From contig NC_057719.1 of NCBI RefSeq assembly GCF_004010195.1, positions 47,988,130 to 48,036,778 of the forward strand: a stretch of 48,649 nucleotides of DNA. The letters run 5' to 3'. Below are positions 1 to 48,649 of the stretch, in pieces; positions within the stretch are counted from its first letter, which is position 1; each line of letters opens with the position of its first letter. The translations under genes and the position numbers were made by a program. Source of the DNA: Chiloscyllium plagiosum. Its lineage: Eukaryota. Below the pieces are notes generated by a model, which saw only the letters and a list, made by a program, of their open reading frames with translations, had not been told where the DNA came from and did not search any database.

Positions 1-240
1 ATCTTCTTCCTGACCTCTCCGCCCCCACCCCAGTCTGACCTATCACCCTCACCTTGACCTCTTTCCACCTATCACATTTCCGACGCCCCTCCCCCTAGTC
101 CCTCCTCCCTACCTTTTATCTTAGCCTGCTGGACACACTTTCCTCATTCCTGAAGAAGGGCTTATGCCTGAAACGTCAATTCTCCTGTTCCCTGGATGCT
201 GCCTGACCTGCTGCGCTTCTCCAGCAACACATTTTCAGCT
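1..240 (+). mobile_element. Penelope-like retroelement 3' terminal (pLTR) fragment interrupting ERV pol
   Basis: Near-identical to the C-rich tail, hammerhead and 'GGATGCTGCCTGACCTGCTGCGCTT..CCAGCAACACATTTTCAGCT' end seen at 2836-3097 and 8301-8670; at 8301-8670 this tail follows GIY-YIG C-terminal coding sequence. Confidence 0.8.
146..181 (+). ncRNA. Minimal type I hammerhead ribozyme motif (PLE-associated)
   Basis: CTGAAGA-AGGGC TTAT GCCT-GAAA-CGTC: CUGANGA core, stem II hairpin, GAAA, then GUC. Confidence 0.6.
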
Positions 241-570
241 CCTCCTGTTCTGGCCCCAGGTTACAGGTTCCAAGATGGGCTTGCCTCCTTTAATTAGTCT
301 CTGGATCAGTTCAGCTAATTTTGCGAATTTGGGTATAAAGCTCTGACTGTAGTTGAATAGCCCTGTGACCTTCTGACTTCCCTGACAGCGGCAGGTCGTG
401 GCATCTGTTGGATTGCCTTCTTACGGTCATTGGGCATTTCTTTGAGTCCCTGGAATATAAGGTGTCCCAGATATAACACTTGTGTTTTGCCAATCTGTGC
501 CTTTGTGGGGCTGACTTTTAACCCTGCAGTTACCAATTTCTGCAATACTAGCCCTAAAGCTTCCTAGTGC
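241..570 (-). pseudogene. pol: Retroviral-type reverse transcriptase C-terminal/thumb fragment
   Basis: H*EALGLVLQKLVTAGLKVSPTKAQIGKTQVLYLGHLI...RKKAIQQMPRPAAVREVR, then frameshifted FNYSQSFIPKFAKLAELIQRLIKGG..EPVTWG; these are post-YxDD RT motifs. Confidence 0.85.
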
Positions 571-661
571 CCACTAGCATCTCACATTCCCTCTCTCCTA
601 TTACTGCAGGCACGTAAATTCTCCCCTCTCCCTTACCCTCGCGAATGGGGGCAGTTGATTG
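565..661 (-). pseudogene. pro: Retroviral aspartic protease N-terminal stub
   Basis: QSTAPIREGKGEGRIYVPAVIGERECEMLVGTR; MLVGTR lies at the expected position of the LVDTG active site and is fused directly to RT sequence. Confidence 0.6.
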
Positions 662-1960
662 TCAGCTCTGCTGACCTCGGGACTCCACAATTCCGCAGTA
701 TTCTGGGTGGTGTTTGGGGGTGCCCCATGCTTTTCCCAGCACACTACTTCTATGTGTCTTGTTCCTTTGCAGTGGCTGCAGTATTTTACATTGATCCCTG
801 ATCTATCTCCTGCTCATGGGACCCTACACTCTCTAGCAAAGTTGTGGCAGGATCGTTTTATTCTATTCTTGCCTTCATTCCAGGAGGCTGCTTTGTCAGG
901 TCTTACCCTTGCTGCAGGAGCTTCTGCATCCTGCACCTTGCTAGCCCACTCGACAAGGTCATCATAATCCTGGGACATTATTACTCACATTTTCAAGATG
1001 GCTTGGTGGCCGCTAGAGAGCCCACCTTTGAAAGCTTGGATGAATGCCTGGTTCCCCCTGATCTGGGTTTGCTTGACCTGAGCATTCTTGATAGATCCTC
1101 CTAAGTAGTCATTCCCCATATTCAGAGGCTCCTTCCCCTGTTAGTTGTTTAGTGTTTGTGATCTTGCTCCATTTGTGGGAGCATTTTCTAGCACCCTCTG
1201 GATTTCTTCTTTAAAGTTGGTGAAGGGGGGCAGCTGGGCATCTATCTCTGTTGTGAGGGCAATGGCATGCGCCCACCGCCCTCCCCTAAAGTCTCGAGCT
1301 GCTGTGGCATCGGGTCTGCCAGCTACCTGTCTCCACTTGTCTGCTGGGAAAGCTGCCTGGACCAGCTGCTATATGTCCCTCAGGTGTAGTTGGTGCCCTA
1401 CCCATGCACTATCTAGCTCTTCCCAGAAGCTGGTGTTTACGCTCTGGGGCTGTAATTTGCCCAGGGAGGCCATAATCTACTGCCTCTCCCCTGGAGTGAA
1501 GGGTTTATAATTCGCTTTAGGTTGCGACTCTGTGCCTCCTCTGGTAACAGGTGCTAAGGTATACTCCTGCATGGTTTGTCCAACAGAGGGAGCAGTTGGC
1601 TCCTGCTGGACAGTTTTGTAGGAGGGGAGACAGTCAGTTTCTCTCTCCACTCGCATTTTTTCCAAGGTGAATTCTAAATTTTTTATTCCGACCTCCAGTT
1701 CTCCAACTTGCTCCTGGTCCTTTCTCCACCTACTCGTGTAGGCACTCATTCAATTCGGCCTGCTAATTGGTGTACTAACATTACCCCTATCGTTTTAGTT
1801 TTATTCCGTTTCTGCTTATCTATCCACTGTCTCTGTTGTGCTAATGTCTGGGATGGATCCCATCCACTCTTCTTCATTTGCTCTGTCAGCCCTGTCTATC
1901 TGTCTTGTACTTCTCAATAAGGGAACCAGCAGTATCCCTCTGAGAGCTTTGATCTGCCAT
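601..1960 (-). pseudogene. gag: Gag polyprotein remnant (stops and frameshifts)
   Basis: ATG at 1960 (MADQSSQ...), coiled-coil-like stretch, LPSY and PTAP (1588-1599) late-domain-like motifs, capsid-start-like 'LAPVTRGG..YKPFTPGERQ', intact knuckle CSHCKGTRHIEVVC (~739-780) and a deleted first knuckle CHN..FAREC. Confidence 0.75.
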
Positions 1961-2064
1961 TTAGCAGGTTGTGTACTCACGGATACCAGGAACAGTAAAG
2001 TGTTCCTAATCCTCTGGGATTTCTCTACCCCCTGGCTGTACGGCTGTAGCAGCCTCCTAGCAAG

Positions 2065-2294
2065 GTGTGCTCTCCACCATTGGGACTTCTCTATCCTCCC
2101 GGCCACCACTACTAGTCGGTACCTACCGGTCGGTTGGAATGCCGGTTCAATAGAGTGTGCTATCTACCAGTGGGACTCTATACCCTTCCGGCCACCTCTA
2201 CTGACCCAATGCCTCCTGACAGGCCCAGAAATCTACCTCTAGCCCAGTGTGCTCTCTACCAATGGGACTCTTTACCGTCTCGGCCACCGCCACT
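2065..2294 (-). repeat. Three ~48-bp direct repeats separated by unique ~42-bp spacers in the ERV leader
   Basis: GTGTGCT(C/A)TC(C/T)ACCA.TGGGACT...CGGCCACC.C.ACT starting at 2065, 2155 and 2247. Confidence 0.85.
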
Positions 2295-2453
2295 ATTCAA
2301 GCTCTGTTGTTCTACTATGGGCTGACAGGGTATCATGGTTACTCATAGTGTCCACGCTCCCCACCTTGGTTACATGTGTTCCACTGAGGTTTGGCTTTTG
2401 GTCAGAATTGAAAAATGTGTTGCTGGAAAAGCGCAGCATCCAAGGAGCAGGAG

Positions 2454-2489
2454 AATCGACATTTCGGGCATAAGCCCTTCTTCAGGAAT
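2454..2489 (-). ncRNA. Minimal hammerhead ribozyme motif
   Basis: Reverse complement reads CTGAAGA-AGGGC TTAT GCCC-GAAA-TGTC-GATT. Confidence 0.6.
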
Positions 2490-2968
2490 GAGGAAGGTGT
2501 GCCAAGCAGGCTAAGATAAAAGATAGTGAGGAGGGACTTGGGGGAGGGGTGTTGGGAATACAATAGGTGGAAGGAGGTTAAGGTGAGGGTGATAGGCCGG
2601 AGAGGGGGTGGGGGCGGAGAGGTCGGGAAGAAGATTGCAGGTCAAGAAAGTGGTGCTGAGTCCGAGGGTTGGGACTGAGGTAAGGTGGGGGGAGGGGAAA
2701 TGAGGAAGCTGGAGCAATCTGCATTCATCCCTTGTGGTTGGAGAGTTCCTAGGCAGAAGATGAGGCGCTCTTCCTCCAGGCGTCGTGTTGCCATGGTCTG
2801 GCGATGGAGGAGGCCAAGGACCTGCATGTCCTTGGACCTCTCCGCCCCCACCCCCTCTCCGGCCTATCACCCTCACATTAATCTCCTTACACCTATCGTA
2901 TCCCAACGCCCCTCACCCAAGTCCCTCCTCCCTACCTTTTATCTTAGGCTGCTTGGCACACCTTCCTC

Positions 2969-3004
2969 ATTCCTGAAGAAGGGCTTATGCACGAAACGTC
3001 AATT
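2969..3004 (+). ncRNA. Minimal hammerhead ribozyme motif
   Basis: CTGAAGA-AGGGC TTAT GCAC-GAAA-CGTC, with one stem II mismatch. Confidence 0.5.
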
Positions 3005-3582
3005 CTCCTATTCCTTGGATGCTGCCTGACCTGCTGCGCTTTTCCAGCAACCCATTTTTCAGCTCTGATCTCCAGCATCTGCAGTCCTCACTTTCTCCTT
3101 TTGGTCAGAGTGGTCAGCTCCAAATCCTCACCACACTGGAAGTTACAAGTACAGACAGCACCCAACTTTAGAGTTCTGCCCCTACAGAGTCCAATGTTAC
3201 CTGACTTTGCCTCTGGTGCTTCACAGCTCCGAGTGCACTTGGCAGCTCAATTCCCACTTCAAATCCCAACCTTTGTGTGTGGGGGGGCTACCTCTCTTAA
3301 CAACCGGTTTCGGGCAGGGCTTTTGAGACAGGCACTACCTTGTCCTCTGGCTGTTTCAGCACAAGCAGCAGGTTCTTACAGCAGTTAATACAGTCACACA
3401 CTTATTCTCCACAGACATGCATTTAAAAACATTTAACTCAGTACTGTAGCAAATTAGAGATTACAATAGCTATAGCTTTTAAACTGTCCTTAGCCTGGTC
3501 TGACTTTTCCCGTTTGCAGGTACAAAGTGGTTTTTACCCTGGCTCCCCGATTGTGGCCATCGACCAGGGCACCAGTAATAAG

Positions 3583-3601
3583 AACCCTGCTTGCAGTGCC
3601 A
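3583..3601 (-). promoter_or_regulatory. Primer-binding site, tRNA-Ser-like
   Basis: TGGCACTGCAAGCAGGGTT begins 2 nt after the LTR end (...TATAACA); it resembles the complement of a vertebrate tRNA-Ser(TGA) 3' end (TGGCGCAGCGAGCAGGGTT), and two of three differences fit CpG decay. Confidence 0.7.
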
Positions 3602-3603
3602 AT

Positions 3604-4323
3604 TGTTATAGGGAAAAACACCAGTCTCGGAGTCAGAATCGGGGTTCAATGACAGAGTTTATTGCACAAAGAAATACTGGAGCTCTGGGGAGAGAAAGAT
3701 ACCAACAGCACAGTGGTCAGCTGTGAGTCTTCTCTCGACCTGGAGCACATGTCAAGAAACATTTATACATCTTGTGATACAATAGGCCTGTGATGGGAAT
3801 ATTGTCTTTGTAACATGGTTTGTTTATGGCAATCATTGCAGAATTGTTGATAGTTTCGATACAGTTTTTGTCAGTTCCAGTGCAGCTTTTGTTAATTTCT
3901 GTGTGGTCATTGTCAGTTTCAGTGTCTGCATGGAAATCCATTGCTGTAGTAATGGGTGCTAATCGCTCTTCCTGAGAAGGACGGTTACTGTAGCCCTGGC
4001 TATTAGCATTTTGTATTGAGGCTGTATCAAGTTGTTAGCATTTCTATAAAAGGTGTTGGCTGGACCCAGATACTTTGGCGGGCAGTGTTTGTTACTCATG
4101 TGTATTCTCTCCCCCACCCGCCTTAAACTAATCAACTGGCTTGTGAGTGCATTGTGCTGGCATTCTGGTGGTCCTAGACAGTGTCTGTATCTGCTTAGCT
4201 GTTTCTCTCCATATTGTGATCTGGCAACCATCTTGTGTGTCAAGTTGGCCATTGGTGGCTCAGTGGCCATCTTGTGTGTCCATGTGCCTAGTGTCACCCT
4301 GTCCCGTGCCATCTCCCTCTTCA
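3604..4323 (-). repeat. 5' LTR of the ERV (~720 bp; outer end approximate)
   Basis: TGAAGAGGG...CCCTATAACA termini; TATA-like GTATAAAT at ~3761-3768; AATAAA at 3658-3663; repeated CAAGATGG motifs in U3; outer end abuts a LINE 3' fragment. Confidence 0.7.
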
Positions 4324-4465
4324 TATGTCCAATCAGATGCCTTTTAAATGTTATAATTGTACTAACCTCCACCACTTTCTCTGGCAGCTCATTCCATACA
4401 CACATCACCCTTTGCGTGAAAAGGTTGCCCATTAGGTTCCTTTTAAATCTTTCCCCCCTCAAATG
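4324..4465 (-). mobile_element. HER1/CR1 LINE 3' fragment
   Basis: GERFKRNLMGNLFTQRVMCVWNELPEKVVE..TFKRHL is the CR1 ORF2 C-terminus. Confidence 0.85.
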
Positions 4466-5879
4466 CAGGAATTTGTTTCCAAGTGGCAAGAATGAAACCT
4501 TTATCATTAATCCTGACCCATTCAGTTGAGTTTCATGGATTCTGTTGTTGTCTGTAGACTGTTACTCAGAGGATTGTATGAGCAGAGAATCTGAATGCAG
4601 ACTGGTACAACCTGTACTGTATTATTTCATTAAAATGAATGATTTTAACATTTACTTAAACTGTGCTATCAATTGTTATAGGTTAACTACCATTTTTGTT
4701 TCAATTTTTACTGATATTTTTGGTAGTCAGCCCCAATCCTGTTTTTCACATAGGCCCCATTATTTCAATTGCATGATTCTCTATAACACGAGATTGCATG
4801 AGAATGTAATTGCGTTTTAACAGAACAGACTGGAGTGCGCCTGTTTTTTCAGTGGCTATTACTGAAATAATGATTCCTGAATTTATAGCGGTCCATTAGT
4901 AGCCTAAAGACACAGGCAATCTATTGAGTATAATTGTACTTCAGTTTCACTCAGATGCCTTCAGCCAACTGTGGACACAGATTGGGATAAGCAACTCTTA
5001 TGTACCATGTCTTAGAGCCATCAAAAAGTCCTTTAGTCTTCTAATATATTAATATTTGCCATATACGCTACTTTGATATGTTACAGAAGTGTGAGACCTT
5101 CATTATATAGATTTTAATTGAATGAATGTGCCGACTTTGACAAGATATTTGTGTATACATATTAGTGGAATTGGATGGCATACATGTCAAAATATCAAAG
5201 GACCTAGTTCTCTTTTCGGAGATCTTTTGTCTTGTAGAAGCGGTTGTGTTTGGATCTAGAAAATGTATTTAATGGTTTTTTTGCAAAGGTACTTAAACAG
5301 GACCTTAAGGAACAAAGGCGTTGTGATTTATCAAGGGGGCTGGGTTTGTAAAATTTGTTCAGTAATGTATTATATTCTCATGCAGCTTATTTAGTTATCT
5401 TACAGAATCCAAGATGTAATTTACCAAGGTTTCCCTGAAATTTATCAGAGTTTTTAAAAAAACATCTTTTGCTAGTGCATCTATGGAAACCAGAGTGGGA
5501 AGAATGCAAAACACCAAACAGTTTAAAAAGCTAAGGAGGGGTTAGGCAACAAGCCAGTTTTTATGATTGAGAGTTTGATTTTCTTTTACATAAGGGCGTT
5601 GCTTTTTTGTAGATGTGGGCAGTGGAATTTTTTGAATGTCAATAGAGAACAAGGCAAATAATGTTGCCAAAGTTCACGAGTACCATTATTACAATATTGT
5701 TTTAAATAAATACTTTAAATGGTACAACAAAATATTGTATTTATGTAGCACCTTTATTCCAGTAAGATGGCCTCAGGTGCCACTCAGCTACAGAGGATAA
5801 ATTAGAACAGATAAGAAAAGCTTGTTCGAAAAGGTAGGTTTTAAAGAGTTTATTAAATCATGAATAAAATGTGGTTGTC

Positions 5880-6567
5880 ACTAGCTAGCAATTATGGCCA
5901 AGTTCCTTAAGATAATGGCAGTTAACTGCAGGTTAGGAGTAGATATACCCACAGTGCTACTTGGAAAGGGGTTCCAGAATTTTGACCCAGTGACTGTGAG
6001 GAACGTGATATATTTCCAAGACCATCTACATGGGTTAGAAGGGAACTTGCTGGTGATTGTGCTCTCATGTATCTGCTGCCCTTGTCCTTCAAAATGGTAG
6101 AGGTCACAGATTTGGAAGGTGCTGTTGCAAAAATGCTTGATGACTTGTAATTGTGCATCTTGTAGATGGTACACACTGCTGCTTCTGTTCATCAGTGGTG
6201 GAGGGATGGATGTAATTCCAGTCAAGTGGATGCTGTCAAGCTTCTTGAGTGTTGTTGGAGCTGCACCAATCCAGGAAAGTGGGAGCTATTCCATTACACT
6301 TCTGACTTGTTTCTTGTAGATGGTGAACAGGCACTGGAGAGACAGGAGAGAATTTACTTACATTAGCATGCCTAGCTTCTGAACTGCTCTTGTAGCTACA
6401 GTACCCTGTATGCTTGTGTGGTTCAGTTTCTGATCAGTGGGATTCAGGAAGTTGAAAGTGGGGAATTCAGTTATGGTAATGCTATTGATTGTCAAAGGGT
6501 ACTAGTTAGATAATTGTATTGTTGGAGATAGTCATTGTCTGACAATGGTCTTGCTGCATTTGAACAT
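5880..6567 (-). mobile_element. CR1-group (Zenon-like) LINE 3' fragment
   Basis: Encodes ...TLKKLDSI...AAVCTIYKMH..; same family as 18270-18835, 25000-25780 and 48105-48361. Confidence 0.7.
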
Positions 6568-7534
6568 TGTTGAGACCTTCATTATTTTTATTTTCATCAT
6601 TTTGGTTTGAAGATGAGACCTGAAGGTGACCTTTGAGTTATGAACATCAACTTGTTTTAAAAAAAAGGACAAGCTGTTATTTGTTTGAGGCCAGGCCTGG
6701 AACTAGTTGTAGGTTGATTTTTGTTCAAAGTACTTAATAGCCATCTCAATGTATTATGCCTTGCAAGGAGCTATGATGTCAATCAGTCTACCAAGGAAAG
6801 CGGTGGGAAAAACAGAAAGAGAAACCAAGGTTTGAACAGAAACAAAAACAGAAGTTGCTGGAAAAGTTCAGCAGCTTTGGCAGCATCTATGAAGAGAAAT
6901 CAAAGTTAACATTTCAAGTCCGGTGACTCTTCCTGAGAAACATTAACTCTGATTTCTCTTCACGGACCTGCTGAGTTTTTCCAACAACTTCTGTTTTTGT
7001 TTCTAATTTACAGCATCTGTAGTCTTTTGGTTTTTACAAAGTTTGAACAGGTTTTAAACTGTATTTTAGTCAAGAGAATTGTGGCTGCCAAAGCTACAGG
7101 ATGGCATCTGATTGCTGCCCGGTAATTCTCTTATTATCAACTTATCGGAAGTTCAGAGAGTAGAATCACTGTTTTCGGTATATTAGTGAATATTAATCAG
7201 AGCCTACTAGAAGCTCTTTGCATTTACTGGTGTCTTCAGAAACCAAGAAAGATGTAATCCCACGTGCCTGTGATATGATGGATCATGGAGAATGCTCAAG
7301 TCAACTGACAGTTACATCTCAGTTATTGTTCTTTTGATTTATCCCTAACATGTCTGTTTGTCTGTCTGTATTTGTATAAGTGGGGGATAGAAGTATTAGA
7401 TGAGAATGATCATGCAAAACCTTGATTAGTTTTTGGACTGCTCCACCAATTTGGACACAAACTCCCAGATGCTAGTAAGGGTGAGTTTGCAGGGTAAAAG
7501 TGCAGAGTTCGCAACCACCAATTCCATGTTAACA
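6568..7534. mobile_element. Possible solo LTR containing a nested PLE fragment
   Basis: Begins TGTTGAG and ends TGTTAACA, directly after the LINE fragment; no clean TSD. Confidence 0.3.
6840..7036. mobile_element. Inverted-repeat PLE-derived short element (second family)
   Basis: Arms AACAAAAACAGAAGTTGCTGGAAAA... / ...TTTTCCAACAACTTCTGTTTTTGTT; 14-bp TSD CAA(G/A)GTTTGAACAG at 6826-6839 and 7037-7050. Confidence 0.7.
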
Positions 7535-7639
7535 CTATTCAGATCAATGCCAGGTAGTTAATTAGGTTTCATTCTTTTTCTTCAACTGTATCATAGTTAG
7601 ATACAACTAAGTTTTTAGAGAATATTTAAGAGTGAATCA

Positions 7640-7850
7640 CATTACTGAGAGCCTGGATTCACATGTAGGTCAGGTTAGACTCTTCCTTAAAGGATATTAA
7701 TGAACTAGATAGGTTTTTTACAATAGTCCACATGGTATCATTGTCAACATTAGCCTACCTTTTCCAGATTATTAATAATTAATTGAATTCAAATTTCACT
7801 AACTATGAAGGTGGGTTTTAAATCCATATTCTCAGCATTCTCATTACAAC
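7640..7850 (-). mobile_element. Ancient SINE fragment (SacSINE/DeuSINE-like)
   Basis: TTCCAGATT..AATTGAATTCAAATTTCAC..GTGGG motif shared with 11280-11430 (same strand) and 13830-14085 (opposite strand). Confidence 0.4.
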
Positions 7851-8300
7851 AGTGTCCTGTTACTTAACTGGTTTGATTCCAGCAGAAATGTCCTTAGGAA
7901 CTGAGTTTTAGAGAATAAACTTTTTTAAGGATTGAACATTTCCAGAGAAGTATAATTTGTGAGTTTAAAGAATTACTGTTCATTTCAGGTCCAGGTGACG
8001 ATGTGAACTTTGGATCTTAAACAGATAACTCAAAAGAAATATTAAGTTAGACTAATATGTTTTACATTGTAAGGTGTGCCCTGAACTGTTAGACCCAGCC
8101 TGTTACTGATTATATGTATATCTGTTGTATTACATTCAGAGGAATTTACTTCTTTAACATCATTTGAACAAAAGTCACTTCATTTTTGTTCAAAATGTGT
8201 TTCAGGGTAAATAAGGCCAACAACACCTCCGCTAAATATCCATGCAAATGGTTAAATTTATTTCAAACATTTTTTGTGTGCTTTGAGACAGAACCAGCTG

Positions 8301-8670
8301 CTTCCGCCTAGGAACCCTCCAACCACAAGGGATGAACTCAGATTTCTCCAGTTTCCTCATTTCCCCCCCTCCCCTCACCTTGTCTCAGTCCCAACCCTTG
8401 AACTCAGCACCACCTTCCTAACCTGCAATCTTCTTCCTGACCTCTCCGCCCCCACCCCCACTCCGGCCTATCACCCTCACCTTAACCTCCTTCCACCTAT
8501 TGCATTTCCAACGCCCCCTCCCCCCAAGTCCCTCCTCCCTACCTTTTATCTTAGCCTGCTTGGCACACTTTCCTCATTCCTGAAGAAGGGCTCATGCCCG
8601 AAATGTCAATTCTCCTGCTCCTTGGATGCTGCCTCATCTGCTGCGCTTTTCCAGCAACACATTTTCAGCT
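8301..8670 (+). mobile_element. Penelope-like 3' fragment (GIY-YIG tail FRLGTLQPQGMNSDF, pLTR, hammerhead at ~8576-8611)
   Basis: Homologous to 2407-2835; core CTGAAGA-AGGGC TCAT GCCC-GAAA-TGTC. Confidence 0.85.
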
Positions 8671-9227
8671 GGTTCAATGCTTGGTATGGGTAAAAGTGGC
8701 AGAAAGACCTAAATTGTACAATTTTATGAACATGAAGTTAAGTTCCCAATCCATTAATCAGTACCTTTTTCAAGTCTGTATCTACTTCATTTTAACTGTG
8801 AATCTAACTACTTTATGTTTACCAACCCAATAGTATGTTGTATCTTCAGTCTGTTTACTTGTCCTCTGTAATTGCCTAAACTTAAATCTAACAATGGAGT
8901 ATTTCCAGCTGGACCGATAACAAAATGACTTAGTGAAAAGGCCTGAATATAAATTCTCTGTACTTCTACCACAATGGACTTGACAGACTGCATAGCCCCT
9001 GACCATCTTGTAGAATTATGTGATTCATTTGGCTGCATTTTATGAATCCCTAACAGTATGTTTGAAGATGGAGTCTCATAAAATGCAATGCACAGTCTTT
9101 ACACAATTTTCTCTCTTGCTGGCGACTTTTCTCTCACTTTACAGTGGGCAAGAGAGACATCATGCAGCCTGTCCACACTTGTGCCTATGGAAGTACTTAA
9201 GTGGCAATTAGCTCTGGCTAATATAAA

Positions 9228-9912
9228 TGCTGAACAAAGAGACCTTGGAATGCAAGTTCATATTTCCTTGAAAGTGGGTCTTTGGGGTGAAAGTGTAGTG
9301 AAGAAGGCATTTGGTATGCTTTCCTTTATTGGTCAGAGCATTGAGTATAGGAGTTGGGAGGTCATGGACAGGACATTGGTTCGACCACTGTTGGAATATT
9401 GTGTGCAATTCCGGTCTCCTTCCTATTGGAAAGATGTTGTGAAACTTGAAACGGTTCAGAAAAGATTTACAAGGATGTTGTTAGAGTTGGAGGATTTGAG
9501 TTACAGGGAGAGGTTGAATAGGCTGGGGCTATTTTCCCTGGAGGGTGAGTGATGACCTTATAGAGGTTTATAAAATCATGAGGCACATGGCTAGGATAAA
9601 TAGACAAGGTCTTTTCCCTGGTGTGGGGAAGTCCAGAACTAGAATGCATAGGTTTAGGTGAAAGGGAAAAGATTTAAAAGGGACCTCAGGGGCCCCTTTT
9701 TTCACACAGAAGGTGGTGCATGTATGGAATGAACTGCCAGAGGAAGTGATGCAACATTTAAAAGGCATCTGGATGGATTTCTAAATAGGAAGAGTTTAGA
9801 GGGATATGGGCTAAATGCTGCCAAATGGGACTAGATTAGATTCATATAGCTGGTCAGCATGGATGAGTTGGACTGAAGGGTCTGTTTCTGTGCTGTACAT
9901 CTCTATGACTCT
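9228..9912 (+). mobile_element. HER1/CR1 LINE 3' portion
   Basis: EQRDLGMQVH..LVRPLLEYCVQF..VQKRFTRML..SYRERLNRLGLFSLE, followed by the ..CTCTATGACTCTA tail. Confidence 0.9.
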
Positions 9913-9914
9913 AA

Positions 9915-11040
9915 ATGCAGCTTCTAGACAGCACAAGGAGCATGGAAGCCTAAATATAAAGCTGGCATCACTCATTAGTTATACAAGCAGTTGTTTTATT
10001 CCAGTATTTAACCCGTGATCAGTATCCTGTTCAGACTGGAGGCCACCATGACTACCAGGCACCAACATCTCAATGCACAAGCCAAACCCACCCCAAGTTC
10101 ACGGACATTGGCCTCAGACATTTGCCAGTCTTTAGCAAGACACATGGCACCTTTTGATCCAATTACAGTCCAACTTTGAACTTTAGTGTTACATCTTGAC
10201 TTCACTGGTAACAATCATTGTAAAGCTGCTGCAAGGACACTGAGTGCTCAGGGGATGCACCAAATCAGGCCTTACCTGCAGGCTCATCACTTGCTTTCAC
10301 AGCAGTTATTCAGTCTGGGCCTAATTGGATGCTCACAGCATCCTTGGCCTTGCCTTTTTGCCTTGCATCTTCAACTGAGTGAGTAGACAGCATAGAAGAC
10401 ATGCAGAATTAGTGGTGTCAGGGGCTAAGGTAGGGATGGAGATGCAGGCAATAGTGAGAGTGATGAGACATTGGTACAGTAGCAGTGAGTGAGTATGAAG
10501 TATTGGAGAGAAGATGATGGCATGTACAGTGATGGAGTGGAGACATTCATTACATTTTTCCTACACTGCTGGGCACTCCCCAAGATGGGTGAGACTGCAG
10601 TGAACCCAGGTTGGCATTGTCTGATGTGACCTCCACTGTTGGTCTTGGCACATTTGGAAATTCTGTATCAACACCACCCTGTCCAGCAGGACCTCCAGGT
10701 CATTGTCCGCTTTGTGAGGTGTCAATTTCCCTCTGTGTGCCATGTCTGGGACAAATATCAGGAACTGTACAGGGCTTTTCTGGATTAACACTGCTTGTCC
10801 AGATGGTCAATTGGCTTTTAAACGTGATGGTGCACAGGGTATGCTGCTCTTTCAGTTGCTTGGCAAATGTTCTTGGAACAGCATGTGGTAAGATGGGGCT
10901 AAAATCAAATGTGAGGGAAACCATATGCGTGGGTTAGGTGATTAATGATCCATATTTATACATCATGATGCAGACAGTGATAAAATCATGCTGGGCATTG
11001 CGGTGAAAATCCCTCTAAAAAAATCTTAATGCAACTCACA
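9915..11040 (-). mobile_element. PIF/Harbinger-type DNA transposon remnant with decayed Myb/SANT-like ORF
   Basis: ~10545-10744 minus: MAHRGKLTPHKADNDLEVLLDRVV...PTW...SAQQCRK resembles the Harbinger Myb-like motif PRFSxxDLEVLL...W...QCRKK; boundaries uncertain. Confidence 0.5.
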
Positions 11041-11056
11041 CTAAGAAACATAAGGT

Positions 11057-11261
11057 AAAAACCTATCACCTCCATCCCCACCCCCATTCACCTATTGTAC
11101 TTTCTCCCCACCCCCAACCCCCCCCTCTCATTTATGTCTCCACTCTGCAGGCACCCCGCCTCTATTCCTGATGAAGGACTTTTGCCCGAAAGGTTGATTT
11201 TCCTGCTCCTCGGATGCTGCCTGACCTGCTGTGCTTTTCCAGCACAACTCTAATCTAGACT
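11057..11261 (+). mobile_element. PLE 3' terminal fragment with degenerate hammerhead (11168-11195)
   Basis: CTGATGA-AGGAC TTTT GCCC-GAAA; 16-bp TSD-like CTAAGAAACATAAGGT (11041) / CTAATAAACATTAGGT (11262). Confidence 0.75.
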
Positions 11262-12128
11262 CTAATAAACATTAGGTTCACCCTATGGTCACCATTAGAC
11301 TAGCTTTCAATTGCAGACTTTATTAAACTCAAATTTCACCATCTGCACTGATGTGACTAGAACCATATTCCCAGATTATTAACCTGGGCATCTAGGATTA
11401 CTAGTCCAGTGACATTACTGCTATGTTTTCACATGGAGTTTTATGAATCTTTGGAACTCTCTATTCTGTGAAACTGGCATCATTGATTTTTTTTTGTTTA
11501 TGAGGGTATTGATGAGCAAACAGGAAATTGCAGTTAAAGCCCAAGATCAGCCATGATCATATTGAATGGCAGAAAATATTTGAGAAACTGTATGGCTTCC
11601 TCCTGTTTTGTATTTGTTATGTTCTTATTATTTATACTGGAAACAACGCGCACAGTAGAGTGTTTGTTCCTAATGCAAAAATGGCTGCCCAGATCTATTT
11701 GTGCATGCACAGCTGCACCCATTCTGTGGGCGTGAATCCCTGTTTCAGAACATTCCTTGAGGGGAAACATTGCATTTAAGCTTGAATCGGAGATGAGTGT
11801 CCTTCACTGAAAAAAAGCCGGATTGAGTCTTCTAATGTACTCTGCTTTGTAATAATCCCATTCTGGCCTGCTACTCTGAAGAAAATCATTGCTTACAACA
11901 TGATGAATCAGTAAACATTTCAGAAATTTGGGTAAGGACTGTTCCCACTAATAGCAGCTATAAATGCAGTCATTTAAGAGTTGTGAAAATAACAGGATAA
12001 TCATTTGCAGCACAAAGGGAAGGCAGATTAGTCAATTCTGGGTCAGTGTTTGATTATGGCATTGTCAGGAACCATAAACACAGCAGTGGGAGATTTATTA
12101 CATTGGTTAGGTGTAAATCTCTCACATC

Positions 12129-12277
12129 TTGCACTTGCATGTTGCAGCATGCTACCAATCAGTGACAAAGCCCCATACGCATAGCCAATGTACATTGCAG
12201 AATAATGTAAAGTCTCTGATTTAATTCAATTTTGGAGTAGTTCAATGCGGAATGCTTGAGCTTCAGAGCTATGTCCA
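12129..12277 (+). repeat. Copy 1 of a ~149-bp direct repeat
   Basis: Near-identical to 14098-14245. Confidence 0.9.
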
Positions 12278-12384
12278 ATGCAGATGCAGTTTCAAGTACT
12301 TTTTCTAGGCAGACAGAAAGTTCAATAAAGGTGGAGAGGTAGTGCTGCTAATTAAGGATGGTATTTATCCAATAGATAGAGATT

Positions 12385-13050
12385 ACCTTGGCAGTAGTCA
12401 TTGAGGCTCACTGCATGATTTGTCTTTGGCACTGGGATGATGGTAGTCTTCTTGGATGCTGGTGGGGACTTCTGATTGGAATAAGAAGAGGGTGAAAATG
12501 TCTGTGAATACTCCCAACAGCTGGTTCGCATAGGATGTGAGTGCATGGCTGGGGACTCAATCCAGGCCGGTCACTTTCCATGGGTTCACGCTTAAGAAGG
12601 CTAATCTAACATCCATGACGGTGACCAAGGTAACAAGTGCATCCCTGGGTGATGGGATAGGTGATATCATTTCACTTCCCTTTTGTTCAAAGTGAGTGTA
12701 GAATGCATTGAGCTCATCGGATAGGGATGTACCGTTCTCTCTGATTCTGATCGACTTTGCTTTGTAGCCTGTTATGTCATATAAGTCTTGCCACAAACAA
12801 CGGTTGTACATGTGGTTAGTTTGAATCTCAAGCTTGGTTTGGTATTGCCTCTTGGTATCCCTGAATCCCTTGCGAAGGCCATTGTTCACTGGGCCTTCAA
12901 AGGGGAACAAGATTGTCCTCTTACACATGATACCTTGGCAATAGAGACATGCAGTGTGCCTCCCCTGGCCATCTTGCCGTATTGACTGTCTTGGTAGCTC
13001 CTCCCTATTACTATCAGAGGTACACTGCTGCAAACACAGCCAGCTGAACA
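12385..13050 (-). mobile_element. Rex1/Babar-like LINE fragment (region upstream of the RT core)
   Basis: LWQDLYDITGYK..LSDELNAFYTHFE..VNPWKVTGLD..KKTTIIPVPK..LNDY. Confidence 0.8.
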
Positions 13051-13384
13051 GTAGGTGATGGTGAAGAGACAGCTGCCTTAGGTGTCAGAGTGAGCTGATG
13101 CCATGTACATACATTGTTACCCCTGCTCCCACAGAATGTATTTGATATTCATCTTACATCTCCAATCACTGCAGCTCATAAGGCAATGGAGGCAGGATCA
13201 TTAAATATTCAATGGGAATGTAGAATTTGAAACACAAGTAGATTATCCATAATCTTATTGAATGACTAAGCAGGCCCAAGAAGCTGAATGGTCAACTATT
13301 TTAATTAGTATGCTTATGCATACAATGAGCTTTAAACTTGAAGAATGCTGTTGATGAGAGTTTGGTGACAGTCCTTGTAAGAGG

Positions 13385-13745
13385 ACTGTGTCGCTTGTTT
13401 CTTCTGCCCTGTGACACTAACCAACCCATTGTCAGCCACTAATGGTCCCCATTAACAGCTCTTCATTCTCTCCGGCTGAGCTTTACCAATTCCTTTGTCA
13501 GCCCAACTTTTTTTCTGTCTCTCTGGTCTCCATCTCCACCTATTATTTACTCCTACCCCCTTCCCACATCCCATCTTCAGCATATATAACAATATTTTCC
13601 AAGTTACATTCTGTTCTGAAGATGGGTCACTGGATCCAAAATGTTCATTCTGCTTTTTCTCCACAGATGCTGCGAGACATGCTGAGTTTTCCCAGCAATT
13701 TCCGATTTTGTTTCATTTCCAGCATCTTCGGTTTTCTTTGCCATT
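13385..13745 (+). mobile_element. Old PLE 3' fragment (second family) with degenerate hammerhead
   Basis: TTCTGAAGATGGGTCACTGGATCCAAAATGTT..CCACAGATGCTGC..GCTGAGTTTTCCCAGCA; same end type as 6840-7036. Confidence 0.6.
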
Positions 13746-14097
13746 TTACATATTGAGGTATGATAGCAATTGCCATGTGAGCATAATCAACCCATTGATT
13801 ATGATAGCAATTATGTGATTGACTGGTAACCAGAGACACAGAAGATGTAATTTCATTTCCCATCTTTGCAGCTGGGAAGTTTAAATTTAGCTAATTAAAT
13901 AAATTTGCATTTTTAAACAATTTGTATTCCAAGTCTTACTTGGTCTGTCCATGTGAAACTAGACCCATAGCAATATACCTGTAGTTGACTTTTAATTGTT
14001 CTCTTGATGGAACCAGCAAGCTACCCTTGAACACAGGGTGGATAATAAATGATGGCATTTCCAGCAATGCATACATTCAATTAATGAAATCTTGTTG

Positions 14098-14245
14098 TTG
14101 CACTTGCATGTTGCAGCATGCTACCAATCAGTGACAAAGCCCACATATATAGCCAATGTACATTGCAGAATAATGTAAAGTCTCTGACTTAATTCAAGTT
14201 TGGAGTAGTTCAATGCTGAATGCTTGAGCTTCAAAGCTATGTCCA
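14098..14245 (+). repeat. Copy 2 of the ~149-bp direct repeat
   Basis: Near-identical to 12129-12277. Confidence 0.9.
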
Positions 14246-14599
14246 CAGCATGTTTATTAGACTAAGCAATAAAAAACAGGGTTTTGATTATTTTGACCTT
14301 TCTGTAGCACTATGATGGAACTATTTTCAATCAAAGGCAGTTAAGTCAGCTACTATAATTTTGCAACGTTTTAAAACATACATTATTGTGTGACAAGATA
14401 TAAATTTTGACTCAATTAGATGACAAAATGACTTAGATGGGTAAAGTGATGGATTATATTGATCCAGTATTAAATCTATACATGTTTGATTTCTCATATC
14501 TTAAGAGTACAATATCTTGAAAATATTTGTATTATATTCCAAAACAAGTTTAGGGGAAAAACATAAACATTAACACAGAGTTTTAATTACTGCAATGTC

Positions 14600-14742
14600 T
14601 AACTTTTAACTTTGTTCTTTCTTTCCTTGTTCTTAGGATTCTGTACCTAGGTACTTATATCTAAGATGGTGTCCTGTGTGGCGACAGTGTATACTTTTTG
14701 CTGTACTTGAATACATGTGACAATAAAATCAAAATCAAATCA
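14600..14742 (+). mobile_element. LINE/SINE 3' tail ending in AATAAA and ATCAAA(A) repeats
   Basis: ..CTGTACTTGAATACATGTGACAATAAAATCAAAATCAAATCA, a typical non-LTR tail. Confidence 0.5.
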
Positions 14743-16181
14743 GTTTAATTTCACTGAAGTACAAAACAAATCACATGTATATTTTACTACAACCATTCTT
14801 GTGAAACAATGGATTTTGAAAGTTGGAATGAAGTATTTTTCGATAGTGGCATTTTGACCACGTAGGGAGAGGTCATGGCTTGCCACTTTTTGTTTTCAAG
14901 CTCGCTTGGTCAGATGCAACATTTTTTTAGTCCATATCTGTCACACTTCAAATAATTTTAGTTAATCAAATTAGAAACGAAGGACAGCCTATTCCAAGGT
15001 TTTATTGACTGAAAGAGAGTGGAGTTTTATTCCTGGAATATGGTGAAATTTGACAAAAATGCAGTTAAGTTGACAAAAATGGGAGGAGGGACATTTAGTA
15101 TCTAGGTGTATTCAGGAAGATAAAGGTAGTTGCAATTTACAGATTTCTTTTCAGAATCTTTGTGTTGTGAGAGTGAAACTTCACAACTGCATTGTTGTTA
15201 TCCTGTGTCCTCAGGACTGGCAAAGTTTTGAGAAACTCATTGGTTATTTTTCCATGTTTGTCCTCCCTGGCACTGATTTGTTGAGACTTTGAAGAGAGTC
15301 TTTCATTTCTTGTTCACTTATTTATTTTTCATTCTCTCTCCTCGACTGCTCAGAAGTAGCAGTTGATAAAAAAAATTGTTTGCATATCCTGAGTCTGCTT
15401 ATTGTTTTCCCAAGCTAAATACTCCACAGGCAACCTTTCATCTCAATATTTAATATCCAGAAAGGTGTGAATCAGTACAATAATACAGATTTAAGCTTCC
15501 GTGCTCTTTTACAATGATGTTAATTTTGGCTCAGACTGACCCTTGTTTACTGAGAGGTTCATGAGCAGATGATCACAGTAGCCATTTTATGATAGTTTTT
15601 TGAACTAAATATTTTGGTTTATGAAGATTTTGGGGATTACAGTCAAATGATTAAAGTTGAATACTGGAAGTCCATTTTATCTGTGATCTTAGCAAAGCTG
15701 ATTCAAGAAACTGCGACTAATATATCGTATGAATCTTTGAACTTTTTACAACTTTGTTGTGTATTAACCAAAATAGTGCAAAAGAAGGATAATAATAGAT
15801 ATTTTTCAAACCACTTGGAGTGAAATTGTAAACTTCTCAAATAAATGACAATGGTAATGTGTGATGGCACAAAATAATATAAAGAATGAAAATTATTTAT
15901 TGGCAGTATAAAAAGTATTGTGATGAATGCAAGATGATCTTTACATTCTTGTATATTATCTGTGCCATTGTTTCTTTAAGGCCTGCCTTCAGAGTATCAT
16001 TGACAACCATTTCATTTTGTACTTGCATCTGCTGATCATGTTGTTTCACAGAATATGATATTATTTAGAATGTGTCAAAATCATAGGATCATTATCGAAG
16101 TGGTTTCAAATGTTAACACTGAATGCTGCCAGTCAGTGCCTGTGATTGAAGATGCCAGTCCAATGGGACAGTTTGAAAAAC

Positions 16182-16452
16182 ATCATAGAGTCCCTACAGT
16201 TTAGAAGCAGGCCAATTGGACAATTGAATCCACACCACCCCTCCAAAGAGCATCTCAACCTATCGTCGCATTTTCCATGGCTAATCTACCTAGCCAGCAC
16301 TGAACAATCTGGGCAATCTAGCCTGGCGAATCCACCCAACCTGCACTTAATCCACCAAACCCAAGCAGACATGGGTTGAATGTGCAAACTCCACACCATT
16401 GCCTGAGGCGGGAATTGAACCCTGGTCCCTGGCGCAGTGAGACAACAGTGCT
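16182..16452 (-). mobile_element. HE1-type tRNA-derived SINE
   Basis: Reverse complement starts GCACGGTGACTCAGTAGTTAGCACTG, has B-box GGTTCAATTCC and the HER1-shared 3' tail. Confidence 0.85.
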
Positions 16453-17599
16453 AACTACTGAGTCACCGTGCTACTCGTACCTACTCATTAGATTTGCTCA
16501 AAATTTGAAAATTATGCAATGTGTACAACACTGTTGCTTCTTCAGCTCTGCTGAAATCTCTAGTGTAAGAAGAAATCATTTCCTGGAGTCTGTCTTAACA
16601 TTTGGAGTTGGATTCGAGCTGTTACATCTCAGACATAAAACATTTGCACTCAGAGCTTTGACATGACAAAATATTTCTGGCAAAAAGAAACAGTATTGCC
16701 AAGGACCAAGGTAAAAGAGATGTGCCAGAATCGCAATGAACTAAATCAGAATCAGCTTTAGCCCCAAAACAACTGAAATCATTGTTTTGTCAGACTTCAA
16801 AATATTTCCTGTAGCTTTTAAGCCAAGTAAACACAGGAATTGTGACTAAGTTAAATATCTGATTACAGTATTACAAATTGTTTCTGTTTGGTTTACAAAA
16901 AAAGAGATGTTTTGTTGGTGGAAGAACTTTGTTTTCTTTTACCTGAACTGCGAAGGGGGCTTGCTTCAGGAATTATATTTTGCTGAGTTGAGGCAATCCT
17001 TCTTAATCCTTGAAAATGTAATCCTTTAATCAATTTTGATTTGCCTGATTCATTTTAATGACCATGTGACCACAGTTTACATACCAACACATGCAGGTAC
17101 ATGTTAAACGAAATGCTGCACATACTTCTCTGCACAACATGTTAAATGAAATGCTGCACAACACACCCAGACAAAAAAAACTGAACAACATTCTTGTCGC
17201 AACATGATGTAACTAAAGATGACATCCAAAACTATTTTACAGAGACAGTAAGAATGCTACATTTAAGGAGTTTTTCACTACTTTTAAAGTAGGCCTGTTA
17301 GTTAACCTCAGTTAGTACTATTTTATTTCCATTTGTATAATACTATTTTACATTAGTTTAGAATAGCAGAAGACTATTTCATGAGAAATAACTATAGTCC
17401 AGCTAAGAATGCAGTGGGTGGACTCACCCAGACACCAACCTCAGCTGAAATGCTTGTTCGCTTCCAGTTTCTGTGCTTTAATGAGAAGAACTTGATACTG
17501 GCACTGTGCACAATATACATTATAATGTATCACATGCTGTGAAACAATTTTTTGCATTATTCAAAATTATTTATCTAGTCTCTACATCATAAAAACATT

Positions 17600-18262
17600 G
17601 TGGAGGTAATATAGAAGGTACAAAATGATTTATTCAAGGGATATTAGAACTGACAGTATATACTAAGCAAAAAAGATTGAACAGTCTGGGATTTTCTTCT
17701 CAAGAAAATGAAAGGTTGAAGAGACCTGATAGTGCTCTTCAAGAGTATGAAAGAGTTTATAGGATACACGTAGAGAATATAATTTCACTTCTTCTGAGCC
17801 TTCAAATATAGATTTTAATTATCAGAAAATCACTAATAAATCCAATTTGGAATTTAGGAGAAATTTATTCACCCAAGTAGTAGTTATAATGTGGAACATA
17901 AGTAGGCTGCAAAAAGATGTTGAAGAGTGTGGTGTTGGAAAAGCACAGCCAGTGAGGCAGCATCCAAGGAGCAGGAGAATCGACGTTTCGAGCATAAGCC
18001 TTTCATCAGGAATTCCTGATGAAGCACTTATGGTCGAAATGCCGATTCTCCTGCTCCTCAGATGCTGCCTGACTAGGTTTGCTTTCCAGCACCACACTCT
18101 TCTACTCTGATATCCCGTATCTGCAGTCCTCACTTTCTCCTACAAAAAGATGTTGATAGGTTCAGTAAGTGGACAAAGATTGGCAAATGGAGTGCAATGT
18201 GTGAACATTTTGGCATAAAAAATGAAAAAAGAACATATTAGTTACATATGAGAGATTTCAAA
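17600..18262 (+). mobile_element. Old CR1 fragments (host of the palindromic PLE insertion)
   Basis: FRRNLFTQVVVIMWN and RLQKDVDRFSKW..WQMECNV CR1 motifs. Confidence 0.65.
17924..18142. mobile_element. Palindromic PLE-derived element with back-to-back hammerheads
   Basis: Arms inverted about CAGGAATTCCTG (centre 18010-18015); hammerhead cores at 17982-18009 (-) and 18016-18043 (+); 14-bp TSD CAAAAAGATGTTGA at 17910-17923 and 18143-18156. Confidence 0.85.
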
Positions 18263-18269
18263 GCTTTTC

Positions 18270-18835
18270 TTCATTCACTCGTGGGACATACATACTGCTG
18301 GCTGACCAATATTTATTATCTGTCCCTAGTTAGCCTTGGAAAGATGGTGGTGAGCTGGCTTCTTGTACTCCTGATGTCCATGTGCTGCAGTTGACCCAGA
18401 GAGATAATTCTCAGTGGATCAGTGAAGAAATGGCAATATATTTTGAAGTTGGGATGGTCAGTGGCTTGGAGGGGAACCTGCAGGTGGTGGTGGTATTCCC
18501 ATGTAAATGCTGCCCTTGTCGTTTGAGATGAAAATGGTTGTGAGTTTGTAAGATGCTGTGTAAGGACTTTTTGTGAATTTCTGCAGTGCATCCCATAGAT
18601 GGTACACACTGCTGCTAGTGACTGCTGGTGGTGGAGGGTGTGGGTGCTTGTGGATCAGGTGTCAATCAAGCATACTGCTTTGCCCTGGATGGTGTCAAGC
18701 TTCTTGAGTGTTGTTGAGCTGCATCCATTCAGGTAGGCAGACAGTATTCCTCCATGGTCCTGACTTGTGTCTTGTACTTCAGGAGTCAGGAGGTGAGTAA
18801 CTTGCCTCAGCATTCCTAACCTACTCTTGTAGCCA
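18270..18835 (-). mobile_element. Zenon-like CR1-group LINE 3' fragment
   Basis: Same family as 5880-6567; encodes ..CTIYGMHCRN.. Confidence 0.75.
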
Positions 18836-20135
18836 TTAAGATACAGAAGGATCTGGGTGTATGAATCACAAAAGATGGTTGCATTTTAGAGCAGGAAATC
18901 AGGAAGGGTCGGTGTTGGGACCACAACTTTTCACATGATATGTTAATGATCTGGATGAAGGAACTGAGGGCATCCTGGCTAAGTTTGCAGATGATACAAA
19001 GATAGGTGGAATGGCAGGTAATGTTGAGGGGTGAGAAAGGCAAATACAATGTTGCCATTCATCTCGAGAGGACAACAATATAAAAGCAGGGATGTTCTTT
19101 TGAGGCTTTATAAGGCTCTGGTCAGACCACATTTAGAGTATTGTGAGCAATTTTAGGCCCCGTACCTCAGGAGAGATTGGCGGTGGAGCGGGTCCAGAAG
19201 AGGTTCACGAGAATGATCCCACGAATGAAAGCCTGAACATATGAGGAGCATTTGAGGATCCTGAGACTATATTCGGAGTTTAGAAGGATGAGGGAGGATT
19301 TGATTGAAACTTACAGAATACTGAATGGCTTGGACAGAGTTGACATTGGGAAGATGTTTCCATGAGCAGGAGAGATGAGGACCCGAGGGTACAGCCTTAA
19401 AGTAAAGGGAAGATCTTTTAGAAAGGAGACAAGGAAAAACCTCTTTAGCCAGACAGTAGTGAATCTGTGGAATTCATTGCCACAGAAGGCTGTGGAGGAG
19501 AGGTCATTGTGTTTATTTAAAACAGAGATATATAAGTTCTTGATTGCCAAAGGGATCAAAGGAAACGGGGAGAAAGCAAGAAAATGGGGTTGAAAAATCT
19601 ATCAGCCATGATTGAATGGCAGAGCAGACTCGATGGGCTGAATGGCTTAATTTCTGCTCCTATGTCTTATGGTCTTATAAGGTGAAAAGAAGATTGTTAT
19701 TTATTGGGAGGGGAATTAATGCAAAAATAGAGAGTTTATGATTCAGTTATTCAGGACACTGATAAGGCCACATTATTTGAGCAAGGATCGAAATGTATTG
19801 GGAAGGGCTGTTTTGGCACAATGGCAATATACTGAGTCAGAAAGCTTGGATTTAAGTCTCAATCTCTCCAAAGGTATATCATAACATATCTGAACATGTC
19901 TATAAATATATTAGAAGCAGTTCAGAGAAGGCTGACCAGACTAATACCTGGAATGGGTGTGTTGTCTTACGAGGAAAGATTTGTCAGACAAGGTCTATAT
20001 CCATGAGTTTACCAGAGTAAGAGAAAAATTGATTGAAACATATAAACTCCTGAAGGATCAGGACAAGTTGGATGTTGGATGGAGTTTCCTTATATAGAAA
20101 AATTTTGAATGAGAGGTCACCCATGTAAAACAGGA
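18836..20135 (+). mobile_element. CR1 LINE fragments (second CR1 family; main copy ~18900-19680)
   Basis: GSVLGP, KFADDTK, LVRPHLEYC, TRGYSLKVKG..FSQTVVNLWNSLP; tail CCTATGTCTTATGGTCTTAT. Confidence 0.85.
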
Positions 20136-20144
20136 ATTAATTCC

Positions 20145-20600
20145 AATATTGGGTAACTGTCTGTGTGGATTTTGTATATTCTCTGTGTAGGCAAAAGTGA
20201 GTACTGCAGATGCTGGAGATGAGAGCTAAGAGTGTGGTGCTGGAAAAGCACAGCTGGTCAGGCAACATCCGAGGAGCAAGAAAATCGATGTTTTTCATCC
20301 TGATGAAGGGCTTTTGCCCGAAATGTCAATTTTCCTGCTCCTTGGATGCTGCCTGACCGGCTGTGTTTTTCCAGCACCACACTCTTGGCTCACTACACTC
20401 TTCTCTGTGTGTCTACATGGGCTTTCACTGGGTGCTCTGATTTCCTCCCACAGTCTAAGGATGTGCAGGCTAGGTGGATTAGCCATAGCAAATTCAGAGT
20501 TATGGGTACAGGGTAAAGGTCTGGGTGGGATGTTCTTTGGAGCACTGCCACAGGCTCAATGAGCTGAATGGCGTCTTTCTGCAGTGTAGGTTCTATGAAG
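20145..20600 (+). mobile_element. HE1-type SINE interrupted by a PLE inverted element
   Basis: SINE body split at TTCTCTGTGT. Confidence 0.7.
20189..20400. mobile_element. Inverted PLE-derived element with intact hammerhead core (20300-20327, +)
   Basis: CTGATGA-AGGGC TTTT GCCC-GAAA-TGTC; 10-bp TSD TTCTCTGTGT at 20179-20188 and 20401-20410. Confidence 0.8.
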
Positions 20601-21249
20601 TGATTTCCTTTCTCAGTGCCATGATTCTTGGGGACACTCTTCCTGAAACGATGATGGAAGCACAGCCTTTCAATATTTTTATGACAGGTGAATAGGTTCT
20701 TCGCAAGCAATAGGGGTGAAATTTTAATCGGGGTAAGCAGAAATATGGGATTTGAGGTTACAAATTCAGTAATTTAGTAAATGACTGAGCAAAGTTGAGG
20801 GACTAAATGGCCAGAGTCCTGCTTCTTTTTGTAGGTTAATTTCACTGTGAACAAATAAGAAAAAGTATGAAACGTGGGAAAATTTTACTAATAAAATTAC
20901 TATTCTCGGCCTTAGAAACCAGTTTTAATCATGTAGTCTACTTGATTCACAATCATGTTTTTGATTTGGAAACATTACAGTTCTCCAAATGTTTATGTAT
21001 TTTTGATACTTAATTTCAGAAAACATTTTAATATTAATATTTATATTCTTACAGCCTGTATCTACATCATTTTATGTACTATGCTCTTTCAACTATAAAC
21101 ATTCGGTTTAGAAAGGGACTAGCAGCTCGTTTCATAACAGCATATTTTCATTTTTCTATTCGTCACGAACACATTTGGAATTAATAGGAAGAACATACCT
21201 TACTTAAAAATAGTATTTAATTCATTTTTTTAAGCAGTAAAAGCGTTCA

Positions 21250-21700
21250 ATGACACTGGCTTCCACTATCTCACCGAAGGAACTGCGATTGGCCAAGGCG
21301 TGGAACCTGCTTTGCGATGAGATGCAATGGTTAACGTTGGGATATAATTGGTCAAGGGATAGACACTGGGCTATGATGTATGGGTAAACGCTGCGCTGTG
21401 ATTGACCATGTTGGAAGAAGCTAAACCGTGATTAGACAAATGGCGGGGGCCACGCCTCAATCGGTGACTGATGTGGATTCTGGGCTGCTATTGGTCAAGA
21501 GTCGGACACGACGTTGCCATTGGCTGCGGGGCTAGTAGGTGAGCGATGATTGGCTACGTGTATAGAAACTACTTTGCGATTGGCCAAGAGCCCAGCGCTA
21601 CGTTGCCATTGGCTGGGGGGTGTGGAAGGTGCTCGACGGAGCGCCTCTGTGATAAAGTGGACGTCAACGGGGTTAGTGTGTGCTGAGGGTCTGACTTTCG
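21250..21700 (+). promoter_or_regulatory. CpG-rich Pol II promoter with phased CCAAT (NF-Y) array and CRE-like site
   Basis: ATTGG at 21288, 21347, 21490, 21519, 21549, 21579, 21608; near-matches at 21401, 21431, 21460; TGACGTCC on minus at 21659-21666; sharp CpG rise against the AT-rich flanks. Confidence 0.8.
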
Positions 21701-21756
21701 CCGCCTGGAGGAGGAGGGAGTGACAGTAGCTAGGAGCCGGTTTCACCGTCTGCTTG
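21690..21756 (+). other. Probable non-coding first exon of an unidentified gene (start approximate)
   Basis: Lies directly downstream of the CCAAT array and ends at consensus donor TTG|GTGAGT (GT at 21757); an alternative donor GAG|GTGAGG is at 22058. Confidence 0.5.
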
Positions 21757-21794
21757 GTGAGTGGGGAAGCTATGGTCAAGCTGATGAGTTAGTT

Positions 21795-21818
21795 AGACAG
21801 ACAGACAGACAGACAGAC
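21795..21818. repeat. (GACA)n microsatellite
   Basis: GACAGACAGACAGACAGACAGAC. Confidence 0.9.
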
Positions 21819-22479
21819 TGACTGGCCGGCCCCCTGATTGGGATAGTAATCTCTGCCTGGTTAGAGGTTAGGCCTGGTTCTGACCCTCCGACCGGGCCGC
21901 GGAGGGAGTGGTTGTGACTGAAAAATGCGGCCAGAACTGGGCACTGACCAGGCTACAGCTCGGTGCTTCAATGGGAATGAGTTTGGATTGACTTTACGGG
22001 CCTGGAGGATTTTGGTTGTGTGAGGATTGACTATGGTATTTGCGGGCAGAGGCAGAGGTGAGGGTTGTTCCTCCTGGATGGTGGCTGATGTTTTTGGGGC
22101 GTCCGAGGAGTTTCCCCACCTCCCCAAAAAGTGACTGCATTTTTCTTCTGGTTCATGTGAGATCGAGTTCCTTTCCCTTTCGTCCACCACCCTGTAATAT
22201 TGCTTGGCTTTGTTGCGTGTTTGCCTATGTTCTCCGTCCTACGTTTCACTACATACAATCTCTCAATACATTTTGACAGATCAAGAGAGCTACGCAGTTC
22301 CTTTCTTTGGAAATCCTGTTATATGCTGTTACAGTATGTAATAAATTATTACATTAAATCGAAATGGCTAGAACTGTTTAATTTTCTGCATGTTCGTTGC
22401 AGCATTCTGTTTAACTAAAAATCACTTAAGGCAACGTTGTCCATTGAATGTCCTTTTTAAAAGAAGCTACATAGGAATG

Positions 22480-22700
22480 ATAACATCTCTAAGTTCTTTC
22501 CAAGCAACTCAGCACCCTGACTTGGAAATAAATTGCTGTTCTTTCAGTCTCTGGGTCAAAATCCTGGAACACACTCTCTCTTTAATGGCATTGTGGGTCA
22601 TTTTGCACCAAATAGATTGCAAATTTTCACGAAGGCAGTGCCTCCCACTTTCTTGGGAGGATAGTAAATGCTGGCTCAGCTGGTGACATTCACATCTCAA
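22480..22700 (+). mobile_element. Zenon-like LINE 3' end
   Basis: CCTGACTTGGAAATA..TCTCTGGGTCAAAATCCTGGAAC shared with 25500-25780. Confidence 0.65.
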
Positions 22701-22829
22701 ATCTAAAACACCCAACTCAAGTGGAAGTTGTTTTTGTGATCTTAGTTTTGGAAACTGCTTGCTTAAATGTTGCATTGTAAACAAATTCAGTCTTGACTTT
22801 GAAGTACATATGTTGACAACCCAATGATA

Positions 22830-23120
22830 GGCAGATAGGAGGTTGAAGGGTGGCATTACAGTGGTTTATGCAATTTATGAGGGATGTAGATAAAGTGAAT
22901 AGTTAAAGTTTTTTTTTGTTGGATGGGGGATTTGAAAGTAGGGGGCATATTTTTAAAATGAAAGGAGAGAATTAAACGGGACCTGAGGGACAACTTTTTC
23001 ACCTAGTACATGGTTTATATATGCAATGAACTGCCACAAAGTGATAAGTGCAGGTACAGTTACAACGTTTATAAGACATTTGGACAGGTGTGTGAACAGG
23101 AAAGGCCTAAAGGGATATGA
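22830..23120 (+). mobile_element. HER1/CR1 3' fragment
   Basis: NELP..AGTVTTFIRHLDRCVNRKGLKGY. Confidence 0.75.
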
Positions 23121-24945
23121 ACCTGCACTCCAAGGTCTTTGTTCAGCAATGCTTCCTGGGACCTTACCATTAAGTGTAAAAGTCTTGCTAAGATTTGCTT
23201 TCCTAAAATGCAGTACCTCTCATTTATCTAAATTAAACTCCATCTGTCACTTTTCAGCCCATTGGCCCCTCTGATCAAGATCCTGTTGTAATCTGAAGTA
23301 ACTTTCTTCGCTGTCTGCTACACCACCTCCAATTTTGGTGTCATCTGCAAACTTGCCTCTTCTGCTCGCATCCAAATCGTTTATATAAATGATGAAAAGT
23401 AGTGGACACAGCACCGATCCTTGTGGCACTCCACTGTTCACAGGCCTCCAGTTTGAAAAACAACCCTCCGCCACCACTCAGTTTTCTACCTTTGAGACAG
23501 TTCTGTATCCAAATGGCTAGTTCTCCCTGTATTCCATGAGCTGTAACCTTGCTAACCAGTTTCTTGTGGGGAACCTTGTCAAATGCCTTACTGAAGTCCA
23601 TATAGATCACATCTACTGCTCTGCCCTCATCAATCCTCTTTGTTACTACTTCAAAAAACTCAATCAAGTTTGTGAGACATGATTTCCCACACACAGCCAT
23701 GTTGACTATCCCTAATCAGTCCTTGCCTTTCCAAATACATGTACATCCTGTCCCTCAGGATTCCCTCCAACAACTTGCCCACCACCAATGTCAGGCTCAC
23801 TGTTCTATTGTTCCCTGGCTTGTCCTTACTGCCCTTCTTAAACAGGGGCACCATGTTAGCCAACCTCTAATCTTCCAGCACCTCACCTGTGACAATTTAT
23901 GATACAAATATCTCAGCAAGAGGCCCAGCGATCACTTCCCTAGCTTTTTTTAAAAAATTCCCTACAGTGCGGAAACAGGCCCTTCGGCCCAATCAGTCCA
24001 CACCGACCCTCCTAAGAGGAACCCACCCAGACCCATTTCCCTCTGACTAATGCACCTAGCACTATGGGCAATTTAGCATAACCAATTCACCTGACCTGTA
24101 GGTCTTTGGACTGTGGGAGGAAACCCACACAGACATGGGGAGAATGTGCAAACTCTACACACAGTCGCCCAAGGCTGGTATTGAACCTAGGACCCTAGTG
24201 CTGTGAGGCAACAGTGCTAACCACTGAGCTACCATGCCGCCCCGCTTCCCACAGAGTTCTCGGGTACGCCTGATCAGGTCCTGTGGATTAAAGTGGAGTC
24301 ACAGCTAGAAAGGATAGTGAAGAAAGTGTTTCCTATGCTTTCCTTAATTGGTCAGAGTGTTAAGTACAGGAGTTGGGAGGTCATGTTGCGGCTGTACAGG
24401 ACATTGGTTAGGCCACTGTTGGAATATTGTGTGCAGTTCTGGTCTCCTTCCTGTCGCAAAGATGTTGTGAAACTTGAAAGGGTTCAGAAAAGATTTACAA
24501 GGATGTTGCCAGGATTGGAGGATTTGAGCTATAGGGAGAGCTGGACAGGCTGGGGCTGTTTTCCCTGAAGCGCGGAGGCTGAGGGGTGACCTTTATAGAG
24601 GTTTACAAAATCATGTGGAGCATGGATAGGGTAAATAGATAAGGTCTTTTCCCTGAGGAGGGGGAGTCCAGAACTATAGGGCTTAGGTTTAGGGTGAGAG
24701 GGGAAAGATCTAAAAGAGACCCAAGAGGCAACTTTTTCATGCAGAGGGTGGTACGTGTATGGAATGAGCTGCCAGAGGAAGTGGTGGAGGCTGGTACAAT
24801 TGCTACATTTAAGAGGCATTTGGATGGATATATTAATAGGAAATTTGGAGGGACATGGGCTGAGTGCTAGCAAATGGGACTAGATTGAGTTGGGATATCT
24901 GGTTGACATGGGCAAGTTGGACCAAAGGGTCTGTTTCCATACTGT
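23121..24945. mobile_element. HER1/CR1 insertion with 5' inversion (minus RT core 23121-~24288; plus 3' part ~24290-24945)
   Basis: Minus piece spans PDQ..GKSCLTNLIEFF..YMDFSKAFDKVPH..GVPQGSVL..FADDTK..DLGVQV; plus piece resumes at KVESQ and runs to the 3' tail. Confidence 0.85.
23947..24243 (-). mobile_element. HE1-type SINE nested in the LINE
   Basis: Full SINE body; host sequence CCCTAGCTT|CCCACAGAG is split with GCTT duplicated. Confidence 0.9.
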
Positions 24946-24999
24946 TTGATTTTATAAGTAAAACTAGCCATTTTCTTCACATTTTTAATGCAGCGATTT

Positions 25000-25780
25000 T
25001 GGGTTTGATTGCAACAATTATCATTGGTGCCCATCAAAACTAGGCAATGACCATCTCCAATAAGTGACAGTCTAACCACTACCTGTTGATACTCCATAAT
25101 GATACCATTACTGAATCTCCACAATCTATGTCCTTAAGGTTATCAGTGACCAGAAATGCAGTTGGACACTCCATACAAATACAGTGGCTATAAGAGGAAG
25201 TTAGGGACTAGTAATACTACAGTGAGTAATTCACCTCCTGCCTCCCTCAGCCTGTCTACCAACTACAAGGCACAGTTAGGATTGTGTTGAAATACACCCC
25301 ACTTGACTGGAAATGTGTAGCTCTAGTAACAATGAAGAAGCTTGACACCATGTAGGATAAAGCAAACTGCTTGATTGGCACTATGTTTACAAGCATTCAC
25401 TTCTTCCACAATTGACCCTCAGTAGAATCTACAAGATGCATTGTACAAATTCAGCAAAGATGCTTAGACAGCACTTTCCAAACTCATGACCATTTTCATC
25501 AAGAAGGACAACAGCAACAGATAACATGGGAGACCATCATTGCAAGTTCCCCTTCAAGCCACTCCCCATCCTGACTTGGGAAATATATTGCTGTTCCTTC
25601 ACTGTCTCTGGGTCAGAATTCTGGGATTTCTTTCATAAAGACTTTGTGGATCAACTTGCAGTACATGAACTGCAGTGATTCTAGAAGGCAGTTCACCCCA
25701 CATTTTCAAGGGCCAGTAGTGATGGGCAGTAATTGCTGGCCAACCAGTGACATTGATGTCCCATGAATGAATTAAAAAAA
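25000..25780 (+). mobile_element. Zenon-like CR1-group LINE 3' portion
   Basis: YKAQ..MKKLDTM*DKA..LIG..IHF motifs; tail ATGAATGAATTAAAAAAA. Confidence 0.75.
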
Positions 25781-25853
25781 AAATGAAGTGGTAATGCAGA
25801 GGGGTGCAGTGTGGAGTGTAGTAAGATGTTGAAAATGTTCAAGAGACTGTAGT

Positions 25854-26055
25854 TAAAAATCACACCACATCAAGTTATAGTCCAACAGGTTTATCTGGAA
25901 GCATTAGGTGTCTGTGTGCTGCTTCTTCATCAGGTAGCTGTCACTCTGAAAGCTAGTGTTTACAAATAAACCTGTTGGACTATAACCTGGTGTGGTATAA
26001 TTTAAAAAAAAAAAACGTTTTGTCCACCCCAGTCCAACACACTCTCCTCCATATT
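25854..26055. mobile_element. Inverted PLE-derived short element (third family) with degenerate hammerhead
   Basis: Arms GTTATAGTCCAACAGGTTTAT / ATAAACCTGTTGGACTATAAC; CTGATGAAG on minus and GAAAGCTA on plus; perfect 13-bp TSD AAGAGACTGTAGT at 25841-25853 and 26056-26068. Confidence 0.75.
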
Positions 26056-26289
26056 AAGAGACTGTAGTCCGTTTTACATAGTATCCGTCAGACTTTTAGT
26101 TTGGTTCTGTGGATGGGGAAGAAACTAGATTGGAAGATCTTGAATGCTGGTTGGTTACAATCAGTTGCTGTTTGGTACTATGGAAGTAACATCTGAACTC
26201 AAATGTTTTAAGAAACATACTGAAGGCAGGATAATTGGGAGAGTAGTGAGATCAAAGGTTCATTGTGATTACATTTGGAATGTCTGTAT

Positions 26290-26840
26290 AACTTCCTAAG
26301 AAATAGGAATAAGGGTAGGCTGCTCCTCTCCTTGGGCCTACCTTGTTATTCAGTAGTGTCATGGCTGATCCAACACTTCTCATGTCCACTTTACTGCCCT
26401 TTTTCCCTATAACTCTTGATTCCCTTACTGATAAAGAATCTCTCCCTGTATTAAATAAATACAAGGACTCTGCTCCCATAACTTTGTGATAAGACATTGA
26501 ACTTTCTGAGAAAGGAAGTTTCTCCTCATCTTAGTCTTAAATTATTGCCCCTTAAATTTGAGGTGATGCTCTATAGTCCTGGACTCTGCCATGAGGGCAA
26601 CCATCCTGTCAGCATTTACCTTGTCAAGCCCTTAAGAAACCTATTTGTGTAAATGAGATCACCTCACATTCTTCTCAGCTCGATGACACAGCTTAGCGTT
26701 TTGATCATAAGACAGTACCTTCATACTGGGGGTCATTACAGTGGACCTGCTCTGAATTTGCCTCCAATGAAATAATATCTTTTCTTAAATTAGAGCATCA
26801 GACTGTCACAGTACTCTGTGGTCTCACCAGCACGTTGTAT
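26290..26840 (-). mobile_element. Old CR1 3' fragment
   Basis: Reverse complement resembles the 19100-19680 CR1 end. Confidence 0.7.
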
Positions 26841-27195
26841 AGTCAGGATGTAAATAATGGTGTACATCTTCTGCTATTAACTTGGAGGAAATTGTTACCT
26901 CCATAATTAGATGGCTTTGGTGTAAAGAAGTCATTGTGTAGTTAGATGTTGCCACATTTTGTGTTCAAATTAAATCTGGGCCTGATATCGCTGAGGAACA
27001 GAAGGTGACCAAGGACAGGGAAACTTTGGGATTTTGGGTTTGGTTGTGTGGGAGAAGAATTAAAGGATTCTTAAAAAAAAAAGTTATTGTTCTTTATTGT
27101 AGCCGACACCAAGAAAGTTAGCATTGCTTGCACATTCTTAATTATTTTGATGCATAGCATCTATCTTGGGATTGGCTTGATAGGATGAGAACATA

Positions 27196-27305
27196 AAAGT
27201 CGCGAGTGAGGTTCTGGAAAAGCACAGCTGGTCAGGCAGCATCCAAGGAACAGGCCAATTGACATTTTGAACTTCAGGTCTTCATCAGGAGCCCTCATTT
27301 TCTCC
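27196..27305 (-). mobile_element. Short PLE terminal fragment
   Basis: CTGGAAAAGCACAGCTGGTCAGGCAGCATCC..TTCATCAGG; 15-bp TSD-like TAGGATGAG(AA/CG)CATA at 27181 and 27306. Confidence 0.7.
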
Positions 27306-28009
27306 TAGGATGAGCGCATAGCTTCTTTCCTGCAGCATTTTTATAAACTGGTTTAGCTTTTACTACAGTCTGGCAACTTTTGTGGTCAGGTGTCCAAGTA
27401 AAATGACCACATTTATTGCATTCCTTTTCAGAACTTGACACAATGGGATTTGAACACTATGCTTTATGGGTAAGAAGGAATGAAATAACTTTCAGTTTAT
27501 CCTGTAATAATTTGTTTATAAACATTGGCAAATGAATTAAATTGTGGAAGAAGTGTCTCTATTTTCAAAAAATAGTTTTGTTTTGAAGCGTTAATATGTA
27601 TTACTTGATGCAAAATCCTGTATTAATCATTTAAAGTTTAGACTATTCTAATTTCTTTTGTAATAAAGATGTACTGATGCAAAGGCAAATGTACGATTTC
27701 AATCCTCTTCTGATTTTTTTTTTTGCTTTTTTTTTTGCCCGAGTTGAAGTTTGAAACCTAATAAAGGTTCACAAGGGAAGAAGGAGGAATGGACAAGTAC
27801 ACAAGTTTCTGGCTTTATATTACTGGGATAAGGAATAGGTGTAAAGTTCAGCATGCGGTGAATCGTAGTGCAGCAGACAGCTGCATGTGACTGCAAAGCA
27901 ATCCAAAGAATGTGTTCAAATCCCACCTTGCCAGTTCTAGAGTTTGAATTTACTCCAAAGTTCTTCAATTTTTCAGAAAGAAACTTGTTCCGAAATTTCC
28001 TTTTAAGGA

Positions 28010-28340
28010 AGGCACGGTGGCTCAGTGGTTAGCCCTGTTGTCTCTGTGCCAGGGACATGGATTTAATTCCAGAGTTGGGCGACTGTGAGGAGTTTGCACA
28101 TTCTCCTGTGCCTGCGTTTCCTCCGGGTACTCCAGTTTCCTCCCACAATCCGAAGATGTGCAGGTTAAGTGAATTGGCCATGCTAAATTGCCATAGCGTT
28201 CAGGGGTATGTAGATTAGGTGCATTAGTCAGGGGAAATTTAGAGTAATTTGCAATGCCTGTGGGTGGGTTACTTTTCAGAAGATTGGTATGGACTTGTTG
28301 GGCCGAATGGCCTGTTTCCATACTGGAGGGATTCTATGAT
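28010..28340 (+). mobile_element. HE1-type SINE
   Basis: GGCACGGTGGCTCAGTGGTTAGC A-box start; tail GGGATTCTATGAT. Confidence 0.9.
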
Positions 28341-28669
28341 CTGTTGTAAGCCGTTTGGTAGTCTATTATGAGTAGAATTCCTGGTTGACTTCAGTCACAA
28401 ATGCTTTAGCCCAAGAAAGTAGCTGAGTGATCTGATCCCAAGCTGATTAGGGATAGGCATTGAATGTCAGTGCCACATGATGTTTTCAGAGATACATCTT
28501 TGATTTTATACCTGCCTCTAATTCAATAGAGAACCTGGTTTTCTTTGAATCCTTGATACAATGACCTCCCAAAAGTAGCACTCCAATTCAAACTTCTTTT
28601 CTCTCTCAATACTGGTCTTCAGTATAAATCATAAATTTTTTGCTATTGTAATTGAATGTAGATCCAGTT

Positions 28670-29010
28670 TCATAGAATCCCTACAGTGTGGAAACAGGCC
28701 CTTCGGCCCCACAAGTCCACACTGACCCTCCGAAGAGTAACCCAACCAGAACCATTTCCCCATACCCCATATTTACCCCTGAATAATGCATTTAACCTAC
28801 ACATTCATGAACACTATGGGCAATTTACTCCAGCCAATTCACCTAATGTGCACATCATGACTGTGGGAGGAAACCGGAGCACCCGGAGGAAACCCATGCA
28901 GACAAGGGGAGAATGTGCAAACTCCACATAGACAGTCACCCAAGGGTGGAATTGAACCTAAGTCCCTGGCACTGTGAAGCAGCAGTGTGCACCACTGACC
29001 CACCGTGCTG
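28670..29010 (-). mobile_element. HE1-type SINE
   Basis: Full-length reverse-orientation copy. Confidence 0.9.
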
Positions 29011-29079
29011 TTGTTTCTTTCAATAAATTGAGGATTTCCATCTCTACTTGAAATACCAGAGCCCATCAATCTCTGGGTG

Positions 29080-31130
29080 AAAAAGAGTTCTCTTTAATCC
29101 CCTTTACTACTTCATCAATTGCCTGCACATCTGTGCCCCTGAAGGGCTCTTGTGGTTCATTCTTGTGTTTCTGGCCCAGCTTTAAGTTTCTTTTGCTCAG
29201 GGGTTATTCATAATGTATCTGAACAGGTTGATTTTCAAAAATAATTAAATCTGTAGTAACTGACTTCTCCATAATGATAAACACTTCTTCCCTGTCCAAT
29301 CCGTTCAAGCCCTTCATTATTTTGTATAGCTTGATTTAACCTACCCCACAACCTCCTGCATTCCAAGGAAAACCATTCTAGCCTATCCAATCTTTTGTCA
29401 TGGTTGCAATTTTCAAGTCCTGGTAACATTGTTGTAAATCTCTTCTATGCTATTGCTACAATTATGTCCTTCCAGCAATGTGGTGGCTAAAACTGTACAC
29501 AAATTCAATTGTGGCCTAATCGGTGTTTATTTTCTCGTCTCAGTTTTACATCCCTGTTTTTGTGTTGTGACTTGTCTAATGAAGGATGGCCTCCTGTATG
29601 TTTTATTGACCTGTCGATATGAGCTCAAGTTTCTTAATTTCTCTACCCAACCCCCTCTATATTTTCATATGCTTTGTGTTCTGTTGATTGTGTTTGTCCT
29701 TTCCAAATTTGTAACCTTGCACTTCTCTGGATTGAATTAAGTTCACCAAGTTTCTGCCCGATTCAGCAAACCTTTGATACAATGCCGCAGTCGACAGCTA
29801 TCCTTTCACTATTCACTACCCAGTGTATTTTTGTCATCTGTTAATTTTCCAATCACAACTAAGTCTAAATCATTGATATGTTACAAATAGTCATTGAAAC
29901 ACCTCTGAAAACTGTTACTTTTGTATCTTGTGATTGAATTTTAAAAATTTTAATCCAATATGCCACATTTCATTTCGTGGACTTGAATTTTTCGGACCGG
30001 TCTGCTATATGGCACCTTATCAAATGCCTTATTAAAATCCGTATAGACAGCATCCACCCTCCTGAGTACTCCTCATAAAATCAGTTGAGTTAGTAGGTAT
30101 TACATCACTGGGTAAACCCCTCTGCTAATTTAAACCCGATACACAAGCTCACCTCGCACCATAATCTGTTAAAATTTGAGAGACAAAAGACTATCCCAGA
30201 GGTCTCTATTTAAAATAAAAATTAACAACATTTTATTTTTTTGTCTAATAGAGAATATTAAACCCAACAAATATTTACAACTCCTTTTTCTCTTAAACCC
30301 ATCTTTTACCTCCTGATACTGGTCTGATTTTAAAAGAAAAATCCTGATTTAAGATTTACAAAAAAAGGAATCACTTGTCAAAACCAAGTCAGCTTTGTCA
30401 ATTCTCCATTGTAGATTTTCCTCCTGTTGATTTTTCTCTAGGCTGGTTTCGATGTTCTGCTGTGCGAACTTCTTATAGGCAGGTACCTTTCAGGGAGCTC
30501 TTATGCTCGTAGTCTATATTTTGACAGTTTTTTTCAAACTATTCAAAATGTCTGGTGTTATACCCCAAAACATCAGTTCATTTCATTGGTTTTAATATTA
30601 TCAGAGTACGAAATTCAAAGTTGATTGGATTTTGGTATCTTGGGGCATTATTCCAACTGCCGAATTAGAATATGTTTGTTTCATGCAGCTCAGCTGCAGC
30701 TATATTGTTTCGACAAAATGTTACATTTTTACTTGGAACAGGACTCTCCGTCCTTTTGTCACTCCTTTTTTCAGTCCTTGCTAGCTTTTCAACTCTATTA
30801 AAGGTACAGTACACACCTACACTGTCATAACAGCAAGACACAACACTGCGTAACAAAACTATATGAACTGTCCCTCATTTGTCTTTCTAAATAGCATTAG
30901 ATCCATTTTCAATATTAATCCTACTGAGGTCAGAGTCACTGATCTATGTTTCTCTCTTTTTGCATAATTGTACAATTGCATTCAATCAATTTTCTGATAC
31001 TTCCCTGGTCCCTAGTGAGGATTAGAAAATTATCTTCCCAGAATCTGTTATTTCTTCCCTGGTTTCCTTTGAATAGCATAGAATGCAATTCATTCTGGCC
31101 TTGGTGATTTAACTGCTATCAATCAGTTCT
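29080..31130 (-). mobile_element. Old, diverged CR1 LINE interrupted by a solo LTR
   Basis: MLPGLEN..RLDRLEWFSLECRRL; DFNKAFDKVPY at ~30008-30040. Confidence 0.7.
30098..30832. mobile_element. Probable solo LTR (~735 bp)
   Basis: TATTACA (TG-like) ... TGTCATAACA termini interrupting otherwise contiguous CR1 RT sequence; TSD degenerate. Confidence 0.55.
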
Positions 31131-31234
31131 CCTCCATTATTCTCTCTCTCATTGTACAATTTTACAGAAAATTAACATTCTTTAAACTAGATTGTTTGCA
31201 TTATCCTTCTCTGAATTCAGTCTTCAGGGTTGAT

Positions 31235-31750
31235 GCAGAGCACTGCTGCCTCAGTGCCAGGGATGTGGGTTTGATTCCACCTTTGGGCGATTCTGGCTGT
31301 GTAGAGTTTGAACTCTGTCTGCATGGGTTTCCTCTGGGTGCTCAGTGTTCCTGCCCAAGTCGAAGAATATCTAAGTTAGGTGGATTGGCCAGATCAAATT
31401 GTGCGTAGTATCCAGGGTTGTGCAAGCTAGATGGATTAGCCATACAAAGTGGGTGGCATGGTGGCACAGTGGTTAGCACTGCTGCCTCAGCGCCAGAGAC
31501 CCAGGTTTAATTCCTGTCTCAGGCAGCTATTTGTGTGGAGTTTGCACATTCTCTGTGTCAGCGTGGGTTTCCTCCGGGTGCTCTGGTTTCCTCCCACAGT
31601 CCAAAACTGTGCAGGTTAGGTGAATTGGTCATGCTAAATTGCCCATAGTGTAAGATGTAGGGGAATGGGTCTGGGTGGGTTGCTCTTTGGAGGGTCGGTG
31701 TGGACTTGTTGGGCCGAAGGGCCTGTTTCCACACTTTAAGTAATCTAATC
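31235..31750 (+). mobile_element. Two tandem HE1-type SINEs (partial ~31235-31445; full ~31455-31750)
   Basis: Both carry AGCACTGCTGCCTCAG and the SINE body; the second ends TAATCTAATCT. Confidence 0.85.
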
Positions 31751-31839
31751 TTAAAAAAAAAAGTTATGGAGATAGGACAGGGGAGCAAATATAGTAGGAT
31801 GCTCTTTGGAGTGCCAATATCAACTCGATGGGCCAAATC

Positions 31840-33820
31840 CAGCATGGAAACAGACCCTTTGGCCCAACCTGGCCATGCCAACCAGATATCCTAACTTAAA
31901 CTAGTCCCATTTGCCAGCAGTTGGCCCATATCCCTCTCAACCCTTCCTATTCAGATGACTTTTATATGTTATAATTGTGCCAGCCTCCTCCACTTCCTCT
32001 GGCAGCTCATTCCATACATGTACCACCCTTTGCGTGGAAAAAGTTGCCCCTTGTAAACCTTGCTCCTCTCACCTTAAATCTATGCCCTCTAGTTCATGAC
32101 CTCCCTACTCCAGGGAAAAGACCTTTGTCTTTTTACCCTATCCATGTCCCTCATGATTTTATAAACCTCCTATAAGATCACCCTCCGCCTCTGATGCTCC
32201 AGGAAAAACACCCTATTCAGCCTCTCCCTATTGCTGAAACCCTCCAACCCTCTGAACAGCCTTGTAAATTTCTTCTGAACCCTTTCAAGTTTCACAACAT
32301 TCTTCATATGGAGGGAGGCCAGAATTGCGTGCACTATTCTAAAGGTGGCCTAACCAATATCCTATACAGCTGCAATATTGCCTCAACTCATATATAGTCA
32401 ATGCTCTGACCAATAAAGGCCGGCGTACTAAATGCCGCCTTCACTATCCTATCTACCTGTGACTCTACTTTCAAGGAGCTATGACCCTGCAGTCTATGGT
32501 CTTTGTTCAGCAACACTCCCTAGGACCTTACCATTAAGTGAATAAGTCCTGCTCTGGTTTGCTTTTTCCAAAGTGCAGCACCTCACATTTATCTGAATTA
32601 AACTCTATCTGCCACATCTCAGCCAATTGGCTCATGTGATCAAGATCTTGTTGTAATCTGAGGTAACCTTCTTCACTGTCCACAACACCTACAATTTTGG
32701 TGTCATCTGCAAACTTACTGACTATACCTCCTATGTTCACATCCAAATCATTGATATCAATGACAAAAAGCAGTGGGTTCAGCATGGATCCTTGTGGCAC
32801 ACCACTGAGCACAGGCCTCCAGTCACCAGTTCTGTATTTAAATGGCTAGTTCTCCCTGTATTCCATGTGATCTAACCTTGCTAACCAGTCTCCCATGGGG
32901 AACCTTGTTGAATGCTTTACTGAAGTCCATATGGTTCATGTCCACCACACTGCCCTTATCAATCCTCTTTGTTACTTCAAAAATTTCAATCAAGTTAGTG
33001 AGACACTATTTTCCACACACAAAGCCATGTTGACTATCCCTAATCAGTCCTTGTCTATCCAAATATATGTAAATCCTGTCCCTCTAACAACTTGCTCACC
33101 ACCCATGTCCGACTCGCTGGTCTCCAGTTCCTTGGCTTTTCCTTAGCGCCTTTCTTAGATAATGGCACCACGTTAGCCAACCTCCAGTCTTCCAGCACCT
33201 CACCTGTGACTATTGATGGTCCAAATATTTCTGCAAAGGGCCCAGCAATCACTTCCTTAGCTTCCCACAGAGTTCTAGACTACACTTGATCAGATCCTGG
33301 GGACTTGGTCATCTTTTTATGCATTTTAAAACATTCAGCACCACTTAAAACATTCTTCTCACAAACTTTGAATTCAGTACCACCTCCGAAATATGGTACT
33401 TCAAGATGGCTCCATCTATTTCCCCATATTCGATATCTTCCATGTGCTTCTCCACAGTAAGCACTGAAGTTTAGTATCTCCCCTATCTCTTGTAGCTCCA
33501 CACAAAGGCTGCCTAGCTGATCTTTGTGGGGCCCTATTCTCTCCCTAGTTACCCTTTTGTCCTTCATTTATTTGTAAAAACCCTTTGGGTTGTTCTTAAC
33601 TCTTCGCCAAAGCTATCTCATGTCCCCTTTGTGCCCTGCTGATTTTCCTCTTAAGTATACTCCTCCTGCCTTTACTCTTCTAAGGATTCATTTGATCTAT
33701 CCTGTCTCTACCTGACACTTGCTTCCTCCCTTTTTTTTTCTTCACCAAAACCTCAATTTCTCTAGTCATCCAGCATTTCCTACACTACCAGCCTTGACCT
33801 TCACCCTAACAGGAACATAC
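31840..33820 (-). mobile_element. HER1/CR1 LINE, ~2 kb 3' portion of ORF2
   Basis: KDKRVTRERIGP..KSPGSDQV..EDWRLANVVPL..GVPQGSML..KFADDTK..WQIEFNSDKCEVLHFG. Confidence 0.9.
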
Positions 33821-34504
33821 TACTGATAAAACATTTCAATTTTTCCTTAATTCTACCAGCCAAATCTTCTTTTTTGTCTCCTTGCTTTACTTTCCTAATA
33901 TCATCATCGACTTCAACACTGTATATTCTATACTCTTGCCAGCTTCCAAAATTACTCTTAAGAATTAATCTTGTTTTAAGTAATGAGGTTGTCATGGACT
34001 ATATTTAGCTCACCAAGTATGCTTCTGTATAACAGGAAGCTCTGGGTTTAGTAGTACCACCCTTTTATTTTTCCATTGTGGCGATGTCTATGTTGCCTGT
34101 AGAATTTTGCTTTTAAATGCCTCCCACTGAACATCCACTAACCTTGTTTCAAGTAGTTGGCTCCAGGCCACTTTTAGCAGATCATCTCTCAGCTTTGTAA
34201 AGTTTGTCAGTTCTCCTAAATGTATGTTTTGTGCCTGTTTTATCCTTGTTCATTTGCATAATGATACAAAATTGAGCTGCTATGGTCACCCAATGGTACT
34301 TTATCCACAGTTTCATTTCCTGAGATGAAATTTAGAATGGCTTTCTGGCTCGACTGATAGAAAAATTGTTGGCACCTCCCTGTGATTGAATAATTGTCCA
34401 GGACCTGTTTTTGGGCAGATACTTAAGATAACTAGAAACAATATTCAACGTACTAATAGCATCTCTGTCCTCACCCCCCAAGCTTTACGGATAATTGGAT
34501 TTAT

Positions 34505-34830
34505 ATCAGTGGCCAGCACTGCTACCTCACAGCGCCAGGGACATGGATTCGATTCCAGCTTCGGGTGACTGTGTAGACTCCACCTCCCAGTGTCTGCGTG
34601 GGCTTCCTCTGGTCTGCACTAGTTTGCTCCCACAATTCAAAGCTATGCAGATTAGGCAAATTGGTCATGCTAAATTGCCCATAGTGTTCAGGGATGTGTA
34701 GGTGAGGTGCATTAGTCAGGGGCAAATGTAACTTTTTAGATTGGGGAAATTCGTTTAGGAGGGTTGCTCTTCAGGGGCCTGGTGTGGACTTGTTGGGCCA
34801 AATGTCCTGTTTCTGCATTCTAGGGATTCA
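34505..34830 (+). mobile_element. HE1-type SINE
   Basis: SINE body with B-box GGATTCGATTCC and HER1 tail. Confidence 0.85.
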
Positions 34831-37039
34831 ATTGACAGCCTTTTTTTTTGAATCGGGTATTTCTGAGAATTGCCTGTTAATTTGTTTTGTTTTCATCATG
34901 ATTCATTTTTGAGACACTGGTTGTCTTTTAGATATGTAAAACATGTTCAACTGGAGCCATTTATTCAAGTCATGGAATTCTGGCTATTAATACAGGGAAC
35001 CAGATAGCAAGCGGTATTTTTTGGTTAAATGAAAACTCTTATCTGAAGCAATTTGGTACAAAAATAGTTGGTTGATATTTTTAAACTGTGCTCCAAAAGT
35101 AGCCCAAGACCTGACTGTGCAATTGCTAGAGCCAAGCAAACATAATTTCATGGCAGTCAACTGCTTTGGTCTCAGTACAAACTCCTTTTTACATATTTTT
35201 AATCAACCTATTCAGATGCATTATGACTTGCAGGTGCGTTTTGAGTTCTGGCCTTCTGGCCTGGAGATAGGATACTACCACTGTGCCACAAAAACCCTAT
35301 ACTTGTGGGGAGAGACCAATAATGCTGCATATTAGTAAAGAGTGTCCTCTCTACAAACTAAATGTTGGAATACTTCTCTGAACTCAGTAAAGCATGGCTT
35401 TTTACTTGGCTGTTGGTCATTTATTTGATGAATGCAAATCCCTAGTGTATTCAAGTACCTAATGACTGGGCAGCCCATTGTCTTTGTGGATGTGTAAATT
35501 TATTTTGCACTTTGTACCTGTTTGAGGTTTACTCTAGTCAATAATCCAATATTTGCATGTGGGTGCTTGTTACCTGCCATATGTCAGGGTTGTCAGAATT
35601 TAATTTATTTTGCTAAGTATAAACATCGGGTTGCTGCAGCATGATAACTTCATGCAAACTTTGGTTGCATCTGAGAAACTGGACTGTGGGTGGAATTTTA
35701 ATTGATATGAAATTCAAGAAAGAGTTGACTGGGGTTTGTAAACTAGGCTTCCTTTGTCCACAAGTTTGTGTAAACTGTATTGTAAGGATCAATTAAGGTG
35801 TGAGGTGTCATTATTCAAGTTGTTTGTTTGAAGTTAGATGTCAAATGAAAGTGGAAATGTGATTTGAAGGCCCCATTATAATGTTTTGGGTGGCTGTTCT
35901 GACTTGCCTTTATTTACATAAATCAAAAATTGTTTGTTTATTAAGAGATGGTCATTTGAAAAGTGCTTTACTTAACTTCAGCAGCTCTGTTCCAAATTGA
36001 CAGACAATTTGAGTAGGACAGGTGAATCTAGATTAGTTTTTAAAGTGAGGACATTCTTTTCAATTTTTATAAATGCAAACTAGACTTGTTTAGAATTACT
36101 GTGCCTTCACACTAGGTTCATCCATTAAATGTGCATAAAAATAAATTCATGTTCACGACTTTTTTACTGCTGAACACTACTTTTTTTTTGAAGAAAATTT
36201 GCTGATTATAGTTCTAATATAACAGACCTGTACAGTTAATATAATTCATTCAATATCAGAGGAAATGAGGTAAACATTGCTTTAAAAAAACTGACCCAAG
36301 GTGATGAGACTTCGTGTTTCGGAAATATATCTAACCTGTTAGATTGAACAACAAGCCTCTTCAGATAAACAGCATTAAAGCTTGCAGCAGTTAGGTGTAA
36401 TCCAAGCTCAGTACACTTTAATTAGTTGACAGTGGTGAGTTGGAAGACTGCAGATGGGATTGAGGACATTACGACTGAAGAAAAGGGTATTTTGCTATCA
36501 ATAGTGAGTGACTACTATCAATCTATATCCATGAGAATATAGATACTACACTAATTCACTTTTGGCAATTACCACTTCCCTTAATGATTCATTTCTTACC
36601 AATGTCTTAAATTCTCCATTGTCTTACCTCCTTAAGTAATTTTCTTTTAACTGTCCAACTTTAATGTTTACTTTCTGCTTCACTAGCTTTGAGCTCTTGT
36701 GCACTCCCCTTTCACCTCTGCATTTGTGGACCTTCAGCTGCCTAGGCCTCACAGTCAGGAATTTATTTTTTTTAGACCTCGTACCACCCCTTTTTTTATT
36801 TGAAAAGATTCTCTTTGCTCATTGACCAAGTCTTTTGCTGAATTCCTTTTTTTTTGTTAAAAGGTGACATAAATGCAATCTAAATCCCTTTGAAAAAGGG
36901 CATAACGAAAATAACCAAGTCACAATTATATCCTTAGATACAAAGGATTACGATTTAGTTTTCTCTGATTTCAGGTTTTTTGCTTTCATTTAACTTGCTT
37001 ATGATTTAGGTTTGGTGACTTTTAGTTGCAATATTGGAA

Positions 37040-38570
37040 TGTCTGAATCTTTTTTGGATGTTCAGAGTTTCATGTGTTGATACGGTGCCACATAAAAGGT
37101 TGTCGCACAGGATTGGTGATCATGGTATTAGGGGTTAGTTGTTACCCTGGATCAAGAATTGGTTAACACAAAAGACAATTGGGATTGTGTATTTGTTCAG
37201 GTTGGACTCTGCTTGGTCATGTTGCAGCTGTAGAGGATACTGGTTAGGCCATGTTTGGAGTATTGTGTACATTTAATCTCCCTCCTTTCAGAAGGATGTT
37301 GTGAAACTTGAAAGGGTTCAGAAAAGATTTACAAGAATGTTCCCTGGATTGGAGGGTTTGAGCAATAGAGGGGGGAGGTGGTGCTGAAAAGTTTACCCTA
37401 TAGCATCAGAGGCTGAGGGGTGACCTTGTGGAGGTTTATAAAATCGTGAGGGGCATGGATAGGATAAATTATACAAGGTCTTTTCCCTGGGTTTCCCTGA
37501 GCATAGGTTTAGGGTGCAAGGGCAAAGATTTAAAGGGGAACATTAAAGGGCAATTTTTTCACACACAGGGTGGCGTGTGTATGGAGTGAGCTGCCAGAGG
37601 TAGTGAGGGAGGATGGTACAATTACAGTATTTAAAAGGCAACTGGATTGATATATGAATAGGACACGTTGAGAGGGATATGGGAGTAGATTAATTTAGGA
37701 TATCTAGTTGGCATGGAAGAGTTGAACTGAAGGGTATGTTTGCGTGCTGTACCACTGTGATTCTATCTAACTAGTGGAGTGTCTTTGCGGTTCTAGGATC
37801 AATAATTTACAATCGAATTAACTGGATGAGGGGGTAAGTAATGTATCCAAGTTTACTGAAACACCAAAATGGTGAGTATTACATTTGATGTCTTGCACTT
37901 TGGTCAGAAGGTTCAAAAGGCAAGAATGTTGTTTAAGTGGATAGAAGTCAAAGCACGGGGATCTGGGTGTTCTTGTGCATGAAGCATAAATTAGCTGGCA
38001 GAATGAACAAGGAAGTAAGAGGACCAATAGAATTTTGGACTTTTTAATCTGGGATGTTAGAGTTTAACTGTACTGGGTGTTTGTGAGTCTGCACTCAGTG
38101 TTACATGTGGTTCGGACCTATTCAGACATAGTGAAGGGATGGACTGGCATTGGAGGCAGTTTGAAAGTGATTCACCTTGGCTGAATCCTAGGATGAAGGG
38201 GTTAACTTGTTAAGAACAGGTTGGACCTTGACTCATACTAGTATTTATAAGTAAGGAGGCTTGACAGGGTAGATGTTGAGAAGATGTTTTCACTAGTGGG
38301 CTAATCTCAAACTAGGAGAGGCAGTTACACTGTAAGGGACACATTTTGAACGGAGATGCAAAGGAATTTCTTTCTCCAAAGGTAGTGTATATCTGGAATT
38401 CTGTAACCCAGAGACATGTGGAAGCTAGGTGACCAAATATATTTAAATAAGAGGCAAATGGATTTGGAAACCATTGAGGAATTGACATAGGGCAGATCAA
38501 CCATAATATTAATGAATGCCAGAGCAGGCAACAGAGATGAGTGCCCTACTCCCCTGATTTTCTTATTTCT
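37040..38570 (+). mobile_element. Old CR1 copy with a nested HER1 3' fragment (~37212-37765)
   Basis: VPHKRL before the insert and continuing RT/C-terminal motifs after it; nested LVRPCLEY..RVQKRFTRM. Confidence 0.75.
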
Positions 38571-38936
38571 ATATCAGTGACAATTTGCCTCTGTTTAAAT
38601 GTAGAGTGTGAGATCTGTCTGCTTGATTTGAACCTTCCCAGAATATTGAGAACAAGATAATGTTAATAAAGCAACTTGATATTTGAACTCCTGAGTTAAC
38701 AGGCTAAAAAGCAAAGGAATTGGTATTTGATTTTCTTTTGGAAGAATTGGTCAATTTCTGGGGTTCACAGTAAATAAGCAGGACATATTCATCAAAAATA
38801 GTATAGTGTCTGGACATCCATAAAGTCTTGGGTTTCACCATATTTGTGGAGAGGTAGCAACATAAAGTTTGGAGATTATATCATTAACCAGGTGGAAAAT
38901 GCAGTAATAGTGTTGATTTTTCTGTTTCTCCTGTAG

Positions 38937-38982
38937 ACGTCTTGTATGTGTCAAGACCTAGTCAGATCTAGGGGAAAATAAA
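38937..38982 (+). other. Candidate 46-nt internal (5' UTR) exon
   Basis: Acceptor TTTTTCTGTTTCTCCTGTAG| and donor AAA|GTAAGC in repeat-poor sequence, same orientation as the 21.7-kb promoter. Confidence 0.4.
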
Positions 38983-41339
38983 GTAAGCTGTAAACCTATA
39001 TTTGCTGTCAGCTTCAGATTTTCATCCATCTTTTGTTAAACTAGAAAAGTTTTTTGTTTTATTATATTTTTGGAATATTTTTTAAGAGAAAAGAAACTAT
39101 TTTGTTTGGGAAAGTCCAAGTGTTCATGCTCACTGACTAGTTCAGGACCCCCCCCATATAAGCAAGAATTGATTTTTAATATTCTGTACCATCTTTGTCA
39201 AATCAGTATGCATCCATATGCAATAACTAATGGTGATGCCGTTTTAAACAAGCACATAGCATATCCAAGAATTTTTAAATCTCAAATCGGTTTATACTTA
39301 ACCTCACTGAGAATACTTAAAGCTGGTTCTACTTGTACTTGACCTTGATACTTAAGTTCTTGGTGAACAGAACTGAGATACTGAAGCAGCTTACCTTTTG
39401 CAAGAAAGCCTCCTGGAGTGTATTACTTGATTTCACATTATCTTACAACTTGCCAACCTTTTGTTGAATCTAAAAGGGCATGTTGAAAGGAATTGCAAGC
39501 CAATTACTTCAGCTAGCAACTCTGGACTTTGACGATCCCTCTTTCAATTGGCTAATCTTTCCAACCTCAAATTTACTTTATCATGAGAAGTTGTATTTTG
39601 AAAAGGTAAGCTAGCAAAGTTTTTGTATGTGCTGTCAGATAATTCAAGCAATGTTGAAATTTAACACTCATTGAACAGTTTGTTTCCCTAGCAGAGATAG
39701 ATATGACTTGCAAAGCTGATCCAGAAAGCACCCACAGTTTTCTATCCTACCGCAATGTCAAGGTGGCAACATCTAGCTGTTAAATTATTCCAACTTAGTT
39801 ACTCCGTTTTATTTTGCATTTTAAGCGTGTCTCCGTTAAATTTGTTTGAAAGCAAAATGTTGCAAGAAACCATCAAAACTGATTCAGCAGATTTTTTTTT
39901 TCAGTTGCTTTCCTTTTGCGCTTGTTCTGTTTTCATTGAGAGAAATGTACTTTATCTTGCATTAGTGCAGTCCTTGAAATGTTGAGGTTATAACTCACAC
40001 TCAAATTTCTCTAGGGTAGCAGATGGTATTTAATATTTTGAAATAAAATCATCCAGTTGATAGCAATGAATCTGGCAATTTTTATTTTTTTTTTCAGTTT
40101 GAGAGTTAATATGTGGTTGTCTGCGTGGGCTGCACAGTGGCTCGGTGAGCACTGTCTCAGCTCGAGGGATTGGGTTTGATTCCAGCCTTGGGTTGTATGG
40201 AGTTTGCTTTCTTGAAGCATTAGAATAACGAGGCATGGTCACTTGCAGCACAAAAAATATAGGACTTCATTAAGCATTTTAGTGCCTTTTAGTCTTTATA
40301 ATCATTTATTGGGCTCTGTTGGGTTTTCTGTATGAAACTGAAATCTTACTCGCCACCTTCAAGCTCAAAAGTCAAATTCGCTTTTTTTGGAAGTTGGTTT
40401 TAAACAGTATGTGAACATAGACATTGAGTAGAGCTGGTCCATCTTGTCATCCAAAAGAAACCAATGGTTCGCCTCAAAATTAAAACATCTTAAACTATTT
40501 CTTTTATTATTTCCACTGCTAGACCTGATGTTGATTTACACTATTCCTGTTCTGAATCTCATCACAATTTATCTCTGTTCTTCTGAAAACCCATGTCTCA
40601 TTACAGTTGCTTGATGGTGACTTCATTAATTAAACCATATTAATTTGATGAGACTACCTTTTCTTTTGGATTTCTTGCATGCTCTAATCTACTTGCAAGC
40701 ATCTAATATAATGTTCAGTAAAACCTTTCATTGACTTTGGCTCCTCAGCTTTATACTTTTGGCATTAAAATCCTTCCAGTTGCTACATTTCAGCCTTCAT
40801 CCTTGGCCAAACCGCTCTATATGCATCAATTTCGGCTTAACCCTGTACTCCCATTCTCCTTCCTGCACAACACTTGGTGACTTAACATTTGAAGGTTATG
40901 ATCAAAAATCAGTCTTCCTTAATCTTCTGCAAATATATTATTATAAAACTCTTGGTCGTCATTGCCGCCTCCTATTCCTGTATATATGTGATACTTGTAC
41001 TTGGAATTGTTTGCAGTTTAAGGTTATGTAAGGTACCAGAACTGTTAGTTTGGATAAGGTACACTTTTTTTTAAATCAAAGGCTTTGAAAATTATTTTGT
41101 GTCACAATTAATTTTATGTATGTCATACAGTCATGACTTACTGGATAGTAGGCTGGAAATTGAGTTCCAATGTTCCTGCTGTCATGGCAAAAGTTTTTTT
41201 TTAAAAGATGCAAAATCCATTAACAGATTTTTTTTTTAGACAAGCCTTAGTACTTAATAAATTGCACTTAATTACAGGTCAAGAACTAAATTAAATACCT
41301 AACATATCTCCAAGCTTGTGTGCACAAAAATGGTGAGAA

Positions 41340-42520
41340 TGTGAACTGAGAGGATGATACAGAAATGCTTCAGTGTAATTTGGACAAGTTCAGTGAGTGG
41401 ACAAATGCGTAGCAAAGCAAATATGATGTGGATAAATGTGAGGTTATCAACTTTGAATGAAAAACAGGAAGGCAGACTATTATCCAGCAACAGATTGCAT
41501 CAATGATTGGCTGCTCTTGTACATAAATTTCTGAAAGGAAGCATGCAGGGGCAGTAGCCAATGAAGAAAGCAAATGATATGTTGGTGGACTTAGTGAGAA
41601 GATTTGTATACGAGCAGATGTGTGTCAATTTTATAGGGTCTTGGTGAGACCATGCATAGAATTTTATGTGCATTTTGGCCTCCTTATCTGAGGAAGGATG
41701 CTTTAGCTGTTGAGGGAGTGCAAAGAAAGTTTATCAGGCTTAATCCTGGGATGGCAAGACTGATCTATGAAAATAAACTGGATTGGTTAGGGCTATATTC
41801 ATTTCATTTTAGAAGAATGAAGATGGATCTCCGAACTCCATAAAATTCTAACAAGAGATTAAGTATTTTCGGGAAGGATATTCGTGCTAACCAGGGATGA
41901 CAGTCTTGGCATATGAGGTAGGCCAGTTAGGATTGAAATGAATCTGTGGAATTCTCTGCTGCAAAAAAATGGTTGAGTCTAAAACACAGCTTCCAATGAG
42001 GAAGTACATACGGTATGAGCAGGTAGGGAAAAAGTTTAGTTTTGGGTTGTGTGAGACAAAAGTTCAGCTAGCATGATTTGGATCAGATAAGAACTTTCAG
42101 TAAACAATGAGGTGCTGGAGGCAAGGGTAGTGGGTTAACCAGATGAAAAAGCATTCATTGTGATGCCAGGTGGCTGGATCTTTACTGTTAATGCTCACTA
42201 ACTGTAGCAGTCACCCAGTCAACAAAGATCTTACCTCATTTGGATGCTGCTCCCTGTAAGTAATTATATATTTCCTTTAAGAATGTGCTCTTTGAGAGAA
42301 GACAGAATTCATGTCTCTGTGCACATGAGCAATTTATTTTCCCCCTCCCTCCAGGGCTTGGAATAAAGATGGAGGGAGAGCCATACTGTGGCTGAGTGTT
42401 TGCTTTGCCTGATAAGGGTATAGGGAAATGGGACGATTCCAAGGAGGAGTTAGATATAGTTTGTTACAGTCAAAGGGTATGGGTGAAAGCGAGTAAGATG
42501 CTGAGTTTGCCAATCAGCCT
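41340..42520 (+). mobile_element. Old CR1 3' portion interrupted at 41997-42436
   Basis: DKCEVINF..LVRP..FWPPYLRKD..VQRKFIRLNPGM..LGLYS. Confidence 0.75.
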
Positions 42521-42539
42521 GAGTTGGCTCAGAAGTGTA

Positions 42540-42872
42540 GGGGTGGTGCAGTAGTTAGCACTGCTGCCTCATAGTGCCAGGGACTTGGGTTCAATTCTAG
42601 CCTCGGCAACTGTCTGTGTGGAGTTTGCACATTCATTACATGTCTGTGTGGTTTTCCTCCAAGTGCTCTGGTTTCCTCTCGTAGTTCAAAGATGTGCAGG
42701 TTAGGTGGCATGGCCATGCTAAAGTGTCGAGGGATATGTAGGTGAGGTGGATTAGCTATCAGGAATGTGGAGTTACAAGGTTGAAGAGGTCGGTGTGGGT
42801 TGGATGCTCTTCACAGGGTCAGTGTGGACTCTGGGCCAAATGGCTTGCTTCTACACAGTAGGGATTGTATGA
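42540..42872 (+). mobile_element. HE1-type SINE
   Basis: GTTAGCACTGCTGCCTCA..GGGTTCAATTC..GGGATTGTATGATT. Confidence 0.9.
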
Positions 42873-43261
42873 TTAAATTTTGAGTTTGGCCCTTCGACTT
42901 TCTGTCTCTAAGTAAATTCTACAAATTAATACTCTTAAACTGCTTTTAAGCTGTCTCTTCAACTCTCAAACATAAGCAGTTTTAAAAAAACGCGAGCGGA
43001 GGGAAAACTGAGAAAAAACAGTTCTGTCATCTTTGTTCAAATGATCTGTTAGTTCCTGCTAATCTGAAAGTTTCTCCTTGATCTTTTATCAGAGTGCTTC
43101 TATTTCTTTCTTGTAATTATTTTTATTGAAAAGAAAGATTTGAGTTTTTTACAAAATTAATAGACTGGTGTATCCACTTTATAGTATAATAACAGCACCA
43201 ATATAAAATTAAGAAAACTAACAGCGAACCTACTCTACAAACTAGCAAAACACACAATAAG

Positions 43262-44120
43262 ATAGAAGCAGGGAAACAATACACCATTCTGCTTTTTCTC
43301 TGTTGGCTACAGAAAGGTCTGTCTGGACCTCTGACTACAGAATCCGCGAACACAATTGATCTCTTGGAAGCCGACGTACCCCTCATTGCATTAGAGCCAG
43401 TCTCAATACCAGAAACTTGGCTGTTCGTGCTACGTTTTCCTGAGAATCCATCACCTCCTACATGTTCCAGAACAGCATACCTCTTTGAAATGGGTATATC
43501 CACAAAAGACACCTGCACGAGCTGCCTACCTCTCTTACCCTTCCTGGAGTTAGCCCATCTATGTGACTGTATCTGAGACTTTCCCCCCTTCCTATAACTG
43601 CCATCCATCACATACTGTTGCTGTTGCAAATTCCTCATCGCTTTTATCTGTCTCTCCAACTGATCCACTCGATCTGATAAGATTCGCATCCAACAGCATT
43701 TATGGCAGATATAATCCGCAGAAACCCTTAAACTTTCTTTAAACTCCCACATCTGGCAAGAAGTACATATCACTGCAAAGGCCTTTTTTTTTTTTGCTCC
43801 TTCACAATCTACAGACCCAGAAAATAACACCGTCTTATTCCTCTACAAACACTGCCCCAGGTTAAATTAATAGCTATGGCATATATTTTAAGTTTAATCA
43901 AGAGACTCCTCTCCAAAAACAGATAATCAAGAAAGAATCCACTATACTCACTACTGCAGCCTTTCTCTTGGACAGACTTAAAACAACAATGAACTTATCT
44001 GATTCTGTGCTGTGAACTTCGCCCAATAGTTCCTCCAAGATCAGTTGTGAATTTCACTGTTTGTTTGTTAATTTTCCCAGATGCACTCCAGTGTCCAGTA
44101 ATACATGAATTCAAACAACA
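43262..44120 (-). mobile_element. CR1 LINE 5' region: ORF1 (zinc finger, leucine zipper, SGNH esterase start) plus 5' UTR
   Basis: CTSCQMW..YICHKC..LSDRVDQLERQI..IVFADSVVRG..VYCFP is the CR1 ORF1p architecture. Confidence 0.85.
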
Positions 44121-44124
44121 GTTT

Positions 44125-44216
44125 CTCTTTCCTTCCTTCCTTCCTTTTTCTTTCCTTCCTTCCTTTTTCTTTCCTTCCTTCCTTTTTTCTCTCCTTCCTT
44201 CCTTTTTTCTCTCCTT
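44125..44216. repeat. (TTCC)n / pyrimidine low-complexity tract
   Basis: Directly visible; abuts the assembly gap. Confidence 0.9.
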
Positions 44217-44968
44217 NNNNNNNNNNNNNNNNNNNNNNNNNNNNNNNNNNNNNNNNNNNNNNNNNNNNNNNNNNNNNNNNNNNNNNNNNNNNNNNNNNNN
44301 NNNNNNNNNNNNNNNNNNNNNNNNNNNNNNNNNNNNNNNNNNNNNNNNNNNNNNNNNNNNNNNNNNNNNNNNNNNNNNNNNNNNNNNNNNNNNNNNNNNN
44401 NNNNNNNNNNNNNNNNNNNNNNNNNNNNNNNNNNNNNNNNNNNNNNNNNNNNNNNNNNNNNNNNNNNNNNNNNNNNNNNNNNNNNNNNNNNNNNNNNNNN
44501 NNNNNNNNNNNNNNNNNNNNNNNNNNNNNNNNNNNNNNNNNNNNNNNNNNNNNNNNNNNNNNNNNNNNNNNNNNNNNNNNNNNNNNNNNNNNNNNNNNNN
44601 NNNNNNNNNNNNNNNNNNNNNNNNNNNNNNNNNNNNNNNNNNNNNNNNNNNNNNNNNNNNNNNNNNNNNNNNNNNNNNNNNNNNNNNNNNNNNNNNNNNN
44701 NNNNNNNNNNNNNNNNNNNNNNNNNNNNNNNNNNNNNNNNNNNNNNNNNNNNNNNNNNNNNNNNNNNNNNNNNNNNNNNNNNNNNNNNNNNNNNNNNNNN
44801 NNNNNNNNNNNNNNNNNNNNNNNNNNNNNNNNNNNNNNNNNNNNNNNNNNNNNNNNNNNNNNNNNNNNNNNNNNNNNNNNNNNNNNNNNNNNNNNNNNNN
44901 NNNNNNNNNNNNNNNNNNNNNNNNNNNNNNNNNNNNNNNNNNNNNNNNNNNNNNNNNNNNNNNNNNNN
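44217..44968. other. Assembly gap (N)
   Basis: Run of N. Confidence 1.
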
Positions 44969-47455
44969 ACTAATAAATTAAACTGCATTTATTTCAATGC
45001 AAGGGGCCTAACAGGGAAGGCAGATGAACTCAGGGCATGGTTAGGAACATGGGACTGGGATATCATAGCAATTACGGAAACATGGCTCAGGGATGGGTAG
45101 GACTGGCAGCTGAATGTTCCTGGATGCAAGTGCTACAGGAAGGATAGAAAGGGAGGCAAGAGAGGAGGGGGAGTGGCATTTTTGGTAAGGGATAGCATTA
45201 CAGTTGTATTGAGGGAGGATATTCTCAGAAATACATCTGGGGAAGTTATTTGGGTGGAACTGAGAAATAAGAAAGGGATGATTACCTTATTGGGATTGTA
45301 TTAGACCCCCCCCCAATAGTCAGAGGGAAATTGAGAAACAAACTTGTAAGGAGATCTCAGCTATCTGTAAGAATAATAGGGTGGTTATGGTAGGGGATTT
45401 TAACTTTCCAAACATAGACTGGGACTGCCATAATGTTAAAGGTTTAGATGGAGAGGAATTTAAGTGTGTACAAGATAATTTTCTGATTCAGTGTGTGGAT
45501 GTACTCACCAGAGAAGGTGCAAAACGAGACCTACTCTTGGGAATTAATAAGGCAGGGCAGGTGACTGAGGTGTCAGTGGGTGAGCACTTTGGGGCCAACG
45601 ACTGTAATTCTATTCGTTTTAAAATGGTGGTGGAAAAGGATAGACCAGATCTAAAAGTTGAAGTTCTAAATTGGAGAAAGGCCAATTTTGACGGTATTAG
45701 GCAAGAACTTTTGAAAGCTGATTGGAGGCAGATGTTCACAGGTAAATGGACGGCTGGAAAATGGGAAGCCTTCAGAAATGAGATAACAAGAATCCAGAGA
45801 AAGTATATTCCTGTCAGGGTGAAAGGGAAGGCTGGTAGGTATATGGAATGCTGGATGACTAAAGAAATTGAGGGTTTGGTTAAGAAAAGGAAGGAAACAT
45901 ATGTCAGGTATAGACAGGATAAATCGAGTGAATCCTTAGAGTATAAAGGCAGTAGCAGTATACTTAGGAGGGAAATCAGGAGGGCAAAACAGGGACATGA
46001 GATAACTTTGGCAAATAGAATTCAGGAGAATCCAAAGGGGTTTTACAAATATATTAAGGACAAAAGGGTAACTAGGGAGAGAATAGGGCCCCTCAAAGAT
46101 CAGCAAGGCAGTCTTTGCGTGGAGCCACAGAAAATGGGGGAGTTATTAAATGAATATTTTGCATCAGTATTTAATGTGGAAAATGGTGTGGAAGATATAG
46201 ATTATAGGGAAATAGATGGTGACCTCTTGCAAAATGTCCACATTACAGAGGAGGAACTGCTGGATGTCTTGAAACGGTTAAAGGTGGATAAATCCCCAGG
46301 ACCTTATCAGGTGTACCCGAGAACTCTGTGGGAAGCTGGAGAAGTGATTGCTGAGCCTCTTGCTGAGACATTTGTATCATCGATAGTCACAGGTGAGGTG
46401 CNNNNNNNNNNNNNNNNNNNNNNNNNNNNNNNNNNNNNNNNNNNNNNNNNNNNNNNNNNNNNNNNNNNNNNNNNNNNNNNNNNNNNNNNNNNNNNNNNNN
46501 NNNNNNNNNNNNNNNNNNNNNNNNNNNNNNNNNNNNNNNNNNNNNNNNNNNNNNNNNNNNNNNNNNNNNNNNNNNNNNNNNNNNNNNNNNNNNNNNNNNN
46601 NNNNNNNNNNNNNNNNNNNNNNNNNNNNNNNNNNNNNNNNNNNNNNNNNNNNNNNNNNNNNNNNNNNNNNNNNNNNNNNNNNNNNNNNNNNNNNNNNNNN
46701 NNNNNNNNNNNNNNNNNNNNNNNNNNNNNNNNNNNNNNNNNNNNNNNNNNNNNNNNNNNNNNNNNNNNNNNNNNNNNNNNNNNNNNNNNNNNNNNNNNNN
46801 NNNNNNNNNNNNNNNNNNNNNNNNNNNNNNNNNNNNNNNNNNNNNNNNNNNNNNNNNNNNNNNNNNNNNNNNNNNNNNNNNNNNNNNNNNNNNNNNNNNN
46901 NNNNNNNNNNNNNNNNCTTAATGGTAAGGTCCTAGGGAGTGTTGCTGAACAAAGAGACCTTGGAGTGCAGGTTCATAGCTCCTTGAAAGTGGAGTCGCAG
47001 GTAGATAGGATAGTGAAGGCGGCGTTTGGTATGCTTTTCTTTATTGGTCAGAGTATGGAGTACAGGAGTTGGGAGGTCATGTTGCGGCTATACAGGACAT
47101 TGTTTACGCCACTGTTGGAATATTGCGTGCAATTCTGGTTTCCTTCGTATTGGAAAGATGTTGTGAAACTGGAAAGGGTTCAGAAAAGATTTACAAGGAT
47201 GTTGCCAGGGTTGGAGGATCTGAGCTACAGGGAGAGACTGAACAGGCTGGGGCTGTTTTCCCTTGAGCGTCTGAGGCTGTGGTGTGACCTTGTAGAGGTT
47301 TACAAAATGATGAGGGGCATGGATAGGATAAATAGACAAAGTCTTTTCCCTGGGATGGGGGAATCCAGAACTCGAGGGCACTGGTTTAGGGTGAGAGGGG
47401 AAAGGTATAAAAGAGACCTAAGGGGCAACTTTCATGCAGAGGGTGGTGCGTATAT
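44969..47455 (+). mobile_element. Near full-length HER1/CR1 ORF2 (APE endonuclease + RT), inactivated; RT core hidden in gap 46402-46916
   Basis: CIYFNARGL..DIIAITETWL..GDFNFP..KSPGP..LLEYCVQFW; premature TAG at 45098-45100 and frameshift near 45300. Confidence 0.92.
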
Positions 47456-48104
47456 GGCATCGTTTGGCGTTAGATTTCTGTACAGTACTTGTGGTTCATA
47501 GCTACATATTGACAGAGTCTTGAATTAAGCCAACAACTTTTACAGTGCATTGTTGGTTTAAAATTTGCGTTAACTCATATGTTCAAAATTCAGCCGCAAA
47601 AGTGTGACAATTTTTTTTTGTGCTTACACACAACTGCGTGAGCACTGACCACAACCTACACACTTAAAGCAGCATAGCACCTGATGGGCAGTCATCACAA
47701 TCCTTTATTGACTTTTCATTGTGCTTAATGTAACATAAGTTTTAGAAATTTTGAAATGCATGATAGCTGAAATTAGCTTTCTCCAGGTTAGAAAATCATA
47801 GTAAATAGACTAGATAGAGACCTATCATAATTCCTGCCATGGAGGGATTGTCTGGAGACATTACATAGAATGAGGATAAATATGCTGAGTTTTTAAGAAG
47901 AACGTTATCTTAATGAAACATAATTTATTTTTAAAGGGCTTGCTAGGGTAGATGTTCCAAGTGTGCATATTTGTTCGCTTCCTCAGTACTGTTGTTGTGA
48001 TTCTAATAATAATAAAGTCATGGCCCTGTAAAGATGTTAAAGATATTGATTTTAAGATTCATTGTGTATTTTATATGAAGCTATATTAAAAATGTAAAAA
48101 AACA

Positions 48105-48361
48105 ACACTTAAGAAGCTTGTCACAACTAGGGCCAGCTTGATTGGCACTCCACCTTACACCCTTCAACATTTAACTCCCTGCATCACTACTTCCAGTGTA
48201 ACAGAATATATCATCTACAAGATCTAATGCAGCAACTCGGCAGGGCTTATTTTGACAGTACCTTTTCAATTCTTGACCTCTGCCATTGAGAAGGATCAGA
48301 GCAGCAGATATTTGGCAAAACCATTTCTCATGGGTTCCCCTCCAAGCCACACGCCATCTTT
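48105..48361 (+). mobile_element. Zenon-like LINE fragment
   Basis: CATCTACAAGAT..GCAGCAGAT..TTCCCCTCCAAGCCACAC shared with the other copies. Confidence 0.65.
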
Positions 48362-48649
48362 ATTTGAGAGGGAGAGGGTACAGTCGGAAGCGACAGTACT
48401 TCTGTTGCATAAAGGGAATTATGGAGCTATGAGGGAGGAGCTGGCCAAAGTTCAATGGTGCAATACCTTAGCAGGGATGACCGTGGAGGAACAATGGCGG
48501 ATATTTCTGTGTATAATGCAGAAGTTGCAGGATCAGTTCATTCCAAAAAGGAAGAAAGATCCTAGGAGGAGGCATGGGCGGCCGTGGCTGACGACGGAAG
48601 TAAAGAAACATATAAAGTTAAAAGAGAAAAAATATAACATAGCAAAGAT
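48362..48649 (+). mobile_element. Young 5'-truncated CR1 ORF2, running off the window
   Basis: Open frame KGNYGAMREELAKVQW..EEQWRIF..FIPKRKK..PWLTTEVKKHIKLKEKKY with CpGs retained. Confidence 0.85.

Follow-up and report, generated by a model that had tools for sequence, protein, structure and literature searches.

A dead endogenous retrovirus of Chiloscyllium plagiosum, preserved as its 5′ half, and its probable place in an unnamed fish lineage below the gamma- and epsilonretroviruses

Results

Structure of the Locus

Near the start of the window, the 48,649-nt stretch of the Chiloscyllium plagiosum genome that was analyzed as a whole (NC_057719.1, positions 47,988,130–48,036,778), lies the 5′ half, and only that half, of an endogenous retrovirus (ERV): LTR, primer-binding site (PBS), leader, gag, a protease stub and the thumb of reverse transcriptase (RT) stand in retroviral order (Table 1). 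An earlier sequence-only reading had listed the LTR with its TATA box and AATAAA, the PBS, a gag with LPSY, PTAP, YKPFT and zinc knuckles, and the RT thumb, and all of these are found where it placed them, on the minus strand. Read from its letters the locus is dead; it carries many stops and frameshifts, an internal deletion of ~970 nt (~325 codons) of pol joins the protease stub to the RT thumb, and it can encode no working protein. Contigs of other copies stop matching at 569, the deletion point.

Table 1. Features of the element and of the repeats that interrupt it (window coordinates).
Feature	Position	Strand	Remarks
5′ LTR	3604..4323	-	~720 nt; TG...CA ends, TATA, poly(A) signal; short repeats in U3
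TATA box TATAAA	3762..3767	-	sole one on minus strand within 3090–4400
Polyadenylation signal AATAAA	3658..3663	-	sole one on minus strand within 3090–4400
Primer-binding site	3584..3601	-	18 nt, TGG start, 2 nt past LTR end
5′ leader	1961..3583	-	~930 nt without the inserted repeat
High-copy repeat of another kind, inserted later	2407..3097	.	~690 nt, two oppositely oriented pieces; foreign to the provirus
gag	662..1960	-	ATG at 1960; broken by in-frame stops and frameshifts
Heptad (coiled-coil-like) stretch	1654..1710	-	upstream of late motifs; 6/8 a/d positions filled (crude heptad count)
LPSY	1618..1629	-	candidate WW-domain-type late motif
PTAP	1588..1599	-	candidate Tsg101-binding late motif
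Capsid domain	931..1521	-	limits approximate; via intact relative P0007
YKPFT	1495..1509	-	capsid-start-like motif
First zinc knuckle	823..849	-	six residues lost in this copy
Second zinc knuckle	739..780	-	complete, CX2CX4HX4C
gag stop TGA, then CAA TCA (CAR YYA)	656..664	-	shares the protease frame; type I readthrough predicted here
Protease N-terminal stub	570..661	-	up to damaged active-site motif; resembles P0012/P0013 start by eye
RT thumb region	247..563	-	one frameshift near 368
Further copy of that high-copy repeat	1..240	.	interrupts pol; any remaining element part beyond the window

The LTR ends in ...TATAACA at 3604, and this 3′ boundary is supported independently by contig depth, which jumps about tenfold between bins 3455–3611 and 3612–3768 in both contig sets. 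Its upstream limit is only approximate (4316–4323) because a LINE-like fragment at 4316–4461 blurs the 5′ end. Depth over 3612–4239, within the LTR, is about ten times that of the internal region, and the family has many more LTR copies than internal copies. The PBS is likely that of tRNA-Ser; a degenerate PBS pattern had 23 viral-contig matches, with no tRNA gene among them. The long leader of the sequence-only reading is present, although ~690 nt of its supposed length belong to a later repeat insertion, bordered by a 12-nt target-site duplication (2395–2406 and 3098–3109). The leader itself carries three imperfect repeats of ~90 nt (2057–2298); TRF detected no tandem array over positions 1–5000, and Rfam gave no match at gathering score over 1–4700.

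Reads of one RNA run (~2 in 100 reads sampled) are stacked one-sidedly in bin 3612–3768, with some depth over the 3′ part of the LTR and zero depth over 315–1727, and 93% of the matching reads continue unlike the window. No read of a second RNA run matched the stretch.

Gag and Its Relatives

The gag frame, which is shifted near 1890, 1745, 1171, 1028, and 685, matches 3 of 2,851 candidate proteins at 40–51% identity (E 1e-60 to 1e-103); the broken Gag found no useful match among Pfam and PDB sequences; in intact Gag relatives Pfam detects the knuckle alone. Gag starts with M-A-D, without a Gly2 myristoylation signal. The coiled-coil-like stretch of the earlier reading is borne out by the heptad pattern, and the Gag of a relative shows a long helix in a low-confidence model (full-length, from 5 sequences, pLDDT 44.8). 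The capsid domain of P0007, modeled with pLDDT 90.5, has MLV capsid as its top match (Z 11.3, rmsd 4.3, 194 residues aligned; Foldseek E 8e-5); judged from this relative, a retroviral capsid fold is predicted to be present.

LP[SP]Y occurs in 8 of the 10 close relatives that span the region. PTAP is found in only five of these ten, and P(T/S)AP, present in 11/13 gamma-type and 13/13 foamy reference loci, does not point away from known groups as had been supposed. The finds go beyond chance: the whole window, read in six frames (97,294 positions), contains one CCHC motif and two P[TS]AP motifs. One intact and one deleted knuckle had been described, and this is what the copy holds; the first knuckle is complete in 5/5 full-length relatives, and every full-length close relative has two. 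The accompanying statement that gamma- and epsilonretroviral Gag has a single knuckle does not hold throughout, two knuckles being reported for epsilon and HERV-H-group class I elements (PMC1224870); the references for WDSV, SSSV, and SnRV have one each. PTAP and knuckle number were dropped as lineage markers, P(T/S)AP being widespread and two knuckles occurring in other class I elements.

The gag Stop and Its Readthrough Context

The gag and protease frames are one and the same, separated by a single stop, as they are in 13/13 class I and SnRV references examined. The residues GQQS before this stop parallel the C-terminal GQQD of P0004 and P0007. The six bases behind it fit the CAR YYA of the type I (TMV-type) UAG-CAR-YYA signal; the classic type I stop is UAG, whereas here it is TGA, and the CAR-YYA motif functions on UGA as well (PMC3542737) and works in mammalian cells without downstream structure (PMC13517186). 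Of the 5,074 stop triplets that the window contains, only 15 have CARYYA behind them; the context was noticed after the fact in one decayed copy. As a single-copy reading, a type I (CARYYA) context at this gag stop would be a new observation, and Gag-Pol was likely made by TGA readthrough aided by CAA TCA. The 94 nt past the stop gave a single fold of −19.5 kcal/mol, computed without a shuffle control, and no structure is claimed from it.

Pol of the Relatives and Phylogenetic Placement

The window supplies only ~100 RT residues, so that placement relies on relatives. Its RT thumb is 75% and 73% identical to the full Pol of P0009 and clusters with P0010 and P0012 (SH-aLRT 99). Gag and Pol relatives are linked by a predicted protein, P0020, that contains both, and two Gag/Pol pairs that share contig size and source (7623 and 4520 nt) are presumably linked as well. 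The relatives are unannotated, and named ones among them come from sharks (Mustelus asterias, Heterodontus francisci), in agreement with the earlier suggestion of a little-characterized lineage with shark members. No DNA around them was found in viral contigs (searched with a Gag alignment) or metagenome contigs (Gag and Pol).

The Pol of P0009 runs in the order RT, tether, RNase H, integrase (the window itself ends in the thumb), and against solved structures the relative's Pol scores 368 bits with MLV RT, 177 with foamy, and 156 with Ty3. A Pol with tether, RNase H, and integrase, together with a capsid that matches MLV best, identifies the relatives as retroviral and not Gypsy, as the sequence-only reading had proposed. 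That the element is a Ty3/Gypsy retrotransposon is therefore hardly credible: some databases call the relatives "Gypsy retrotransposon integrase-like," and env is not among the parts read from this 5′ half, but Metaviridae have a single RNase H directly after RT, both capsid and RT match MLV first, a 100/100 branch of the RT+tether tree separates Gypsy from all retroviral rows including the family, and placement on the Gypsy side is rejected (AU p 0.005).

Trees of 54, 29, and 22 hand-picked rows were compared with a FastTree of RT in which 128 of 148 sequences were kept (RT coverage of at least 240 residues). Long branches P0273 and P0212 were left out of the 29- and 22-row trees, and P0225, foamy, and Gypsy rows out of the 22-row tree; all trees were built without labeled ERV-L/HERV-S, class II, or lokiretrovirus rows, SnRV and SSSV are long branches, and the groups for AU tests were named after the first trees had been seen. 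For snakehead retrovirus (SnRV) reference locus L028 was used; its RT agrees with the SnRV row in PMC7947760, and its stop context is the one given in PMC13517186. In the full-Pol tree (22 rows by 964 columns) the family is supported at 100/99 and its union with two fish rows at 100/97; this side groups with the class I crown and with rows from eel and carp, a 100/99 branch setting all of them off from the SnRV and amphibian rows, and the crown of gamma, epsilon, and SSSV rows excludes the family (100/100). The RT+tether tree (29 rows, Gypsy root) has the same branching order, with 92/98 on the key branch. In both trees the Pol of the family falls outside the gamma clade. In the quick tree of RT alone (54 rows) the family, the foamy rows, and the class I rows meet in an open fork, and the FastTree sets it with other fish rows apart from class I. 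On full Pol, in a tree with no foamy rows, the family with its teleost relatives lies on the gamma/epsilon side of SnRV; RT by itself decides less, and assignment to class I in the wide sense (clades Jin/Mu) is tentative.

An epsilonretrovirus was rejected, a clade with epsilon having AU p 1.6e-46, and so was a foamy virus: the marks of Spumaretrovirinae (a Gag that lacks knuckles, separate translation of Pol, RT within the foamy clade) are absent, with knuckles present, gag and pro in one frame, and RT outside the foamy clade.

A relation to SnRV, which the sequence-only reading had raised, is borne out in part. SnRV scores 245 bits in the RT comparison, against at most 209 for gamma, epsilon, and foamy reference loci; its Gag likewise has an N-terminal coiled coil, lacks Gly2, and matches the capsid profile along its whole length; the second knuckle and tail of P0020 resemble its single knuckle by eye; and a clade with SnRV has AU p 0.083 on RT+tether, where it is not rejected. 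Class III is moreover the commonest chondrichthyan ERV class (2,843 loci versus 2,018 of class I in 6 genomes; PMC11089739), and BLAST-type classifiers may well place the family there. Nevertheless, full Pol rejects SnRV as sister of the family (p 0.014), and there the 100/99 branch stands between the two; SnRV has one knuckle (reported for its NC in PMC1224870), its gag stop reads TAG-GGC, and it lacks P(T/S)AP; the capsid profile scores higher with its best reference, a gamma-type Gag (49 bits), than with SnRV (35 bits); and the published SnRV-like shark element CmiERV scaffold 2, compared by eye, carries a single knuckle in a Gag unlike that of the family. High RT score and common Gag traits therefore stand, sister relation on full Pol does not, and an ordinary SnRV-like shark ERV (class III, clade Huo) whose pull toward class I would be an artifact of long branches or domain swapping seems unlikely. 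RNase H and IN may have separate histories (PMC8922424).

Lokiretroviruses are marked by an RT that is sister to those of all other retroviruses and by an Env akin to Mononegavirales fusion proteins. Named as another candidate, they share a Gag with N-terminal coiled coil and MLV-like capsid and a Pol with tether and RNase H (PMC12067270, PMC7947760). All five printed Loki RT rows compared by eye, however, show PFG at the place of the family's LPQG, and other retrovirus-type motifs are absent from those rows; no Loki element was found in 3 chondrichthyan genomes, and the description of Bik-1 gives its Gag a glycine-rich patch instead of knuckles. A lokiretrovirus is accordingly very improbable.

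Discussion

The locus is probably best explained as the 5′ half of a dead ERV of a multi-copy family that belongs, with its intact relatives, to an unnamed fish lineage, a stem below the gamma- and epsilonretroviruses in the Pol tree. The LTR of the ancestor would have driven transcription of the genomic RNA, with a tRNA of the host, likely that for Ser, serving as primer; Gag would have built an MLV-like capsid and packaged the RNA with its two knuckles, and likely recruited ESCRT via LPxY, plus PTAP in some members; Gag-Pol would likely have come from TGA readthrough with help of the hexamer downstream. This copy would later have lost its stretch of pol, collected stops and frameshifts, and taken in two other repeats. 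We infer that the ancestor was infectious.

The lineage may already have been described among the fish groups called epsilon-like or gamma/epsilon-like (clade Mu, or the Pol-LE and Pol-LGE groups of Chen et al.), a reading that we regard as possible, with the odds against it. The family lies on the class I side in the full-Pol tree, Pol-LE.1, LE.2, LG.1, and LGE.1 come from fish and amphibians, with six cartilaginous fish among them (bioRxiv 10.1101/2021.11.23.469661), clade Mu has basal fish members (PMC6001957), and the family is set apart in trees built without the published Pol-LE/LG/LGE and clade Mu sequences. A clade with WDSV/WEHV-type rows is, however, strongly rejected, and the epsilon-like CmiERV scaffold 324, compared by eye, has a Gly2 Gag with one knuckle, unlike this family. 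Such a group would share its mechanism with the unnamed stem lineage and differ from it in naming only.

For the unnamed stem lineage we tentatively suggest, at somewhat less than even odds, that it is a surviving stem of class I, with sharks and teleost relatives, that has retained an older layout of Gag, with two knuckles and an unmyristoylated, coiled-coil N-terminus, and that produces Gag-Pol through UGA readthrough directed by a TMV-type CAR-YYA hexamer and not by a pseudoknot of the gammaretroviral kind. If this is true, the single-knuckle, myristoylated, pseudoknot-driven Gag of gamma- and epsilonretroviruses would be derived. The locus itself is a fossil without evident function, and thousands of ERV loci are already known in sharks; what makes it useful is that it points to a lineage placed between SnRV and the gamma/epsilon crown, the intact Gag and Pol of which stand unannotated in public data. 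If the placement holds, the lineage would help to order knuckle loss, myristoylation gain, and change of readthrough signal in class I, and CAR-YYA, if conserved and active, would add a readthrough type for vertebrate retroviruses.

Comparison with Known Systems

Listed users of the type I signal are tobamo-, pomo-, and benyviruses and Providence virus, with no retrovirus among them (PMC3542737, PMC13517186). SnRV shares with the family a Gag N-terminus that has a coiled coil and lacks a myristoylation signal, a common frame for gag and pro-pol, a short R-U5 and RT motifs that resemble each other (40% over 289 residues), and differs in its PBS besides the knuckle number, stop context, and lack of P(T/S)AP given above. 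The elephant-shark CmiERV scaffold 2 (PMC4422223) is alike in its chondrichthyan host, LTR end, part of the PBS (11/18 letters of the printed PBS, counted by eye), and, by eye, in the repeats of its leader, the coiled coil of its Gag, and a TGA close to where gag ends; the two CmiERV elements compared (lineages I and II, PMC4422223) differ, again by eye, in having one knuckle and dissimilar Gag and RT.

Epsilonretroviruses (WDSV and the WEHV-type loci L029–L031) and SSSV (L010) likewise have fish hosts and in-frame readthrough, and SSSV also has a TGA stop and a long leader with repeats; WDSV and SSSV differ in having one knuckle and the stop contexts TAG-GAT and TGA-AGA, respectively, and no epsilon-type accessory ORF (cyclin and others) is evident in the leader of the element. 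Primer use may be a further likeness to XtERV-S, the PBS here being likely that of tRNA-Ser. The PBS of XtERV-S (class III, Xenopus) is that of tRNA-Ser, and the element has P(S/T)AP, no myristoylation signal, and a TGA between in-frame gag and pol, but it differs in lacking a zinc knuckle and in its YIDD, dUTPase in pol, and ERV-L-type Gag (PMC8278194). Gammaretroviruses (MLV and REV-type loci), finally, differ in a Gly2-myristoylated matrix, one knuckle, and readthrough by TAG-G plus pseudoknot (type III), but they share with the family the capsid fold, the in-frame gag-pol readthrough layout, P(T/S)AP with a PY-type motif ahead of CA, and the order RT-tether-RNase H-IN, with a GPY/H-type tail in P0282.

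Structure and decay of the element

The element is a real provirus fragment, now dead, from a deep lineage of fish retroviruses that has no name, and runs on the minus strand from about 4323 down to 241 in the order LTR, primer-binding site (PBS), leader, gag, protease stub and reverse transcriptase (RT) thumb. A motif check of the window located at the element all of the motifs named in the sequence-only reading; a six-frame translation of the whole window (97,294 positions) holds one CCHC motif and two P[TS]AP motifs. Neither a second LTR nor more of pol was found within the window. The upstream LTR end is only approximate because a fragment that is multi-copy in the window, and that we take to be LINE-like, adjoins it. 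The long leader described from the sequence is present, but about 690 nt of it belong to a high-copy repeat that inserted later; leader positions 2057–2298 and the leader of the SSSV-type reference locus L010 contain three imperfect repeats each.

Coordinates of the element and of copies of the high-copy repeat
Feature	Position	Strand	Remarks
LTR	ends ...TATAACA at 3604	minus	~720 nt; single TATAAA (3767), single AATAAA (3663)
PBS	3601–3584	minus	18 nt, 2 bases past LTR end
gag	ATG at 1960, stop 664–662	minus	
Protease stub	between gag and RT thumb	minus	
RT thumb	563–247	minus	truncated at 240 by another repeat
Later insertion in leader	2407–3097		~690 nt; high-copy repeat with 12-nt target-site duplication
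Other high-copy repeat copies	1–240, 8301–8670, 11062–11258, 17920–18141, 20194–20390		

Inverted pairs of the high-copy repeat are frequent, and its end holds CTGA(A/T)GA...GAAAC, presumably the minimal hammerhead-like terminus seen in Penelope-like elements; an Rfam search of positions 1–4700 returned nothing at the gathering score. GC content is very low at ~44001–45000 (9%) and 46001–47000 (21%), where simple repeats are probable.

Copy number and internal deletion

Assembled contigs of two runs from two organisms (X1 and X9) were placed along the window and their depth summed per region. Depth in X1 is ~190–440 over the internal region versus ~2,000–5,300 over 3612–4239, and the X9 contigs jump at the same place, which fixes the inner LTR boundary. 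The element belongs to a multi-copy family, in which contig depth implies that LTRs far outnumber internal copies. Other copies among the contig pieces listed are ~5–15% divergent from the window. Among the matches listed, at least three contig pieces over the RT thumb stop at 569, the junction of the protease active-site region and the thumb in the window, where the deletion measures ~325 codons against the related Pol protein P0010. In one sample of poly(A) single-cell RNA reads (X21), a one-sided pile covers the 3′ part of the LTR (3612–3925; split by first-mate strand, 30.5 versus 1.6), the pattern expected if family LTRs elsewhere provide transcript ends.

Relatives and phylogenetic placement

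A query made from the window gag reading, with X at stops, matched 3 proteins among 2,851 candidates (identity 51, 47, and 40%), and the thumb matched one of 44, the Pol protein P0009 (75% identity), whose cluster includes a Mustelus asterias protein. An RT search recovered P0020 from Heterodontus francisci, a protein in which related Gag and RT occur together. These relatives point to a shark as the probable host, and with the trees they bear out the earlier proposal of a little-characterised lineage with cartilaginous-fish members. P0009 contains RT (YVDD), tether, RNase H and integrase, and its best solved-structure match is MLV RT (368 bits; foamy 177, Ty3 156). The capsid model of an intact relative, P0007 (pLDDT 90.5, 28 sequences), matches MLV capsid best (Z 11.3, rmsd 4.3, 194 aligned; Foldseek E 8e-5). 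Against BFVD, the top match of the P0007-based model was V5NX06 (E 1.1e-5, 196 columns), labeled ICP4c of Chelonid alphaherpesvirus 5; the turtle herpesvirus record may contain a Gag-like domain of retroviral type or be mislabeled, or the match may be due to chance.

Tree references were drawn from viral contigs and comprised gamma-type, foamy, L028, L010 and WDSV/WEHV-type loci. Names of the last follow a printed WDSV row and genome sizes. The L028 RT is identical to the SnRV row in the supplement of PMC7947760, and the L010 stop context is that given for SSSV in PMC13517186. The window thumb clusters with the Pol proteins P0010/P0012 (SH-aLRT 99). The RT+tether tree has 29 rows and is rooted on Gypsy. 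In it a clade (97/96) unites the family with a Pimephales row and one further row; its sister group consists of the eel and carp rows and the class I crown (92/98), and SnRV falls outside both. The full-Pol tree (22 rows, without Gypsy or foamy) joins the family side with eel, carp and crown (100/99), and recovers a gamma+epsilon+SSSV crown without the family (100/100). Counting against this placement, in RT-only trees the family lies in an open fork (one tree) or among other fish rows (another).

AU tests, on groups defined once the initial trees had been seen, reject a clade of the family with epsilon or with Gypsy; that the element is no ordinary Gypsy agrees with this and with the tether and RNase H of P0009. 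A clade with SnRV, itself a long branch and earlier suggested as a relative, is rejected on full Pol (p 0.014) but not on RT+tether (p 0.083). RT phylogeny with Retroviridae and a Gypsy root puts the family on the retroviral side; the trees were built without labeled ERV-L, class II or Loki rows. Loki rows were instead compared by eye, and the proposed lokiretrovirus relationship was not upheld: all five (PMC7947760, supplement part 68) have PFG versus LPQG in the family. The authors of PMC7947760 report finding no lokiretroviruses in 3 chondrichthyan genomes.

Shark elements described previously include three CmiERV lineages (PMC4422223), of which two sequences compared by eye are unlike the family, and RT loci of classes I and III, which number in the thousands (PMC11089739). 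No description of the family was found in the literature as far as available, and the broad surveys PMC6001957 and bioRxiv 10.1101/2021.11.23.469661, the latter with Pol-LE/LG/LGE groups, may include it.

Zinc knuckles and late motifs

It is the tree, and not knuckle number or P(T/S)AP, that marks the lineage. Among 32 Gag-like proteins, two knuckles occur in 14, three in 1, one in 6 and none in 11 (mostly fragments); all 6 full-length close relatives have two. A single knuckle, claimed earlier for gamma/epsilon Gag, is indeed what WDSV, SSSV, SnRV and gamma references have, but PMC1224870 reports epsilon and HERV-H-group elements with two, and its authors favor repeated loss. PTAP is present in 5/10 and LP[SP]Y in 8/10 close relatives spanning the region (P0017 and P0020 lack both), and P(T/S)AP in 11/13 gamma-type and 13/13 foamy loci, as well as in class III XtERV-S (PMC8278194). 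P(T/S)AP is common elsewhere and two knuckles occur in other groups, so neither trait serves as the proposed sign of a new lineage. An eel element (P0021 and P0166, from a 16,982-nt ENA contig; cluster naming Anguilla anguilla) has a Gag with two knuckles and a Pol likewise on the class I stem, in support of the two-knuckle condition being ancestral there.

Predicted replication and comparison with known systems

Retroviruses transcribe genomic RNA from the LTR, prime reverse transcription with a tRNA, and integrate; the ancestor of the element would have done the same. The primer is presumably tRNA-Ser; tool-based searches for the isoacceptor gave no match. Priming by tRNA-Ser is described for XtERV-S (PMC8278194).

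Gag of the window, P0004 and P0007 begins M-A-D, followed by a heptad stretch, and lacks the Gly2 of gamma and WDSV references; membrane targeting would have required another route or an Env partner. The candidate LPxY and PTAP directly upstream of CA make ESCRT recruitment likely. At the C-terminus, the window has GQQS-stop and P0004/P0007 have GQQD. Protease follows in the gag frame, a layout common to the 13/13 class I and SnRV references examined.

The gag stop is TGA followed by CAA TCA, a fit to CAR-YYA; of the window's 5,074 stop triplets, 15 have such a context. SIRE1, an LTR element of plants, relies on CARYYA at its env-like gene. CAR-YYA is the type I readthrough motif in PMC3542737. 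Gag-Pol of the ancestor may have been made by predicted type I readthrough, a case spotted after the fact in one decayed copy. None of the 13 class I and SnRV references has CAR-YYA after the gag stop; contexts given in PMC3542737 and PMC13517186 are UAG-G in gamma, UAG-R in epsilon, UGAAGA in SSSV, UGACGA in ZFERV, UGAAGU in a frog ERV and UAGGGC in SnRV.

Follow-up and report, generated by a model that had tools for sequence, protein, structure and literature searches.

We have analyzed a 219-bp insertion at positions 17924-18142 of a 48,649-nucleotide stretch of the Chiloscyllium plagiosum genome, referred to here as the window. The window is repeat-rich, vertebrate-like DNA in which one reading frame has a shark protein as its best match. 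The insertion is enclosed by 14-bp direct repeats, and it contains two inverted copies of the terminal module of a Penelope-like element (PLE). The features of the locus are as follows.

17897..18200, + strand: host site, a decayed LINE reverse transcriptase fragment interrupted by the insertion; protein-level match above 200 shuffles
17910..17923, + strand: left target-site duplication, 14 bp; direct repeat whose last 5 bases resemble the arm continuation (4/5)
17924..18012, - strand: inverted copy, without tail, of the PLE terminal module (pseudo-LTR, or pLTR, end), by sequence comparison
17982..18009, - strand: left-arm hammerhead, minimal type I, with an undamaged core and ACGU retained; A in place of G10.1 and a weak stem II
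18002..18023, no strand: centre, a perfect palindrome of 22 bp; at 18012-18013 the two arms share a self-complementary AT
18013..18100, + strand: direct copy of the same PLE terminal module as in the left arm, by sequence comparison
18016..18043, + strand: right-arm minimal hammerhead with an undamaged core; C in place of U16.1 and a stem II in which 2 of 4 pairs are broken
18101..18142, + strand: PLE tail of 37-42 bp, lacking from the left arm; also found at the end of the insertions at 2407-3097 and 20189-20400
18143..18156, + strand: right target-site duplication, 14 bp; direct repeat

Architecture of the insertion

The direct repeat CAAAAAGATGTTGA is exact over 14 of 14 bases (17910-17923 and 18143-18156), with a rough chance of such placement of 2e-6, and the perfect target-site duplication reported in the initial annotation is confirmed. 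Its exact length is either 14 or 17 bp, because the first base of the left duplication (17909-17910) is not the same in the orthologous contigs of organisms B and C as in the window. The likeness of the last 5 bases of the left duplication to the arm continuation is possibly a priming microhomology.

The two arms (17924-18012 and 18013-18100; 89 and 88 bp) are inverted about GGAATTCC and, across 89 aligned columns, show 13 substitutions and 1 gap. Inverted arms of ~90 bp with CTGATGA...GAAA cores had been described before, and this description stands: the cores are found at 18009 (-) and 18016 (+), with 6 bp between them. The unit had also been called palindromic and ~220 bp long; the size holds, but the palindrome is impure, with 37-42 additional bases (18101/18106-18142) on the right arm only that had been missed. 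Both arms share a rare T (17991/18034) at a position where the family has C in ~92%. The insert strand folds with -141.3 kcal/mol (z = -17), and none of 200 shuffles was equally stable. No frame of at least 120 aa overlaps the insert, and the reverse transcriptase and endonuclease frame that an autonomous PLE would have of its own is absent. The end of the tail (18128-18142) is a pyrimidine-rich run after CTCAC, which resembles a 3' splice site; introns are known in PLEs.

When the empty site is read across the duplication, it matches the C-terminal reverse transcriptase motif of two other LINE elements in the window with scores of 48 and 45. The higher score was reached by none of 200 shuffles at the protein level, and one of the matched elements has RVT_1. 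At the DNA level the empty site scores 39 against the LINE, which is not above shuffles (maxima up to 41). The earlier placement of the insertion inside a CR1 is borne out as a LINE match in protein but not in DNA, and the LINE at 17897-18200 is presumably a CR1.

In organism C, one contig spans 17500-17947 with 17 differences and so covers left flank and the first 24 bases of the left arm; this falls below the 31-letter rule applied and only suggests that the insert may be present at the orthologous site. The flank contig of organism B ends at 17809 (8 differences in 310), and there was no empty-site joint among the 15 of 454 joints listed.

The parent family

BLAST within the window found 7 further arm copies in 6 other places (148; 2408 and 2969; 8576; 11164; 20180-20386; 27204), the two arms at 20180-20386 being tallied as one hit pair. 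The end of the left arm lies within a few bases of the ends of the tail-less copies at 148, 8578, 11166 and 27204. For three organisms, each with one DNA run, between 46,421 and 61,618 contigs per run fell on a 1-kb stretch, a count in which some contigs belong to the repeat at 18280-18500. Scans with the arm pattern found no loci in metagenome contigs, viral contigs or prokaryote genomes.

Longer copies have further terminal sequence before the arm, preceded in turn by a coding remnant. The remnant in the sister insertion (P0001; 2660-2836, - strand) matches the C-terminus of the shark protein P0002 with an E value of 1.2e-7 and 83% identity over 36 aa. P0002 shows YIDD and CxxC-type GIY-YIG motifs; the Pfam GIY-YIG match of P0002 scores 17.7 bits, under the 22.6-bit cut-off, and P0001 itself has no Pfam match. 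Among 19 phmmer matches to P0001, the 11 that were scanned against Pfam contained neither a reverse transcriptase nor a GIY-YIG domain, and P0005 is a spurious repeat protein. The homologue P0020 has a CX4CxxC linker that is partly seen in P0002; in the passages of PMC8557442 on this subject, a CX2-5CxxC linker before a CxxC-bearing GIY-YIG domain is a mark of Neptune and Nematis. The arm is assigned to the end of a PLE pseudo-LTR because longer copies run into this GIY-YIG-related remnant. The link is made in the sister subfamily, where the module adjoins the reverse transcriptase/GIY-YIG frame (2407-3097 and 8301-8670) and whose arm differs by 13-25% from that of the insert. To judge from these motifs, the parent was probably an endonuclease-bearing PLE of the Neptune type.

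Other insertions in the window

Eight hand-picked insertions were tested for duplications; the copy at 148 was left out since it runs off the window. Duplications of ~10-16 bp were found at 7 of the 8, the direct copy at 8301-8670 being the one without a clear duplication. The flanks of this copy (8291-8300 and 8666-8675) are 10-bp inverted copies of each other. Six insertions, from three sequence families, contain an inverted part: 2407-3097, 6840-7036, 17924-18142, 20189-20400, 25854-26055 and 27196-27305. Three of them are related to the insertion at 17924-18142.

2407..3097, no strand: sister insertion, long form; the inverted arm reaches the endonuclease frame and is followed by the direct arm and tail; ~12-bp duplication
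20189..20400, - strand: another short inverted insertion, from the subfamily of 17924-18142; its centre is a different one and asymmetric; 10-bp duplication
27196..27305, no strand: insertion of the same family in which a tail-less arm is joined to ~17 bp of inverted tail; the 15-bp duplication contains 2 mismatches

Each of the six has its tail on one arm, and all six junctions differ. Only the insertion at 17924-18142 has a symmetric junction with two whole cores. At 20189-20400 the centre reads TTCATC-AG/CT-GATGAA. The tail-bearing arm there is without the 13 bases of stem II, and the repeat that hosts this insertion is, we assume, SINE-like. The short arm of 27196-27305 consists of tail sequence, with 20 of 24 matches to the tail of 17924-18142, and this sequence is absent from its long arm (scores of 12 and 10, against 34 for self). 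The junction there is formed on ATCAGGAG against ATCTGCAG, with 6 of 8 matching. This insertion cannot be a fold-back of its long arm, since the short arm is made of tail sequence that the long arm does not contain.

The short inverted insertions at 6840-7036 and 25854-26055 belong to two other hammerhead-type families and have a one-sided tail, a 13-14-bp duplication and an asymmetric centre. Elsewhere in the window, a 150-bp stretch is repeated ~2 kb apart with 94.7% identity (12129-12277 and 14098-14245), no further copy being present among the self-comparison matches listed, and two SINE-like copies that are 77% alike (28012-28339 and 28670-29008) lie inverted with 330 bp between them.

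The centre in contigs and reads

Position 18013 is the largest loose end listed in all four runs, with 1099, 976 and 1120 contigs in the DNA runs (agreement 0.33-0.37); here family copies either end or continue into upstream terminal sequence. The depth at 18026 relative to that at 17991 is 0.22%, 0.27% and 0.44% in the three DNA runs and 3.2% in RNA reads, ratios that are rough because contigs break at perfect palindromes, there are mismatches beside 18026, and reads that fit two places favour the left arm. On this rough measure a small fraction of family sequence in the three genomes has the GGAATTCC centre.

Sixteen of the 24 pieces listed (the 24 longest of 165,166) bridge the centre by at least 31 letters on each side. 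These come from other loci, since they are 12-19% different from the insert, and among them the same centre spacing recurs. Two of the 16 are gapless and 14 have 2-13 gap letters at positions that are not given. Other centres are found among the 15 of 454 joints listed, for example 18008 to 18047 and 17973 to 18012, on opposite strands.

Hammerhead cores

The hammerhead positions named here (G10.1, C11.1, U16.1 and 15.2-16.2) follow hammerhead numbering. The left arm keeps the self-complementary ACGU, as had been noted initially, and the right arm reads AUGC in its place. A G10.1-C11.1 pair with an intact stem II is lost from both arms, through an A-C mismatch in the left and through 2 of 4 broken pairs in the right, and is intact in the copies at 2402, 8578 and 20180; the family letter at 18001 is C in ~86% of depth in run X1. 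A UH cleavage site and a palindromic 15.2-16.2 are present in the left arm (CG, UC) and absent from the right (UG, CC). In folding calculations the pairing probabilities of stem II were 0-0.70 in the left arm and 0.00 in the right, against 0.98-1.00 in the two better-kept copies that were folded. The minimal hammerhead motif was undetected by Rfam at E values up to 1, a search that gave 3 weak miRNA matches, all elsewhere; the hammerhead call therefore rests on features published for minimal hammerheads (passages of PMC4209133).

A transcript of either strand begins with the antisense arm and contains one sense core, in which CUGAUGA is predicted to be unpaired with a probability below 0.02; releasing this core from the hairpin would cost ~25 kcal/mol. 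The earlier statement that transcripts of both strands contain a core and can form a long hairpin is upheld, with the qualification that the core is buried. Since each transcript has a single sense core, hidden in the hairpin, and neither copy is free of damage, the hammerheads of this insertion are unlikely to be functional; here they are passengers. Cleavage by the two cores as a cis-dimer was rejected, as they are on opposite strands and the dimer model requires two sense copies. In RNA run X21 (one fragmented polyA single-cell run, ~2% read), no pile-up of read beginnings or ends was listed, a result that cannot decide self-cleavage. Family-like reads in the same ~2% fall on the arms in both directions, and none falls on the unique flank 17500-17907, which neither shows nor excludes expression of the locus.

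Origin of the palindrome

The insertion is very probably a PLE integration product whose palindrome was made during integration. Our preferred reading, to which we assign a probability of roughly 0.6, is that it is an old, dead product that contains the terminal module only and arose from two target-strand primings, the resulting cDNAs being joined head to head; that the primings were specifically two we hold to be moderately probable. The initial annotation had offered a minimal PLE truncation product as one explanation, and this is supported.

According to this reading, a GIY-YIG endonuclease would have nicked the target strands 14 bp apart, leaving the duplication now observed. Each free 3' end would then have primed reverse transcription on terminal-module RNA, a distal start giving an arm with its tail and a proximal start giving a tail-less arm. 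Both cDNAs would have halted at a preferred end near ATTCC, ~5 bases before the hammerhead core, where the ends of copies do cluster. Since both would end in GGAAT-3', annealing of the self-complementary AT followed by fill-in could yield GGAATTCC with no extra base. The arms have since decayed independently.

Duplication, inverted arm, direct arm, one tail and duplication form a published PLE pattern (passages of PMC3846280 and bioRxiv 2021.04.23.441226). The insertion shows the features of endonuclease-bearing (EN+) PLE insertions, namely a hammerhead module, an adjacent inverted 5'-truncated copy, a tail at one end (30-40 bp class) and a variable duplication. In the portions of PMC11167929 that concern the anole PLE protein, this protein cleaves and extends both strands in vitro, with two start sites that bound the tail; it is predicted to be a dimer, and it inserts in vitro even with a dead hammerhead. 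The start site did not differ between strands in that account (PMC11167929), and so the single tail per insertion is left unexplained by it. The preferred reading is also favoured by the six differing junctions with their one-sided tails and by the rare letter common to both arms, as expected if one source gave rise to them; the recurrence of this centre spacing at other loci counts against it.

Self-priming would also build the palindrome on landing, with one PLE cDNA or antisense template snapping back at a small palindrome and serving as its own template; the idea has been published on the basis of palindromes where inverted PLE copies join (passages of PMC3846280). It accounts for the rare letter common to both arms, which is as expected from one source, and the centre of 20189-20400 looks like a short snap-back that it may explain. 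It is unable, however, to make the insertion at 27196-27305, which is the best local evidence and favours two-strand priming over the published self-priming. The upstream parent sequence of 4 longer copies (CCTCATTCC, CTCTATTCC) appears to be without a stem that would leave a loop-free GGAATTCC, and self-priming does not explain why the inverted arm ends where tail-less direct copies end. For 17924-18142 we consider it rather unlikely.

The palindrome might instead propagate itself as a non-autonomous unit, one or a few masters giving rise to a hairpin RNA of ~220 nt that a PLE enzyme copies in full, perhaps as a subset with the GGAATTCC centre. PLE proteins are able to act in trans on pLTR-flanked sequence, according to passages of PMC3846280, non-autonomous PLE derivatives are described in parts of bioRxiv 2021.04.23.441226, and the centre-bridging paralogues in three genomes, with their two gapless members among the 16 listed, fit such a unit. 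A count of identical centres alone is not decisive, since a stop at ATTCC and annealing of AT would remake the centre independently and let it recur with no master palindrome. Against propagation stand the differing window junctions, the many other centres among the 15 of 454 joints listed, the small share of family depth held by GGAATTCC, left ends that vary by several bases among insertions, and a -135 kcal/mol hairpin that would bury the core. The self-propagating ribozyme retroelement suggested initially is therefore unsupported, given opposite-strand cores, their decay and six of six junctions that differ, and we regard propagation as improbable. We give still less weight to two independent stubs landing head to head, or to a later rearrangement (cruciform or repair) that duplicated one arm. 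The module is extremely abundant (46,000-62,000 contigs per DNA run) and the arms are 15% apart, but a single duplication flanks both arms, they are of the same subfamily with a common rare letter, and the one-tail layout is repeated in 6 insertions, all of which makes this origin very improbable.

Comparison with known systems

The insertion resembles the complex EN+ PLE insertions described in passages of PMC3846280, PMC8557442 and bioRxiv 2021.04.23.441226 in its head-to-head terminal copy, one-end tail, junction palindrome and ~10-15-bp duplication. It differs from those in that its copies are cut to ~90 bp, are non-coding and join in a symmetric way directly ahead of the hammerhead. With the minimal type I hammerheads of PLEs, as presented in parts of PMC4209133, it shares the core boxes, the extra base between 9 and 10.1, the lack of loop 3 and, in the left arm, the palindromic 15.2-16.2. 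That source also describes dual minimal hammerheads of Schistosoma, 100-700 bp apart on opposite strands, with most motifs tied to truncated PLEs; here the cores are 6 bp apart, both copies are mutated and stem II has a length of 4 bp. The portions of that paper covered here make no mention of sharks.

Like the non-LTR retrozymes (passages of PMC7229834 and bioRxiv 10.64898/2026.07.22.740005), the insertion is short, non-coding and pLTR-related, with a type I hammerhead and a long duplication. Those elements form head-to-tail tandems with same-strand ribozymes and circular RNA release, whereas the arms at 17924-18142 are joined head to head and give transcripts with a single sense core each. 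Identity with a retrozyme was rejected on the ground that there is a single head-to-head pair and not a head-to-tail tandem with same-strand hammerheads. A MITE has terminal inverted repeats that are symmetric and a short duplication of fixed length. That identity was rejected too, given the asymmetric tail, duplications of 10-16 bp and an arm mostly found unpaired. Inversions of L1 involve one RNA and parts that barely overlap. The parts at 17924-18142 overlap almost fully, so two RNAs or a re-reading of one would be needed. In other respects L1 twin priming, as outlined in passages of PMC9148063, is like the process proposed here, with both target ends priming and an inverted 5' part inside one duplication.

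In the main texts of the open-access papers and preprints covered, we found no account of miniature shark PLE insertions or of a palindromic hairpin retroelement. The motif may already be listed in supplementary data to PMC4209133 or to the 2026 retrozyme preprint, which sampled one cartilaginous fish. Two papers were found that bring together Penelope, twin priming and inversion, each with a single mention of Penelope.

Significance

As a single locus, the insertion at 17924-18142 is a mostly ordinary, dead repeat. A palindrome that was itself mobile would be a non-autonomous element of a new kind, although the evidence speaks rather against it. The origin of the inverted ends and tails of PLEs is called an open question in passages of PMC8557442 and bioRxiv 2021.04.23.441226. 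In miniature insertions of the present kind, the junction, the two outer ends and the duplication all fall within 250 bp, and such insertions form a very large population that is of some use for testing PLE integration.
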